DNA of 64,000 nt from Methylotenera sp. (GTDB taxonomy: Bacteria; Pseudomonadota; Gammaproteobacteria; Burkholderiales; Methylophilaceae). Below the pieces are notes generated by a model. It did not search any database, was not told where the DNA came from, and saw only the letters and a program-made list of their open reading frames with translations. Positions 1 through 64,000 of this stretch are shown here, piece by piece (within the stretch, counting starts at the first letter, position 1; every line of letters begins with the position of its first letter). The translations under genes and the position numbers were made by a program. The stretch lies in assembly GCA_013141495.1 (NCBI GenBank), contig JABFQV010000014.1, positions 38,724 through 102,723 of the forward strand, given 5' to 3'.

Positions 1-210
1 CTCTTGAATCCAATCCGCAATTGCAAAATCATGACTCACCACAACCACTGGCACAAGTACTGGCTGATTGGGTTTATCCCATTGCTTTTTAATCACCTCG
101 GTAATGGCGATTTCTTGTGCAGTATCTGCAACAACGACTGCTGCGTAAAACGTAATCGCTGCGAAAAATGCAAAAAAGCCAATCGGTAAGAAAAATTTAT
201 ATCGGTTCAT
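1..210 (-). CDS. hypothetical exported protein, N-terminal 70 codons only (gene runs off the left edge)
   Basis: A minus-strand ATG at 208-210 opens a frame that stays open to position 1: MNRYKFFLPIGFFAFFAAITFYAAVVVADTAQEIAITEVIKKQWDKPNQ... The N-terminus is hydrophobic and signal-like. The gene is co-oriented downstream of the TonB-dependent receptor. It is absent from the ORF track because it is truncated. Confidence 0.4.
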   Translation of the reverse strand, partial: MNRYKFFLPIGFFAFFAAITFYAAVVVADTAQEIAITEVIKKQWDKPNQPVLVPVVVVSHDFAIADWIQE

Positions 211-388
211 ATTAATCCCTTCAAGCTTGAATCAGCAGCGGAAAAATGATTGCCGCTACTGATTCTTTTTTAATCTTCAATCGTTCTAATTAGTACCCAC
301 GTAAGTCGTTCTGACACCCCAAGCATAAACAGCGCACCGTCTATATTTTGATGATTTTTTGCCAGCAACATTGACATCATGGTATAGG

Positions 389-2440
389 CTAGAACTGATA
401 GCGTGCTCCCACATAAAACGAGCGTGGTGCCCCAGGTTGTAACACTTGGTCGTTAGGACCAGCTCGATCTTTAACGGTAACTGCCGCTATGTTATCTTTA
501 TCCGCCAAGTTACGTGCTTCAGCATACACATTCCAATGCCCCGTCGTGTACTCAGCACGTGCACCATATAACCCAAATGAGCCGATCTTATAGGTGTTAG
601 CAAAATCGACATATCTTGAGCCAACAAGATCAAAGGTTGGCCCAACACGGAACCCAGATGTATTCGCGTACATTAACTCGCCACGCGCAAACCAACGTGG
701 CGCAGCAGGTAGACGGTTGTTGCCATATGTCGGATCAGAATCGAATGAGAATGCGTTAACAGTGGCGCTTAGCAAAGGCTCAATGCGATGCCCGCCGCCA
801 ACATCAAAGCTTGCACCAACCAAAGACTCAATGCCTGCATGTGTGGTTTTGTCGATGTTGGATGAAAGACTGTTACCTGGCGCAGCAGGGTTATCAATTG
901 ATAGAATCTCATTACGTAGTGCCGAGTAATAGGCTGTGACATCCCAGTTCCACTTTGCATGTCCAGTTTGCGCAACACCACGTATACCTGTTTCCACCAC
1001 AGTGCCGTGCATAGCATCTAAAGCGATTCCAGTACCAGCGACATCATCCCTTAGCTCAAATGTGGTTGGCGGTTCATAGACTCGACTAACGTTTGCATAC
1101 CATTGGATACCCTCTAGCACATCGAATATAAGGCCTACGCGGGGGTTGAACGCGTTGTAGTCTCCCACAACTCCGCCAGCATCTCGGTTTGCTGATACAT
1201 ATTGTGTGCCGTAAACCAGAGTCCAATCAGGTGCGAACTTCCAACGATCCATTGCGAATAGCTCTAGGCTAGTGGCATCATCATCTACAATGTTTCGTAG
1301 CGTACCGCGCTTACCGCCGATATTGTTATAATTGGCTCCTTTCACGGTCGAAAAGCCATAGTTAGCGCCAAATAAGAGTCCATGATTACCCACATCTCGT
1401 TTATAGCGCACCATAGCGCCACTGTCTTTGTGGTCTGTATCAATCAATAAACTAAAGAATGGCAAACTGACAATCGGATGATAGAGGGATTGCTCTTCGT
1501 GCGACATTCCGAACTCAAGTGTTCCACCAGCTAGATTGTTCACAGTAGTCTTAAAGGCTAAGCGCCAGCTCTTCACATCTTTGCTGTGGTTTCCGCTAAT
1601 TGCATCGGTACGTGCTTGGTATGGATCATCTTTATACTGGGCCTTCGTAAGTTCACGTGGTAGTTCTAAATAAGTATCAATGTACGTTGCATAAAAGCGA
1701 GTAGATACGTCTTCGGTCATTTGCACACCTACATTGGCATATGCACTCTTGCGCTCTTGTTCGCTATGATCACGGTAGCCATCGCGTTGCATCGCTTCAA
1801 CTGAAATAAGGCCATCCAGCCTACCCGAAACGCCACCCGCAGTTGCACGTAACCTTTCTTCGCCAAAGCTACCACTTGAGAGTGACACACTCAATGGCGA
1901 TGTTGTACGTCCAGTCAGCGACACAAAGTCGACAGCACCACCGAGAGTACTGGCACCATAGGTCAACGCGTTGGCACCATGCGCAAAGACGACAGCCCTT
2001 GCATTGAGGGCATCGATCGCCCGATTATGATTATTGCCGTCTGCCGTGGTCACTGGTAAACCATCTTGGAAGAACTTGACGCCATTTTTGTCGTAATCGG
2101 TTGCATCAAGGTTAGAGCCACGGCTGGAGTAAAACACATCATCATTGCCGTTGTAACTCGTCGCCCAAACCCCAGGTAAGTAACGTAGCATATCTGCCAA
2201 GTTCCCTACATTGCGTTTTTGCAGGCTCTCGCCATCAATAACAGTGACAGCTCCGGGGGTTACTGAACGTTCGGTATCCATTTCATTTAACAAGGTCTGT
2301 GATGCATCAGATGGTTCTAATCGTTTTTCTACCACATTGATTTCATCTAAATGAACGGTTGCATTGTGCTCTGCAAATGCAGTGTGTGAATAGCTGATGG
2401 CTAATGCGCTTAACACGCATAGATGTATAGGTTTAATCAT
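389..2440 (-). CDS. TonB-dependent outer-membrane receptor (copper-type suggested only by context)
   Basis: 683 aa with a signal peptide (...SYSHTAFA/EH), an N-terminal plug-like region, a long beta-barrel-like region and the terminal aromatic ...GARYQF typical of TonB-dependent receptors. The adjacent DUF2946-like gene is a common partner of copper receptors. Confidence 0.85.
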   Translation of the reverse strand: MIKPIHLCVLSALAISYSHTAFAEHNATVHLDEINVVEKRLEPSDASQTLLNEMDTERSVTPGAVTVIDGESLQKRNVGNLADMLRYLPGVWATSYNGNDDVFYSSRGSNLDATDYDKNGVKFFQDGLPVTTADGNNHNRAIDALNARAVVFAHGANALTYGASTLGGAVDFVSLTGRTTSPLSVSLSSGSFGEERLRATAGGVSGRLDGLISVEAMQRDGYRDHSEQERKSAYANVGVQMTEDVSTRFYATYIDTYLELPRELTKAQYKDDPYQARTDAISGNHSKDVKSWRLAFKTTVNNLAGGTLEFGMSHEEQSLYHPIVSLPFFSLLIDTDHKDSGAMVRYKRDVGNHGLLFGANYGFSTVKGANYNNIGGKRGTLRNIVDDDATSLELFAMDRWKFAPDWTLVYGTQYVSANRDAGGVVGDYNAFNPRVGLIFDVLEGIQWYANVSRVYEPPTTFELRDDVAGTGIALDAMHGTVVETGIRGVAQTGHAKWNWDVTAYYSALRNEILSIDNPAAPGNSLSSNIDKTTHAGIESLVGASFDVGGGHRIEPLLSATVNAFSFDSDPTYGNNRLPAAPRWFARGELMYANTSGFRVGPTFDLVGSRYVDFANTYKIGSFGLYGARAEYTTGHWNVYAEARNLADKDNIAAVTVKDRAGPNDQVLQPGAPRSFYVGARYQF

Positions 2441-2498
2441 TTAAAACTCCAAAAAATAGGGTACATCGCAAAAGATTGCGATAGGTAAGCTAGTATTT

Positions 2499-2930
2499 TT
2501 AGAGTGTGTAAGGTGGGGCTTGCGAGGGAGGTGAAACGTAAGGACGGGATATAACAGCTGGTGCTGAAGACTGCGCGATTTGATGCGCTCTTGCAGCTAA
2601 TACTGCGATGATGAATGCGTTGGTTGTTGGCAAACTTGCCGCTACGGCAGCGCTGCAACAGAACGGACAATGTTCTAGATGCATCGTAATGGTTTTTGGT
2701 GAAGATTTACTGACAACAAATTCCGTTGCCAATTGCTTGCCTTTGGTCGTCAGTACTTGAATAACAATTTTATCGCCTGTACTAGTACAGACTTCCTGAG
2801 TGAAACTATTACTGTTATTTTTTGCGGCTAGCGCATGCGAAATACTGGGGGCAACAGATGCGAAAAGGATTGCGAATAACGCAATACAATGCATAAAACG
2901 GAATAGTCTTTTCGACAACATGTTGCGCAT
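2499..2930 (-). CDS. DUF2946-like small periplasmic protein (HCPFC motif)
   Basis: Signal peptide MRNMLSKRLFRFMHCIALFAILFASVAPSISHALA and the C-terminal motif LEHCPFCC, as I recall for DUF2946. I prefer the ATG at 2930 over the TTG at 2957 used in the track. The gene lies directly upstream of the receptor on the same strand. Confidence 0.55.
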   Translation of the reverse strand: MRNMLSKRLFRFMHCIALFAILFASVAPSISHALAAKNNSNSFTQEVCTSTGDKIVIQVLTTKGKQLATEFVVSKSSPKTITMHLEHCPFCCSAAVAASLPTTNAFIIAVLAARAHQIAQSSAPAVISRPYVSPPSQAPPYTL

Positions 2931-3169
2931 TGTACTTTTCAACCACGTAGAACGCAACTTATCTGAAATTGCGTAAATGCAATTAAGATATCTATTATTG
3001 CTTTCGAATTGTTTGACTGCTTTGGGCCGTAAGCTGAAGCTGCTCTACTAAAATCTGAGTGGCTGCTTTGTCCCCCTTAGCGGCCAGATACAGAGAGTTG
3101 AAGGCATTTGCAGAAAGCGTACTTTTTAGTTATGGGGAGGTGCCCAGATTCATCGTTTTAAGATGCAAA

Positions 3170-3203
3170 TAAAAAAGGCTAAAACCTATACGGAATTAGC
3201 CTT
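3170..3203 (-). terminator. rho-independent terminator after tRNA-Leu
   Basis: The stem AAGGCTAA (3175-3182) pairs with TTAGCCTT (3196-3203). On the minus strand it is followed by a U-run (plus-strand A-run 3170-3176). Confidence 0.55.
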
Positions 3204-3212
3204 CTTATTTTA

Positions 3213-3297
3213 TGGTGCCCGGGGCCGGAATCGAACCGGCACGCATTGCTGCGCGGGATTTTGAGTCCCGTGCGTCTACCAATTCCGCCACCCGGGC
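3213..3297 (-). tRNA. tRNA-Leu (anticodon CAA), type II with long variable arm
   Basis: The reverse complement reads GCCCGGGTGGCGGAATTGGTAGACGCACGGGACTCAAAATCCCGCGCAGCAATGCGTGCCGGTTCGATTCCGGCCCCGGGCACCA. It shows an acceptor stem GCCCGGG/CCCGGGC, an anticodon loop CT-CAA-AA, a T-arm GGTTCGATTCC and an encoded CCA. Confidence 0.9.
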
Positions 3298-3358
3298 TTT
3301 TTGGAATATACATTACTGTATAATTGCAATCCCGCTATTATAGCAAGCTCTTTGACTT

Positions 3359-4390
3359 ATGCGAACCCTTGATTTCAATTTTTATTTACCTGATCACTTA
3401 ATTGCGCAACATCCCACCTCAGAACGCACTGCTAGCCGTATGTTGCATGTTAATGGCGCTGATGGCAACTTAACTGATGAAGCTTTTTCGGATTTGCCCA
3501 ATTTTTTAAATACGGGTGATTTGCTGGTATTTAACGACACCCGTGTAATTAAAGCACGTCTATTTGGACAGAAACATTCTGGCGGAAATGTTGAGGTGCT
3601 GGTAGAGCGTGTTATCAATCAACAGGTTGTGTATGCGCATGTACGGGCATCACGCGCGCCCAAAGTGGGTAATTTAATTAAGCTATCAGATGCTTTCGAT
3701 GTAGAGGTGATTGCACGTCATGATGATTTATTCGAGTTGCGTTTTTTAAGTGACTACTCCGTACTGGAGTTACTCGAGCAGTACGGGGCTTTGCCACTGC
3801 CACCTTACATCACACATGAAGCCACCCTTCAAGACGAAGAGCGCTACCAAACGGTGTATAGCAAGCATTTAGGCGCGGTAGCTGCGCCCACCGCAGGCTT
3901 GCACTTCAACGAAGCGATGCTGGATAAACTCAAACAAAAAGGCGTTAACATTGCTTATGTCACCTTGCATGTAGGCGCGGGGACGTTTCAGCCGGTGCGA
4001 GTAGATAACATTCATGAACACAAAATGCATAGTGAGCTTTATAACATTCCGCAAGCGACAGTAGATATAATTGCCACAACAAAACAGCGTGGTGGCAAGG
4101 TAACGGCGGTTGGCACCACAGCCATGCGCGCGTTAGAGAGTGCCGCACAAAATGGTGCGCTTCAAGCTGGTGAAGGTGAAACAAGTATATTTATTACCCC
4201 TGGCTATGCCTTCAAAGTGGTTGACCGCTTATTCACTAATTTTCATTTACCTAAAAGCACCTTGCTTATGCTAGTGTCAGCCTTTGGTGGCTTCGACCAT
4301 ATTAAAAAAGCATATGCGCATGCTATACAACAGGAATACCGTTTCTTTAGTTATGGCGATGCCATGCTCATTGAAAAGCATATGCCATAA
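3359..4390 (+). CDS. queA: S-adenosylmethionine:tRNA ribosyltransferase-isomerase
   Basis: 343 aa. The N-terminus ([29 protein letters not shown]) and ...[10 protein letters not shown]...[12 protein letters not shown] are typical of QueA. Confidence 0.93.
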
Positions 4391-4480
4391 AGCTCATGAG
4401 ATTTTTTTAATCCTCACTGAACAAATCACCAAGTATTTTGACCAACGTAATGTTATTAAATAAAAATTGAGAAACTGATT

Positions 4481-5356
4481 ATGCGCATTTCATCCACACT
4501 GCTCTCTATATTGCTATTAAGTGTTTTACATCCTGCACAGGCCGAGATTTTACCTGAAGCTCAACTTGGAATAAAAATCACTTTAGCCAATAAAGCAACG
4601 ACACGCCCCATGACAGTTGCGCATATTCCCAGCTTTAAACGCTATTACATCGCTGATGGCGGCTTAGCGCCAATGGCCAGTGAATTTGAAGCCGCTGTTT
4701 CAAAATCGCTGATTCACGCTTACGATGAAGACGGAAATTATATAAACTCATCACACCCCGGGTACGATAATCGATCAATTTATTACAATCCCAATACTTA
4801 TAAATTAGAAACCATCACCTACAACGTTTCCAGTGATGTAGGATTTGCGCCCAACACCGGCATATTCTCTATTGATCTGGCCGAAAATGGTGACTTAAAA
4901 AACTCTTCGTTAGAAATACTCGGCTTTAATCCCGCATTTGGTGACGCTAACACCATGCCAAGTTACAACGCTGAAACTAATCAATATTACGCCAAACAGA
5001 AACGTAGCAATAAAGTATGGGTAGTTGACACAAAACTGCGTGAAAAAGTTAGCGAAATCTTATTAGATTTCACAGCAGCCGGCGTTGCACACGACGATGT
5101 TGCAGAAAGTTTTGTGGCTTTTAGCGGTGTTAAAGATCAGGAGCTTGTATTATTAGACATCGACCACAAAGCCGTACTGATCTTTGATTTAAACGGGAAA
5201 TATATAGGCAAAAGCGAATTGCCAAAAAATTTAAAGCTACGGGCTAATAATCACTATAACGGCACAGGTTACGCTAATGACTTACTATTTGTATTTCATG
5301 AGCCGGAAGGTGAGTTTGGCACTTACTATGGATTTAAAGTGCTAAAAAACAATTAG
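4481..5356 (+). CDS. hypothetical secreted protein
   Basis: 291 aa with a clear signal peptide (MRISSTLLSILLLSVLHPAQA/E). I recognise no family. A strong terminator follows. Confidence 0.6.
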   Translation: MRISSTLLSILLLSVLHPAQAEILPEAQLGIKITLANKATTRPMTVAHIPSFKRYYIADGGLAPMASEFEAAVSKSLIHAYDEDGNYINSSHPGYDNRSIYYNPNTYKLETITYNVSSDVGFAPNTGIFSIDLAENGDLKNSSLEILGFNPAFGDANTMPSYNAETNQYYAKQKRSNKVWVVDTKLREKVSEILLDFTAAGVAHDDVAESFVAFSGVKDQELVLLDIDHKAVLIFDLNGKYIGKSELPKNLKLRANNHYNGTGYANDLLFVFHEPEGEFGTYYGFKVLKNN

Positions 5357-5373
5357 TCTGACTACTGTATCAA

Positions 5374-5406
5374 TAAAAAACCGCCTTTAGATAAAGGCGG
5401 TTTTTT
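5374..5406. terminator. bidirectional rho-independent terminator
   Basis: AAAAAAA-CCGCCTTTAgaTAAAGGCGG-TTTTTT lies between convergent genes. Confidence 0.8.
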
Positions 5407-5426
5407 ATGGTCTTACTAACTGCTAG

Positions 5427-5948
5427 TTACTTACCAAGTATGCCGGCAACTTTTCCTGAAACCATTCCAAACACGGCACCTAATACAAATGACAGTGACA
5501 ACAGAAGCACTGGGTTCGTAAGATTCACTGCTGTTAAACTCGCTAAAGGACCCACACCATCTACGGTAGGCTGATGTAGCGCATAAGCGACAGTTGCCGC
5601 ATAACCATACACATTGGCTGGTACTACAGAAAGTAAATTGAGACTTGCCACAATAACTAAAAAGAACACGGTAACCGCCACGTACACTGGAGCAACTGCT
5701 GCGGCTGGCAAGCCAACTGGGTTATTAACGACAAGGAATAATGCGATACCTGCGACTATAGCACCATACACCGTCCCTGCTATCGTTTTTTGCAATGCGG
5801 CATTGTCACCACCTGTATGAAAATAACACCCCCAAGCAATAAAGCCAGCCCATACTAATACCGATCCTGCAAGTGGACCCAACGCTAAAAATGTCCAGAC
5901 CCCACCTAAAACAGCAATACTCAATGCTAATGCAGTTAATTTCGACAT
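5427..5948 (-). CDS. multi-pass inner-membrane protein, DUF1097 (YcdZ)-like
   Basis: About 173 aa from MSKLTALALS..., almost entirely hydrophobic helices. The WAGF...C.F pattern resembles E. coli YcdZ from memory. The start was chosen at the ATG at 5948. Confidence 0.5.
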   Translation of the reverse strand: MSKLTALALSIAVLGGVWTFLALGPLAGSVLVWAGFIAWGCYFHTGGDNAALQKTIAGTVYGAIVAGIALFLVVNNPVGLPAAAVAPVYVAVTVFFLVIVASLNLLSVVPANVYGYAATVAYALHQPTVDGVGPLASLTAVNLTNPVLLLSLSFVLGAVFGMVSGKVAGILGK

Positions 5949-6170
5949 ACTTTTTTCTCCCAAATTTATTAGTTGAATAACAAGTTAATGCGAACGGCAG
6001 CGCGTATTTTAAGGCAGGTAAGGATGTAATAAGTTGCCCTAAAACATAAAACGCCAAGGGCATATTGAATGATTTTTGATGAAATGTAAACTTTTTTGCA
6101 ATGTTCTGTTACATTTTAGACATACAAAAAATAAAGATGCTACAAAAAGCTGTAGGTTTTGATGCCGGTT

Positions 6171-6815
6171 TTAAATGTTTCTTGGTGCGTTAGTCCAGTT
6201 TTTGGCGCTACTGTAATCCCAATGTTTACGCCATGCACCCAACACCATATTAGGATATTGCGGCTTACCCAAACTGCCATTGTATCGCCCCAGTGCGCGG
6301 TATAAATCTCCGCGCTCAATATCAATATAGTGTCTTAAAATAGTGCAGCCATAACGCAAATTAGTGCGTAGTAGAAATAAATTATGGTCATTAGCACCAA
6401 TACTACGCACCCAAAATGGCATAATTTGCATAAACCCGCGCGCACCAACCGACGACACCGCGTATTTTTTAAAACCACTTTCTACCTGAATTAAACCAAG
6501 CACCATTTGCGGATCTAGTCCGGCACGTGTGGCTTCATAATGTAGCGTACGTAAAAAATCTTCACGGTATTCTTGATCTGGAATGCGCTTTTGAAGGCGC
6601 TGCGACATTTCACTTAGCCAGGCATTGCCTTCTTCTTGCGTGGAAAATATCAACCTAGGCACGGCGCGATCACTGACGCTACGCTGCATAAGTGCTTTTA
6701 CGCTGTGGGATAACGGCTCTTCTATCTGCGAGCCGGCAAGACAACTATGCGAAACCAAAGCTCCGAACAATGCCAACAACCAAATTTGGATATTTTTAAT
6801 CACATGATGCTCCAC
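6171..6815 (-). CDS. lytic transglycosylase (SLT domain) protein
   Basis: Signal peptide followed by the SLT catalytic region GLIQVESGFKKYAVSSVGARGFMQIMP. GTG start. Confidence 0.8.
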   Translation of the reverse strand: MEHHVIKNIQIWLLALFGALVSHSCLAGSQIEEPLSHSVKALMQRSVSDRAVPRLIFSTQEEGNAWLSEMSQRLQKRIPDQEYREDFLRTLHYEATRAGLDPQMVLGLIQVESGFKKYAVSSVGARGFMQIMPFWVRSIGANDHNLFLLRTNLRYGCTILRHYIDIERGDLYRALGRYNGSLGKPQYPNMVLGAWRKHWDYSSAKNWTNAPRNI

Positions 6816-6839
6816 GCCGTAATCGGCATTGAGTTAATG

Positions 6840-8546
6840 TTAAGCCACTTCTTGCACAAACTCAACTACTGAAGCAAGTGCGATAGATTTTGCATCTGCT
6901 TCCACGCGTGCTTTGTATTCTATATTACCTTCAGCCAAGCCACGCTCACCTATCACCAAGCGATGTGGAATACCCATCAAATCAGCTTCAGCAAACATCA
7001 CACCTGGGCGTTCGCCTCTATCGTCCAGCAACACATCCACGCCTGCGGCCTGCAATTCGTCATGCAACTTATTGGCGGCTAATTTAACAGTTTCAGATTT
7101 ATCATATCCAATGGCGCAAATCACCACTGCAAACGGCGCCATACTTTTAGGAAAAATAATGCCACGCTCATCATTGCCCTGCTCTATCGCCGCACCCACA
7201 ATGCGTGAAACGCCAATGCCGTAACAACCCATTTCCATGATTTGCGTTTGCCCGTTTTCATCCAAATAAGTTGCGCTCATGGCTTCAGAGTATTTAGTGC
7301 GTAATTGAAAAATATGTCCGACTTCAATGCCACGGCAAAGCGACAGTACGCCTTTGCCATCCGGGCTAGCGTCACCAGTCACCACATTGCGAATATCAGC
7401 AACCAGTGATGGCTCAGGTAAATCTCGACCAAAATTTACACCGCTCAAGTGATATTTTGGTTTATTAGCGCCACAGACGAAGTCGCTCATTAACGCAACC
7501 GTTTTATCTGCAATCACCGTCACATCAGCATTAACGCCTACTGGACCAATAAAACCAGGTGGGCAGTTAAGGCTGGCACGAATTTCGGCTTCTGTGGCAA
7601 ATCTAAAATCAGTCATACCGGCAAGCTTGCCCACTTTAACTTCATTCAGGTTATGGTCACCACGTAGTAAGGCTAAATAGAATTTTTCACTCGCAATTAA
7701 AGCGATCGCCTTCACAGTGTGCTCAACGCTAATACCCAATAACTTTGCCACATCTTCACATGCCGTTTGTTTAGGTGTGTCGACTTCTTGCATTGGATGC
7801 TTAGCCACCGCCCTGCTATTGCTTGATGGTAATGCTTCTGCCAATTCTACATTCGCCGCATAATCAGACGTATCACAATACGCCAAGCCATCTTCTCCAC
7901 TATCTGCCAGCACGTGAAACTCATGCGAACCATCACCGCCAATTGCGCCAGAATCAGCCTTTACTGCGCGAAATTTCAAGCCTAAGCGGGTAAATACATT
8001 GCTGTATGCTTGATACATGGTGGCATAGGTTTTTTCTAGCGATGCAAAATCGGTATGAAACGAATACGCATCTTTCATCATAAATTCACGTGCGCGCATC
8101 ACGCCAAAACGCGGACGAATTTCATCGCGGAATTTGGTTTGAACTTGGTAAAAATTAAGCGGCAGTTGTTTGTAGCTACGGATTTCTGAGCGTGCGATGT
8201 CTGTAATCACCTCTTCATGCGTCGGGCCAAAACAAAATTCGCGCGCGTGCCTATCGGTAATTTTAAGCATTTGTGGTCCAAACACCGCCCAGCGACCTGT
8301 TTCTTCCCACAGTTCGCGTGGCTGTACGGCGGGCATCAAGAGCTCTAGCGCGCCCGCTTTATTCATTTCATCACGCACAATCGCCTCAACTTTACGCATC
8401 ACGCGCAGCCCAAGCGGCATCCAGCTATAAAGCCCTGAACCCAGGCGTTTAATCAGCCCTGCACGCACCATTAAAATATGGCTTTGCAATTCAGCATCGC
8501 TAGGCGCTTCTTTTTGAGTGTTGAAGAAAAATTGTGAGGCGCGCAT
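6840..8546 (-). CDS. proS: proline--tRNA ligase
   Basis: 568 aa. MRASQFF..TQKE.P.DAE..SH.LM.RAG and the class II motifs (FRDE.RPRFG..R.REF.MKDAYSF) are typical of bacterial ProRS with an editing insertion. Confidence 0.95.
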
Positions 8547-8624
8547 GGTGAGTTCTAATCAAGGCTAAATTAAAGGGCGAATTTTACAGATAATCCGTGC
8601 GTTAGTCAGCAATAGTTATGTTGA

Positions 8625-9293
8625 CTATTCTGCGGTTGTGCTTTTTTGGACAGCCGGCACTGACCGGCCTTTTGTAAGCGGGCTATCTTGCGGAATATAG
8701 CCGGATTTCCAAACCGCAAATGGTACTATGGTTGCTGGAAAGCCATTATCGTAAAACCAGCTATCAACCGCGTATCTATCACCCGTTTTAATTTCGTGCA
8801 TCACGGCTGTGCTATGCGGCCAGCCTGAGAAAAAAAAGTTACGCGTGCGCATATCCTCTACCTCATGCAATCTTATTAAGCCATGCTGACGCATTAGCCG
8901 CATGTAAGTCGTGCTGTTGATGGCCTCATCATTACAATCCAATTGCCCGGAATAATTTGAATTGCCAAAGGTGCCGGCACGATCTGTGGTCGTACCCGTT
9001 TTTGCACCTATCATTTTCTCTAACTCGCCTATCGCCTCGGCGATCAACTTTCGCTCCTGCTTGGCATCAGTGGCAATGCCTTCGTCAGTAAAAATAGTGA
9101 TTATTTTTTTCCACTCTTGATTATTCAGTGACACATGATTAATTTCGGCGCAGCCACCGCCAGTGCATATATCAAAGCCACTCAATGCTGGCACTTGTTG
9201 GTAAATACGGTTGATGTCAGTCACGGCGGCAGTTGCATGCAACGATAACAATAAGCCTAAACTAACTAAACCATTAAATGATAACCGGCGCAT
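8625..9293 (-). CDS. hypothetical secreted protein with a possible Cys-His-Asp (transglutaminase/papain-like) triad
   Basis: Start placed at the ATG at 9293 (MRRLSFNGLVSLGLLLSLHATAA signal peptide), not the longer ORF. Contains ...GQLDCNDEAINST..., ...GWPHSTAVMH... and ...YAVDSWF... It overlaps the stop of the upstream TPM gene by 20 nt. Confidence 0.55.
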   Translation of the reverse strand: MRRLSFNGLVSLGLLLSLHATAAVTDINRIYQQVPALSGFDICTGGGCAEINHVSLNNQEWKKIITIFTDEGIATDAKQERKLIAEAIGELEKMIGAKTGTTTDRAGTFGNSNYSGQLDCNDEAINSTTYMRLMRQHGLIRLHEVEDMRTRNFFFSGWPHSTAVMHEIKTGDRYAVDSWFYDNGFPATIVPFAVWKSGYIPQDSPLTKGRSVPAVQKSTTAE

Positions 9294-9780
9294 TTGATAG
9301 CTCATTATTATTTTCAGCTGTTGCAGGGTAATGTTGTCTAAGGTGAGCGCTAATTTCGGCAATGCCATGTAACACGCCTGCCTCAAACTGACCTTGGCGA
9401 AATAATACTTCCATCTTATGGCTGATATGCTCCCAGCCCTGGTTACCAACATGATGATGAATGCCGCGATCCGCCAGAATTTCAAAATCATGGTCGGCGA
9501 GTAGCAAGTAAATCAGCACACCATTATTTTGTTCGGTATCCCACACTTGTAATTGTGAAAACACTTCAACCGCGCGCTTTTTGGCGGATTTTTTTTGCAA
9601 AATCTCCATCACGGATAGATTGCATTCAACTACAAAACGAATTTCACCAAAATGTGTGGCTTCACTGTGGGCGATTGTAGCGTCTATACGCTGCATTGCC
9701 GCTGTAGAAAAATGACTGTTAACAGCACTGGGTAAAATAAACAGATGCCGGTACAAGCGTTTAAATAATTTAGCTACCAT
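9274..9780 (-). CDS. TPM-domain protein (third gene of the LemA/TPM cluster)
   Basis: 168 aa with IRFVVE...NNGVLIYLLLADHDFEILADRGI, typical of TPM (TLP18.3/Psb32/MOLO-1) domains. Its start abuts the stop of the upstream gene at 9780. Confidence 0.7.
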   Translation of the reverse strand: MVAKLFKRLYRHLFILPSAVNSHFSTAAMQRIDATIAHSEATHFGEIRFVVECNLSVMEILQKKSAKKRAVEVFSQLQVWDTEQNNGVLIYLLLADHDFEILADRGIHHHVGNQGWEHISHKMEVLFRQGQFEAGVLHGIAEISAHLRQHYPATAENNNELSNAPVII

Positions 9781-10655
9781 TACCAGTCTCCCGACGCGCC
9801 ACCGCCGCCAAATGATCCGCCACCACCGCCACTCCAGCCACCCGAGCGGCCACCACTGTGTCCACCACCAAAACCGCCACCGTAACCTGAGCTTGCAGAA
9901 CCCATCAACGTAAGAAAAAATGCCACAATGCCGAATAAAATGGCGGCTAAAACACCTCCGCCAAGCAACCAGGCCAACACACCAATCGCGCCGCCATTAA
10001 GCGCCCCGCCCATAAAGCTGCCAAAAATACTGCGGAGTATGCCACCTAACACCAAACCGCCAAAAAGCAGTAACGGCAGTAAATTTTCAAAGCTTTTAGC
10101 GCGCGTGCCAGATGAAGTTGGTACGGGCAACTGCTCTCCTGCTACCAAACCAATGAGCTTATCAACAGCGTTATCGATACCCCCATAAAAATCACCTTGC
10201 TTAAAATGAGGTTGTAAAATCTCGCTAATAATCCGCTTGGCGATTAAGTCTGGAATGGCACCTTCTAAGCCGCGACCCACTTCAATGCGCATTTTACGGT
10301 CATCTTTTGCTACTAACAGTAGCAATCCATCATCCGGTTTTTCGCGGCCCAGTTGCCAAACATCCGTGACACGAATGCTATATTGCTCAATTACCTCAGG
10401 CTGCGTCGTGGGGACAATCAACACCGCAATCTGGCTGCCTTTTTGTTGCTCAAAACTAGTCAATTTTGCTTCAAGCAGGTTTTGTTGCTCGGCTGTCAGC
10501 GTCTGTGTTAAATCGGTAACATGCGTTTTTAATACGGGAATCGGCACCAGCGCTGCACGCAGATTGCACGATGCAAATAACAGCATGGTACAAACTGCGA
10601 GTAAACCTGCTTTTATAGTGTAAGACACGCGAATAAAGGAATATAGATTAAACAA
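9780..10655 (-). CDS. TPM-domain (YgcG-like) membrane protein with Gly-rich tail
   Basis: Contains VTDLTQTLTAEQQNLLEAKL...GSQIAVLIVPT...MRIEVGRGLEG, then TM helices and a GGGFGGGHSGGRSGGWSGGGGGSFGGGGASG tail. The start codon is uncertain (TTG at 10655 or the internal ATG at 10586). Confidence 0.75.
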   Translation of the reverse strand: MFNLYSFIRVSYTIKAGLLAVCTMLLFASCNLRAALVPIPVLKTHVTDLTQTLTAEQQNLLEAKLTSFEQQKGSQIAVLIVPTTQPEVIEQYSIRVTDVWQLGREKPDDGLLLLVAKDDRKMRIEVGRGLEGAIPDLIAKRIISEILQPHFKQGDFYGGIDNAVDKLIGLVAGEQLPVPTSSGTRAKSFENLLPLLLFGGLVLGGILRSIFGSFMGGALNGGAIGVLAWLLGGGVLAAILFGIVAFFLTLMGSASSGYGGGFGGGHSGGRSGGWSGGGGGSFGGGGASGDW

Positions 10656-10675
10656 AGTCCGATTAAGCGCCAGGA

Positions 10676-11281
10676 TTATTTCTTGTCTTCAAAACTAACT
10701 GTTGGTGCGACTGAAATTGCTTTTTCATTCTCGACCGTGAATGATGGCTTGGTTTTATAGCCAAACATCATTGCCGTCAGGTTTTGAGGGAACGAACGCA
10801 CGGCAACGTTGTAATTTTTAATGGTTTCAATGTAACGGTTACGTGCCACGGTGATGCGGTTTTCCGTGCCCTCTAGCTGCGCTTGTAAATCTCTAAAGCC
10901 TTGATCTGCTTTTAAATTTGGGTAATTTTCTGCAATCGCCATTAAGCGTGATAATGCAGACGTCATCTGCCCTTGCGCCGCCTGAAATTTAGCAAAGGCT
11001 TCAGGGTCATTCAATAGCTCAGGGGTGACTTGTATGCTTCCCACTTTAGAGCGCGCATTAGATACCTCAGTCAGCACTTCTTTCTCATGCGCGGCGTAGC
11101 CTTTAACTACATTCACCAAATTAGGCACTAAATCAGCACGGCGCTGGTACTGATTAAGCACTTCAGACCAACTGGCTTTTGCTTCTTCATCGAGTGATTG
11201 AAACGTGTTGTAACCACAACCGGTTAAATTGAGTACTAACAACACCGCTAATAATTTTAAAAATATTTTTTGCATATTCAC
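10676..11281 (-). CDS. lemA: LemA family protein
   Basis: 201 aa with a lipoprotein-like signal (LNLTGC) and SQ..RR.DL.PNLV..VKGYA.HE...L..V..AR plus R..V.RN.YN..V..YN, typical of LemA. Confidence 0.85.
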   Translation of the reverse strand: MNMQKIFLKLLAVLLVLNLTGCGYNTFQSLDEEAKASWSEVLNQYQRRADLVPNLVNVVKGYAAHEKEVLTEVSNARSKVGSIQVTPELLNDPEAFAKFQAAQGQMTSALSRLMAIAENYPNLKADQGFRDLQAQLEGTENRITVARNRYIETIKNYNVAVRSFPQNLTAMMFGYKTKPSFTVENEKAISVAPTVSFEDKK

Positions 11282-11373
11282 TCCAGGTAATCAATGTATT
11301 TAGCACGCTATATGTTTTAAACATGGCGTCTGTTTTTTTTAATTCAATGCTGAAAGGACATTAAATATCACGA

Positions 11374-11952
11374 TTAGTGCGCAAGCACCAGACACAGGTC
11401 ATGCCATGCGCCAGCCTTATCGGTTGGTACTTTTAATAAATGCGCCACATCATAAGTCACCACCAATCGCGTGGCTTGCCATGCGTGAATAACACCACGC
11501 AAGTCTTTAAGCAGTGCAGCGCTAGCCAACAAATGCTGACCGACGCCCTCGCCCATCGCAATCACGCGTTTAGACTGCAACCTAGCAACCGCTTCGCTAA
11601 CATTAGCTGAAACCTGAGCCGGCATAACTTTAATCCGCAGTGCAATAAAAATGTTTTGCAGTAGCTGCACTTCATCTGCCGGCAATGACGTATCGGGCAA
11701 TACAAACAACCATTCGCCGTCTTCACTCGCAATATGCATAAACTGTGGCGGCGCTATAGGCACCGTTGCATCAACTTGCAGCTCTTCTGCATTTATCGCC
11801 AGATCTACTTTATCCGAATTTTCCTGCGTTAGCTTGGCTTGCACCACCTCTGCTTGAATCTGCATGATTTGCGCTGGCAAAGGCGTGCGCAATTGCCAAA
11901 CTGGCATTAGCTCCAATTCGCGAAGTACATCTTCACGCGTCATCATGCTCAT
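11374..11952 (-). CDS. hypothetical protein, possible DNA polymerase III psi (HolD)-like
   Basis: 192 aa with a 4-nt overlap with the rimI stop. The N-terminus REDVLRELELMPVWQLR and C-terminus VAHLLKVPTDKAGAWHDLC resemble E. coli HolD (RRDWQLQQLGITQWSLR ... LTDLRANPTARAALWQQIC) from memory. The similarity is weak. Confidence 0.4.
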   Translation of the reverse strand: MSMMTREDVLRELELMPVWQLRTPLPAQIMQIQAEVVQAKLTQENSDKVDLAINAEELQVDATVPIAPPQFMHIASEDGEWLFVLPDTSLPADEVQLLQNIFIALRIKVMPAQVSANVSEAVARLQSKRVIAMGEGVGQHLLASAALLKDLRGVIHAWQATRLVVTYDVAHLLKVPTDKAGAWHDLCLVLAH

Positions 11953-12410
11953 AACGCCAGCCCCATTAACACGGCATCTTCGCGCCCATTGTGCGCGGGA
12001 TAATAACCACGGCGTATCGCCATTTCATTAAAGCCGATATTTTCATATAAAGCGAGTGCAGAAATATTACTTGAACGTACTTCTAAAAACATATTGGCGG
12101 CTTTTAGCTTTTGAGCAGTCTGTATCATGTGTTCTAACAAATACCGTCCTAAGCCCTGTTTTTGATAGGCTTTGGCAATACTTAAATTGAGCAAATGCGC
12201 TTCATCCAGCACCATCATCATTAAGGAGTAACCGATGATTTTTTCATCATGCTCCAACACCTTGGCAATATGCTCAGATTTAAGCGAATCACTAAAATTA
12301 CCGCGCGTCCACGGGTGTGAGTAAATATGCGGCTCAATTTGCATGACGGCATCTAAGTCACCCGCAAGCATAGGACGAAATTGGTATTGAGGTTTGAGCA
12401 TCGCACTCAT
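11949..12410 (-). CDS. rimI: ribosomal-protein-alanine N-acetyltransferase
   Basis: 153 aa GNAT with HPW......F plus LLNLSIAKAYQKQGLGRYLLEHMI and LEVRSSN..A..LYE..GF......R..YY...GREDA..M, close to E. coli RimI. Confidence 0.88.
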   Translation of the reverse strand: MSAMLKPQYQFRPMLAGDLDAVMQIEPHIYSHPWTRGNFSDSLKSEHIAKVLEHDEKIIGYSLMMMVLDEAHLLNLSIAKAYQKQGLGRYLLEHMIQTAQKLKAANMFLEVRSSNISALALYENIGFNEMAIRRGYYPAHNGREDAVLMGLAL

Positions 12411-13096
12411 AACTTTAAGCCCAGCTCGCGTTCCGACGTTTTAAGCGCGACCCGATTACGGATATAAATAGGCATGGCCTCACTAGCGTCTTTAGCCTCT
12501 CCACTTGCAAATACAGGTTGTGCCAGCTTTAAAATAGCCTCTGCAGTAGGCAGCAATGCTGGCTGAACTACTTCCACTTGCCCGCTATAAGCCGCGCTTA
12601 AAATCTCAGAATATGTGTGCCAGCCACTGCCGGCACCCACCCAATCATCACCCTCAACCGCAGGCACCGTATCTGGTTTATACAAACCCGGCTCAATAAC
12701 GGTTTGCCAGCCAGCAAGGCTTTTAACATAAGCCGCATGATAAACCTCACCCATGCGCGCATCCAAACACGCCACAACTTTGGTCGCGCCACTGGCTTCT
12801 GCTAAGGCCATTAAAGTAGATACGGCCACCACAGGCAAACTCGCCCCCAAGCCCAAGCCCTGCGCCACGCCAGCGGCAATGCGCACCCCAGTAAAAGAAC
12901 CCGGCCCTGCACCAAAAGCAATGCCGTGCAAATCGTGCAACTGTAGCTCAGCCTTATTCAGCAAAGTTTGAATTTGCGGCAAGATGATTTGCGAATGGGT
13001 TTGCCCTGCTAAGGTATCGAATGTAAAAATAGCATCGCCTCGCATCAATGCAAGCGATAAGTATTCGGTAGAGGTATCAAAGGCTAATAAATTCAC
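12407..13096 (-). CDS. tsaB: tRNA threonylcarbamoyladenosine biosynthesis protein TsaB (YeaZ)
   Basis: 229 aa with LAFDTSTEYLSLAL, GPGSFTGVRIAAGVAQGL and a 4-nt overlap with rimI. GTG start. Confidence 0.88.
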   Translation of the reverse strand: MNLLAFDTSTEYLSLALMRGDAIFTFDTLAGQTHSQIILPQIQTLLNKAELQLHDLHGIAFGAGPGSFTGVRIAAGVAQGLGLGASLPVVAVSTLMALAEASGATKVVACLDARMGEVYHAAYVKSLAGWQTVIEPGLYKPDTVPAVEGDDWVGAGSGWHTYSEILSAAYSGQVEVVQPALLPTAEAILKLAQPVFASGEAKDASEAMPIYIRNRVALKTSERELGLKL

Positions 13097-13117
13097 TTGA
13101 GTTTTTTAATGCCAAAA

Positions 13118-13525
13118 TTATTCAGACGCTATTTTGCCACGCAAATGCTTTATCTGCCCACGAATTGTCTTGCCTTCTAAGCGCCGTTGTTTAGAGCCAT
13201 AACTCGGGCGCGTCGCGTAACGCGTCGGTTTAACCTGATTCGCAGCATTCACAATTTCATGTAACCGCTTAATCGCATCTTTTTTATTCGCCTCTTGCGT
13301 ACGGTATTGTTGCGCCTTCAACACCAGCACACCTTCATCGGTAATACGGCTATCTTTTAAATGTAGCAATCTTTCTTTAAGCCAATCACTTAAAGACGAA
13401 GCTTTAATGTCAAAACGCAAATGGATTGCGCTCGATACTTTATTCACATTTTGCCCACCCGCACCTTGGGCGCGGATAGCGGTGAGTTCGTATTCAGTGT
13501 CGGGAATGAGAATCAGAGACATCAT
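13118..13525 (-). CDS. arfB: alternative ribosome-rescue factor ArfB (YaeJ), peptidyl-tRNA hydrolase
   Basis: 135 aa with the GGQ motif in ITAIRAQGAGGQNVNKVSSAIHLRFDI and a basic C-terminal tail, near-collinear with E. coli ArfB. Confidence 0.9.
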   Translation of the reverse strand: MMSLILIPDTEYELTAIRAQGAGGQNVNKVSSAIHLRFDIKASSLSDWLKERLLHLKDSRITDEGVLVLKAQQYRTQEANKKDAIKRLHEIVNAANQVKPTRYATRPSYGSKQRRLEGKTIRGQIKHLRGKIASE

Positions 13526-13726
13526 CTATGTAATTAAAATTTAAACGCGTCAATAAGGCTATATTTTGACAGCAAATCTACTACTAGTTAGCAATCTTTT
13601 GTCACGGACAGATTTTACCATCCCACACCAGTTAGCTTTCTAACCTACATTTAGTAACAATTTGAATGTCATCGGATCATGATTCACCACGTTAATCACT
13701 CACAACCATCGAACAAGGACTTAAAT

Positions 13727-14167
13727 ATGAAACGTTTTTTTATTGCAACTACACTCGCGCTTGCAACGGTTACCTCCACAGCAATGGCTGCCGACGTAGG
13801 AGTTTCTGTAAGTGTTGGACAACCAGGCTTCTATGGTCGAATCGACATCGGCGACTATCCTTATCCGCAACCGAGAGTCATTTACCGTCAACCACGCGTA
13901 ATTGAACGGGTAGTGATTGAGCGCGAACCAATCTATTTACGAGCACCATTGGCGCATCGACAAAACTGGAGCAGACATTGCCATCAGTACAGGGCTTGTG
14001 GTGAGCGCGTTTATTTTGTAAGAGACGACTGGTATCGCCATGACTTTGCACCACATTATATTGAGAGGCATCGCGATAGTCGAAGTGATTATCATCATGA
14101 TCGTAACCGTAGCCACCGCAATCAGCGAAACGATCATGGTAAAAGAGGGCATGACAATCACCGTTAG
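13727..14167 (+). CDS. hypothetical secreted His/Arg-rich protein
   Basis: Start at MKRFFIATTLALATVTSTAMA (signal peptide). Internal repeats QPRVIYRQPRVIERVVIEREPIY, and a tail of RHRDSRSDYHHDRNRSHRNQRNDHGKRGHDNHR. Confidence 0.6.
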   Translation: MKRFFIATTLALATVTSTAMAADVGVSVSVGQPGFYGRIDIGDYPYPQPRVIYRQPRVIERVVIEREPIYLRAPLAHRQNWSRHCHQYRACGERVYFVRDDWYRHDFAPHYIERHRDSRSDYHHDRNRSHRNQRNDHGKRGHDNHR

Positions 14168-14269
14168 TATGAGGTGATGACATTAGCGCTGGTCGGATTA
14201 GCTCAAATCATCCGACCCAGCCCTTGCCCATAGTTTTGGCACTAAAAACGCTTCGCGCCTCATCAAAAT

Positions 14270-16234
14270 TCACTTTTCAAAAAATGCCTGCACTTCTGCC
14301 AAATCACGCGTGCGCTTAAACGGTGGCAAGCTCTGCCAAATTCTTTTGCCGTATGACTTTGTAATCAAACGCGGGTCACAAATCATCAATACGCCTCTAT
14401 CGTTCTCATCACGAATCAGCCGCCCTGCGCCTTGCTTTAGGGTAATCACTGAATACGGTAGTTGATACTCCATAAACGCATTTTTACCTTCGGCGTTGAG
14501 TTTATCCACTCGGGCAGATAATACTGGGTCATCTGGTGGCGCAAATGGCAGTTTGTCTATAATCACCACACTCAACGCTTCGCCGCGCACATCCACGCCT
14601 TCCCAAAAACTTTGACTACCGACCAGTACCGCATTACCCAGCTTTCTAAAACGTTCTAACAATTCAGTGCGTGAGCTGTCGCCTTGTAATAACAGCGGAC
14701 TTTCTATGCCGTTTTCTGCAAAGGCCTCTTTTAATAAAGCATGAATCTCGCGCATCGCGCGCAAGCTGGTTGAAAGCATGAAAGCTCTGCCACCGCTCGC
14801 CTGCAGCACCGGCAATGCGGCAGCCACCACACACGTGGTATAAGATGGGCTATTTGGGTCGGGCATGTCAGGTGGCACATAAAACAATGCCTGCTCCTGA
14901 TAATTAAACGGGCTTTGCCATGATGCGGTAGTTGCAGCAGTTAAGCCCATTTGCGCTAAATAATGGCTGAAGTCATTTTTTACCGCGAGGGTGGCTGAGG
15001 TAAATATCCAGGCGCGTGGTTGCGCATTGAGCTGTTTGCCAAAGCCTTCAGCCACACTGAGTGGTGTGGCATGTAGCTGTACAGACTGGGTAAAGACTTC
15101 TACCCAGCGTACCAGATTATTATTTTCGGCAGATTGCCAGCGACTTAGCAAATCATGTAGCGCCATGCTGCGTTGCCAACATTTTTCTAGCAAGGGGTCA
15201 CGTGCGGCTTGTGTTTCTAACGCCTTTGCTAACGCTTGCAATTGGCTTTGCATGTGGTCAAATGCGTCTTGAAACCCCTTTAAAGCCAATGCTTTTAGCA
15301 CCGGCATGCGCGAGCCTTCATAGGCAAAAATTAACCTGAAATCTTTACAGGCTTTTTCTAGCACCGGAATCGCCTCACCTAATGCCACGCAATCTTTGGC
15401 AAAGCTTAAATGTGCGGCGGTGCAATCTCGTACTAATTCTATCAATTGGCTCGTTGAAACATCTTCACCAAAAAACAAGCCTGCAACTTCTGGCAATTGA
15501 TGCGCTTCATCAAAAATAACCGTGTTAGCACTGGGTAGCAGCTCGGCTACGCCTTCATCGCGCAACATCACATCGGCAAAAAACAGATGATGATTCACTA
15601 CCACCACATCTGCTGCCAGCGCCTGTTTACGCGCTTCCATCACAAAACATTCTTTATAAAAACTACAATCGCCACCCAGGCAATTATCACGGGTTGAGGT
15701 CACGTTTGCCCAAATAGTGGCGTTTTCCGGCACTGTGTTGAGTTCGCTTTTATCGCCAGTTTTACTATTTTCGGCAAAATTCTTAATGATATGCACAAAT
15801 TGCGCGTCATCACGCGAGGCAAACCGACCTTCATTGGCAGCACGCTCTAAATGATAATGGCACACATAGTTGGAGCGGCCTTTCAACATGGCCACCGTCA
15901 CCGGCACTTTGAGCGCCTCTCTTATATTGGGCAAATCACGCGTGTAAAGCTGGTCCTGTAAATTTTTTGTACCCGTAGAGATAATCACCTTGCCACCGGT
16001 CAAGAGCGCGGGGACTAAATAAGCAAAAGTCTTACCAGTGCCGGTACCCGCTTCGGCCACCAGTTGCGTGTTATGCTCAATAGCATCAGCAATCGCTAGT
16101 GCCATTTCCAACTGCTGGGTACGTGCATGATAGCCAGCAATATGCGTCGCTAAAATACCGTTTTCCCCAAACACTTGATGAATAGCTGGATATTCGACAG
16201 GATTATTGGCTTGATTATTTATTGGTTCACTCAT
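14270..16234 (-). CDS. dinG: ATP-dependent DNA helicase, DinG/YoaA (XPD/Rad3-like Fe-S) family
   Basis: 654 aa with Walker A AEAGTGTGKT, DEAH box FDEAHQL, a Cys cluster (YVCHYH...CLGGDCSFYKEC) and the C-terminal motif QGAGRLIR. Confidence 0.85.
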   Translation of the reverse strand: MSEPINNQANNPVEYPAIHQVFGENGILATHIAGYHARTQQLEMALAIADAIEHNTQLVAEAGTGTGKTFAYLVPALLTGGKVIISTGTKNLQDQLYTRDLPNIREALKVPVTVAMLKGRSNYVCHYHLERAANEGRFASRDDAQFVHIIKNFAENSKTGDKSELNTVPENATIWANVTSTRDNCLGGDCSFYKECFVMEARKQALAADVVVVNHHLFFADVMLRDEGVAELLPSANTVIFDEAHQLPEVAGLFFGEDVSTSQLIELVRDCTAAHLSFAKDCVALGEAIPVLEKACKDFRLIFAYEGSRMPVLKALALKGFQDAFDHMQSQLQALAKALETQAARDPLLEKCWQRSMALHDLLSRWQSAENNNLVRWVEVFTQSVQLHATPLSVAEGFGKQLNAQPRAWIFTSATLAVKNDFSHYLAQMGLTAATTASWQSPFNYQEQALFYVPPDMPDPNSPSYTTCVVAAALPVLQASGGRAFMLSTSLRAMREIHALLKEAFAENGIESPLLLQGDSSRTELLERFRKLGNAVLVGSQSFWEGVDVRGEALSVVIIDKLPFAPPDDPVLSARVDKLNAEGKNAFMEYQLPYSVITLKQGAGRLIRDENDRGVLMICDPRLITKSYGKRIWQSLPPFKRTRDLAEVQAFFEK

Positions 16235-16308
16235 AAGCGTTAGATTATCCCACGACTTTTATTTAACGATTTTGCAATTTCAACTTAATTTCATATAATC
16301 AGGCACAC

Positions 16309-16860
16309 ATGAATTTAATAAAAACTCAATATTTGCTTTGTATCTTACTGGCTTTAGCCAGCGCATCCTGCGCCGCCATTGAGCCTGCGCCTGAAAACAC
16401 ACTCGCACAAACTGACATTTCGATACAAACGCCATTGAATGCAGAAGCTGACGAACACTGGCCGGAACGTGCGCGCGAGGTTTTAGTCAACGCGTTAAGT
16501 TTAACGGGCATTCGTTACAAATATGGTGGCAATTCACCGGAAACAGGTTTTGATTGCAGTGGCTTTGTGCGTTATGTGTATCAGCAAACCGCTAATTTAA
16601 CATTGCCACACAGTGCGCGAGCCATTAGCCAACTAGGCAATTCCGTTCATAAAAATGAGTTAAAACCCGGTGATTTAGTATTTTTTAATACGCTAAAATC
16701 TGCGTTTTCTCACGTAGGTATTTACTTAGGGAACAATCGCTTCATCCACGCCCCCAGTAGCGGCGGTGGCGTACGCGTAGAAGACATGCAAACCAGCTAT
16801 TGGGCAAAACGTTTTAATGGCGCGCAGCGCATAGACTCAACCAAGACGCCACAACGCTAG
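16309..16860 (+). CDS. NlpC/P60 (C40) family peptidoglycan endopeptidase
   Basis: Signal peptide or lipobox (LALASASC), catalytic Cys in GFDCSGFVRYVY and His in FSHVGIYLGNNRFIHAP. Confidence 0.85.
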   Translation: MNLIKTQYLLCILLALASASCAAIEPAPENTLAQTDISIQTPLNAEADEHWPERAREVLVNALSLTGIRYKYGGNSPETGFDCSGFVRYVYQQTANLTLPHSARAISQLGNSVHKNELKPGDLVFFNTLKSAFSHVGIYLGNNRFIHAPSSGGGVRVEDMQTSYWAKRFNGAQRIDSTKTPQR

Positions 16861-16876
16861 CCTGACTTAATCAATG

Positions 16877-17161
16877 CTAAGTTTTGGGTCTGTCACTATG
16901 TCCAAGATCACGATCTGGGTCGATAGAATCACGCACTAACTGCTTCACTTCTTTAGCTTCAGGAAACCGCCCCGCTACTTTGCGTGAAAAAATCAACTGC
17001 TGATTCAGCGTAATATCAAAAACACCGCCACTGCCGGGCTTTAAAGCCACACTGGTTAAGTCTTGCTCAAAAGTGGTGAGTAGCTCTTGCGCTAACCAAG
17101 CTGCGCGTAAAAGCCAACGGCATTGGGTACAGTAAGTAATTTCAACGATATTTTGACTCAA
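16877..17161 (-). CDS. SelW/SelT/Rdx family CxxC redox protein
   Basis: 94 aa with ITYCTQCRWLLRAAWLAQELL, characteristic of the Rdx family. TTG start. Confidence 0.7.
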   Translation of the reverse strand: MSQNIVEITYCTQCRWLLRAAWLAQELLTTFEQDLTSVALKPGSGGVFDITLNQQLIFSRKVAGRFPEAKEVKQLVRDSIDPDRDLGHSDRPKT

Positions 17162-17317
17162 TTTGTATGTCCTGACAGATATGGTTTAATATGCGCAATA
17201 GTGAGTAGTAATGGTGAATAAATATTGCTTAGGTTTGCAACTAAATGATAGCAATGAACTCTTATATCAGGCTAAACTTAAATCTACCTGAATAAGCAAT
17301 CTACGTGGGAATAATAC

Positions 17318-18775
17318 ATGCAAGTACAGAATAAAAATCATCGTTTTACCAAAATCAGCTTGGTAGGCTCCGGTCTGTTGCTGGGACTCATGCTGAGCTT
17401 AACTTATTCTGCCGTTGCAGAAAAAATGACCAAGCCACAATTACCGCTAGATGACCTGCGTGCATTTGCAGAGGTATTCGGTAAAATTAAAACTGATTAT
17501 GTTGAGTCGGTAGAAGACAAAAAACTGATTTCTGAAGCCATCAGCGGCATGCTAACCGGCTTGGATCCACATTCTACTTACATGGATGCCGACGCATTCA
17601 AAGACATGCAGGCTTCTACGCAGGGCGAGTTTGGTGGTTTGGGCATTGAAGTGGGCATGGAAGACGGCTTGGTAAAAGTGGTTTCACCGATTGAAGACTC
17701 CCCAGCCTATGAGGCTGGCTTAAAAAGTGGCGACCTCATTGTTAAACTTGATGACACTCCGGTTAAAGGCATGTCGTTAAACGATGCCGTAAAACGTATG
17801 CGTGGCAAGCCAGACACAAAAATCGAATTAACCATTATTCGTAAAACTGAAGACAAACCACTTAAATTCACGCTTACCCGCGCTATTATTAAAACCAAGA
17901 GTGTGAAATACAAACTCACAGAGCCTGGTTATGCCTATGTGCGCGTTACGCAGTTTCAGGAGCGCACTGGTGAGGACCTCGCAAAAGCTATTAAAACCAT
18001 GCATGATGAAAACAAAGGCCCTTTCAAAGGCTTCGTGTTAGATCTGCGTAATGACCCAGGTGGGTTGCTCAACGGCGCAGTCGGTGTGGCAGCAGCATTT
18101 TTACCTAAGGGTGAGCTGGTGGTTTACACAGAAGGTCGTGCGCCCGACTCTAAAATGCAACTCACCGCCGTGCCAGAAAATTACGTTCGTGGTGGTGCCG
18201 CGAATGACTACATTCGCGATTTACCTGCCGAAATGAAAACCGTACCGATGGCAGTACTCATCAATAGCGGGTCTGCCTCAGCCTCTGAAATTGTAGCGGG
18301 CGCATTGCAAGACCACAAACGCGCTGCGGTTTTAGGCACGCAAAGTTTTGGCAAGGGCTCTGTACAAACCATTATGCCAATGAATAACGGCGCGGCAATA
18401 AAGCTTACCACAGCACGTTATTTCACACCAAAAGGTCGCTCAATTCAAGCCAAAGGCATTGTTCCAGACTACATTGTAGAAGATGGCACAGATCAATCGA
18501 ATAACATTCATGAGGCTGATTTAACACGTCACTTATCTAACCCTAAGGATGCAACTGCAAATGTGCCGGCAAAACCTGCCAGTGCAACTAACGGTGCAAA
18601 AGATGCCGCCAAAGAAAAATTGAACGAGAAAAAATTTGCCGAGCCAAAAGCGCCTATTGAACCTGCAAGCAAAGATGACATTCAGTTCATGCAAGCGATG
18701 AACTTGCTCAAAGGGTTGCCTGTGGTTCAATCTGAAGCGCCTAAAGTTAAAACTGAGGCTGAAAAAACCAACTAG
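17318..18775 (+). CDS. carboxy-terminal processing (S41) protease
   Basis: 485 aa with an N-terminal anchor, a PDZ region (GLGIEVG...SPAYEAGLKSGDLIVKLD), LDLRNDPGGLL, the catalytic GSASASEI and FGKGSVQ. Confidence 0.9.
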   Translation: MQVQNKNHRFTKISLVGSGLLLGLMLSLTYSAVAEKMTKPQLPLDDLRAFAEVFGKIKTDYVESVEDKKLISEAISGMLTGLDPHSTYMDADAFKDMQASTQGEFGGLGIEVGMEDGLVKVVSPIEDSPAYEAGLKSGDLIVKLDDTPVKGMSLNDAVKRMRGKPDTKIELTIIRKTEDKPLKFTLTRAIIKTKSVKYKLTEPGYAYVRVTQFQERTGEDLAKAIKTMHDENKGPFKGFVLDLRNDPGGLLNGAVGVAAAFLPKGELVVYTEGRAPDSKMQLTAVPENYVRGGAANDYIRDLPAEMKTVPMAVLINSGSASASEIVAGALQDHKRAAVLGTQSFGKGSVQTIMPMNNGAAIKLTTARYFTPKGRSIQAKGIVPDYIVEDGTDQSNNIHEADLTRHLSNPKDATANVPAKPASATNGAKDAAKEKLNEKKFAEPKAPIEPASKDDIQFMQAMNLLKGLPVVQSEAPKVKTEAEKTN

Positions 18776-18791
18776 GCTTTAATTAGCTCCT

Positions 18792-18822
18792 AAAGCCGCC
18801 TTGAACCAAGGCGGCTTTTTTT
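18792..18822 (+). terminator. rho-independent terminator
   Basis: GCCGCCTTG-aac-CAAGGCGGC followed by TTTTTTT. Confidence 0.8.
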
Positions 18823-18892
18823 ATGACTTTAACAGCATCTCTATTTAGCCAACTTTCAGCCATTGAAATGATTGAACCGTTATAATCACACT

Positions 18893-20068
18893 ATGACTTT
18901 GTCCGTAAAAGAATTGATTGTAGAGGCTGATCGTTGCGTAGCTTGCGGCTTATGTCTTCCACATTGTCCTACTTATAGAAAAACCGGCTCTGAAGCGGAC
19001 TCCCCACGCGGCCGCATACAACTCATGCGTGCCGTAGCGCAAGACATTTTGCCAAATAACGACCGCTTTAAAGCGCATATTGATTTATGTTTAAGCTGCC
19101 GTAGCTGTGAGTCCGCCTGCCCCAACAGTGTTAATTACGGCGCCATCGTTGACACCACCCGCACGCTATATATTCAGAAAAAAAGTGTTTGGATGACGAT
19201 TGCCAAGCCATTTATTCGCCATCGTTATTTAGCAAACTTGCTGGCTTGGCCACTTTGGTTGATACAACACCTAAAATGGAACCGCTTACTACGATGTTTG
19301 CCGCCAGCCGCGAAACACCTGCCTACAATTGTTAAGCCAATGGCATGGAAGCCATTTTACCCAGCAACAACGTTGCATAAAGGTTCGGTAAGTTTATTTT
19401 TAGGCTGCGCCAGCAACACGCTTGATAACCAAACACTCGCGGCTAGTATTTATGTATTAAATAAACTTGGGATTGATGTGCACGTACCAACCCGCCAAAC
19501 TTGCTGTGGCAGCATTGCACGGCAGGCTGGAGATGGTACGGAGGCTACGAAATTAGTCGCCCGTAATGCAGAAAGCTTTGCAGAGAGTATGCCTATACTT
19601 ACCACGGCAAGTGGCTGTGGTGCAGGCCTGAAAGATTATTTACCACAGCATCATGTACAAGACATTAGTGCATTTTTAATGTCGTGTGATTGGTCCGGCA
19701 CGCAGATTGCGGCATTAAAAGAACAAATTTACGTGCAAGACCCCTGCACTTTGCGTAACGTGCTACAAACTCCACAAGCCGTTTATGATTTGCTTAAAAA
19801 AATCCCTGATGCCGACATTCAAGCACTACCCGGCAATAGCCAGTGTTGTGGGGGTGCTGGTGCTTATGTCATCACACAGCAGGATATGGCCAATAAACTA
19901 CGTCATGACAAATTAAACGCCATCAAGATACATCACGTTGCCATCTTGGCTACCTCTAACATCGGTTGCAGCCTGCATATCGCTAAAGGCCTGCGTGAAG
20001 AAAATTTGGATGTTATTGTCATGCACCCGATACTTATTATTGCCAAACAAATGGGATTTGGCGTGTGA
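18893..20068 (+). CDS. glcF: glycolate oxidase iron-sulfur subunit GlcF-like (Fe-S)-binding protein
   Basis: Two ferredoxin-type motifs (CVACGLCLPHCP, CLSCRSCESACP), SPRGRI and two Cys-rich CCG-type regions (CCGS, CCGGAG). Collinear with E. coli GlcF from memory. ATG at 18893 preferred over TTG at 18872. No glcD or glcE lies adjacent. Confidence 0.7.
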   Translation: MTLSVKELIVEADRCVACGLCLPHCPTYRKTGSEADSPRGRIQLMRAVAQDILPNNDRFKAHIDLCLSCRSCESACPNSVNYGAIVDTTRTLYIQKKSVWMTIAKPFIRHRYLANLLAWPLWLIQHLKWNRLLRCLPPAAKHLPTIVKPMAWKPFYPATTLHKGSVSLFLGCASNTLDNQTLAASIYVLNKLGIDVHVPTRQTCCGSIARQAGDGTEATKLVARNAESFAESMPILTTASGCGAGLKDYLPQHHVQDISAFLMSCDWSGTQIAALKEQIYVQDPCTLRNVLQTPQAVYDLLKKIPDADIQALPGNSQCCGGAGAYVITQQDMANKLRHDKLNAIKIHHVAILATSNIGCSLHIAKGLREENLDVIVMHPILIIAKQMGFGV

Positions 20069-20216
20069 ATAGCCAGCTTTCACGCATGAGCCAGTATTTG
20101 GCTTCCCCACTTGACTAAGCCGCTGAAGCGGCAAGTCAAGTGTGAAATAATCTGCTTTAGCAGATATATTCTGTGAGGATGCCAAGCATTAGCAAGGTTT
20201 ACCAGCGCAGCTGGTC

Positions 20217-20301
20217 TAGTTGCGCTTAACAGTTTATTCTGATTAGTAAGACTTGCCGGTTTACCGGCTTAGTTGCGCTTATCAGTTTATTCTGACTGGT
20301 A
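20217..20301. repeat. two 32-nt direct repeats (29/32 identical), each preceded by a small hairpin
   Basis: TAGTTGCGCTTAACAGTTTATTCTGATTAGTA (20217-20248) and TAGTTGCGCTTATCAGTTTATTCTGACTGGTA (20270-20301). The preceding hairpins are ACCAGC-gca-GCTGGT and GCCGG-ttta-CCGGC. Confidence 0.8.
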
Positions 20302-20369
20302 TAGCTGGCATATTCCACGGACAAGCCAAGTACTGGCTTAAGCCGGTCATTTAAGCGTAAAATGTAACC

Positions 20370-21005
20370 ATGAAAAGCCTATTTACTTTAGATCGACTCA
20401 TCACCGAATTCGACACGGGGTTGCGTACATTGCTCGCAAAACCGCATAGCCAAAGAGCGCATCCTGATGCTGGGGTTGCTGAAGCGGCATTAACCGCGCC
20501 TGAAAAAAAACATGTGAGCGCGCTGATGCGCATTAATCATACCGGTGAAGTTTGCGCACAAGCGCTGTATAGCGGCCAAGCGCTTACCGCACGCGATGAG
20601 GCAACAAGCCGCGCCATGCAACAAGCCGCACGCGAAGAAACTGAACATCTCGCATGGTGTGAAACACGAATTCATCAGCTTGGCGGTCGCACCAGTGTGC
20701 TCAACCCGTTATTTTATGCCGGCTCATTTGCACTGGGGTCAATCGCGGGCGCATTAGGTGATAAATGGAGCTTGGGCTTTTTAGAAGAAACCGAGAAGCA
20801 AGTGGGCGCACACTTAGCCAGCCACCTCGAACAATTACCGGAATCTGATCATAAATCGCGCAAGATTATTGAACAAATGCAGATTGATGAAGCCAAACAT
20901 GCGCATGATGCAAAACAGTATGGCGCAGCAGCGCTACCCGCACCGATTAAATTTTGCATGAAACAAGCCTCCAGGCTCATGACAACTTCCACTTATTATT
21001 TGTAG
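20370..21005 (+). CDS. coq7: demethoxyubiquinone hydroxylase (di-iron Coq7)
   Basis: 211 aa with RINHTGEVCAQALYSGQA, EETEHL and DEAKHAHDA, which are di-iron carboxylate ExxH motifs typical of bacterial Coq7. Confidence 0.88.
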   Translation: MKSLFTLDRLITEFDTGLRTLLAKPHSQRAHPDAGVAEAALTAPEKKHVSALMRINHTGEVCAQALYSGQALTARDEATSRAMQQAAREETEHLAWCETRIHQLGGRTSVLNPLFYAGSFALGSIAGALGDKWSLGFLEETEKQVGAHLASHLEQLPESDHKSRKIIEQMQIDEAKHAHDAKQYGAAALPAPIKFCMKQASRLMTTSTYYL

Positions 21006-21042
21006 CTACCCATTATTTTTTAGGTAAAAGGCACCCATATTC

Positions 21043-21366
21043 ATGCAAAAATTTAGCGATGTATTACAAACATTAGACGATGCCTCGCACGTAGCACGCA
21101 TTGAGCTTTACAACAAAGACGGCAGTTCTGCGGGGGTCATTGAAAACAAACCCGGTAGCCAAGGCTCTATAAAAGTTTATTATCATCTGGCACGCATGTA
21201 TGATGAAATTTCCTTAGATGCCGCAGTTGAAGGGCTAAGCCTTTATGCCGAGCATACTGAAGATGCTGAAAACTGCCCAGGCAAGCACCCTAATGTAGAT
21301 AGGCTGCTCAATATTTTAGAAGATGAACAACCGCTTTCAGTAAAGGTATTTGAAACTAAAGCGTAA
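21043..21366 (+). CDS. conserved hypothetical protein
   Basis: 107-aa ORF with host-like codon usage and a terminator downstream. No family recognised. Confidence 0.5.
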   Translation: MQKFSDVLQTLDDASHVARIELYNKDGSSAGVIENKPGSQGSIKVYYHLARMYDEISLDAAVEGLSLYAEHTEDAENCPGKHPNVDRLLNILEDEQPLSVKVFETKA

Positions 21367-21392
21367 TTTTTTTATTTACGCTGGGTTTAAAC

Positions 21393-21432
21393 AAAAACCG
21401 AGGGGATAAACTATTCATCCCCTCGATTTTTT
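21393..21432. terminator. bidirectional rho-independent terminator
   Basis: CGAGGGGAT-loop-ATCCCCTCG flanked by an A-run and ATTTTTT, between convergent genes. Confidence 0.75.
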
Positions 21433-21462
21433 ACAGCCAATTTAAAAAGAACCTTACCTTTA

Positions 21463-21897
21463 TTAACCTGCCGTTGTAAAAGGTTTGATTTCAAAGTCAT
21501 GCGTAATTTCTACGCTTTTACTGAGCATAATAGACGCAGAGCAATATTTTTCAGCCGACAACTTGATGGCACGCTCAACTTGCACGGCATTCAAATGATC
21601 ACCCGTTACCACAAAATGTACGTGAATTTTGGTAAACACTTTAGGCACTTCATCCGCACGTGTTGCATCAATTTCTGCTACGCAATCTACGATAGGCTGA
21701 CGCGCTTTTTTAAGAATAGCCACCACATCAAACGAAGTGCAACCACCCATGCCAATCAATAACATTTCCATTGGACGCATGCCGATATTGCGCCCACCAT
21801 TCTCAGGGGCGCCATCCAGCACAACAGCATGACCAGTTTCCGATTCACCCACAAAACTGACACCATCAATCCATTTAACACTTACTTTCATTTCCAT
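21463..21897 (-). CDS. OsmC family peroxiredoxin-like protein
   Basis: 144 aa with RPMEMLLIGMGGCTSFDV and EKYCSAS, the two conserved Cys regions of OsmC/Ohr. Confidence 0.8.
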   Translation of the reverse strand: MEMKVSVKWIDGVSFVGESETGHAVVLDGAPENGGRNIGMRPMEMLLIGMGGCTSFDVVAILKKARQPIVDCVAEIDATRADEVPKVFTKIHVHFVVTGDHLNAVQVERAIKLSAEKYCSASIMLSKSVEITHDFEIKPFTTAG

Positions 21898-21985
21898 CTC
21901 CAGTAGGCGCGCAGTTCATTGCGCGAAAGCAATATTGAGTTAATCGTCATCGCTTTCGCAATTTAAAAATTGCTCCTACAAAAAT

Positions 21986-22474
21986 TTACTTAACGCCTAA
22001 TAATTCCACATCAAAAATCAAGTCAGCATTCGGTGGAATCGCCCCACCCGCACCGCGGGCACCGTAGCCCATTTCTGAAGGGATAACTAGCGTACGTTTA
22101 CCGCCGATTTTCATGCCGGCAAAACCTTCATCCCAACCCTGAATCACTTGACCACCACCTAAAAAGAAAACAAAAGGTTGATTACGGTCTAGACTGCTAT
22201 CAAATTTCTTACCTTTATTACCCTCTGCTGATGCATCATAAAGCCAACCGGTGTAATGTACCGTAACGTTAAAGCCCGGCTCTGCCTCACGGCCTGTGCC
22301 TACCTGTGTGTCAATTTTTTTAAGCTCTGTCACTTGAGCCTCCGTAATTTTTTCAGTCATTGCTGCTGCATCCTTTGCTGTTGATTGATTGGTATTTGCT
22401 TTATTCGATTCAGCCTGACATGCACTTAAACCCAATACACAAATACCTGCTAATAATGTACTTAGTAATTTCAT
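21986..22474 (-). CDS. FKBP-type peptidyl-prolyl cis-trans isomerase, lipoprotein
   Basis: Lipobox LGLSAC. The FKBP core is VTVHYTGWL..G..FDSS.DR..PF.F.LG.GQVI.GWDEG..GMK.GGKR.L.IP...YG. Confidence 0.88.
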   Translation of the reverse strand: MKLLSTLLAGICVLGLSACQAESNKANTNQSTAKDAAAMTEKITEAQVTELKKIDTQVGTGREAEPGFNVTVHYTGWLYDASAEGNKGKKFDSSLDRNQPFVFFLGGGQVIQGWDEGFAGMKIGGKRTLVIPSEMGYGARGAGGAIPPNADLIFDVELLGVK

Positions 22475-22578
22475 TTCCGTTAGTATCCCGTTAGTATCGT
22501 ATCTAGGTTAAACAAGTTAAATAAGCTTTAAGCGTAATGATACTGTAAAACAGCTCAAATTGAGTAGAATACAAATGC

Positions 22579-23982
22579 TTAGGGTTGCTGGTGTACCCAC
22601 TCAATTAACGCATCTTGCGCAGTTCTACTTGCCGACGCTTTGGCATGATTAACCATCATCACCAATACATGACGATGCCCATTTGCATCCAGCACATAGC
22701 CCGCAATAGCATTGACGCCATTGAGTGAGCCGGTTTTTAAATGCGCGCGCCCATTCGACAGGCTATCTTTTAAGCGCCCAATCACCGTGCCATCTTTTGA
22801 GAGTATTGGCATGGAGGCTAGTAATTCCGGCATCACGGCGCCATGGTAAGCACTCACCAACATTTGCCCCAAATGCTCGGCACTGATGCGCTCTACCCGT
22901 GACAAGCCTGAACCATTTTCAATCACCAGTTCATCAAACCGCAACCCTTTACTTGCCAGCCAAATCTTAACAGCCTCGCTACCTTTAGCTTCGGTTGCAG
23001 GCGCGCCGCTATTTTCTACAGCCATTGTTAACAACAATTGCCGTGCCATTAAATTGTTACTCCACTTATTGATGTCGCGCACCACATAGCCTAATGGATC
23101 AGACGCTTGCTCAATGACTTTAATGGCGGTGGCTGGTGTTGCCTGAACTTTAAGCGCACCATCGAATTTTCCGCCCAGCTCTCGCCATAGTTTTTTAAAC
23201 GTATAAAAAGCATATTTTTCATCATCAAAAATACTCAGTTCCAAGTATTTTTCACCGCAATCAGGTGTATAACTACCGCTAAATGTCACTGTTGCCCTGT
23301 TATCAAAGGTATTCACAACATAACGCATGTCGTTACGCCATGCACCACAGTCACCTTGTTTAAGTATCATGTTATTGATAATTTGCAGTTCTGGCAGTTC
23401 AAATTCTTGATCGATGTTGATGTCGCCTTCACCCACCGAGAACTTAAAACTGGTACTGCGACCATTGACCAAAAAAGCACTGGGCGTTGCGTTATAAGCA
23501 CGCCAGGTTTCATCATCAAACGTATTGATGTCATCTGCATTTTTTTCAAACACAGTTTTATCAATAACAAAATCGCCCTTGATTTGTTTAACTCCCGCTT
23601 GCTGCAAACTCATCAGTAGCCGCCAAAACTCTTGCGCCTTAAAGCTGGGGTCACCATAACCTTTGATGATTAAATCACCGTCTAATACACCGTTCTTCAC
23701 GCTACCATTTTTGTAAACTTCAGTTTTCCAGCGATAAATAGGTGTCAGCAACTCCAGTGCGGCATTAGTGGTCACCAATTTCATCACCGAGGCCGGATTT
23801 AAACTTTTATCCGCGTTATCACTCAAAATCGGACTATCGCTGTCAACCGCTTGTACATACACAGCAACACTTTGTTGTGGAATACCAGCATTTTTAAGCG
23901 CGTCCGCTACGCTGGCAGGCAGCCCTGCATGGGTAGGCGCACCCACCAACATTAAGCTTAAAAAGACCAATAGCCCTTTCAT
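22579..23982 (-). CDS. dacB: D-alanyl-D-alanine carboxypeptidase/endopeptidase (PBP4)
   Basis: 467 aa with a signal peptide, the SxxK motif in NPASVMKL, SNN in KWSNNLMA and KTG in HLKTGSL. 4-nt overlap with the bioA stop. Confidence 0.88.
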   Translation of the reverse strand: MKGLLVFLSLMLVGAPTHAGLPASVADALKNAGIPQQSVAVYVQAVDSDSPILSDNADKSLNPASVMKLVTTNAALELLTPIYRWKTEVYKNGSVKNGVLDGDLIIKGYGDPSFKAQEFWRLLMSLQQAGVKQIKGDFVIDKTVFEKNADDINTFDDETWRAYNATPSAFLVNGRSTSFKFSVGEGDINIDQEFELPELQIINNMILKQGDCGAWRNDMRYVVNTFDNRATVTFSGSYTPDCGEKYLELSIFDDEKYAFYTFKKLWRELGGKFDGALKVQATPATAIKVIEQASDPLGYVVRDINKWSNNLMARQLLLTMAVENSGAPATEAKGSEAVKIWLASKGLRFDELVIENGSGLSRVERISAEHLGQMLVSAYHGAVMPELLASMPILSKDGTVIGRLKDSLSNGRAHLKTGSLNGVNAIAGYVLDANGHRHVLVMMVNHAKASASRTAQDALIEWVHQQP

Positions 23983-25283
23983 TGCGACGCCTTTACTACG
24001 TCGTAAGTGGCACTGATCGTAAAGTCTATTTCATCCTCGGCAATGGTGTACGGCGGCATAAAGTAAATCGTGTTGCCGATGGGTCGCAACAACAACCCTC
24101 GCTGCAATGCGGCCTGATAACCAAACGTTGAAAACTGAGCATTTTGTGCCACCACATCAAAGGCGAATATCATGCCTTGATGTCGCAAATGCTTAATTGG
24201 AAGGTGAGTGAGCACTTGCATCTTATTCACAATAGAAGCGGATTTTTCAAGATTTTTATGCACAATATTATCTGATTCAAAAATCGCTAACGTTGCCAAT
24301 GCCGCACTACATGCCAGCGGATTACCTGTATAGCTATGGCTATGCAAAAAACCTTTTGCAGTGCTGTCAGCATAAAAAGCCTGATAGATTTTATCGGTTG
24401 TCAGCACTGCGGATAGCGGCAAATAACCGCCGGTGATGCCTTTGGAAAGACAAATAAAATCCGGAAGTATTTCACCTTGCTCACAAGCAAACATTGTCCC
24501 CGTGCGCCCAAACCCCACTGCAATTTCATCTGCAATCAAATGCACCTCGTACTGCGTGCAAATCTCTCTTGCGCGGCGTAAATATGTAGCGTGATACATG
24601 CCCATGCCTGCCGCACACTGCACTAACGGCTCGATAATAAATGCCGCTAACTCCGCATGATGCTCACTCACATAAAATTCCAACGCTTCTGCACAGCGCA
24701 GCGCAAAAGCCTCAGCGCCCTCACCCGCTTCGCTCAACCTAAAATCAGGGCTAGGCATTTGTGCAGACTGCATTAACAGCGGCGCATAAGTATCTTTAAA
24801 AATGGCCACATCGGTCACACCCAATGCGCCTAATGTCTCACCGTGGTAACTATTTTGCAGGCTAATAAACTTATTTTTACTACTTTTACCGCTATTACGC
24901 CAATAATGAAAACTCATCTTCAATGCAATTTCAGTGGCACTCGCGCCATCACTTGCATAAAATGCATGACCTAAACCCGTGAGCTTGCCTAATTTCTCAG
25001 ATAATTCCACTACAGGTTCATGCGTAAAACCTGCCAACATCACATGCTCCAACGTATCTAACTGCTGCTTGATTGCCTCTTTAATACGCGGATTATTATG
25101 CCCAAATAAATTCACCCACCACGAACTTACCGCATCTAAATAACGTTTGCCTTCAGCGTCATAAAGCCAAACGCCATCGCCACGCGCAATAGGAACAAGT
25201 GGAAAAGCCTCGTGCTGCTTCATCTGTGTGCAAGGATGCCAGACTGCCTGTAGGCTACGTTTCAAAATATCTTGATTTCTCAT
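23979..25283 (-). CDS. bioA: adenosylmethionine-8-amino-7-oxononanoate aminotransferase
   Basis: 434 aa with VWHPCTQMK, SSWWVNLFGH, ADEIAVGFGRTG and the PLP lysine in CLSKGITGGYLP. Confidence 0.9.
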   Translation of the reverse strand: MRNQDILKRSLQAVWHPCTQMKQHEAFPLVPIARGDGVWLYDAEGKRYLDAVSSWWVNLFGHNNPRIKEAIKQQLDTLEHVMLAGFTHEPVVELSEKLGKLTGLGHAFYASDGASATEIALKMSFHYWRNSGKSSKNKFISLQNSYHGETLGALGVTDVAIFKDTYAPLLMQSAQMPSPDFRLSEAGEGAEAFALRCAEALEFYVSEHHAELAAFIIEPLVQCAAGMGMYHATYLRRAREICTQYEVHLIADEIAVGFGRTGTMFACEQGEILPDFICLSKGITGGYLPLSAVLTTDKIYQAFYADSTAKGFLHSHSYTGNPLACSAALATLAIFESDNIVHKNLEKSASIVNKMQVLTHLPIKHLRHQGMIFAFDVVAQNAQFSTFGYQAALQRGLLLRPIGNTIYFMPPYTIAEDEIDFTISATYDVVKASQ

Positions 25284-25384
25284 GACTGAATTGTACGATG
25301 TTTTTCATGCAGTTATAAATCAAATGTCGTCATATACTTTTGTTTAGTCTAAAATTCAACCTCAACCAATATTGCTAATATCCC

Positions 25385-27304
25385 ATGCAAAAAAGCCATA
25401 TCAAATCTAGACGTCACCTCGAACTTCTCGCCCCCGCCAAAAACGCAGACTTTGGCATTGAGGCGATCAATCATGGGGCAGATGCTGTGTATATTGGCGG
25501 GCCAGCGTTTGGGGCGCGGGCTAAAGTGCCGAATACGATTGAAGACATCGCGCGATTAGTCAAACATGCGCATCGCTACCATGCGGAAATTTTTGTTGCG
25601 CTGAACACGATCTTTCATGATAACGAACTAGAGGCTGCGCGTAAGTTGGTGTTTCAACTTTACGATGCTGGGGTGGATGCGCTGATTGTGCAGGATATGG
25701 GTCTGCTGGAAATGGATTTGCCGCCGATTCAGTTACACGCCAGCACGCAAACAGATATTCGCACCGTTGAAAAGGCCGTGTTTTTAGATCAAGTCGGGTT
25801 TTCGCAACTGGTGTTGGCGCGCGAGTTGGATTTACACAGCATACAAAAAATTTCAGCCGCAACAAGTTGCAACTTGGAGTATTTTATTCATGGCGCTTTA
25901 TGCGTGGCATTTAGCGGACAATGTTTTATCAGCCATGCACACACCGGGCGCAGTGCCAATCGTGGCGAATGTTCGCAAGAGTGTCGCTTGCCTTTTACCC
26001 TGGAAGACCAAAAAGGTCGCATTATCGGCAAAGATAAACACTTTTTATCGATGAAAGATAACGACCAAAGCACCAACCTGCGCGCCTTGATTGACGCTGG
26101 TGTGAGCTCATTTAAAATTGAGGGACGCTACAAAGATTTATCTTATGTTAAAAATGCCACCGCGCATTATCGGCAGTTGTTGGATGAAATCTTGCATGAT
26201 CGGCCGGAGTTGGCTAAATCATCGCATGGTGACAGTATTTTCACCTTTCACCCGCAACCCGAAAAAACCTTTAACCGTAGCGCGACAGACTATTTTGTGA
26301 ATGGTCGCCAAGCGGATATTGGTGCGTTTGATACGCCTAAATTTTCGGGTGAGGCGCTGGGTAAAGTATCAAAAGTAGGCAAAGATTTTTTTGAGGTTGA
26401 CACCGATGTACAGTTACACAACGGCGATGGCGTGTGCTTTTTTGATGTGCATAAAGCGCTGGTTGGCCTGCGCGTAAATACCGTGGATGGCACAAAACTT
26501 TACCCGAATGAAATGCCGACAGATATGCGCCGTGGCATGGAGGTTTACCGTAACCGCGACCACGCTTTTATGCGGTTGCTAGAGAAAGATTCTGCGCAAC
26601 GCAAAATACCGGTGAGCATGACTTTATCTGAAACGCCCGATGGCTTTGCACTAACCGTAACGGATGAAGCCGGGTTTAGCGCCACCGCACATAGCGCCGC
26701 TGAAAAACAATCTGCGCAGAACCTAGAAAAAGCAGAAAGTAGCCTGCGTGAGAATCTGAGCAAATTAGGCGGCACTGACTTTATTACGCAAGCGATTAAC
26801 CTTGAAATTTCACAAATGTGGTTTGTGCCAGCATCAATCATCAATAGCTTAAGGCGCAATGCTATTGATCAGCTCGTGCAGACACGCAACGAGGGCCATC
26901 AACGCCCACCACGCCGTGAGCCGGTTCAACCATTGGCAATTTATCCTGAAGACACCTTAAGCTATCTCGCCAATGTCTATAACAAAAAAGCGCGCGCTTT
27001 TTATGAAAAGCATGGCGTCAAGCTCATAGCCGCCGCTTATGAAGCCAATAAAGAGTTAGACGAAGTGCCGCTGATGATTACCAAACACTGCCTGCGCTTT
27101 AGCCACGGCCTATGCCCCAAAGAAGCTAAAGGCGTGATTGGCGTACAAGGCACGGTGACCGCCGAGCCGATGACCCTGATTAACGGCAATGATAGATTTA
27201 CACTGAAATTTGACTGCAAACCTTGTGAAATGCATGTGATGGGGAAAATCCGTAAGCCGGTACTGCACATGGCACCACCACAGGTGGTCAAGTTTTTTAA
27301 ATGA
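25385..27304 (+). CDS. rlhA: U32-family protein, 23S rRNA 5-hydroxycytidine synthase RlhA (YdcP)-like
   Basis: 639 aa, collinear from memory with E. coli YdcP: LELLAPAKNA..AI.HGADAVYIGGP.FGAR, FIHGALCVAFSGQCFISHA.TGRSANRGECSQECRLP, SFKIEGRYKD.SYVKN and the C-terminal KFDCKPCEMHV. Confidence 0.75.
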   Translation: MQKSHIKSRRHLELLAPAKNADFGIEAINHGADAVYIGGPAFGARAKVPNTIEDIARLVKHAHRYHAEIFVALNTIFHDNELEAARKLVFQLYDAGVDALIVQDMGLLEMDLPPIQLHASTQTDIRTVEKAVFLDQVGFSQLVLARELDLHSIQKISAATSCNLEYFIHGALCVAFSGQCFISHAHTGRSANRGECSQECRLPFTLEDQKGRIIGKDKHFLSMKDNDQSTNLRALIDAGVSSFKIEGRYKDLSYVKNATAHYRQLLDEILHDRPELAKSSHGDSIFTFHPQPEKTFNRSATDYFVNGRQADIGAFDTPKFSGEALGKVSKVGKDFFEVDTDVQLHNGDGVCFFDVHKALVGLRVNTVDGTKLYPNEMPTDMRRGMEVYRNRDHAFMRLLEKDSAQRKIPVSMTLSETPDGFALTVTDEAGFSATAHSAAEKQSAQNLEKAESSLRENLSKLGGTDFITQAINLEISQMWFVPASIINSLRRNAIDQLVQTRNEGHQRPPRREPVQPLAIYPEDTLSYLANVYNKKARAFYEKHGVKLIAAAYEANKELDEVPLMITKHCLRFSHGLCPKEAKGVIGVQGTVTAEPMTLINGNDRFTLKFDCKPCEMHVMGKIRKPVLHMAPPQVVKFFK

Positions 27305-27404
27305 CAAACAAAAATTAAGCGCTAGAAAATCCGAAACTAGCGCTCAAATCTAGGCTTTTACATCAAGACTAAGAATCTTTGGGGTGTTGTAATTACGGAG
27401 TTAG

Positions 27405-28328
27405 TTACAGCTCACTTAGGCTTTTAATATGAGCCATGACACTGCGACCCAATGCATGCAAGGCATATCCACCTTCAAGCGCTGATACAATTCTGCCATT
27501 AGCATGTTGCTTGGCAATATCTTTGAGTTGCTCTGTCACCCAAAAGTAATCTGCCTCGCGCAAGGCTAGACCGCCCATGTCATCTTCCCAATGCGCATCA
27601 AATCCGGCAGAGATCAATAGCAATTGTGGCTGAAAATACGTTAAGGCCGGTAACCAATGCTTGGTTACCGCAGCCCGAAATTCCACACCTGAGCTACCGG
27701 CAATAAGCGGCACGTTGATGATGTGGTTATTGCCAGTTTCAGCACCGCTGTATGGATAATAAGGATGCCGAAAAGTTGAACACAGCATCACGCGCGGGTC
27801 GTCATGAAAAATATCCTCTGTGCCATCTCCATGATGCACATCAAAGTCGGCAATGGCTACACGTTGCAAGCCGTGGTGTTCCAAAGCATATGCGGCAGCG
27901 GCAGCCACATTATTAAAGATACAAAAGCCCGATGCGCGACTTCGCCCGGCATGGTGACCTGGAGGCCGAATGTTGCAAAAAGCATTTTTCACTTGCCCGG
28001 ACATCACAAGATCGACACCCTTGATGACCGCACCCGCCGCATGTAAGGCCGCATTTAGAGAATATGGATTCATTAAAGTATCGCCGTCAAGCTCTACCAC
28101 GCCTGTAGATGGAGATTGGCTGAACACCCAGTCGATATACTCGGTTGTGTGTACACGCGCCAACGCTGTTTTGCTTGCTTGGGGAGCTTCATGATGACTG
28201 AGAAAATCCAGCAACCCTGATGCGATAAGTTGATCTTCAATCGCATGCATACGCGCAGGAGATTCAGGATGACCCTCGCCCATATCATGTTTAAGGCAGG
28301 CTGGATGGGTAATGTAAGCGGTATGCAT
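27405..28328 (-). CDS. histone deacetylase-family (class II-like) protein/polyamine deacetylase
   Basis: 307 aa with PPGHHA, FCIFNNVA, DFDVHHGDGT and EGGY, the Zn-dependent deacetylase signature. Confidence 0.88.
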   Translation of the reverse strand: MHTAYITHPACLKHDMGEGHPESPARMHAIEDQLIASGLLDFLSHHEAPQASKTALARVHTTEYIDWVFSQSPSTGVVELDGDTLMNPYSLNAALHAAGAVIKGVDLVMSGQVKNAFCNIRPPGHHAGRSRASGFCIFNNVAAAAAYALEHHGLQRVAIADFDVHHGDGTEDIFHDDPRVMLCSTFRHPYYPYSGAETGNNHIINVPLIAGSSGVEFRAAVTKHWLPALTYFQPQLLLISAGFDAHWEDDMGGLALREADYFWVTEQLKDIAKQHANGRIVSALEGGYALHALGRSVMAHIKSLSEL

Positions 28329-28355
28329 ATTGGCTTAATTACGATTAATCTAAGG

Positions 28356-31034
28356 TTATAACCACTTACGAACCGACTTGATGCTATCGTCTTCGGTACT
28401 TTTTTCGATGCTGAAGCCTAGGCGCGCCATGAGCTTCAGCATACTGGCGTTGTCTTTTAATACTTCGCCTTCCATACTTTTTAAACCCTTGGATCGCGCG
28501 GCGTCCATCAGTGCAATCATCAGCTTATTGCCCAGCCCTTTACCGTGCATACTGTCGGCAACCACAAGTGCAAACTCACAGCTTTCAGCATCTGGATTGA
28601 TGGCAAAGCGCGCTACGCCAAGCTCAACTTCATTATCCTGAACATCTGTTACCGCAAGCAGCGCCATTTCTCGACTGTAGTCAATTTGGGTAAAGCGTAC
28701 CAACATCGACTCACTCAACTCTTGAACGCTATTCATAAAGCGTGCATAACGTGATGCTTCAGATAAATTATGCACAAACTCCTGCGTCAGCACCGCATCT
28801 TCTGGTCGTATCGGTCGAATCACCACTTCCGTGCCATCGGCCAACTGCCAGTTAGTCACCAAGTGTGTCGGGTACGGGTAAATTGCCATGTGCGCATAAC
28901 GGTCTGCGCTAGGCTGGCGAAACTCCACCACCACACGGGCATCTGCCGCCAGAGCGCCATGTTCATCGAGTATGAGCGGGTTGATATCCATTTCCATGAG
29001 CATAGGTAGCTCGCAAACCATTTCAGACACGCGCAGTAACACACTTTCAAGCGCATTCATGTCGGCTGGCGGCATGTGGCGAAAAGCGCCCAGCATTTTG
29101 GATACATGGGTGCCTTGAATCAAATCTTTCACCAAAAATGAATTGAGTGGGGGCAATGTTACGGAACGATCACCCATAGCCTCTACCGTGGTACCACCTG
29201 CACCAAAGGTAATAATCGGTCCAAACACCGGGTCATTGGTGACGCCTACCATCAGCTCACGTCCATTTGGCTTCATAATCATCGGCTGAATGGAAATGCC
29301 ATCCATCATCGCGTCAGGACGATTAAGTTTAACGTTATCAATAATTTCATGATAAGCCGCTCGCACCGCCTGTGCATTGGCTAAATTCAGCAAAACCCCG
29401 CCTGCATCGGACTTATGCGTAATGTTGGGAGAGTTCACTTTCATCGCCACAGGAAAGCCCATTTGCTGCGCGATCAACAAAGCCTCATTCGGTGAATGCG
29501 CCACCATAGTCTGTGCCACTGGAATATGAAACGCGGACAATAGCGCCTTTGATTCCATCTCACTCAACACCTTGCGCCTTTCCTGTAGCGCGCCTTCAAT
29601 GATCATGCGCGCGCCTTCCACATCAGGCTCCAGATGATGCGACAACGGCCCAGGCATCTGCATTAGCAGTTTTTGGTTTTTATGATAGGCGGAAAGAAAA
29701 GAAAAAACTTCTACTGCAGGCTCTGGTGTACGGAACGTTGGCTTTTTAGCCAGCTTGAATGCAGCACGGGATTCCGTCACCTGCTCACCGCCCATCCACG
29801 AGGTGAGCAACGGTTTACTATACTGATTCGATAACTCAATAACCGCTTTAGCGGCTTCCAGTGGCTTGGTCATCGCTTGTGGCGTTAATATAGTCAGCAC
29901 GCCATCAACATTAGGGTCTTCAAGGCAAGCTTGCACTGCATTCCGATAACGATCAGCTTGTGCGTCGCCAATAATATCCACAGGATTACCATGCGACCAA
30001 GTTTGCGGTAGCACCGCATTAAGTTTTTCAATGGTGGCAGCTGATAAAGTCGCCATCACCAAGCCTAAATCTTCGGCACAATCGGTCGCCATTACACCGG
30101 GGCCACCGCCATTAGTAACAATCGCCAATCGATTTCCAGTTGGATGAAAGCCACACGAGAGCGCTTTGGCAGCTGAAAACAACTGGGTGATTGATTTTAC
30201 GCGCACAACCCCTGCCCGCTTCACGGCAGCTTCAAACGCATCGTCCGACCCTACCAGAGAAGCCGTATGTGACATCGCCGCTTTAGAGCCCGCAGCGTGG
30301 CGCCCTACCTTAACTAAAATCACTGGCTTAATGCGGGCCGCTGCACGAATCGCACTCATAAACCCGCGTGCGTCGTGAATGCCCTCTATATAAAGTAAGA
30401 TACTTTGCGTTTTTACATCTGAAATTAAATAATCAAGAATCTCACCAAAATCCACATCCACCGACGAACCCATGGAAACGACGCTAGAAAAGCCTACATC
30501 ATTAGTCTGGGCCCAATCCAAAATGGCCGTACACAGCGCGCCAGACTGCGACACAAAGGCAAGGTTGCCAGTGATGGCACCACCCTTATTAAAAGTTGCG
30601 TTGAGACCTATGTCCGGACGCATCACCCCTAGGCAATTAGGGCCGATCAGTCGAATGCCGTAGCGTTTAGCATTTTCCAGCACAGCACGCTCCAGCGCTT
30701 TTCCTTCTTCACCCGCCTCACCAAATCCCGCTGTAATGATGACCGCCGCCTTAACGTTATGCTTACCACACGCTTCAATAATATCTGGCACACTCTGCGG
30801 TGGCGTCGCGATTACCGCTAGTTCAACCGGCTCAGCTATCTGAGAGATTGAAGCATAGGCTTTACAACCCTGAATCTCAGCGCGAGTGGGGTTGATAGGA
30901 TAAAGCGCACCTTGGTACCCGCTTTGCAGCATGTTTTGAAAGACAATTTGTCCTACGGCATCAATCCTGTCACTGGCACCAAACACGGCCACTGACTTTG
31001 GTGCAAAAAGAGGCTTGAGATGATGCTGACTCAT
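28356..31034 (-). CDS. pat: protein lysine acetyltransferase Pat/PatZ-type (CoA-binding + ADP-forming acyl-CoA synthetase-like + C-terminal GNAT)
   Basis: 892 aa with PKSVAVFGASDR, an ATP-grasp-like middle and a C-terminal GNAT (FALVVADSMHGKGLGNKLM). Collinear with E. coli PatZ/YfiQ from memory. Confidence 0.85.
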   Translation of the reverse strand: MSQHHLKPLFAPKSVAVFGASDRIDAVGQIVFQNMLQSGYQGALYPINPTRAEIQGCKAYASISQIAEPVELAVIATPPQSVPDIIEACGKHNVKAAVIITAGFGEAGEEGKALERAVLENAKRYGIRLIGPNCLGVMRPDIGLNATFNKGGAITGNLAFVSQSGALCTAILDWAQTNDVGFSSVVSMGSSVDVDFGEILDYLISDVKTQSILLYIEGIHDARGFMSAIRAAARIKPVILVKVGRHAAGSKAAMSHTASLVGSDDAFEAAVKRAGVVRVKSITQLFSAAKALSCGFHPTGNRLAIVTNGGGPGVMATDCAEDLGLVMATLSAATIEKLNAVLPQTWSHGNPVDIIGDAQADRYRNAVQACLEDPNVDGVLTILTPQAMTKPLEAAKAVIELSNQYSKPLLTSWMGGEQVTESRAAFKLAKKPTFRTPEPAVEVFSFLSAYHKNQKLLMQMPGPLSHHLEPDVEGARMIIEGALQERRKVLSEMESKALLSAFHIPVAQTMVAHSPNEALLIAQQMGFPVAMKVNSPNITHKSDAGGVLLNLANAQAVRAAYHEIIDNVKLNRPDAMMDGISIQPMIMKPNGRELMVGVTNDPVFGPIITFGAGGTTVEAMGDRSVTLPPLNSFLVKDLIQGTHVSKMLGAFRHMPPADMNALESVLLRVSEMVCELPMLMEMDINPLILDEHGALAADARVVVEFRQPSADRYAHMAIYPYPTHLVTNWQLADGTEVVIRPIRPEDAVLTQEFVHNLSEASRYARFMNSVQELSESMLVRFTQIDYSREMALLAVTDVQDNEVELGVARFAINPDAESCEFALVVADSMHGKGLGNKLMIALMDAARSKGLKSMEGEVLKDNASMLKLMARLGFSIEKSTEDDSIKSVRKWL

Positions 31035-31088
31035 GATATTTGATCGCCGCTCTTGAAAGTGATAATTGGTTTTAGTGCATTAAGCTGA

Positions 31089-31430
31089 CTAAGCCTTCTT
31101 GACAAACTCAGACTTCAACTTCATCGCGCCAATGCCGTCAATTTTGCAGTCAATATCGTGGTCACCATCCACAAGGCGGATATTTTTGACCTTAGTGCCA
31201 ACTTTTACCACTAATGAAGAACCTTTTACTTTCAGGTCTTTAATCACGGTAATCGTGTCGCCATCTTGCAGAATATTGCCGTTAGAATCTTTGATTACTC
31301 GCGCTTCATCTGAGCTGTCAGTGGCGGCATCTTTTGACCATTCATGCGCACATTCCGGGCAGATGTACATATTGCCGTCTTCATAGGTGTATTCAGAATT
31401 GCATTGGGGACATTTGGGTAAATTGCTCAT
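31089..31430 (-). CDS. yjdM: zinc-ribbon protein YjdM (PhnA)
   Basis: 113 aa with [25 protein letters not shown] and ...[10 protein letters not shown]...[28 protein letters not shown], near-identical in pattern to E. coli YjdM. Confidence 0.92.
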
Positions 31431-31479
31431 GGTTGCTTTCTTTATTTAACGATTGAAATTTTTAAAGTATTTTACGCCA

Positions 31480-32538
31480 TTAAGGTGCCGGGTTCATCAT
31501 CGTCAGATGTAAATGCTCAATTTCCTGCATCACGTCTAATGACAATTTGGTCTGCCATGCGTCGATATTTTCTGTTAATTGCATCATGTTTGTGGCGCCG
31601 ATAATGGTGCTGGTGACAAACCAGCGATGGTAAACAAAGCTCAGTGCCAGTTGCGTAGGCGTTAAACCATGTGCTCTGGCGAGCTTTGCATAAGCCGCGC
31701 AAGCCGGGAAAACATTTGGCTTTTTATAGCGTTGTGCGTAGCCTAAAAACATAGTGACGCGCCCTTTTGCCTCAGGGTTATCAATGTATTTTGCGGTTAA
31801 ATGCCCAAAAGCCAGCGGCGAATATGCAAGCAAGCCTACATTCTCTCGATACATCACTTCAGACATGCCGAATTCCATGCCTCGGTTAATCAGGTTGTAG
31901 CAATTTTGCACACTGGCTACGCGCGGCAAATTATATTCTTTGGCCATCCGCACGAACTCCATTACACCCCAAGGTTGCTCGTTAGATAAACCGATGTAGC
32001 GCACCTTGCCTTCATCAATCAGCTCCGCCAGCGTTTCTAACTGATTGCGGATTGACAGCCATTCACGCTGCTGACCTTGCGCATCTGATTCCTGACTAGG
32101 GTCAAACTGATATTGCCCAAACATCGGCACATTGCGCTCTGGCCAATGCAACTGATACACATCAATATAATCTGTTTGCAAGCGTTTGAGCGAGCCTTCA
32201 ATCGCGGCGCGAATATTGGCGCGGTCAAGTGAAGGCGGACCACCACGGATCCAATCCATGCCACGGCGAGGGCCTGAAACTTTTCCACCCAAAATTATTT
32301 GATCACGCGGTTGATTTTTAAGCCAATTGCCGACCATGCTTTCTGTACGCGTATAGGTTTCAGCCTTGGGTGGCACTGGGTACATTTCAGCGGTATCTAT
32401 AAAGTTAATCCCATGCGCGATTGCATAATCCAGTTGAGCATGCGCTTCAGCCTCTGTATTTTGGTCACCATAAGTCATAGTGCCCAAACAAATTTTAGAG
32501 ACATTCAGTTCTGTATTGCCTAATTTTGTATATTCCAT
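31480..32538 (-). CDS. tas: NADP(H)-dependent aldo-keto reductase, Tas-like
   Basis: 352 aa with LGTMTYGDQNTEAEAHAQLDYAIAHGINFIDTAEMYPVPP and LKRLQTDYIDVYQLHWP, collinear with E. coli Tas from memory. Confidence 0.85.
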   Translation of the reverse strand: MEYTKLGNTELNVSKICLGTMTYGDQNTEAEAHAQLDYAIAHGINFIDTAEMYPVPPKAETYTRTESMVGNWLKNQPRDQIILGGKVSGPRRGMDWIRGGPPSLDRANIRAAIEGSLKRLQTDYIDVYQLHWPERNVPMFGQYQFDPSQESDAQGQQREWLSIRNQLETLAELIDEGKVRYIGLSNEQPWGVMEFVRMAKEYNLPRVASVQNCYNLINRGMEFGMSEVMYRENVGLLAYSPLAFGHLTAKYIDNPEAKGRVTMFLGYAQRYKKPNVFPACAAYAKLARAHGLTPTQLALSFVYHRWFVTSTIIGATNMMQLTENIDAWQTKLSLDVMQEIEHLHLTMMNPAP

Positions 32539-32600
32539 CGCCGCATCTCAATATTGAACAATATATTTTTAAACTTTAAGCGCTTTTTAAGCTTAAAGCT

Positions 32601-32628
32601 CTTGAAATCAGTTAAATCAACCCCAGTT
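32601..32628 (+). promoter_or_regulatory. sigma-32 (RpoH) type heat-shock promoter of groESL
   Basis: CTTGAAA (32601-32607), 13 nt, then CCCCAGTT (32621-32628). This matches the consensus CTTGAAA-N13-15-CCCCATnT and lies about 100 nt upstream of groES. Confidence 0.7.
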
Positions 32629-32653
32629 AGCAATCAAGGTATGCGAGTGCTAA
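32627..32653 (+). promoter_or_regulatory. CIRCE (HrcA operator) inverted repeat
   Basis: TTAGCAATC-aaggtatgc-GAGTGCTAA against the consensus TTAGCACTC-N9-GAGTGCTAA (one mismatch). It overlaps the -10 element of the sigma-32 promoter by 2 nt. Confidence 0.75.
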
Positions 32654-32726
32654 AATACCGTATTGCGCATGCAATTTTAATTTTTGATTCACATTTTATA
32701 GTAAACCTAATTATGGAGATAACTGT

Positions 32727-33014
32727 ATGAAAATTCGTCCGTTACACGACCGCGTCATTGTTAAACGCTCAGAAGAAGAGCGCACTACCGCGTCAGGCAT
32801 TGTAATTCCAGATTCAGCCACAGAGAAACCAGACCAAGGTGTTATTCAGGCTATTGGTTCAGGTAAACGTGATGATAGCGGCAAAATCATCGCTTTAGAC
32901 GTTAAAGTCGGCGATAAAGTATTGTTCGGTAAATACGCAGGCCAAACTGTAAAAGTGGATGGCGAAGAGTTATTGGTGATGCGTGAAGAAGACATCATGG
33001 CGATCGTCGAATAA
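32727..33014 (+). CDS. groES: co-chaperonin GroES
   Basis: 95 aa: [31 protein letters not shown]. Confidence 0.97.
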
Positions 33015-33062
33015 ATAGTTGTAGAAGCTTAATTTAAAGCTTCCAAAGAACATTTTTCATAG

Positions 33063-34724
<1,662 letters not shown>

Positions 34725-34857
34725 TTTTGCATTTAAGCAGTTCATTGATACTGCGTTGCGCAAGCCTTGCCATACTAGTTGTATTGTCTTCGGCTTGCGC
34801 GCCTAGCCTCAATTTCCTGCTCAACGCAAAATGCCCTAACCAGCATTGAAAAAGAAC

Positions 34858-34880
34858 AAAACCCGCTTCGGCGGGTTTTT
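34858..34880. terminator. bidirectional rho-independent terminator shared by groEL and the convergent ATPase/DUF4276 operon
   Basis: AAACCCGC-ttcg-GCGGGTTT with flanking A and T runs. It sits 10 nt from the stop of the minus-strand gene at 34890. Confidence 0.8.
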
Positions 34881-34889
34881 CATGTATAC

Positions 34890-35459
34890 CTAAATAACGC
34901 AGATTCTTTCCCTAACATACTTATCGAAGGTGGAAAAAGACTGACACTTGAGAAGATTATCAAGAGAAGTAAGTTGTGCAATCTTTTTATTGTGAATCGT
35001 ATTTACATATCGCTTCTTACTAATTTTCCACACCATGGCCTCCAAATGCTCTTTGGGCGATGATACGCTTTCGCAATCGTGCATTTCTGATGGAGCCTTA
35101 GAAAGTGAGAACACCTGTTTTATTGCTTCGACATCCGTGAGAAGCCATGCCTCCATCTCTTCGATTGGGATAACAATCAGCGAGTTTGGATATTTCTCAG
35201 TAGAAACCTTTTCCATAAGTAATTTGCGAAGTTTTTTTTCATCGTTCCTGTCAAGATCGTGGAACACAATCACATGATCGCATCCGCTTTTAAATAGTGA
35301 TGACGCCCAACTATCACACTTATTTCTGAGTTTCCCGCAGCCATTTCCGGTGAATTTCTTAATAGAGAACTTATTTTTTTGCATATATTTGCAAAGAAAT
35401 TCTGTAATAATTTCAACATCGCTAACATCTTCAGCGATTATTCCGATTGTTTTAGTCAT
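34890..35459 (-). CDS. DUF4276-like small protein with TOPRIM-like acidic motifs (putative nuclease effector)
   Basis: 189 aa with IGIIAEDVSD (E10), HVIVFHDLDRND (D68, D70) and IPIEEMEAWLL (the EAW motif I recall as the DUF4276 hallmark). The start ATG lies inside the last codons of the upstream ATPase (ATGACTAA, 8-nt overlap). AT-rich. Confidence 0.65.
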   Translation of the reverse strand: MTKTIGIIAEDVSDVEIITEFLCKYMQKNKFSIKKFTGNGCGKLRNKCDSWASSLFKSGCDHVIVFHDLDRNDEKKLRKLLMEKVSTEKYPNSLIVIPIEEMEAWLLTDVEAIKQVFSLSKAPSEMHDCESVSSPKEHLEAMVWKISKKRYVNTIHNKKIAQLTSLDNLLKCQSFSTFDKYVRERICVI

Positions 35460-36669
35460 TTTCTAAATGCCCATGTTTCCAGAATTCGCCGAGGCTACCT
35501 TCATTTGAAAGGTAATCTTTCAATGCGGCAAGTTCTTTGCCATTAATATCCTTTTTAATATTAGTGACTGTTGTACCTTTTTCCTGTTCGCGACGAACTT
35601 TAAATACATTTTCAATCCCTAGTTTGTCAAGCACAGCATCTGAGTGTGTAGAAACGAATATCTGCTTATCCTTGGAATATATTCGTATCAGTTCAACTAT
35701 GCTTGACAGTAGACCATGGTGAACACATACCTCGGGCTCCTCTATCATAATCAATGAGCTCTTATCGGTAACTAAATAAAAAATCAAAGCCAATGTTTTA
35801 AATGTGCCCTCAGATAACTGGCTTGGAGACAATAGATTTTTAGAAATTTGGAAGCTTGGAACAACTAACAAATTCTTTTTTTCATTCTTTTTTACCTGTC
35901 CACCCGTTAAAACACTATAGTTTGACGAAGAAGTTTCTATTTCATTAAATTTAATCTCTTCAACCAATCCAATTCCGTTTGGCCCTACCAGTTCAATAAA
36001 CTCTTGATATGAGTCGCTATTTTTTCTATTTTCCTGATACATGTCATATAGGTATTTCTTATGCCCAGTAATAGAAATGCCAGTTCGTCTAGTATTGTCG
36101 CCTTCAACCTCAAAGGATATTGGGCAATTTGCGGGGTTAGTGAATTGCGACGCACTGTAATAACTAATTCCAACAATTTCTTGTATTGCCTGTCCCAAGA
36201 TAGATATGTGTTTTGACTCAACGCCATGACTTGTTAAGTACTCGTAAAGCCCTCTTGGCCTTACTCTTGATGGGACATCATCTCTATGTATATCTAGCAA
36301 TATCCAAGAAGGAATAGTTATGCGATCTTTCTTACCAGTAAAATCGTACATATACCAAGACTCTTCAGAATTAATAATTTCATCTTGGTTCTTCTCATTA
36401 GTAACTAGATTTAACTTAGCGGTGTGAATTAATTTTTTCCCGCCTATTTCGTACCATGTTTTTATCTCACTTGCAGAACTGAGAGGCTCATCCCAAATGT
36501 AATGCCGTGGTCGGTTAAAACATAACAATGGCAACAGTCTTAATGCTGATAATACGTTTGTTTTTCCACTGCCGTTCGGGCCAATTAAAGCCGTCAGATT
36601 TTGATGCGGCTCAAACACGGTGCTCACGCATGACCGATAATTCTTAATGGATATTTTACTAATACGCAT
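35452..36669 (-). CDS. ABC/SMC-like AAA_21-type ATPase (putative sensor/scaffold partner of DUF4276)
   Basis: 405 aa with Walker A GPNGSGKT (aa 30-37; nt 36559-36582), an ABC-signature-like QLSEGT (aa 284-289), Walker B-like SLIMIEEPE (aa 305-313) and an H-loop VSTHS (aa 339-343). About 240 aa are inserted between Walker A and the signature. No transmembrane partner. About 31% GC in my hand-counted sample (35881-35980). Confidence 0.75.
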   Translation of the reverse strand: MRISKISIKNYRSCVSTVFEPHQNLTALIGPNGSGKTNVLSALRLLPLLCFNRPRHYIWDEPLSSASEIKTWYEIGGKKLIHTAKLNLVTNEKNQDEIINSEESWYMYDFTGKKDRITIPSWILLDIHRDDVPSRVRPRGLYEYLTSHGVESKHISILGQAIQEIVGISYYSASQFTNPANCPISFEVEGDNTRRTGISITGHKKYLYDMYQENRKNSDSYQEFIELVGPNGIGLVEEIKFNEIETSSSNYSVLTGGQVKKNEKKNLLVVPSFQISKNLLSPSQLSEGTFKTLALIFYLVTDKSSLIMIEEPEVCVHHGLLSSIVELIRIYSKDKQIFVSTHSDAVLDKLGIENVFKVRREQEKGTTVTNIKKDINGKELAALKDYLSNEGSLGEFWKHGHLEND

Positions 36670-36787
36670 TTAGATCCTTTTAGGCGACGTCAAATCGCAA
36701 TTTTGTTCATATGTCACTAAAAATAAACGAGCCCTCGTATTATTTAATACGTGAGGCTATAAATACAAATATTGAATCACAAGCCAT

Positions 36788-36867
36788 GTAGGGTGGGTCT
36801 CTTGATGACCCACGCATTGTAATAGTATAGCTTATCACTTCCGCGTGGGGTTAAAACCCCACCCTAC
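36788..36867. repeat. REP doublet (REPIN-like): two inverted REP hairpins
   Basis: GTAGGGTGGGTCtcttgatGACCCACGC (36788-36815) and GCGTGGGGttaaaaCCCCACCCTAC (36843-36867) in inverted orientation, separated by 27 nt. The same architecture recurs at 40156-40230. Confidence 0.85.
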
Positions 36868-36876
36868 AAAAGCCAT

Positions 36877-37529
36877 GTAGGGTGGGCAACTGGTTGCCCA
36901 CGCGTAAAATATCCCGCACAATCTAACGATGTCACATTATCGTCGCGCCGACACCGCTGGAGCCACTTACTTCTTTACAGTCGTCACTTACCGTAGGCGT
37001 CCATTCCTGTGCGATGAGGATGTGCGTGATGCGTTAAAACAAGCGATTAATAAAGTACGCGAAAGACATCCTTTTACAATAGATGCTTGGGTTTTATTAC
37101 CCGACCACATTCACACCATTTGGACATTGCCACCTAACGATGCCAACTTTGCACTCCGTTGGCAATTGATTAAACGCTATGTGACGCAAAGTTGCGGCGC
37201 ACGCCTGCATAACCCGCAGTGGATGAATACATCCAAAGCCAAACATGGAGAATCCACATTATGGCAACGCCGTTATTGGGAGCATCAAATTAAAGATGAG
37301 TTGGATTATGCAAAACACATGAATTATTTGCATTACAATCCAGTGAAGCATCAATTGGTAAAACAAGTCCAAGATTGGCCTTACTCCACATTTCACCGCT
37401 ACGTTAAACAAGGCGTTTATGATGAAAATTGGGCAGTAGAAGTATTATTAGAACCATGTGATTTTGGCGATGAGTAATTGGAAAAATTAGGGATTAAGCA
37501 ACGCGTGGGCAACCAGTTGCCCACCCTAC
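36877..37529 (+). mobile_element. RAYT unit: REP-associated tyrosine transposase gene flanked by perfect 29-bp inverted REPs
   Basis: GTAGGGTGGGCAACTGGTTGCCCACGCGT (36877-36905) and its exact reverse complement (37501-37529). Each lies 23 nt from the ORF ends. Confidence 0.85.
36929..37477 (+). CDS. REP-associated tyrosine transposase (RAYT; IS200/IS605 TnpA-like Y1 HUH enzyme)
   Basis: 182 aa with YFFTVVTYRRRPFL, the HUH motif in LPDHIHTIW, WQRRYWEHQI and the catalytic Tyr region YLHYNPVKH. Confidence 0.88.
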   Translation: MSHYRRADTAGATYFFTVVTYRRRPFLCDEDVRDALKQAINKVRERHPFTIDAWVLLPDHIHTIWTLPPNDANFALRWQLIKRYVTQSCGARLHNPQWMNTSKAKHGESTLWQRRYWEHQIKDELDYAKHMNYLHYNPVKHQLVKQVQDWPYSTFHRYVKQGVYDENWAVEVLLEPCDFGDE

Positions 37530-37675
37530 TCATTTCCATTGTTTAGCTTCAGCATGAAAACAATCCAGTGCAAGCGGGTTTTGTTTTATCTATCATTCTC
37601 CGTCATAATTATGGTTTATGCCGCTTGCATCATTCGCATTAAAAGCATCCCCTTAAACAACGAAAGAAACACACA

Positions 37676-38302
37676 ATGGCAATTGAATTAAACACCTTAA
37701 CCCAACGCTTAAGTTATATTGTTGGTGAAAACATGGCGCATCAGCTTAAAAATGATGGGCTAGCTTTAGATACAGACGCTATCGCACTTGCTATTAACGA
37801 TGTAATGGCGGGCAATCCATCACGCTTAACTGATGCGGAAAAAAGAAACACGGTTGAACAAGTACAAAAAGAGAGCCAAGAAAAACAAATGGCGGCGCAG
37901 GCTGAGCAGTCTGCAAAAAACCAGGCTGAAGGCGCGGCTTATTTGGCTGAGAATGCTAAAAAAGAAGGTGTTGTCACCACTGATAGCGGCCTGCAATATA
38001 AATCACTGGCGGCTGGTAGTGGTGAAAAACCAAGCAAAAGTGATAAGGTAAAAGTGCATTACAGAGGCACATTGATTGATGGTACGGTATTTGATAGCTC
38101 TTATGACCGCGGTGAGCCTATCGTTTTCCCAGTCACTGGCGTGATTGCGGGTTGGGTTGAGGGTTTGCAGTTAATGCAAGTGGGCAGTAAGTTTGAGTTA
38201 GCCATTCCTTCACAATTAGCTTATGGCGCAAACGGCAGTGGCCCAGCGATTGGCCCAGATGCAACGTTGATATTTGAAGTTGAGTTATTGGGCATCGAAT
38301 AA
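37676..38302 (+). CDS. fklB: FKBP-type peptidyl-prolyl cis-trans isomerase FklB
   Basis: 208 aa with YLAENAKKEGV..T.SGLQY, VHYRGTLIDGTVFDSSYDRGEP..FPV.GVI.GW.E.L.LM.VGSK.EL.IP..LAYG, collinear with E. coli FklB from memory. Confidence 0.88.
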   Translation: MAIELNTLTQRLSYIVGENMAHQLKNDGLALDTDAIALAINDVMAGNPSRLTDAEKRNTVEQVQKESQEKQMAAQAEQSAKNQAEGAAYLAENAKKEGVVTTDSGLQYKSLAAGSGEKPSKSDKVKVHYRGTLIDGTVFDSSYDRGEPIVFPVTGVIAGWVEGLQLMQVGSKFELAIPSQLAYGANGSGPAIGPDATLIFEVELLGIE

Positions 38303-38602
38303 GACTAGCACGTATCGGTTGGGGTAACTTAGGTTATCCCAACCAAGTCAGCCAGCGTAGCCTCGCACCAAGTTAAATTGGGCGGGGCTTTTTTTACAAC
38401 TACTTGGCAGATTTCTAAGCGACTATTCGAAGCACTTAAAAATATAAATACCCAACAGCACCTACAGAATACAAAAATATTGTCGTGAATAATTAAAGTA
38501 GCGCAAGGTCATTGCATGATGAGAACCATTATGCAGAAAATAAGTGTAGCCATAAAAAATAAAACACGTATAGCGCTATAAAATCAGGGAAATAACAATA
38601 AA

Positions 38603-39853
38603 ATGAAACGCAACCACACTATTGTGTTGATACTTTGCGGGCTATCGATTACGACACAAAGCCATGCTACGAACGGCATCAATTTAATTGGCTATGGCGC
38701 TGAGTCCACACTCATGGGTGGTGCAGATACCGCTGTGGCGCGAGATACCAGTGCGTTAAACACCAACCCTGCAGGTTTGGCGCAAATCAAAGGCAGATTG
38801 TTTGATGGGTATGGTTCATTGCTACGCACCACTGATTTGGCGCACAAAGACGCGCTCAATGATCAACATGCCGATAATCGTTACGTTTTGCTTGCCGGTG
38901 GTGGTTACGCACAACAATTGAAAAGCTTACCCTGCACAGCTGGCATTGGGTTTTTCTCGCAAGGTGGCGCAGGCGCAGTGTTTAAACACATCAAAACGCC
39001 ATTTGGTACCGATGACGAAATGAGCTCACTGTTTGGCATCGCCAAAATAACACCAGGCATTGGCTGCCAAGTGACAGACAATCTTTCCATAGGCGGCTCT
39101 GCTAGCTTGATTTACGCGAGTATTGAACAAAAGTTTTTTTACCATACTCCCCCTACCGCTAGTTTTGCGGGCTTTAAAAACAAAGGCGCAGATACTATCC
39201 GCTTCGGCTTTAAACTAGGCGCTCAATATAAGTTAAACGAGCAATGGACGCTGGGTGCAAGCTATACAGAAAAAACTGAATTACCACTCACTGGCGGCAC
39301 GGCTAAATTTAACTTCGGCGCGTCTGGCATTGCTAAATATGACAAGCTTAGCATTAAAGGATTTGCACTACCGCGTGAAGTAGCGATTGGCGCCGCCTTT
39401 AAGCCTAATCCCGACTTATTACTTTCAGCCAAAATCAATTGGCTTAACTGGGCAGACGCCATTAATGATGTAACAACTACATGGCGTGAGACTTCAAGCA
39501 CGTTCGCACCCGCCTCGACAGTAAGTGTCAGCCAGCAAGATTGGCACAACCAAATAGTATATGCGCTAGGTGCGGCCTACGCTTACAATGACAAAACCAC
39601 CTTATATGCAGGCTACAACTACGGTAAAAATCCGGTGCCAAAGAACAATTCCAGCGCTTTGCTCGCCGCAACTTTAGAAGAACACATTACGCTGGGATTT
39701 GCCCGCAAGCTAGATGAAACATGGAAACTCACCAGTGGTATTGAGTTCTTATTGCCTAAAAAAGTGACTTACGATAGCCCGTTATTTGGCAATAATACTG
39801 AAGTACGCAACGAGGGATTTTTTCTACATTTAATGCTTAGCAAACAGTGGTAA
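38603..39853 (+). CDS. outer-membrane transport protein, OMPP1/FadL/TodX family
   Basis: 416 aa with a signal peptide (…TQSHA/TNG), N-terminal GINLIGYGAES..MGGA, an alternating beta-strand pattern and a terminal ...HLMLSKQW aromatic residue. Confidence 0.7.
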   Translation: MKRNHTIVLILCGLSITTQSHATNGINLIGYGAESTLMGGADTAVARDTSALNTNPAGLAQIKGRLFDGYGSLLRTTDLAHKDALNDQHADNRYVLLAGGGYAQQLKSLPCTAGIGFFSQGGAGAVFKHIKTPFGTDDEMSSLFGIAKITPGIGCQVTDNLSIGGSASLIYASIEQKFFYHTPPTASFAGFKNKGADTIRFGFKLGAQYKLNEQWTLGASYTEKTELPLTGGTAKFNFGASGIAKYDKLSIKGFALPREVAIGAAFKPNPDLLLSAKINWLNWADAINDVTTTWRETSSTFAPASTVSVSQQDWHNQIVYALGAAYAYNDKTTLYAGYNYGKNPVPKNNSSALLAATLEEHITLGFARKLDETWKLTSGIEFLLPKKVTYDSPLFGNNTEVRNEGFFLHLMLSKQW

Positions 39854-39902
39854 AACTTTCTATGCGATAAAGATATGCACCTTGCCTTGTGCGAGCTGAT
39901 TC

Positions 39903-39975
39903 AAAAAGCCCACATCCAACACCAATGAAGGCGCTACCCTTTCGCAACGTCGCTATTGGGAGCATCAATTACAGC
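39903..39975 (+). pseudogene. relic of a second RAYT gene
   Basis: Translates as KKPTSNTNEGATLSQRRYWEHQLQ against NTSKAKHGESTLWQRRYWEHQIK in the intact RAYT. At nucleotide level 39945-39968 matches 37265-37288 at 22 of 24 positions. There is an in-frame stop at 39897 and no HUH or Tyr motif regions. Confidence 0.5.
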
Positions 39976-40155
39976 TGTTCCATCAAATAATCCGATGCTG
40001 TGTCCCATCGCATAAATCGTCATACCGACGTACCAGTGCTTGGCATCACCGCTCCACTAAAGGGCTAAAGCCCTAAGTGAAAGCGCGAAAAGTCGGTATC
40101 CAGAGTCGTTAAGTCATTGGATTCCGTGTCAAGCACGGAATGACTAGGTAGCCAA

Positions 40156-40230
40156 GTAGGGTGGGGCACTTGTGACCCACGTGTTGCAATAGTGTAGATC
40201 ACCTCCGCGTGGGGTTAAAACCCCACCTAC
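40156..40230. repeat. second REP doublet (REPIN-like), degenerate copy
   Basis: GTAGGGTGGGGCacttgtGACCCACGTG ... GCGTGGGGttaaaaCCCCACCTAC, the same layout and spacer theme (TTGCAATAGTGTAG against TTGTAATAGTATAG) as 36788-36867. Confidence 0.8.
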
Positions 40231-40285
40231 AAAAACTGCGTTACATAGCTCAGTTTACTGACCTGTAAATTCAATATCAAAGGGC

Positions 40286-40321
40286 AAAAAAAACCCCAAC
40301 TCAAGGGGATGAGAGTCGGGG
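40286..40321 (-). terminator. orphan minus-strand rho-independent terminator
   Basis: The minus strand reads CCCCGACTC-tcatcccctt-GAGTTGGGG-TTTTTTTT. This gives 9 bp including one G-U pair; on the plus strand that position would be an A-C mismatch and there is no U-run. No annotated minus-strand gene lies upstream. Confidence 0.7.
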
Positions 40322-40551
40322 CAAAATGCCTTATTGTCTAAGGCTTCCGCTCAGGGAGGAAAGAAGCGGAAAGGTAGCTAACGTTTAATTTAGCTATCAT
40401 GTACGTTCAGAGTGTGATGCCTAAGGTTAGTTCTAATTTTTTTGTAACAGTTTGTATCTAATACTAGTATTCATATTACTAGTAGCGCAATGAATTGCGC
40501 GCCTACACACATCAAAAATTATTGATATATTGTCATGCTAAAATGCTAGTT

Positions 40552-42783
40552 ATGAACAGCCAAAACTCGACCATCACACAAGACCCGCTATTAGCTGGCT
40601 TAAACAACAAACAGCTTGAGGCCGTCACTTTACCTCAACAATCCGCACTCATTTTAGCCGGCGCTGGTAGCGGTAAAACACGCGTACTTACCGCGCGTAT
40701 TGCTTGGCTGATTCAAACAGGCCAGGTATCCCCAACTGGTTTATTGGCGGTAACCTTTACCAATAAAGCCGCCAAAGAGATGCTAACGCGCATTACAGCA
40801 TCACTGCCTATCAATACGCGTGGCATGTGGGTGGGCACGTTTCACGGGCTTTGTAACCGTTTATTGCGTGCGCACTATCGTGAGGCTGGTTTGCCGGCGA
40901 GCTTTCAGATTTTAGATATAGCTGATCAATTATCAGTGATTAAACGCTTGATGAAACTGATGAATGTGGATGATGAAAAATTTCCGCCTAAGCAAGTGCA
41001 AAACTTTATTAATGGCTGTAAAGATGAAGGTTTACGTGCGCATGCTGTTGAAGCTTATGACCCACACTCAACAAAAATGCGTGAGATTTTTGAAGAGTAT
41101 GATAAACAGTGCCAGCGTGATGGTGTAGCCGACTTTGCCGAGCTTTTATTACGCTGCTATGAGCTACTTGGGCGCGATGCAAACATACGCCAGCATTACC
41201 AAAGCCGCTTTAAATACATACTGGTGGATGAGTTTCAAGATACCAATCAACTGCAGTATTTATGGCTAAAATTGCTCACTGGGCACGGAGATGATACTAA
41301 ACATAACTGTATGTTTGCCGTGGGGGATGATGATCAGTCGATTTATGGTTTTAGAGGCGCGCGCGTGGGCAATATGCGTGATTTTGAAAAAGACTTCAAT
41401 ATTAAACACATCGTTAAACTGGAAGAGAATTACCGCTCGCACAGCAACATTTTAGATGCTGCCAATGCGATTATTTCGCACAATACTAACCGCTTAGGCA
41501 AAAACTTATGGACGGCTGCAGGTGCTGGCGAGCCGGTGCGTGTTTATGACGCCTATAACGACACCGATGAAGCGCAGTTTATTGTTGATGAAATTAAAAT
41601 GCTGCATTGTGAAGGCACATCATTAGGTGACATTGCCTTGCTGTATCGCTCCAATGCACAATCACGCATATTAGAGCATGCGCTATTTTCTGCCAATTTA
41701 CCTTACCGCGTGTATGGCGGCTTACGCTTTTTTGAACGTGCCGAAATTAAACATGCGCTGGCTTACATGCGCTTGATTGCCAACGCCAATGACGACACAG
41801 CTTTATTACGTGTGATTAACTTTCCGGCACGCGGCATTGGTGCGCGTAGCTTAGAGCAATTGCAGGCAAGCGCGCGCGCGGATAATTGCAGCATCTGGCA
41901 GGCGGCCATCAACAAAGTAGGTAACGGCACGCTTGGCGCTAAAGGCATTGAAGGCTTTGTTGCGCTTATCCGGCACATGGTCGATAACGCTTATGGCATT
42001 AGCTTGCCCGAGTTGGCAGAACTTGCCACCACGATGTCTGGCTTAACCGCGCATTATGAAAATGACAGAGAAGGCGAAGACCGTATTGAAAACTTGAAAG
42101 AGTTGGTGACGGCCGCGGTGTCATTCACCAACCAAGATTTTGGTAATCACAACAATGTAGATGGTGAAACCGAGCAGGATTTACTCACGCAGTTTTTGAG
42201 CCATGCCAGCTTGGAAGCGGGCGAACATCAAGCGGATGTCGGGCGTGAAGCCTTACAACTGATGACTGTACATGCCTCAAAAGGCCTGGAATTTAAAGCC
42301 GTCTTTATTAGTGGCTTAGAAGAAGGCTTATGCCCGCATGAGCAAAGTATGTATGAAAACAGCGGGCTGGAAGAAGAACGCCGCTTGGTGTACGTTGCAG
42401 TTACGCGCGCGCGACAACGCCTGTATTTAAGCCACGCGCAAAGCCGCATGTTGCATGGCAAAGTGCGTTATGGCATTCCATCACGCTTTTTAGATGAAAT
42501 TCCTGAAGCATTATTAAAACGTTTAAACGCTAAACCCGTTAAAAGGTCTGGCAGTGAGCGCGATTATAGCGAACTACCCGCCATGATGAGTAAACAACAA
42601 AGCAGCAACCAAAAAAATGCCATGCCATGGAAAATTGGCCAGCAAGTGGCGCATGCTAAATTTGGTAACGGCGTGGTAGTGAGCTATGAGGGCAACGCAA
42701 GCGACATGCGCATACAAGTGAACTTTGGCCGCGAAGGTTTGAAATGGCTGGCGCTGGAGTTTGCTAAACTCAACCCGATTTAA
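40552..42783 (+). CDS. uvrD: DNA helicase II UvrD
   Basis: Contains LNNKQLEAV, Walker A AGAGSGKTRVL, VDEFQDTN, ENYRS and VHASKGLEF. ATG at 40552 (MNSQNS...) is preferred over the TTG at 40495 by comparison with the E. coli UvrD N-terminus. Confidence 0.93.
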   Translation: MNSQNSTITQDPLLAGLNNKQLEAVTLPQQSALILAGAGSGKTRVLTARIAWLIQTGQVSPTGLLAVTFTNKAAKEMLTRITASLPINTRGMWVGTFHGLCNRLLRAHYREAGLPASFQILDIADQLSVIKRLMKLMNVDDEKFPPKQVQNFINGCKDEGLRAHAVEAYDPHSTKMREIFEEYDKQCQRDGVADFAELLLRCYELLGRDANIRQHYQSRFKYILVDEFQDTNQLQYLWLKLLTGHGDDTKHNCMFAVGDDDQSIYGFRGARVGNMRDFEKDFNIKHIVKLEENYRSHSNILDAANAIISHNTNRLGKNLWTAAGAGEPVRVYDAYNDTDEAQFIVDEIKMLHCEGTSLGDIALLYRSNAQSRILEHALFSANLPYRVYGGLRFFERAEIKHALAYMRLIANANDDTALLRVINFPARGIGARSLEQLQASARADNCSIWQAAINKVGNGTLGAKGIEGFVALIRHMVDNAYGISLPELAELATTMSGLTAHYENDREGEDRIENLKELVTAAVSFTNQDFGNHNNVDGETEQDLLTQFLSHASLEAGEHQADVGREALQLMTVHASKGLEFKAVFISGLEEGLCPHEQSMYENSGLEEERRLVYVAVTRARQRLYLSHAQSRMLHGKVRYGIPSRFLDEIPEALLKRLNAKPVKRSGSERDYSELPAMMSKQQSSNQKNAMPWKIGQQVAHAKFGNGVVVSYEGNASDMRIQVNFGREGLKWLALEFAKLNPI

Positions 42784-42804
42784 GCTTATTGTTACTACCC
42801 GACG

Positions 42805-43539
42805 CTAATTTGGATTTTCAATACTAAAAATATCGGCATAGCTGGTATATAAACTTGTCATCATCAGTGGCACCACCAGCACCAGGCCCAAACCAAACGG
42901 GATGATTGCTATGATGAGCAACACCATGAAAATCAAGCCGTAGAGCAAAAATGGCAGCATATTAGTTAAACAAGCCACAAAGCTTAGCTTCATGGCATCC
43001 ACTGCGCTTAAGTTATGTAGCCCGGCTAATATCGGTGCAAACCAGTAAGCCATCAGAATCGGCATGATAAAAAGCATGGCAATCAATATTGGTAGCAACA
43101 TAGCATCTGCCTGCTCCGGGCTTAAATCCTTACCTTGCACCAGTAGCTCAATGGTTTGTTTATCCAGTGCTAACACCACAAACACCGCAATGACCAGCAA
43201 GCCCACCATATAAATGCCACCCACGGTAATCAACTGTGCCGTGTTCTTTTTAAATCCTTCAAACAAGTGATTGATTTCTAAATCTTGATTACGGGTAAGC
43301 GCCTGGCAACCCCACATCATGCCAGCCGCAAACACAGGCGCCAACAGCGTACTCACAACAGACCCTATCCCAGGTAGCAATGATAGAGGAATCATAATTG
43401 CCAGATAAATCACCAATAAAATAATCCACATCGCGGGGTTAGCTTTAAATAAATAAAAGCCACTTACAATCCAAGCCCAGGCATTGACTACCGGCACCTG
43501 CTTAGGCGTTAAGACTTGATTTTGTGGGTTTTCTGCCAT
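42805..43539 (-). CDS. multi-pass integral membrane protein, unknown function
   Basis: 244 aa with at least 5 hydrophobic helices. No catalytic motif recognised. Confidence 0.6.
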   Translation of the reverse strand: MAENPQNQVLTPKQVPVVNAWAWIVSGFYLFKANPAMWIILLVIYLAIMIPLSLLPGIGSVVSTLLAPVFAAGMMWGCQALTRNQDLEINHLFEGFKKNTAQLITVGGIYMVGLLVIAVFVVLALDKQTIELLVQGKDLSPEQADAMLLPILIAMLFIMPILMAYWFAPILAGLHNLSAVDAMKLSFVACLTNMLPFLLYGLIFMVLLIIAIIPFGLGLVLVVPLMMTSLYTSYADIFSIENPN

Positions 43540-43597
43540 GATAATTTAATCTTTCACAATTTAACTGCGCGCATTACTGTATTTTTAGGCACCAATA

Positions 43598-44530
43598 TCA
43601 GGGTAATTCAGTACGTAATTTAAGTATGTTTTTAAAATGATCTGGGTCTTTTGCATGGGTTAACTCACCTGCCTGCGGGTAAATTTGATCATATAAACGA
43701 GACAGCCAAAAGCGCAAGGCGGCAATGCATAATAAGCTATGCCAAGCCGATTGTTCCGCCGGCGTAAACGGCCGTACTGACTGGTACGCCTGTAACATCG
43801 CATTTAATCTTGGCTCATCCAAGCGCCCATCAACCTGTACGCACCAGTCGTTGACGGCAATCGCCAAGTCGTAAGCCAACGCATCATTACACGCGTAGTA
43901 AAAATCGATTAAGCCACCTACTTTATCATGATCAAACAATACATTATCGCGGAACAAGTCGGCGTGGATAACGCCATGCGGCAATTGCGTGGTATCGAAT
44001 GCGGCTTGAAACGCCAAGGTATTTGCCAACAACTGCTGATCATCCGCTGGTAAATGTGCGATTACCTTTTGCGCCGTTTGGGTACGCCACTCGGCATCAC
44101 GCGGATTTCGATGGTTTTCTTGCGGGACAAATGATTGGCCTGCAATATGCATTTTTGCCAGCACTGCGCCCACTTCTGCGCAATGCGTAACGCTTGGTGC
44201 GCTGACATCCTGCCCTTTTAAGCAACTAATCAATACCGCAGGCTTACCGTTGAGCATGTGTAAACTGGTGCCAGATTGACTGCAAATGGGCTTGGGGCAA
44301 GGTACATTATGCGTGGCAAGATGACTCATTAGATCAATGAAATAAGGCAACTCTTCAATTGTATTATGCTCAAACAGCGTAAGCACGTATTTATCCTGCG
44401 TAGTGGTCACAAAATAATTGGTATTGGTAATGCCTGAAGAAATACCTTTTAATTCAACAAGCTCGCCGATTGCGTAATCTTGAAGCCACACTTGTAATTG
44501 TTGAATACTAACGGAGGTAAATACAGACAT
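43598..44530 (-). CDS. thrB: homoserine kinase (APH-fold, Pseudomonas-type ThrB)
   Basis: 310 aa with MSVFTSVS...GISSGITNTNYFV and the kinase loop VIHADLFRDNVLF. Also part of the conserved thrB-DUF2782-polA neighbourhood. Confidence 0.85.
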   Translation of the reverse strand: MSVFTSVSIQQLQVWLQDYAIGELVELKGISSGITNTNYFVTTTQDKYVLTLFEHNTIEELPYFIDLMSHLATHNVPCPKPICSQSGTSLHMLNGKPAVLISCLKGQDVSAPSVTHCAEVGAVLAKMHIAGQSFVPQENHRNPRDAEWRTQTAQKVIAHLPADDQQLLANTLAFQAAFDTTQLPHGVIHADLFRDNVLFDHDKVGGLIDFYYACNDALAYDLAIAVNDWCVQVDGRLDEPRLNAMLQAYQSVRPFTPAEQSAWHSLLCIAALRFWLSRLYDQIYPQAGELTHAKDPDHFKNILKLRTELP

Positions 44531-44663
44531 AGATTGGGGTTAAGTAATGAGTAAAAAATAAATAAATTGAAATAACAAAACTAGCGTGAAAGTTACAATC
44601 GAATAACAAAGCGTAATAAATAAAGAGAGGGTTGCCTCTCTTTATTGGTATGCAATCGTTATT

Positions 44664-45035
44664 CTAAAACCTAAAAATTGTCCATTTAGGAATACTCATA
44701 GGTGGTGTTGGTCCGGTATTGACCCAGCTACCGTCTTGGTCTTCTTTGTGCAGATAATAAGGTACGCCATGTGCAGGGGTGATTTTCATCATATAAAGCT
44801 GGCCATTGATGCGGTATTCTTCAATGGTTTCACCTTGTTTTTTAATAATGGTCACTTGCGGTTCATCAGCGTTGTCGTCAGCACTGATGGTGGGTGGAGG
44901 AATTTCCTCTAACGGCTGTAAATCAGCAGGTGATATTTTTTTGTCTTGCGCCTGTGCCAACAAAGGCAACAGTAGCAACGCCATCAATAGTACATTTGCA
45001 CGCTTCCAATTTTTGTTTTGATCACAATTTTGCAT
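44664..45035 (-). CDS. DUF2782-like secreted protein
   Basis: 123 aa with a signal peptide and VTIIKKQGETIEEYRINGQLYMMKITP. Its position between thrB and polA is as I recall it in Pseudomonas and betaproteobacteria. Confidence 0.6.
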   Translation of the reverse strand: MQNCDQNKNWKRANVLLMALLLLPLLAQAQDKKISPADLQPLEEIPPPTISADDNADEPQVTIIKKQGETIEEYRINGQLYMMKITPAHGVPYYLHKEDQDGSWVNTGPTPPMSIPKWTIFRF

Positions 45036-45113
45036 ACGCCTGACACCCGCCTTTATTAGTAAACCTTAGCAACGATTTATTCTATCAAATTACACGCCAT
45101 ATAATGCTATTCA

Positions 45114-45842
45114 TTACAAATAAAGCTGAACTTGTTCTTCTTCTGGCGACAACTTAAAGCCACGTGTTTCATAATGTTTGAATATCGCCTCAACAATCTG
45201 CGCAGGATCATCGATCACTTGGATCAAATCCAAGTCCTCCACAGAAATCATTTGCTCATCCACCAACGTTGTTTTAACCCAGTCCAGCAAGCCGCGCCAA
45301 AATGATTCACACACTAAAATAATCGGCATCTTAAGGGTTTTACCGGTTTGTATCAGTGTAATCGCCTCCATCACTTCATCTAGCGTACCAAAGCCGCCCG
45401 GCATCACCACATAAGCGCTGGCGTATTTAACAAACATCACTTTACGCATAAAAAAATGTTTAAAATTCTGGCTAACATCTTGATATGGATTGCGCGTTTG
45501 TTCGTGCGGCAATTCAATGTTAAGGCCAATGCTGGGTGACCGTCCCGGAAAAGCGCCTTTATTAGCAGCCTCCATAATGCCAGGGCCGCCACCTGAAATG
45601 ACACTAAAGCCGGCATCGCTCAGTAAACGCGCAACTTCTTCTGTCAATTTATAGTAAGGATGATCTACCGGCGTACGCGCACTGCCAAAAATAGTCACCG
45701 CCGGGGTAATTTCTTTAAGGCGCTCCGTGGCATCCACAAATTCTGCCATAATCTCGAATGCATGCCATGACTCATGCCCCGTTTGATGTTGCCCGTGCAA
45801 ATCAGGATTAGTGGTTTCTGGCACTTTTTTTGAAATAGACAT
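45114..45842 (-). CDS. LOG family (TIGR00730) nucleotide phosphoribohydrolase-like protein
   Basis: Contains FGSAR, GGGPGIMEAAN and the PGGFGTLDE motif. Confidence 0.85.
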   Translation of the reverse strand: MSISKKVPETTNPDLHGQHQTGHESWHAFEIMAEFVDATERLKEITPAVTIFGSARTPVDHPYYKLTEEVARLLSDAGFSVISGGGPGIMEAANKGAFPGRSPSIGLNIELPHEQTRNPYQDVSQNFKHFFMRKVMFVKYASAYVVMPGGFGTLDEVMEAITLIQTGKTLKMPIILVCESFWRGLLDWVKTTLVDEQMISVEDLDLIQVIDDPAQIVEAIFKHYETRGFKLSPEEEQVQLYL

Positions 45843-46027
45843 AATCTCGTTTTCCTTGTTTCTTTATTTTAAACTAAAAATTCAAAGGATTAAGCGAGGC
45901 CAGATACAAAACATAGACACAAAACATTTTTTAGTCGCGCCACATATGTTTTATGATGCAAGTAGCTTAACAAGCTCAGTAGAAAATATAGCGCAACAAC
46001 GTATCGCGACAACCTTTGGATTTTTAT

Positions 46028-48847
46028 ATGAAAACTTTGTTATTAGTTGACGGCTCATCGTACCTGTATCGCGCCTTTCACGCCATGCCTGACTTAAGAA
46101 ATAGTCAAAATGAACCAACGGGCGCGATACAAGGCGTACTCAATATGCTGCGTCGCTTACATAAAGATTACCCGTCGGATTATAGCGCGTGTGTTTTTGA
46201 TGCCAAAGGCAAAACTTTTCGTGACGATATTTATCCAGACTATAAAGCCAACCGCGCAAGCATGCCTGACGATTTGCGCCCGCAAATAGAACCTTTGCAT
46301 GAGGCGATTAAAGCCTTGGGCTGGCCGCTGATTATGGAAAATGGCGTTGAAGCTGACGACGTGATTGGTGCGCTCGCCAGACAGGCAGAACGCGAGGGGG
46401 TACGCGTGATTATTTCTACCGGTGATAAAGATATTGCACAGTTGGTAAACGAGCACATCACGGTCATTAACACCATGCGCGATGCTTTCAGAAAGGTCGA
46501 TGATGTGCTCGACATTGCTGGCGTTGAGAAGAAATTCGGCATACCGCCAAGTTTGATGGTGGATTACCTGGTTTTAATCGGAGACACTTCAGACAATGTG
46601 CCGGGAGTTGAAAAAGTAGGACCAAAAACTGCGGTGAAATGGCTCACCCAATATGGCTCGCTAGACAATATTGTCGCGCATGCTGATGAAATCAAAGGCG
46701 TTGTGGGCGAGAACTTACGCAAAGCTTTGCCATGGCTGCCAACCGCGCGTGAGCTGATTACAATTCGTTGCGATGTTGGGATTCAAGAGAATCTGGCCGA
46801 CCTCGCGCCACAAGCAATAGATAAAGCTAAGTTAGCGGAATTATTTGATCGCTTTGAGTTTAGAAGCTGGAGGCGTGAGCTGGAAAACATGCCAGACGGC
46901 ACGAAGCCGAGTGTTTCGAACAGCACATCACGCGCGGATTTATTTAACACGAACACCACGTTCTCTGAGCCCTTCGACCAAGCTTTGGAGAGCCCTGCCG
47001 AAGGGCACGCGTATCAGGCAAACACTAGCCGCAACTATGAAACCATCGTAACCAATCATCAATTAGATGCCTGGCTTGCCAAAATAAGTGTCGCTGACCT
47101 CGTTTGCTTTGATACCGAAACGACTTCATTAGACCCCATGCTGGCCAAAATCGTAGGCATGTCATTCTCGGTCGAGCCTGGTAGCGCCGCTTACTTGCCA
47201 CTAAAACACGATTATTTTGATGCGCCTGACCAGCTTGATTTTGCTCAATCACTCGCCAAAGTAAAACCGATTTTAGAAAATGAAAATATCAAAAAAGTTG
47301 GTCAAAACCTTAAGTACGATCAACACGTGCTAGCCAACCACGGCATCGCACTTAACGGTATTGCACACGATACCATGCTGCAATCTTATGTGTTTGAATC
47401 GCACAAAACGCATGGCATGGATGCCTTGGCAGAGCGCCATCTGGGTTTGCAAACCATCAGTTTTGAGCAAGTGGCAGGCAAAGGTGCCAAACAAGTGAGC
47501 TTCAACCAAGTCACAGTAGAAGTCGCCGCCGAATACGCCGCTGAAGATGCCGACATTACCCTGCAACTGCACCTTGCCATGTACCCGCAAATCGCATCAG
47601 ATAAAAAGCTGGACTACATCTACAGTCAAATTGAAATGCCCAGCGCCAACGTGTTGTTTACCATTGAGCGCAACGGCGTGTTGATTGATAGAAACATGCT
47701 CAATATGCAAAGTAATGAAATCGGCACCAAGTTAGTGGCGCTAGAAAACCAGGCGTACGAACTTGCCGGGCAGCCATTTAATTTAGCCTCTCCCAAACAA
47801 TTGCAAGAAATTCTATTCGACAAACTCGGCATCAAACCACTCAAAAAAACTCCCTCTGGCGCCCCTTCTACCGATGAAGATGTATTACAAGAATTAGCAC
47901 TAGACCACCCGCTACCTAAAGTTTTATTGGAGTATCGCGGGCTTGCCAAATTAAAATCCACCTACACCGACAAACTGCCGCGCATGATTAACCCTACTAC
48001 AGGGCGCGTGCACACTAGCTACAATCAGGCCGTAGCCATTACTGGGCGTTTGGCCAGCGCTGACCCAAATTTGCAAAACATCCCAGTGCGTTCAGCTGAA
48101 GGTCGCCGTATTCGTGAGGCTTTTATCGCGCCTGATGGCAGTCATATTATTTCTGCCGATTATTCTCAAATAGAGCTACGCATCATGGCGCATCTCTCAC
48201 AAGATGCAGGCATGTTGCAAGCCTTTGCCAATAATGAGGATATTCACCGCCACACCGCTGCCGAGATTTTTGGCGTGGAACGTGACGCGGTAGATAACGA
48301 GCAACGCCGTTACGCCAAAGTCATTAACTTTGGTTTGATTTACGGCATGAGCGCGTTTGGCTTGGCACAGAATCTAAACATTGAACGTAGCGCCGCCCAA
48401 AGTTATATTGAACGCTACTTTGCACGCTACCCCGGCGTGCGCGAATACATGCAAAACACGCGTGAAATCGCCAAGCAAAAAGGCTATGTTGAAACCTACT
48501 TCGGCCGTAGATTATGGGTGCCTGAAATCAACAGTGCTAACGGCATGAAGCGCGCTGGCGCAGAACGTGCCGCCATCAATGCGCCGATGCAAGGCACCGC
48601 TGCTGACTTGATTAAACTTGCGATGATTGCGGTAGATAAATGGTTGGCTACAGAAAAATTAAATGGTGAAAATTTAAAAACCAAACTCATAATGCAAGTA
48701 CACGATGAGTTGGTGTTAGAAGTGCCTGATAATGAGCTTGAATTGGTGAAACAGAAACTGCCAGAGTTAATGCAAAATGTGGCCAAGCTAGATGTGCCGC
48801 TATTGGCGGAGGTTGGCGTGGGTAGTAATTGGGAAAGTGCACATTAA
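46028..48847 (+). CDS. polA: DNA polymerase I
   Basis: Has a 5' nuclease N-terminus (LLLVDGSSYLYRAFHA), a 3'-5' exonuclease domain (FDTETTSLD) and polymerase motifs DYSQIELRIMAH and QVHDELVLEV. ATG at 46028 preferred over TTG at 46016. Confidence 0.96.
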   Translation: MKTLLLVDGSSYLYRAFHAMPDLRNSQNEPTGAIQGVLNMLRRLHKDYPSDYSACVFDAKGKTFRDDIYPDYKANRASMPDDLRPQIEPLHEAIKALGWPLIMENGVEADDVIGALARQAEREGVRVIISTGDKDIAQLVNEHITVINTMRDAFRKVDDVLDIAGVEKKFGIPPSLMVDYLVLIGDTSDNVPGVEKVGPKTAVKWLTQYGSLDNIVAHADEIKGVVGENLRKALPWLPTARELITIRCDVGIQENLADLAPQAIDKAKLAELFDRFEFRSWRRELENMPDGTKPSVSNSTSRADLFNTNTTFSEPFDQALESPAEGHAYQANTSRNYETIVTNHQLDAWLAKISVADLVCFDTETTSLDPMLAKIVGMSFSVEPGSAAYLPLKHDYFDAPDQLDFAQSLAKVKPILENENIKKVGQNLKYDQHVLANHGIALNGIAHDTMLQSYVFESHKTHGMDALAERHLGLQTISFEQVAGKGAKQVSFNQVTVEVAAEYAAEDADITLQLHLAMYPQIASDKKLDYIYSQIEMPSANVLFTIERNGVLIDRNMLNMQSNEIGTKLVALENQAYELAGQPFNLASPKQLQEILFDKLGIKPLKKTPSGAPSTDEDVLQELALDHPLPKVLLEYRGLAKLKSTYTDKLPRMINPTTGRVHTSYNQAVAITGRLASADPNLQNIPVRSAEGRRIREAFIAPDGSHIISADYSQIELRIMAHLSQDAGMLQAFANNEDIHRHTAAEIFGVERDAVDNEQRRYAKVINFGLIYGMSAFGLAQNLNIERSAAQSYIERYFARYPGVREYMQNTREIAKQKGYVETYFGRRLWVPEINSANGMKRAGAERAAINAPMQGTAADLIKLAMIAVDKWLATEKLNGENLKTKLIMQVHDELVLEVPDNELELVKQKLPELMQNVAKLDVPLLAEVGVGSNWESAH

Positions 48848-48860
48848 ATAAAGTCACAAA

Positions 48861-49946
48861 ATGGCAGATTTGAAGATCCCTTTTGGTTTATTAGGCGATA
48901 AATTAGTGTCGCCCTCAGAGGTTACTAACGGACTTAAATGTAATTGCGTTTGCCCAGGCTGTAAAAAACCATTAATTGCGAATCATCCTAAATCAGAAAA
49001 TCGTGTTAAATACTTTTCTCATTACGTGAAAAACAATTGTTCTAATGGATACGAGTCTGCACTGCATCTTGCGGCTAAACGCGTTCTTATCGAAGAAAAA
49101 AGAATTCTTGTCCCAGCTATTTGCGCCGTAGTAGATGTATATGACAAAAATACTCATATTCATGAAACTGCATCGGGTTCATTTGAAAGTAAAGTAATTA
49201 CTCTTAATGATGTGGAACAGGAAGTTAGAGATTACGATGGTGTAATACCTGATATTGTCGCTACGTCAAATTCAAAAACTATTTTTATTGAAATTGCAGT
49301 CACTCATTTTATAGATGATGAGAAATTAGCAAAATTAAAGAAATTACAAATACCCACTATCGAGATTTATTTAGAACCTACGAGTCAAGTTCCGACTCTA
49401 GAAGAAATTAGAGAGTTAGTTGTTAACACGCCTCATAATAGAGATTGGGTTGTTAACCCTAAATTAGATAAGTTAAAAGAAAGAGTAAAAATTGAAGCCG
49501 AGAAAAAGCTCGGAATAGCAGTAAATTATGAGATGGCCAAACAGCTCAAGTTTCAGCAAGCGCATGAAAAATATTTAAGGCTGAGTGATGAAGATAAGCT
49601 CATCTACGAATTAAAAAAATTGAATAAAAAACGTACTGAAATTGAATCAATCATTAGAGAAAATATTAAAGGTGGCAAGAGCTTTGGTGTATCTAACCAT
49701 GTTTGGCAGTTATCAATATACAGAAGATTTATTCATCGAAAACAAGGGAACTTGGTTGAGAAAGACGATGTTTTAGAATGGCTTAATAAAAGATTTGAGA
49801 TTAAACCAATTTTTAAAGACTCGCCTCAAATTGCAATATATTATTACCTAAGATTTCTTAATGACTTAAAAATGCTCGAATACAACAAATATACAGGTGG
49901 CTATTTTGTGGAATCGGATACTACAGGCAATGACTTCCCTTACTAA
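48861..49946 (+). CDS. CoiA-like zinc-finger / PD-(D/E)xK nuclease-fold protein with a long C-terminal extension
   Basis: 361 aa with CNCVCPGCKKPLIA...VKYFSHY....C...YESALHLAAK, then IPDIVATSNSKTIFIEIAVTHFIDDEKL. This pattern (CPxC ... FxH ... C ... ES..H ... D ... E-I-x) is as I recall it for competence protein CoiA. About 31% GC in my hand count of 49321-49420, with frequent AGA Arg codons. Confidence 0.55.
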   Translation: MADLKIPFGLLGDKLVSPSEVTNGLKCNCVCPGCKKPLIANHPKSENRVKYFSHYVKNNCSNGYESALHLAAKRVLIEEKRILVPAICAVVDVYDKNTHIHETASGSFESKVITLNDVEQEVRDYDGVIPDIVATSNSKTIFIEIAVTHFIDDEKLAKLKKLQIPTIEIYLEPTSQVPTLEEIRELVVNTPHNRDWVVNPKLDKLKERVKIEAEKKLGIAVNYEMAKQLKFQQAHEKYLRLSDEDKLIYELKKLNKKRTEIESIIRENIKGGKSFGVSNHVWQLSIYRRFIHRKQGNLVEKDDVLEWLNKRFEIKPIFKDSPQIAIYYYLRFLNDLKMLEYNKYTGGYFVESDTTGNDFPY

Positions 49947-50138
49947 TAAATCAAGTACTCTAGTTATGAAACCTTTCGGCATCTACATGATCGGATATGA
50001 AATAACTTCTAGCAAGTAACAGAGTGCGTATTTATGCAAGGTTATGATGTCAAAAGGGGTTCCCGTTTTCACGGGAATGACGGCTTAGGCGCGACTTTCT
50101 TGCTTTGTATATTTTTGCCTAATTGATGGTGCTTAATC

Positions 50139-50348
50139 CTAATCAAAGCTCACCGTTTGTAACTGCCGCTCATCTAAAGTGGTCAGCAAGTTTTTTTGAT
50201 CGTCTGGAGTCAAATCCCACCAAGCCTTAATCTCATCAATCGTGCGATAACATCCATGGCAATAACCTGTTGCATCGTCCATGCTACAAACGCCAATACA
50301 GGGGGATTGAATTTCCTGTTTTATATCTTCAGACATATTTCTCTTCAC
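50139..50348 (-). CDS. DUF1289 domain (Cys-rich, putative Fe-S) protein
   Basis: 69 aa with SPCIGVCSMDDATGYCHGCYRTIDEIKAWW. Confidence 0.8.
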   Translation of the reverse strand: MKRNMSEDIKQEIQSPCIGVCSMDDATGYCHGCYRTIDEIKAWWDLTPDDQKNLLTTLDERQLQTVSFD

Positions 50349-50444
50349 TCATCTGTTAAAAAAAGCCAAGGACATATTTGTGGAATGACTACTCACAACA
50401 TCACACTACAAACGCGCCCTTAGGCGTTTTAACTTAAAATATTT

Positions 50445-53171
50445 TTAGCTCAAAATGCCGTGGCATTGTTTATATTTTTTACCAGATCCACATGGGCATG
50501 GATCATTGCGACCTACCTTTACGCCTTCACGTATCACCGGCTGTCCGCCTGCGGGTAGCGCCTCATCCTCTACTGCCGCGTTCGCCAGAGCTTCGTCGTA
50601 ATCCGCATGCTGGTATTGCACGTTTTCTACTTCTACCGGTTTTTCAACCGCTTCAACATCAGCTTCCGTTTTAACTTGCACCAGCATGGTTACTTTGGTG
50701 ACTTCACTTTTTACAGTATTTAACAAGCCTTCAAACAGTTCGAAGGCTTCACGCTTATATTCTTGCTTAGGATTTTTTTGTGCGTAAGAACGCAAGTGAA
50801 TGCCTTGGCGTAAATGATCCAAAGCAGCCAAATGCTCACGCCAATGGTTATCGATGCTTTGCAACATTACTGAACGTTCAAATTGACGCAAAATCTCAGG
50901 GCTCGCTTGCTCTTCTTTTGCAGCATAGGCTTGATTTGCCGCATCCAATATACGTTCACGTAGGGTTTCTTCATGCAGATCCGGGTTATCTTCAAGCATT
51001 TTTTGCAATGGAATGTCCAAGCCCATCTCAGCTTTAAGCTCGCGCTCCAACGCCGGCACGTCCCATAGTTCCTCAACGCTATCTGGTGGAATATGGCTGG
51101 CAATCACGCTAATCAGCACGTCCTCGCGCATGGCGGTAATGGTTTCACCCACATCTGTGGCTTCTAATAACTCATTACGCTGCTCGTAAATTACTTTACG
51201 TTGATCATTAGCCACATCATCATATTCAAGTAATTGTTTACGAATATCAAAGTTGCGACCTTCTACTTTACGTTGCGCATTTTCAATCGCACGTGTCACC
51301 CATGGATGCTCAATCGCTTCACCATCGGGCATATTGAGTTTGCCCATAATGGCAGAAACACGGTCTGAGGCAAAAATACGCAACAGCTGATCTTCCAGTG
51401 AAAGGTAAAAACGGCTAGAACCCGCATCACCCTGACGACCTGAACGACCACGTAATTGATTATCCACTCGGCGTGACTCGTGACGCTCAGTGCCCACAAT
51501 ATGTAGGCCACCTGAGGCCAATACGGCATCATGGCGCAATTGCCATGCCGCTTTAATTTCAGCGATGCGTGCTTCTTTTTGTGTATCGTTAAGCGTTGCA
51601 TCCGCATGAATTTCAGCAATTTCAGGCTCTGGATTGCCGCCTAGCACAATATCCGTACCACGGCCCGCCATGTTCGTGGCAATGGTAATCACGCCTGGAC
51701 GACCCGCCTGCACAATAATATGTGCTTCACGCTCATGTTGTTTGGCATTCAATACCTGATGCTCTAATTTTGCTTCTGTTAGCAATTTAGAGATTAACTC
51801 TGAATTTTCTATTGAAGTTGTACCCACTAACACTGGTTGTCCACGACTTTGGCAGTCTTTAATATCTAAAATCACCGCTTCATATTTTTCACGCGCTGTT
51901 CTATAGACTTTATCCATCGCGTCTTTACGTTGCATTGGGCGATGCGTTGGAATTACAACTGTTTCCAAGTTGTAAATCTGATTAAACTCATAGGCTTCAG
52001 TATCTGCCGTCCCTGTCATGCCTGATAATTTTGCGTACATGCGGAAGTAGTTTTGAAAGGTAATGGATGCCAGCGTTTGGTTTTCTTTTTGAATCTCAAC
52101 GCCTTCTTTCGCTTCAACCGCTTGATGCAAGCCATCAGACCAGCGACGGCCTGACATCATGCGACCGGTAAATTCATCCACAATGATAATATCGCCATCG
52201 CGCACCACATAATGCTGATCTCTATGGTAAAGGTTACGTGCGCGTAGCGATGCATACAAATGATGCACCAAGGTGATGTTTGAGGCTTCATATAAACTTG
52301 AGCCTTCAATCAGCAATCCAGACTCAGCCAGAATCGCTTCGGCGTGTTCATGCCCAAGCTCTGACATCACTACATTTTGGGCTTTTTCATCCACCCAAAA
52401 ATCGCCTTCGCCTTCTTCTTCAGTTTGTGGGATCAGCTTGGCTGCAACATCGTTAATTTGCGAATAAAGCGCGATACTGTCATCAGCCTGGCCGGAAATA
52501 ATCAGTGGTGTACGCGCTTCATCAATTAAAATAGAATCCACTTCATCAATCAGCGCATAGCTCAGGCCGCGCTGCACACGCTCTTCACGCGTATAGACCA
52601 TGTTGTCACGCAGGTAATCAAAGCCGTATTCATTATTGGTGCCGTAAGTAATGTCAGCTGCATAAGCCAACTGCTTAGCATCATGTTGCATTTGCGATAG
52701 ATTGATACCAATCGACAACCCTAAAAAGTTATAGAGTTTGCCCATCCACTCAGCATCGCGTTTAGCAAGGTAGTCATTTACCGTAATCACGTGTACGCCT
52801 TTACCGGTAAGGGCGTTGAGGTAAGCCGGCAGCGTTGCCACCAAAGTTTTACCTTCACCGGTACGCATCTCGGCTATTTTGCCAGCATTGAGCACCATGC
52901 CACCGATCAACTGCACATCAAAATGACGCATACCTAACGCACGAAGGCTACCCTCACGCACCACGGCAAATGCTTCCGGCAAAAGCTTCTCTAACGTTTC
53001 TCCATTAGCGTAACGCTGTTTAAACTCAGCGGTTTTTGCACGTAAATCATCATCACTCAAAGCTTGCATCGCAGGCTCTAGCGCATTGATTTGTTGTACT
53101 TTTTGCGCATATTGTTTAACCAGCCTGTCGTTACGGCTACCGAATAATTTTTTGAACATCTTGGAGATCAT
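50445..53171 (-). CDS. secA: preprotein translocase ATPase SecA
   Basis: 908 aa with [29 protein letters not shown] and the C-terminal Zn motif [14 protein letters not shown]. Confidence 0.97.
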
Positions 53172-53352
53172 GAAGGAGTGACTTTCCGTTAGGGGGTATA
53201 AAGCTTTAATTATTTAAGTTGGTAAATTTGAAAGTGAGATTGTAAGCTTGAAATGGAGGCGCGGTAAAAATACATGTTAAGTTTATTGGGGCTGGCTTTT
53301 ACTTTTTCAATCGCTGGTTTTACTTTATTACTGGTTTTTTTAATCGTCAGTT

Positions 53353-54315
53353 TTAATTGCTAGCTTTTAGATATTTTCTAGGGTCTAACGGATTACCATT
53401 CAACCTGATTTCGTAGTGCAAATGTGGCCCAGTGGAGCGTCCAGTACTACCTACCTCTGCAATTTTCTGGCCTTTTTCAACACGCTGACCAGCCTTGACC
53501 ATCAGTTTTGAACCATGCGCATAACGTGTTTCTAATCCAAAGCCATGATCAATTTTGACGATTTTACCATAATCTGGCGTTTGCTCGGCTGATGAAACAA
53601 TTCCGCCTGCAGCTGCGTAAATCGGCGTACCAGTCGATGCGGTAAAATCCAGCCCCTCATGAAAAGCTTTATTGCCATTAAATGGGTCAATACGCCATCC
53701 GTAACTGGATGAATTAAAGGCGGCTTCGATAGGACTACTATTAGGCAAGGTGTTTTTTAGTACGCTTTTTTGCAAGAGCTTGGCTTCTACATCACTTAAA
53801 TGCTCAGTGTTAAATTCTATTTGCGCCATTAATTCAGCTATTTTCTTTTGCAATTCCATTTCTGACAAGGGTGCACTGCGGACTAATGGACCGCCGCGAC
53901 TGGCAGGCTGGGTGCCATTTAAAATAGGCGCTGACAGCGGCATCACTTTTGATTTATTCTCTACCGCCTGGTCGCGCACAGACCCCTTCTCGCCAGCCAG
54001 CTTTGCTAAACGCTCGCTTTGAGCATCTAACTGCATCATACGCGCCTGCATTTCACCCAACTGCAAGGCGTAGGCATCAAGATGCTTTTGTGGATTATTA
54101 AAAGAAAAATTCAGGTGTTTAGGAATCAATGACTTGACCCCCTTTTGTGATGTGGATTCCTGTGGCACAATCAGCATCAAGGTAAGTAATAGTGGTAATA
54201 ACACCATCACTGTCGCAATCATGCCCACTTGTAGCACTGAAAGCGTTTTTGCTTTAGCCATATTATTTGAGACTAAGATGATATTCATAAAACCCCTCAT
54301 CATTGCCAGCACCAC
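53353..54315 (-). CDS. M23 family metallopeptidase (membrane-anchored, coiled-coil)
   Basis: Contains FHEGLDF (HxxxD) and GPHLHYEI (HxH) with an N-terminal TM helix. The start is uncertain (GTG 54315, ATG 54303, 54300, 54288 or 54261). Confidence 0.85.
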   Translation of the reverse strand: MVLAMMRGFMNIILVSNNMAKAKTLSVLQVGMIATVMVLLPLLLTLMLIVPQESTSQKGVKSLIPKHLNFSFNNPQKHLDAYALQLGEMQARMMQLDAQSERLAKLAGEKGSVRDQAVENKSKVMPLSAPILNGTQPASRGGPLVRSAPLSEMELQKKIAELMAQIEFNTEHLSDVEAKLLQKSVLKNTLPNSSPIEAAFNSSSYGWRIDPFNGNKAFHEGLDFTASTGTPIYAAAGGIVSSAEQTPDYGKIVKIDHGFGLETRYAHGSKLMVKAGQRVEKGQKIAEVGSTGRSTGPHLHYEIRLNGNPLDPRKYLKASN

Positions 54316-54323
54316 TTACCGCC

Positions 54324-54740
54324 ATGCAACGATTTAATACACTACTTAGGCAACCTGAGCTAATCGCGCTCAATGCACGCAACCTGCAAACTCAAACCGC
54401 ACAAAAAATTTGGGAGACGATTGCGCCTGACAACTTGGCTAAACTCAGCCATGTTTCCAGCATTGAAAACAAGCGCTTTACCGTGTTTGCAAACAACAAT
54501 GCAGTCGCTGCAAAAATTAAACTTTTGATACCTAGCCTATTGATTAAGCTAGAAAAGCAAGAGTACGAAGTTACTGCAATTCGTGTAAAAGTGCAAGTTA
54601 AATCTAGCCCAAAACCTAAGTTAAAATCATTAAAAAAACTTAGCCCAATCGCGGCAACCCACCTGCAACAGCTAGGCCAATCACTATCTGGCACTGCATT
54701 GGGCGATGCGCTGATCAAGCTTGCCAAAAATGCGGATTAA
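54324..54740 (+). CDS. DUF721 (DciA-like) protein
   Basis: About 138 aa from MQRFNTLLRQPEL... with ...KIWETIAP..LAK.S.VSSIENKRFTVFANNNAVAAKIKLLIPSLL, the DUF721 pattern. It is divergent from the M23-secA unit, as is common in betaproteobacteria. Confidence 0.55.
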   Translation: MQRFNTLLRQPELIALNARNLQTQTAQKIWETIAPDNLAKLSHVSSIENKRFTVFANNNAVAAKIKLLIPSLLIKLEKQEYEVTAIRVKVQVKSSPKPKLKSLKKLSPIAATHLQQLGQSLSGTALGDALIKLAKNAD

Positions 54741-55028
54741 CCGCCTCCTGACGCTATTAGCAAACCCTGAAATTACGTCTAGGCTAAACCTGCCAAGATT
54801 ACCAGTTGTTAGGCTGATGCATTAGTGCAATAATGAGTTTGCTGTTACAAATCATTTACATCATTAAGCAAATTTCAAGTATCAGCACTTACCATTTGGG
54901 TTCAATTTCACACTAGTTTTATTTTCTGGTTTTATTTTAACGCAACTTTATTTATAGATACCCTTTATAAGCAACACAGCAAGTTTTTAACTAATCGTAT
55001 TTGATAAAAATTTAGATAGGGAGAAATT

Positions 55029-57062
55029 ATGTCAGTTGAATTGATGATTGCCATCGGCGCCGCAACTCTGGCGGTGCTATATGGCGCAGTAATGAGTAAA
55101 TGGATTTCAGGTTTGCCCGCAGGTAATGCACGTATGCAAGAAATTGCCCACGCTATTCAACAAGGGGCGGCCGCTTATTTAGCCCGCCAATATAAAACCA
55201 TCACTATCGTGGGCGTTGTTTTAGCGATTCTGATTGGTATTTTTCTCAATATTACGACTGCTATTGGTTTTGTTGTCGGCGCAGTGCTATCTGGGGCTTG
55301 CGGCTTTATTGGTATGAATGTTTCAGTCAAGGCTAATGTACGCACAGCTCAAGCCGCAACTAGAGGTATAGGACCAGCACTTGATGTTGCTTTTAAAGGT
55401 GGCGCTATTACAGGCATGCTCGTTGTAGGCTTAGGTTTATTAGGGGTTGCCGGCTTTTACTGGTTTTTAGGCGGAGAAGCAGCCACCAACTTAGACCCAC
55501 TGATTGGTTTGGCTTTCGGCTCATCTCTTATTTCTATCTTTGCACGTTTGGGCGGCGGTATTTTCACTAAAGGCGCAGATGTAGGTGCTGACCTAGTGGG
55601 TAAAGTTGAAGCTGGGATTCCTGAAGATGACCCACGTAACCCGGCCGTAATCGCAGATAACGTGGGCGACAACGTGGGTGACTGTGCAGGGATGGCCGCT
55701 GACTTATTTGAAACTTATGCCGTGACCTTAATTGCCACCATGGTGTTGGGTAGCCTGCTTATCACGACAGCCGGTGCAAATGGGGTGATTTATCCGTTAA
55801 TGTTAGGGGCGGTATCTATCGTAGCCTCAATTATTGGCTGCTTCTTTGTTAAAGCCTCACCTGGCATGAAAAACGTGATGCCTGCTTTGTATAAAGGGCT
55901 GGCAGTCGCGGGGACTTTATCACTCGCAGCATTTTATTTTGTGACTATCAAAATGTTCCCACAAGGTTTAATGGCTGGTGATTTAGCCATTTCAGCCAAT
56001 CAACTATTTGGTGCATGTGCCGTTGGTTTGGTACTCACGGCAGCACTGGTGTGGATTACGGAATACTACACAGGTACCGATTACGCGCCGGTGAAACATA
56101 TTGCACAAGCTTCAACTACAGGTCATGCGACCAACATCATTGCCGGTATCGGTATCTCGATGAAATCGACCGCTTGGCCCGTACTTTCAGTGTGCCTAGC
56201 AATTTGGATGGCGTTTCATTTAGGTGGCTTGTATGGTATTGCAATCGCGGCAACTTCCATGCTCAGCATGGCGGGTATTGTGGTGGCTTTAGATGCTTAT
56301 GGCCCCATTACCGACAATGCCGGCGGTATTGCAGAGATGGCAGAATTGCCTAGTAGCGTACGCGATGTCACTGACCCGCTTGATGCCGTTGGCAACACCA
56401 CCAAAGCAGTTACAAAAGGTTATGCCATTGGCTCTGCAGGTCTAGCCGCATTGGTATTATTTGCCGATTACACTCACAAACTTGAAGGCGCAGGTATCTC
56501 GGTTAAGTTTGATTTAAGTGACCCCATGGTGATTATCGGCCTATTTATTGGCGGTTTGATTCCGTTCCTGTTCGCGGCCATGGCAATGGAGGCAGTAGGG
56601 CGTGCCGCTGGTGCGGTGGTTGAAGAAGTGCGCCGTCAGTTCCGCGAAATTAAAGGTATTATGGATGGTACTGGCAAACCAGAATACGGCAAAGCTGTAG
56701 ATTTACTCACCACTGCCGCAATTAAAGAAATGATGATTCCATCACTGTTACCCGTGGCAGTGCCTGTAGCTGTCGGCTTAATACTTGGTCCTGTTGCATT
56801 AGGCGGCATGTTGATGGGTACCATTGTAACGGGTCTGTTTGTTGCAATTTCGATGTGTACTGGCGGTGGCGCTTGGGATAACGCTAAGAAGTATATTGAA
56901 GACGGTAATCACGGCGGCAAAGGTTCAGATGCTCACAAAGCAGCTGTGACTGGCGACACGGTGGGCGACCCCTATAAAGATACAGCTGGTCCTGCTGTTA
57001 ACCCATTGATTAAAATTATCAACATCGTCGCCTTACTGATTGTGCCGCTTTTGCATATGTAA
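55029..57062 (+). CDS. hppA: membrane H+-translocating pyrophosphatase (K+-independent type)
   Basis: 677 aa, about 16 TM helices, with [33 protein letters not shown] and GNTTKAV (Lys rather than Ala after GNTT is the marker of K+-independent enzymes). Confidence 0.93.
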
Positions 57063-57091
57063 GTTCTACTGGTCATCAATTTTCCAGCAAT

Positions 57092-57121
57092 AAAAAGGCG
57101 GCCTGCAAGGTCGCCTTTTTT
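57092..57121 (+). terminator. rho-independent terminator after hppA
   Basis: AAAAAGGCGGCC-tgcaa-GGTCGCCTTTTTT. Confidence 0.75.
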
Positions 57122-57226
57122 CATCTTCAAACACAATACTCATATTTAAAAAATAAGCTTAATGCATTGACTAAAAAAGTGCTAAGGTTAAAAATTAAAC
57201 ATTAACATCTATAACTTGAGGCAAGT

Positions 57227-57922
57227 ATGTTGAAACATTCTGAATTTCACCGCTCACATCGCATTGGCTGGTTGCGCGCTGCAGTTTTGGGTGCCAATGA
57301 CGGCATTGTTTCTACGGCAAGTCTGGTGATTGGTGTTGCCGCAGCGGGCGCCTCGCACGACGCAATTTTAATTACAGGCATTGCCGGGTTGGTCTCCGGT
57401 GCCATGTCGATGGCGGCAGGTGAATATGTTTCCGTCAGCTCGCAAGCGGATACCGAAGCTGCGGATTTAGCACGCGAACGTTTAGAGCTTGCCAGCGACC
57501 ACGACAGTGAACTAAAAGAACTCACGGGTATTTACGTTAGTCGTGGTTTAACGCCGGATTTAGCGCAACTGGTAGCAGTACAACTCACAAAACACGATGC
57601 ACTGGGTGCACATGCAAGAGACGAGCTAGGTATTATTGAAACCATGAACGCGCGCCCGGTCCAAGCCGCACTTGCCTCTGCGGCTACATTTGCCGTTGGC
57701 GCCGCGTTACCGCTATTAGTCACGTTCTTTGCCTCTGAATCCAACACCGTGACTTATGTTGCGGGCATGTCACTCACCTTTTTGGCGTCACTCGGCGCTT
57801 TAGCCGCAAAAGCCGGTGGCGCCAATGTTTGGATTGGCACGGCACGTGTGGCTTTTTGGGGCGCACTTGCCATGCTGGCCACGGCAGGCGTTGGCAGCTT
57901 ATTTGGTGTAGTTGCGACCTAG
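57227..57922 (+). CDS. VIT1/CCC1 family Fe/Mn transporter
   Basis: 231 aa with WLRAAVLGANDGIVSTASLVIGVAAA and GAMSMAAGEYVSVSSQ. Confidence 0.85.
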   Translation: MLKHSEFHRSHRIGWLRAAVLGANDGIVSTASLVIGVAAAGASHDAILITGIAGLVSGAMSMAAGEYVSVSSQADTEAADLARERLELASDHDSELKELTGIYVSRGLTPDLAQLVAVQLTKHDALGAHARDELGIIETMNARPVQAALASAATFAVGAALPLLVTFFASESNTVTYVAGMSLTFLASLGALAAKAGGANVWIGTARVAFWGALAMLATAGVGSLFGVVAT

Positions 57923-57982
57923 CTACTCTCATTAATGCAATTCAAAAAGTGTCAATTTATTTCAGGATGGGTCAACCCCAAT

Positions 57983-58009
57983 AAAAAAGCAGCCTAAGCT
58001 GCTTTTTTT
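57983..58009. terminator. bidirectional rho-independent terminator
   Basis: AAAAAAGCAGC-ctaa-GCTGCTTTTTTT between convergent VIT1 and ppa. Confidence 0.8.
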
Positions 58010-58034
58010 AACCACTAGAACCGATTTAAAAAAA

Positions 58035-58583
58035 CTAGAACGCTGGCTTCACTTTTGCCGCATTGTAATTGGCTACGCCTTCCAAGATTTCTTTTTTCGC
58101 TTGGTCAATATCACCCCAACCGCTAATTTTGACCCATTTACCTTTATCTAAATCTTTGTAATGCTCAAAAAAGTGCGCAATCATATTCAAGCGCCATTCT
58201 GATACATCGGTATGCACTTTAAGATGTCCATACAAACCACAAACTTTATCTACAGGTACCGCCAGTACTTTTGCATCCAAGCCAGCTTCATCTTCCATGA
58301 GTAATACGCCTAAAGGGCGGCAACGGACAACCACGCCAGGAATCAATGGCACTGGCGTCATGACCAACACATCCACTGGGTCTCCATCATCAGCAAGCGT
58401 ATGTGGCACATAACCATAGTTGGTTGGATATTGCATCGCAGTACCCATGAAGCGATCCACAAAAATTGCACCGCTATCTTTATCTACTTCATATTTTACG
58501 GGATCGCCCTGCATCGGAATTTCAATAATAACATTGAAATCGTTAGGGACATCTTTACCGGTAGGCACTTGGTTTAATGACAT
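58035..58583 (-). CDS. ppa: soluble inorganic pyrophosphatase (family I)
   Basis: 182 aa with VIIEIP....KYE.DK.SG...[22 protein letters not shown]. Confidence 0.95.
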
Positions 58584-58659
58584 GGTTTATTCCTAAATAT
58601 AAATTTTACTAATTAAATAACATTAAATTTTGAGGCGCAATTATAGCAAAGAGTTGTCA

Positions 58660-58950
58660 CTAATTTGCAGAATACACTTGCCGGACCTGCTCTCGGCAAC
58701 TTTGAATCACAGCTTTGGGGATAAACAACAATGCTAGATACAACAATACTGGAATAATAATGACATCATCCAGTTGTCCTAATACGGGAATAAAATCAGG
58801 GATTAAGTCAAAAGGTAGTAACAAATAACCTACAGCCAACCCTAAAAAAAATTTAGCCATCCAAGGTGTTTGTGGATGTTTTAACACTAAGCGATACACC
58901 TCAAACTCTTGTTTGAGCTGCTTGGTCAGCGCTTTGAATGTTTTAAACAA
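58660..58950 (-). CDS. DUF1232 (YkvA-like) membrane protein
   Basis: 96 aa with LLPFDLIPDFIPVLGQLDD. TTG start. Confidence 0.7.
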   Translation of the reverse strand: MFKTFKALTKQLKQEFEVYRLVLKHPQTPWMAKFFLGLAVGYLLLPFDLIPDFIPVLGQLDDVIIIPVLLYLALLFIPKAVIQSCREQVRQVYSAN

Positions 58951-58973
58951 AATTTGACCCCTGCCACAGAAAA

Positions 58974-59876
58974 TTAATCAATGCGTAGCGGCTGCCCAGT
59001 TAATCGCTCAAAGGCTTCCATATATTTTTCACTGGTTTTGGCGGCAACGTCTGCTGGCAAAACTGGTGCCGGCGGCGTTTTATTCCAGCCGCTCGCTTCT
59101 AGCCAATCTCGCACATATTGTTTATCGTAACTTGGTGGATTTTTGCCGACTTCATAGCTTGATGCAGGCCAGAAACGTGATGAATCAGGGGTGAGCACTT
59201 CATCCATCACATGCAACACGCCATTTTCATCCAAACCAAACTCAAACTTGGTATCTGCAATAATAATGCCGCGCGTCAGTGCGTATTCAGCGGCCTGCGT
59301 ATATAACGCAATGGCGGCCGTTGCCACTTGCCCGGCCATCTCGGCGCCTATCAGCGCCTCACACTGCGCCAAACTGATGTTTTCATCATGTTCACCGACG
59401 GCAGCTTTACTAGATGGCGTAAAAAGTGGCGCCGGTAATTTTGACGCTTCTTGTAAACCAGCTGGCAATTCAATGCCGCACACAGTGCCTTTGGCTTTAT
59501 ATTCTTTCCAGCCACTACCCACTAAATAGCCGCGCACAATAGCTTCTATCGGCAGTGCTTTTAGCTTTTTAACTACCACCGAGCGATTCGCCAACTGCGC
59601 TTTCTCTGCAATATCAGTCACCACACTGCCAGGCTCAATGCCAGTCAAATGATTAGGTACAACATTTTTGAGTTTTTCAAACCAGAAATTTGCCATCTGC
59701 GTCAGCATGGCGCCTTTGTTGGCAATACCGGTAGGCAAAATCACATCGAATGCAGATAACCTGTCGGTACTCACCAACAGCATCGTATCGGCATCAATAT
59801 CATAAATATCGCGTACTTTGCCTTGATGAATACGCTTTAAGCTTTTGATGCTGGTTTCTAACAGGGGACTATTCAT
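58974..59876 (-). CDS. purC: phosphoribosylaminoimidazole-succinocarboxamide synthase
   Basis: 300 aa long-form PurC with GKVRDIYD, STDRLSAFD and IIADTKFEFG. Confidence 0.93.
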   Translation of the reverse strand: MNSPLLETSIKSLKRIHQGKVRDIYDIDADTMLLVSTDRLSAFDVILPTGIANKGAMLTQMANFWFEKLKNVVPNHLTGIEPGSVVTDIAEKAQLANRSVVVKKLKALPIEAIVRGYLVGSGWKEYKAKGTVCGIELPAGLQEASKLPAPLFTPSSKAAVGEHDENISLAQCEALIGAEMAGQVATAAIALYTQAAEYALTRGIIIADTKFEFGLDENGVLHVMDEVLTPDSSRFWPASSYEVGKNPPSYDKQYVRDWLEASGWNKTPPAPVLPADVAAKTSEKYMEAFERLTGQPLRID

Positions 59877-59961
59877 GGATTTTCACTATTATATTGGTCG
59901 CTAAGCTTAATTTTATAAGCCAAAAACCCTATTATAAACGCACTTTAATTTTGAATAATTC

Positions 59962-61398
59962 TTAAGTTTGTCTATCTTCACCAATTTTAATGATTTTTAA
60001 TGTATTTGTCCCGCCCGGATGCCCAATCGGCTCACCAAAAGTCAACAGCACTAAATCACCGGCACTCACCACTTTTTGTCTAAGTAACACTTGTTCCATC
60101 TCTCGCAGAATCTCGTCTCTATTTTTATTGGCTTGCTCAATCGGATACGGATAAACACCGCGATGCAAAGTCAGTTTTCTGCGTGCAAATTTATCAGGCG
60201 ACAACGCATAAATCGGCACCTCGGCATCGGCACGTGACAACCATTGTGCAGCGTTGCCAGATTGAGTAAGCGCCGCAATTGCTTTAACTTTTAAGTGTTG
60301 CGCCGTGTAAATGGCGGCAGCAGCCACCGCCTCATCGGTTTTAACAAATACTTGATCCAGCTTTTGCGCGTGATGTTGGCTAAAATACTCTTTTTCGGCC
60401 TCTATCACCACGCGATGTACTGCTTCTACCGTTTCTAGTGGATATTGGCCAGCTGCAGTTTCGGCTGATAACATCACGGCATCCGTACCATCCAACACTG
60501 CATTCGCCACATCTGAGACTTCTGCACGGGTTGGAATTGGGCTGGTAATCATAGACTCCATCATTTGCGTAGCAGTAATCACTAGTTTATTTTGTGCTCT
60601 TGCCATACGAATCATGCGCTTTTGCAAGCCGGGCACTGCCGCATCGCCCACTTCAACCCCTAAATCTCCACGTGCCACCATAATAGCATCGGAGGCCTCA
60701 ATAATCGCCTCTAGGTTATCTATCGCCTCGGCCCGCTCAATTTTGGCAATAATGCTGGCTGTACCGCCTGCTTTTTTTACCAGCGTGCGCGCCAACTCAA
60801 CATCTAAAGCCGATTTAGGAAAAGAAATCGCAATGTAGTCGGCTTCAAGCGCAACCGCTGTTTTGATATCGATACGGTCTTTTTTAGTCAACGCATCCGC
60901 AGATAAGCCTCCACCCTGACGGTTGATGCCTTTATTGTTTGATAGAACACCGCCACTGAGCACCACGCAATGAATTTGATTGCCTTTCACCCGGTCAACC
61001 TGCATCGTAATACGGCCGTCATCCAATAACAAAACTGCGCCCTCGATCACTTCTTGTGGCAATGTTTTATAATCCAACCCAACGTGATATTGGTTACCCA
61101 ACTCACAATCGGCATCCAAGATGAAAATATCGCCGGTTTTTAGGGTGATTTTTCCCAACTCAAATTTACCAATGCGAATTTTAGGCCCTTGTAAATCACA
61201 CAAAACCCCAACTGGGCGACCAAGTTTAGCGGCAATACTACGTACAATCTCAGCGCGTTTGATATGATCTTCTGCCGCACCATGCGAGAAATTCAAACGC
61301 ACAACGTTCACGCCTGCTGTAATCATGCGCGCCAGCATTTCCTCACTAGTTGAAGATGGGCCTAGTGTTGCTACAATTTTTGTTTTACGTATCGTCAA
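59962..61398 (-). CDS. pyk: pyruvate kinase
   Basis: 478 aa with KIVATLGPSS, NFSHG, MVARGDLGVE and TQMMESM. TTG start. Confidence 0.93.
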   Translation of the reverse strand: MTIRKTKIVATLGPSSTSEEMLARMITAGVNVVRLNFSHGAAEDHIKRAEIVRSIAAKLGRPVGVLCDLQGPKIRIGKFELGKITLKTGDIFILDADCELGNQYHVGLDYKTLPQEVIEGAVLLLDDGRITMQVDRVKGNQIHCVVLSGGVLSNNKGINRQGGGLSADALTKKDRIDIKTAVALEADYIAISFPKSALDVELARTLVKKAGGTASIIAKIERAEAIDNLEAIIEASDAIMVARGDLGVEVGDAAVPGLQKRMIRMARAQNKLVITATQMMESMITSPIPTRAEVSDVANAVLDGTDAVMLSAETAAGQYPLETVEAVHRVVIEAEKEYFSQHHAQKLDQVFVKTDEAVAAAAIYTAQHLKVKAIAALTQSGNAAQWLSRADAEVPIYALSPDKFARRKLTLHRGVYPYPIEQANKNRDEILREMEQVLLRQKVVSAGDLVLLTFGEPIGHPGGTNTLKIIKIGEDRQT

Positions 61399-61441
61399 AC
61401 TCTAACCTTTGTTTTCTATAATATTTTATGCTGGCCAAAAT

Positions 61442-61468
61442 AAAAATGGGGCTGTCAGCCCCATTTTT
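61442..61468 (-). terminator. rho-independent terminator after pgk (palindromic, could act both ways)
   Basis: AAAAATGGGGCT-gtc-AGCCCCATTTTT. Confidence 0.75.
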
Positions 61469-61503
61469 AAAGTCCTAGTTAAAGGAACTCAAAACAAAGA
61501 CTG

Positions 61504-62685
61504 TTAATTTTTAGCACGTAACTCCAAAATTTCAACTGCTGGCAATTTCTTGCCTTCTAAAAACTCTAAAAATGCACCGCCAGCGGTTGAAATGTAATCG
61601 ACTTTATCTTCTATGCCATATTTCTGAATTGCGGCAATGGTGTCGCCACCACCTGCTAAAGTAAATGCTTTTGTATTAGCTATCGCATACGCAATGGTTT
61701 TGGTACCTTCACCAAACTGATCAAACTCAAATACGCCCACTGGGCCATTCCAAACCACGGTCCCAGCATTTTTAATGATCTCTGCTAATTCATTAGCAGA
61801 TTTCGTGCCAATATCAAAAATCATATCATCAGCCACCACGGCAGCCACGTCTTTATTGACTGCCGGCTCATTAGCATCAAACTTCTTGCCACAGACTACA
61901 TCAACGGCAATTGGCACCGCTGCGCCTCTTTGGCTCATTTTTTCCATCAAAGCACGGGCAACTGGCACTAAATCATCTTCACACAGTGACTTACCTACTT
62001 CAAAACCTGCGGCTTTTAAGAAAGTATTAGCAATGCCACCACCCACCACCATTTGATCAACTTTATCTGACAAACTTTCTAATACAGTGAGCTTGGTTGA
62101 AACTTTACTGCCGCCCACAATCGCCACCATTGGGCGCGCAGGGCTGAGCAATGCTTTAGTCAGCGCCTCTAGCTCGTTTACCAATAAAATACCTGCAGCA
62201 GCCACCGGTGCAAATTTAGCGACGCCATGTGTACTGGCTTCGGCACGGTGTGCTGTACCAAACGCATCCATCACAAATATATCGCATAAATTAGCATATT
62301 TTTGTGACAATTCATCCGTACTTTTTTTCTCACCTTTATTAAACCGGCAGTTTTCTAACACCACTAGCTCGCCCGCCGCCACATCGAAGCCACCGTCAAC
62401 CCAATCTTTAATTAAACGTACAGGTTTAGATAACTTCTCTGAAATCACATCAACCACTGGTTGCAGTGAGTTTTCTTGTGAGTAAACACCTTCTTCAGGG
62501 CGACCTAAATGTGATGTCACCATGACACTTGCACCGGCAGCAAGTGCGTACTCAATGGTAGCCATTGATGCCGTAATGCGCGCATCTGATGTCACTTTAC
62601 CATCGGCTACAGGAACATTAAGATCCGCACGGATCAATACGCGTTTGCTATTTAAATCCAAGTCGGTCATTTTGATGACATTCAT
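61504..62685 (-). CDS. pgk: phosphoglycerate kinase
   Basis: 393 aa with RADLNVP, SHLGRP and GGGDT.... Confidence 0.96.
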
Positions 62686-62695
62686 GGTAAACCCC

Positions 62696-63715
62696 CTATT
62701 TAGCTTCCATCATAGCAACAACGTTATCTAACATGCGGCAGCTAAAGCCCCACTCATTGTCGTACCATGCGCAAACTTTTACCAACAAGCCGTCTTTAGT
62801 CACCTTAGTTAGCGTTGCATCAAAGTTTGATGAGAAACTAGTGTGGTTATAATCTATTGAAACCAATGGTGCTTCGTTGTAAGACAAAATACCTTTAAGT
62901 GCCCCACTGTTTGCCGCTTCATGCATGATATGGTTAACTTCTTCTTTACTGGTTGCGCGCGCAGCCGTAAAAGTCAAATCAACGAGAGAAACATTGATAG
63001 TAGGTACGCGGATTGCAAAGCCATCGAGCTTGCCGTTGAGGTCTGGTAACACCAAACCTACAGCAGCGGCAGCACCTGTTTTAGTTGGAATCAATGATTG
63101 TGTTGCAGAACGCGCGCGGCGCATATCAGAGTGATGCGAATCTGTGAGCACTTGGTCATTAGTGTATGAGTGAATCGTATTCATTAAGCCATTCACAATG
63201 CCAATTTTTTCATGCAACGGCTTTACCATCGGCGCCAAGCCGTTAGTGGTACAGGACGCGTTAGAAATAACTGTGTGACTCGCTTTGATCACCTCATTAT
63301 TGACGCCATACACTACCGTCGCATCAATATCTTTATCGCCCGGTGCTGACAACAACACTTTTTTGGCGCCCGCATCAATATGGGCTTGCGCCTTTGCTTT
63401 ACTATTAAACGCACCGGTACACTCCAGCACCACATCAATCGCCAAATCGCGCCATGGTAACTCCGCTGGATTGCGTACAGCGAACGTTTTAATCTTTTGG
63501 CTACCAATGATCATGTCATCGCCATCTACACCTACATCGAACGGAAACCTGCCGTGCACACTATCGTAACGCGTTAAATGCGCATTGCTTTCAGCATCGC
63601 CACCCATACTATTAATTGCAATAATTTCAATGTCTTTGCGTTTTTGTTCATACAATGCGCGCAACACCATGCGCCCAATGCGACCATAACCATTAATTGC
63701 CACTCGAATTGCCAT
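62696..63715 (-). CDS. gap: type I glyceraldehyde-3-phosphate dehydrogenase
   Basis: 339 aa with INGYGRIGR, the catalytic SNASCTTN and WYDNEWG. Confidence 0.95.
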
Positions 63716-63771
63716 GATAATTCCTAAATTTTCAATTAAATCGAAACCAGTTAAATTAACACCAGCTTCTT

Positions 63772-63808
63772 AAAAAAATAAGGCACCTCAATACTGAGGT
63801 GCCTTATT
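63772..63808 (-). terminator. rho-independent terminator after tkt
   Basis: The minus strand reads AATAAGGCACCTCA-gtat-TGAGGTGCCTTATTTTTTT. Confidence 0.75.
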
Positions 63809-63859
63809 AAACTAGCCAACTCAAGCTTGTTAAGCTTGTTACGTGCTGTACAAGTAGAA

Positions 63860-64000
63860 TTAAAGCACCGATTTTACTGTTGCAACAACATTTTCAACGG
63901 TAAAGCCAAAATGTTTCATCAACACGCCACCAGGAGCAGATTCACCAAATGTATCAATACCTACAACTGCGCCTTCTAAACCTACATATTTGCGCCAGAA
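63860..64000 (-). CDS. tkt: transketolase, C-terminal 46 codons (gene continues beyond the right edge)
   Basis: The minus strand translates as [46 protein letters not shown], the conserved transketolase C-terminus (FGESAP...FGFT.ENV). Not in the ORF track because it is truncated. Confidence 0.85.

Follow-up and report, generated by a model that had tools for sequence, protein, structure and literature searches.

The 64,000-nt stretch of DNA that was analysed (the window) carries two overlapping minus-strand genes, an ABC-type ATPase gene (gene A) and a small DUF4276 gene (gene B), which together form a real and intact cassette. The features of the cassette and its immediate borders are as follows.

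35452..36669, minus strand: gene A, encoding a 405-aa soluble ABC-type ATPase, HEC-01A-like (ORF, Pfam, PADLOC, Foldseek).
34890..35459, minus strand: gene B, encoding a 189-aa DUF4276 protein, HEC-01B-like (ORF, Pfam, PADLOC).
35452..35459, minus strand: 8-nt overlap of gene A and gene B, ATGACTAA (sequence).
36670..36763, minus strand: 5′ leader and putative promoter that travel with the cassette (nucleotide homology to the copy in genome L084).
34858..34879, no strand assigned: hairpin AAAACCCGC-TTCG-GCGGGTTTT (minus-strand terminator scan; the same hairpin follows groEL in relatives L087 and L089).

The start of gene B sits within the last codons and the stop of gene A (…GAA AAT GAC TAA on the minus strand, with ATG ACT AAA out of frame to it), an arrangement that amounts to translational coupling. 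Both the two minus-strand genes with their 8-nt overlap and the coupling had been proposed in the initial annotation of this DNA. The ORFs and the sequence at 35452–35459 confirm the former, and the latter is borne out by the overlap being maintained across loci in other genomes: 65 of 75 have an overlap of 1–17 nt, including the 8-nt form ATGNNTAA/G (34 loci), the 4-nt form ATGA/GTGA (17 loci) and a 1-nt form (five loci). A ribosome-binding site, AAGGA, lies ∼ 6–7 nt 5′ of the gene A ATG. The promoter is a putative one, because no strong sigma-70 consensus was found in the leader. The hairpin at 34858..34879 is the groEL intrinsic terminator, and the cassette, which is convergent with groEL, probably uses it as a bidirectional terminator.

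Gene A encodes a soluble ABC ATPase of the SMC/Rad50/OLD type. The defining elements of an ABC ATPase are all present: the Walker A motif (G30-PNGSGK36-T37), the Q-loop (Q175), an LSGG-like signature (Q284-LSEGT289, containing L285-S286-E287-G288), Walker B with the catalytic glutamate (L306-IMIEEPE313, E310-E311), the H-loop (S340-THS343, H342) and the head fold. Every motif quoted in the initial annotation is found at its place, and K36 had been numbered correctly. In 67 phylum-wide homologues K36, S286, G288, E310, E311 (0.99) and H342 do not vary. Pfam assigns AAA_21 (2.7e-24) and AAA_15 (4.5e-18), and SMC_N is also matched. In Foldseek the AF2 model (pLDDT 83.8) matches Rad50 (4.7e-14), Septu PtuA (8eea, 3.9e-13) and an OLD nuclease (6p74, 1.2e-10), with further matches to RecN and SMC (overall range 1e-14 to 1e-10). 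The best PDB match by sequence is PtuA at 4.5e-7, covering the N-terminal 64 residues only. The Pfam families and the Rad50, PtuA and OLD folds agree with the soluble SMC/OLD/AAA_21-like layout that had been suggested, and the large insert between the ATPase halves is also found, Walker A and signature being about 245 aa apart. The inserts are compact, with no long coiled coil of the SMC/JetC type (405 aa, AF2 model), and no other effector domain was seen in the ATPase by Pfam or in the AF2 model. The flanking genes include no transport partner, as claimed.

By its sequence, the gene B product is a bona fide member of DUF4276 (Pfam, 55.8 bits against a cut-off of 30.2), an identity that the initial annotation had given. 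The motifs on which that annotation relied, IGIIAED (residues 5–11), VFHDLD (65–70) and EEMEAW (100–105), are present as quoted, and the numbering of D68 and D70 is correct. The candidate catalytic residues E10, D68, D70, E101, E103, D109, K47 and K136 are 100% conserved in 76 homologues. A possible metal cluster of Cys41/48/60/172 was rejected: these residues are invariant in the close clade, yet only 74–93% conserved family-wide, and are therefore not essential.

Two papers, one of them Payne et al. (bioRxiv 10.1101/2024.01.29.577857), place DUF4276 in the Toprim superfamily. The AF2 model (pLDDT 94.4; strands β1 3–9, β2 31–37, β3 62–66 and β4 93–96) has a Toprim-like N-terminal α/β domain and a helical C-terminal half. 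It displays the Toprim pattern of a conserved Glu after strand 1 and a DxD after strand 3 on a four-stranded α/β core. Its best Foldseek match in BFVD is an RloB-like protein (E 1.4e-4, TM 0.56), while primase and topoisomerase Toprim domains match weakly (E 0.07–0.18). Against the PDB nothing scored below E 0.01 (topoisomerase II 0.048, PARIS 8ux9_A 0.064), and a PDB profile search with the protein gave only a sub-threshold match of 26 residues to ‘ORF 131’ (2x5h, E 0.12). No Toprim, DUF4435 or RloB family was detected by Pfam in 33 members of the DUF4276 family at E up to 5. Alignment of a 196-sequence DUF4276 profile with the TOPRIM domain of P2 Old (hhalign) reached only P = 0.038. The register is nevertheless correct, with E10 and D68xD70 falling on the E and DxD of P2 Old. 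With a shallow alignment in place of this profile, hhalign against the P2 Old C-terminal region gave no signal, and the homologue search with the P2 Old C-terminus for an OLD-TOPRIM alignment retrieved five fragments. The protein is thus consistent with a Toprim-like one by topology and fold, motif register, the RloB-like match and the literature. The assignment is not secure, having no statistically secure sequence or PDB match in this analysis. Of the earlier proposal of a TOPRIM-like fold, topology, register and the RloB-like match stand in favour, and a significant profile or PDB fold match is missing.

Not every protein with a Toprim fold is catalytic, RecR being an example. The DUF4276 protein might likewise be a regulator or an adaptor that binds metal or nucleotides through a Toprim-like fold, in which case the effector would be the ATPase or a host factor, and the want of a significant match to a solved TOPRIM nuclease would fit such a role. 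We regard it as very unlikely: across phyla E10, D68xD70, E101, E103, K47 and K136 do not vary, the motifs align in register with the P2 Old TOPRIM catalytic residues, and the ATPase contains no further domain that could serve as effector.

Both proteins were compared with the PADLOC library of HMMs, which was scanned model by model. The ATPase is matched best by seven models of HEC-01A (E 1.5e-27 to 7.7e-23, best 94.6 bits). The DUF4276 protein matches more than 20 HEC-01B models (best 1.2e-16, 59.2 bits), the best of these spanning residues 71–186 only (116 of 189). The adjacent, co-directional gene arrangement of HEC-01 is also present, the two genes overlapping by 8 nt on one strand. Judged from these matches, the system rules of PADLOC would likely call HEC-01 here. 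The moderate HMM scores and the partial HEC-01B coverage suggest a divergent, mainly environmental HEC-01 subclade. The cassette therefore belongs to an already catalogued candidate anti-phage family and is not a new class of system. The profile checks proposed for the two proteins thus gave matches for both, with Pfam above threshold and HEC-01A and HEC-01B in PADLOC, and the last of these upholds the classification of the pair as defence genes.

[quoted passage not shown] The sole representative tested by its discoverers, as a stand-alone system, gave no protection in E. coli (bioRxiv 10.1101/2024.01.29.577857). The accessible part of a later study, which gives no quantitative detail, reports protection of E. 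coli B from at least one of the phages T7, T5 and T4 by a different representative, cloned alone; the same part places HEC-01 among those candidate defence systems that are comparatively abundant in metagenomes from the environment. The suggestion that the pair is unrecognised or wholly uncharacterised therefore falls: it is the published candidate HEC-01, representatives have been phenotyped, and knockouts of the homologous Mad3/Mad4 pair have phenotypes within MADS. The phenotype reports conflict. The present locus also yields a list of residues that do not vary from phylum to phylum.

The two genes form a pair whose linkage is obligate, whose translation is coupled and whose products co-evolve. 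In 76 of 76 informative loci, from other genomes of many phyla with enough sequence around the gene B homologue, the ATPase gene lies directly upstream on the same strand, as the initial annotation would lead one to expect of homologous pairs. The two proteins co-diverge (Mantel r 0.81, a value reached by none of 999 permutations). The stand-alone clade to which the pair belongs is abundant in environmental Proteobacteria and occurs also in CPR bacteria and one archaeal MAG; the distribution of the pair across phyla is patchy, and its neighbours differ each time. The flanks in 33 other genomes hold 197 Pfam families, none of which recurs, and defence-related neighbours are sporadic. Searches with tblastn found no homologues in 50,697 phage or 72,556 plasmid records, and the DUF4276 protein has no PHROG match; carriage by a phage or plasmid was rejected on these results.

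In the window the cassette is flanked by groES/groEL, a RAYT Y1 transposase, an FKBP isomerase, a FadL-type porin and UvrD. No other defence models were detected among the 43 other ORFs of the window except DinG and PolA look-alikes. A defence-island setting is therefore rejected for the window, where the neighbours are housekeeping genes. The features that describe the insertion site are listed below.

34880..36781, no strand assigned: strain-specific low-GC DNA, the acquired cassette (composition; blastn against relatives).
34871..34879, plus strand: left copy of the 9-bp direct repeat GCGGGTTTT (comparison with empty sites).
37574..37582, plus strand: right copy of the 9-bp direct repeat GCGGGTTTT (comparison with empty sites).
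36782..37571, plus strand: REP-RAYT-REP unit, hotspot context outside the two-gene system (Pfam Y1_Tnp, inverted repeats).
36929–37477: Y1 transposase gene (Pfam Y1_Tnp).
36877–36905 and 37501–37529: REPs, 29-nt perfect inverted (inverted-repeat search).

The cassette was recently acquired and its presence is strain-specific. Its GC content is 0.35–0.39, against 0.42–0.50 in the flanks. By blastn, homology of the left flank to L087 and L089 stops at 34879, and the REP-RAYT flank common to L088, L090 and L091 restarts at 36782. Relatives with an identical GroES, including conspecific or near-conspecific genomes, were compared at the groEL–fklB site; the cassette is absent from it, the site being empty or holding other cargo. 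An exact match to the window GroEL was not on record. The 9-bp repeats bracket 2,694 bp, cassette and REP-RAYT-REP together, that are missing from the empty-site relatives L087 and L089. The REP motif occurs six times in the window against 0.48 expected, and the REP-RAYT-REP unit is also found in relatives that carry other cargo. This alternative cargo comprises a trypsin-like gene, unknown gene pairs and a DGR; PADLOC returned only a weak RT-protease-like match for it, to the trypsin-like gene. Linkage of the integration to a tRNA was considered and rejected, as no tRNA was detected in the vicinity of the cassette, nor on L084. The initial annotation had proposed to test whether such pairs sit in defence islands or variable loci. 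The first does not apply here and the second does, and since the site is a strain-variable hotspot, the pair does not lie in a conserved housekeeping context.

A second copy, with 90.9% nucleotide identity, is located in genome L084 behind an integrase, AlpA and a primase, that is, in a mobile island in an unrelated context. Homology to it runs to 36763, and the last ∼ 70 nt upstream of the ATG show almost no differences. Between the two copies dN/dS is 0.07 (ATPase) and 0.29 (DUF4276 protein), with dS at 0.31 in each case; both genes are under purifying selection and were transferred together. The promoter-to-stop unit of 1.87 kb is in effect a natural experiment, present in one strain and missing from the same site in close relatives. 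From this presence and absence, together with the 91%-identical island copy, the smallest functional unit for cloning can be delimited, and the pair is shown to move and to be selected alone, without a methylation system.

These observations bear on whether the pair could be housekeeping machinery for DNA repair, comparable to RecF-RecR or to machines of the Rad50 type. RecR has a Toprim fold, the best folds of the ATPase include Rad50, RecN and SMC heads, and the ATPase has weak RecF HMM similarity. That similarity amounts to 35 bits, far under the cut-off of 172, and a repair function is difficult to reconcile with a cassette that is absent from the same site in conspecific or near-conspecific genomes, is low in GC, is patchily distributed among phyla with ever-changing neighbours, and has a 91%-identical copy in a mobile island of another organism. 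We disfavour this explanation and consider it extremely improbable.

The mobile setting of the closest copy, as cargo of an integrase-AlpA-primase element, could instead point to a module that targets plasmids or other mobile elements, or to a selfish, addiction-like stabilizer of its carrier islands, rather than to an anti-phage function. The negative phage panel of one HEC-01 representative is in line with this, as is plasmid-restricting Wadjet, which is also an ABC ATPase with a Toprim and is named as related (bioRxiv 10.1101/2024.01.29.577857). [quoted passage not shown] An anti-plasmid or addiction role is, in our judgement, unlikely.

We give equally little credence to an orphan accessory module, which would work only as the restriction component within a methylation-based system, as Mad3-Mad4 do in MADS and HEC-01 in Hma, and alone would be inert or dependent on a partner whose gene lies elsewhere in the genome. 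The discovery of HEC-01 inside Hma and the stand-alone representative that did not protect (bioRxiv 10.1101/2024.01.29.577857) both speak for it, as do the function of mad3 and mad4 inside an eight-gene methylation system and the weak NCBIfam and PADLOC similarity of the cassette to MAD3/MAD4. The scores, however, are far under the cut-offs (71 versus 420 and 21 versus 160 bits). In the window, neither a methyltransferase gene nor any other system gene lies next to the pair, and no such gene recurs beside the pair among the 197 Pfam families of the 33 other genomes. The 1.87-kb two-gene unit moves alone between unrelated contexts with both genes under purifying selection, and an HEC-01 representative cloned alone is, according to the part of the later study cited above, protective.

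The locus is thus probably a horizontally acquired, self-contained HEC-01-type module in which the ATPase detects infection and keeps a metal-dependent nuclease under control. For complex formation, nuclease activity, trigger, target and an abortive outcome we infer the following scheme by analogy. Both genes would be transcribed as one operon with coupled translation, and their products probably form a complex. The C-terminal tail of the ATPase, NEGSLGE(F/Y)WKHG, is conserved and might contribute to the interface. The ABC ATPase, with all its catalytic and dimerization motifs intact, would be the sensor or switch, and the DUF4276 protein the effector, a putative Toprim-like metal-dependent phosphodiesterase (E10, D68xD70, E101/E103). 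Sensing of a phage or other mobile element would lead, through ATP binding or hydrolysis, to release or activation of the nuclease, which may then cut nucleic acid (DNA or tRNA) and stop the infection, possibly at the cost of the cell. A bolder joint reading seems unlikely to us: that the stand-alone clade is an autonomous nuclease, gated by its ATPase, with a trigger and a substrate unlike those of PARIS (tRNA) and OLD/Gabija (DNA), and that the groEL terminator/REP-RAYT site is a previously undescribed exchange hotspot, swapping 2-kb promoter-to-stop cassettes by means of the REP/RAYT element or the terminator hairpin (the 9-bp GCGGGTTTT duplication).

Among known systems, HEC-01 is matched in its make-up, an ABC ATPase (AAA_21/AAA_15) followed by an adjacent, co-directional DUF4276/TOPRIM-like protein of ∼ 190 aa. 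The cassette differs in lying outside Hma or any other modification system, solitary beside groEL. Mad3-Mad4 of the Pseudomonas aeruginosa MADS likewise combine an AAA_15/21-type ABC ATPase with an adjoining DUF4276 protein. According to the MADS study, defence is lost when either mad3 or mad4 is knocked out, and cells without the MADS methylase survive only if mad2 or mad3 has been deleted as well. However, MADS is an eight-gene, methylation-dependent system in which Mad6-8 are mandatory, and none of these was detected among the 43 other window ORFs or, by Pfam, among the 10 nearest neighbours. Membership of MADS was rejected on the NCBIfam scores (71.1 bits for MAD3, cut-off 420; 20.8 bits for MAD4, cut-off 160).

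The closest fold match of the DUF4276 model, RloB (restriction-linked ORFs of type I R-M loci), was introduced together with DUF4276 as a new Toprim member in a published study, but belongs to a separate Pfam family (PF13707) with no sequence-level match to the DUF4276 family. Septu, whose PtuA (also retron-associated) is among the best structural matches of the ATPase, was rejected since the partner of PtuA is the HNH nuclease PtuB and not a DUF4276 protein. OLD and Gabija GajA share the ATPase class (Old and GajA PADLOC matches of 1e-20 to 1e-21, OLD fold 6p74), but there ATPase and TOPRIM are fused, whereas the cassette encodes separate polypeptides. Membership was rejected given the two ORFs and the lack of a match to PF20469 (OLD-like_TOPRIM), which P2 Old, as positive control, matches at 1.2e-17.

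PARIS shares with the cassette a split ABC ATPase and small TOPRIM-type effector encoded by co-evolving genes: a published study found matching AriA and AriB trees, and the corresponding Mantel r of the cassette family is given above. AriA models match the ATPase at 1.5e-23 and 6.7e-21, with HEC-01A models scoring higher, and 8ux9 chain A, the weak match of the DUF4276 model at E 0.064, has 306 residues, the size of AriB. The effector of PARIS is a DUF4435 protein, the ATPase inserts differ, and the release mechanism with tRNA cleavage is known for PARIS only. The 189-aa protein has no DUF4435 or AriB match, and PARIS membership was rejected. MADS3-4 and AbiL have been classed together with PARIS and OLD in a published study, so that the analogy to PARIS and OLD proposed at the outset is one that the literature also draws. 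As an HEC-01-type system, the cassette therefore falls within the wider OLD/PARIS/AbiL/MADS3-4-like group of ABC ATPases with TOPRIM-type partners.

The cassette beside groEL comprises two genes:

35452-36669, minus strand, ATPase gene, 405-aa ORF
34890-35459, minus strand, DUF4276 gene, 189-aa ORF

Both ORFs lie at the coordinates given in the initial annotation. The minus-strand junction reads GAA AAT GAC TAA in the window sequence and holds ATG ACT AAA in a different frame, thus the coding regions share the 8-nt overlap ATGACTAA that had been described. Each quoted motif is also where it was placed: GPNGSGKT (30-37), QLSEGT (284-289), LIMIEEPE (306-313) and STHS (340-343) in the ATPase, IGIIAED (5-11), VFHDLD (65-70) and EEMEAW (100-105) in the 189-aa protein. 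No membrane or transport gene adjoins the cassette, and the observation as a whole is fully confirmed.

The ATPase passes the Pfam models AAA_21 (2.7e-24), AAA_15 (4.5e-18) and SMC_N. Its AlphaFold2 model (pLDDT 83.8) matches ABC heads, including Rad50 (4.7e-14), Septu and retron PtuA (∼ 1e-12), RecN, SMC and OLD nuclease (1.2e-10); TM-scores are only 0.4-0.5, therefore there is no close solved structure. Across 67 homologues from many phyla, G30, N32, G35, K36, L285, S286, G288, T289, E310, E311 (0.99), E313, H317, H342 and S343 are invariant or nearly so. The predicted properties of the enzyme are ATP binding, ATP hydrolysis and head-to-head dimerization. At the ATPase C-terminus (window 35452-35520), the last ∼ 15 residues, NEGSLGE(F/Y)WKHG(D/H)LE, are strongly conserved (G391, L393 and G394 at or near 100%, W397 91%) and overlap the ribosome-binding region of the DUF4276 gene; this conservation may reflect a protein interface, a coupling signal, or both.

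The 189-aa protein scores 55.8 bits against Pfam DUF4276 (gathering score 30.2), which bears out its proposed family. Its model (pLDDT 94.4) has the order β1(3-9)-α-β2(31-37)-α-β3(62-66)-α-β4(93-96) followed by a helical half, with E10 after strand 1 and D68xD70 after strand 3, the Toprim signature. Among 76 homologues (32-67% identity to the 189-aa protein), E10, D14, G40, K47, D68, D70, P98, E101, E103, W105, D109 and K136 are 100% conserved. Foldseek of the model against the PDB gave no match below E 0.01 (topoisomerase II, 0.048; a 306-residue chain of the PARIS complex, 0.064), no PDB sequence relative was found, and none of 33 family members scanned matched the Pfam Toprim families at E up to 5. 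Among viral structures, an RloB-like protein matches best (E 1.4e-4, TM 0.56), and several primase and topoisomerase Toprim proteins rank next (E 0.07-0.18). The PADLOC model 'ATPase-Toprim_I-B' covers residues 7-169 (E 0.003). Residues 7-70 of a 196-sequence DUF4276 profile align to residues 24-84 of a P2 Old C-terminal fragment (P = 0.038), that is ∼ 395-455 of full-length Old, inside its Pfam TOPRIM domain (389-455); in this register E10 falls on an Old Glu, GxG on GKG and DLD on DCD. Two papers, one of them Payne et al. (10.1101/2024.01.29.577857), have placed DUF4276 in Toprim from structure predictions. We consider the Toprim assignment likely, with weak statistical support in this analysis. 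In an unlikely rival reading, the DUF4276 protein would be Toprim-like and non-catalytic.

The strand-helix motif at residues 2-28 gives sub-threshold matches to Pfam PHA01746-like in 27/33 family members (best 1.3e-5) and matches PDB 2x5h 'ORF 131' (E 0.12), which may be motif convergence. Cys41, Cys48, Cys60 and Cys172, invariant in the close clade but only 74-93% conserved family-wide, may provide some family members with a structural site, either metal-binding or disulphide.

With one genome taken per species, 80 related loci were returned from Proteobacteria, Bacteroidota, Acidobacteriota, Verrucomicrobiota, Planctomycetota, Chloroflexota, CPR groups and one archaeal MAG. Wherever there was room upstream (76 loci; contig ends cut off the other four), the gene directly preceding on the same strand encodes an ATPase homologue in every case, and the pair is a unit. 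A stop/start overlap is retained in 65 of 75 loci (8-nt ATGNNTAA/G, n = 34; 4-nt, n = 17; 1-nt, n = 5). Comparison of the two proteins' pairwise distance matrices gave a correlation of Mantel r = 0.81 (0/999 permutations as high). The neighbours differ almost every time: 133 flanking ORFs in 33 genomes span 197 Pfam families, the commonest being phage integrase with three cases, and include sporadic PADLOC matches (DpdF, NERD+UvrD, PDC-S14, PsyrT, SoFic, PifA, DolB). Grouped at 50% identity, the DUF4276 family falls into 1,409 clusters (E up to 1e-3), nearly all stand-alone proteins of 185-200 aa. A Dehalococcoidia MAG (L029) and a Nitrososphaeria archaeal MAG (L031) have the identical gene junction, AGGGGGATTCGGGAATGGTTAA, either by very recent cross-domain transfer or as a binning artefact.

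The window's copy of the cassette was acquired recently, at a hotspot whose content varies. Its GC content is 0.35-0.39 against 0.42-0.50 in the surroundings, its neighbours are housekeeping genes, and there is no other defence system in the window, where the remaining PADLOC hits are DinG and PolA look-alikes. The host is a betaproteobacterium whose GroES falls in a cluster with members named Methylotenera, Sulfuritalea and Undibacterium. The stretch that separates groEL from the FKBP isomerase gene fklB (34725-37675) varies among contigs of relatives with identical GroES (L085-L092), and only the window strain carries the cassette:

L086, L087 and L089: empty
L085: diversity-generating retroelement (bAvd + RT)
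L088 and L091: trypsin-like gene + RAYT
L090 and L092: unknown gene pairs + RAYT

Neither Pfam nor PADLOC matches any of the unknown cargo genes. Homology to the empty sites breaks off at 34879 and picks up at 37572; the features at these ends and between them are:

34871-34879 and 37574-37582, 9-bp direct repeat GCGGGTTTT, the 3′ arm of the groEL terminator hairpin
36782-37571, REP-RAYT-REP unit, with the Y1 transposase gene (RAYT) at 36929-37477 lying between two 29-nt REP palindromes of perfect complementarity

The GCGGGTTTT copies bracket 2,694 bp missing from the empty-site relatives; they may have arisen as a target-site duplication or been left behind when the hairpin recombined. Since homology to RAYT-bearing relatives resumes at 36782, the cassette-specific DNA is 34880-36781. 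The REP core CCCACCCTACA occurs six times in the window (0.48 expected). Empty-site relative L087 has a 90.7%-identical RAYT unit elsewhere, after FKBP and hydrolase genes.

The closest copy of the cassette, in a different organism (contig L084), is 90.9% identical in nucleotide sequence over window 34898-36763 (ATPase 95%, DUF4276 82% aa identity). Homology runs from ∼ 70-95 nt upstream of the ATPase ATG to the last codons of the DUF4276 gene; dS is 0.31 for both genes and dN/dS 0.07 for the ATPase and 0.29 for DUF4276. There (L084 1-8095) the cassette comes last among the cargo of an element that has an integrase, a hypothetical gene, an AlpA-type excisionase/regulator and a 923-aa DUF927 primase, an architecture that is satellite- or island-like; the contig carries no tRNA. 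No cassette homologue was found in the plasmid and phage collections searched. A repair function is strongly disfavoured, because the cassette is strain-specific, mobile and low in GC.

The best-supported reading is a single operon with coupled translation whose two products would form a complex. In it the ABC ATPase would be the sensor or gate, and the effector would be a Toprim-like metal-dependent nuclease, with degradation of invader or host nucleic acid as the outcome. It starts from the observed anatomy, linkage, conservation and mobility of the cassette; the putative complex, nuclease activity, trigger, substrate and abortive outcome are drawn by analogy from PARIS, OLD/Gabija and MADS. 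In MADS, the eight-gene methylation-associated system of Pseudomonas aeruginosa, deletion of mad3 (ATPase) or mad4 (DUF4276) lowers defence, and the methylase can be deleted only with simultaneous loss of mad2 or mad3. A less likely, rival explanation would make the cassette reliant on a methylation partner. The cassette is separated from MADS itself by MAD3/MAD4 scores far under the cut-offs and the absence of Mad6-8, from PARIS by an effector other than DUF4435, from OLD/Gabija by its split genes and the lack of a PF20469 match, and from Septu by the missing HNH partner. The PARIS paper classes MADS3-4 and AbiL among ABC ATPase + TOPRIM systems.

The top PADLOC matches of the adjacent window proteins are HEC-01A (1.5e-27) and HEC-01B (1.2e-16), both components of the candidate system HEC-01, which Payne et al. 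[quoted passage not shown] An anti-plasmid or addiction role is another, less likely reading. The functional class proposed in the initial annotation was right; its view of the pairing as unrecognized and uncharacterized is out of date given the HEC-01 and MADS literature. Useful additions are the exact extent of a 1.87-kb mobile unit, the comparison with empty sites and a set of residues invariant across the family. We place the cassette in the HEC-01 candidate family as a new member, divergent and stand-alone.
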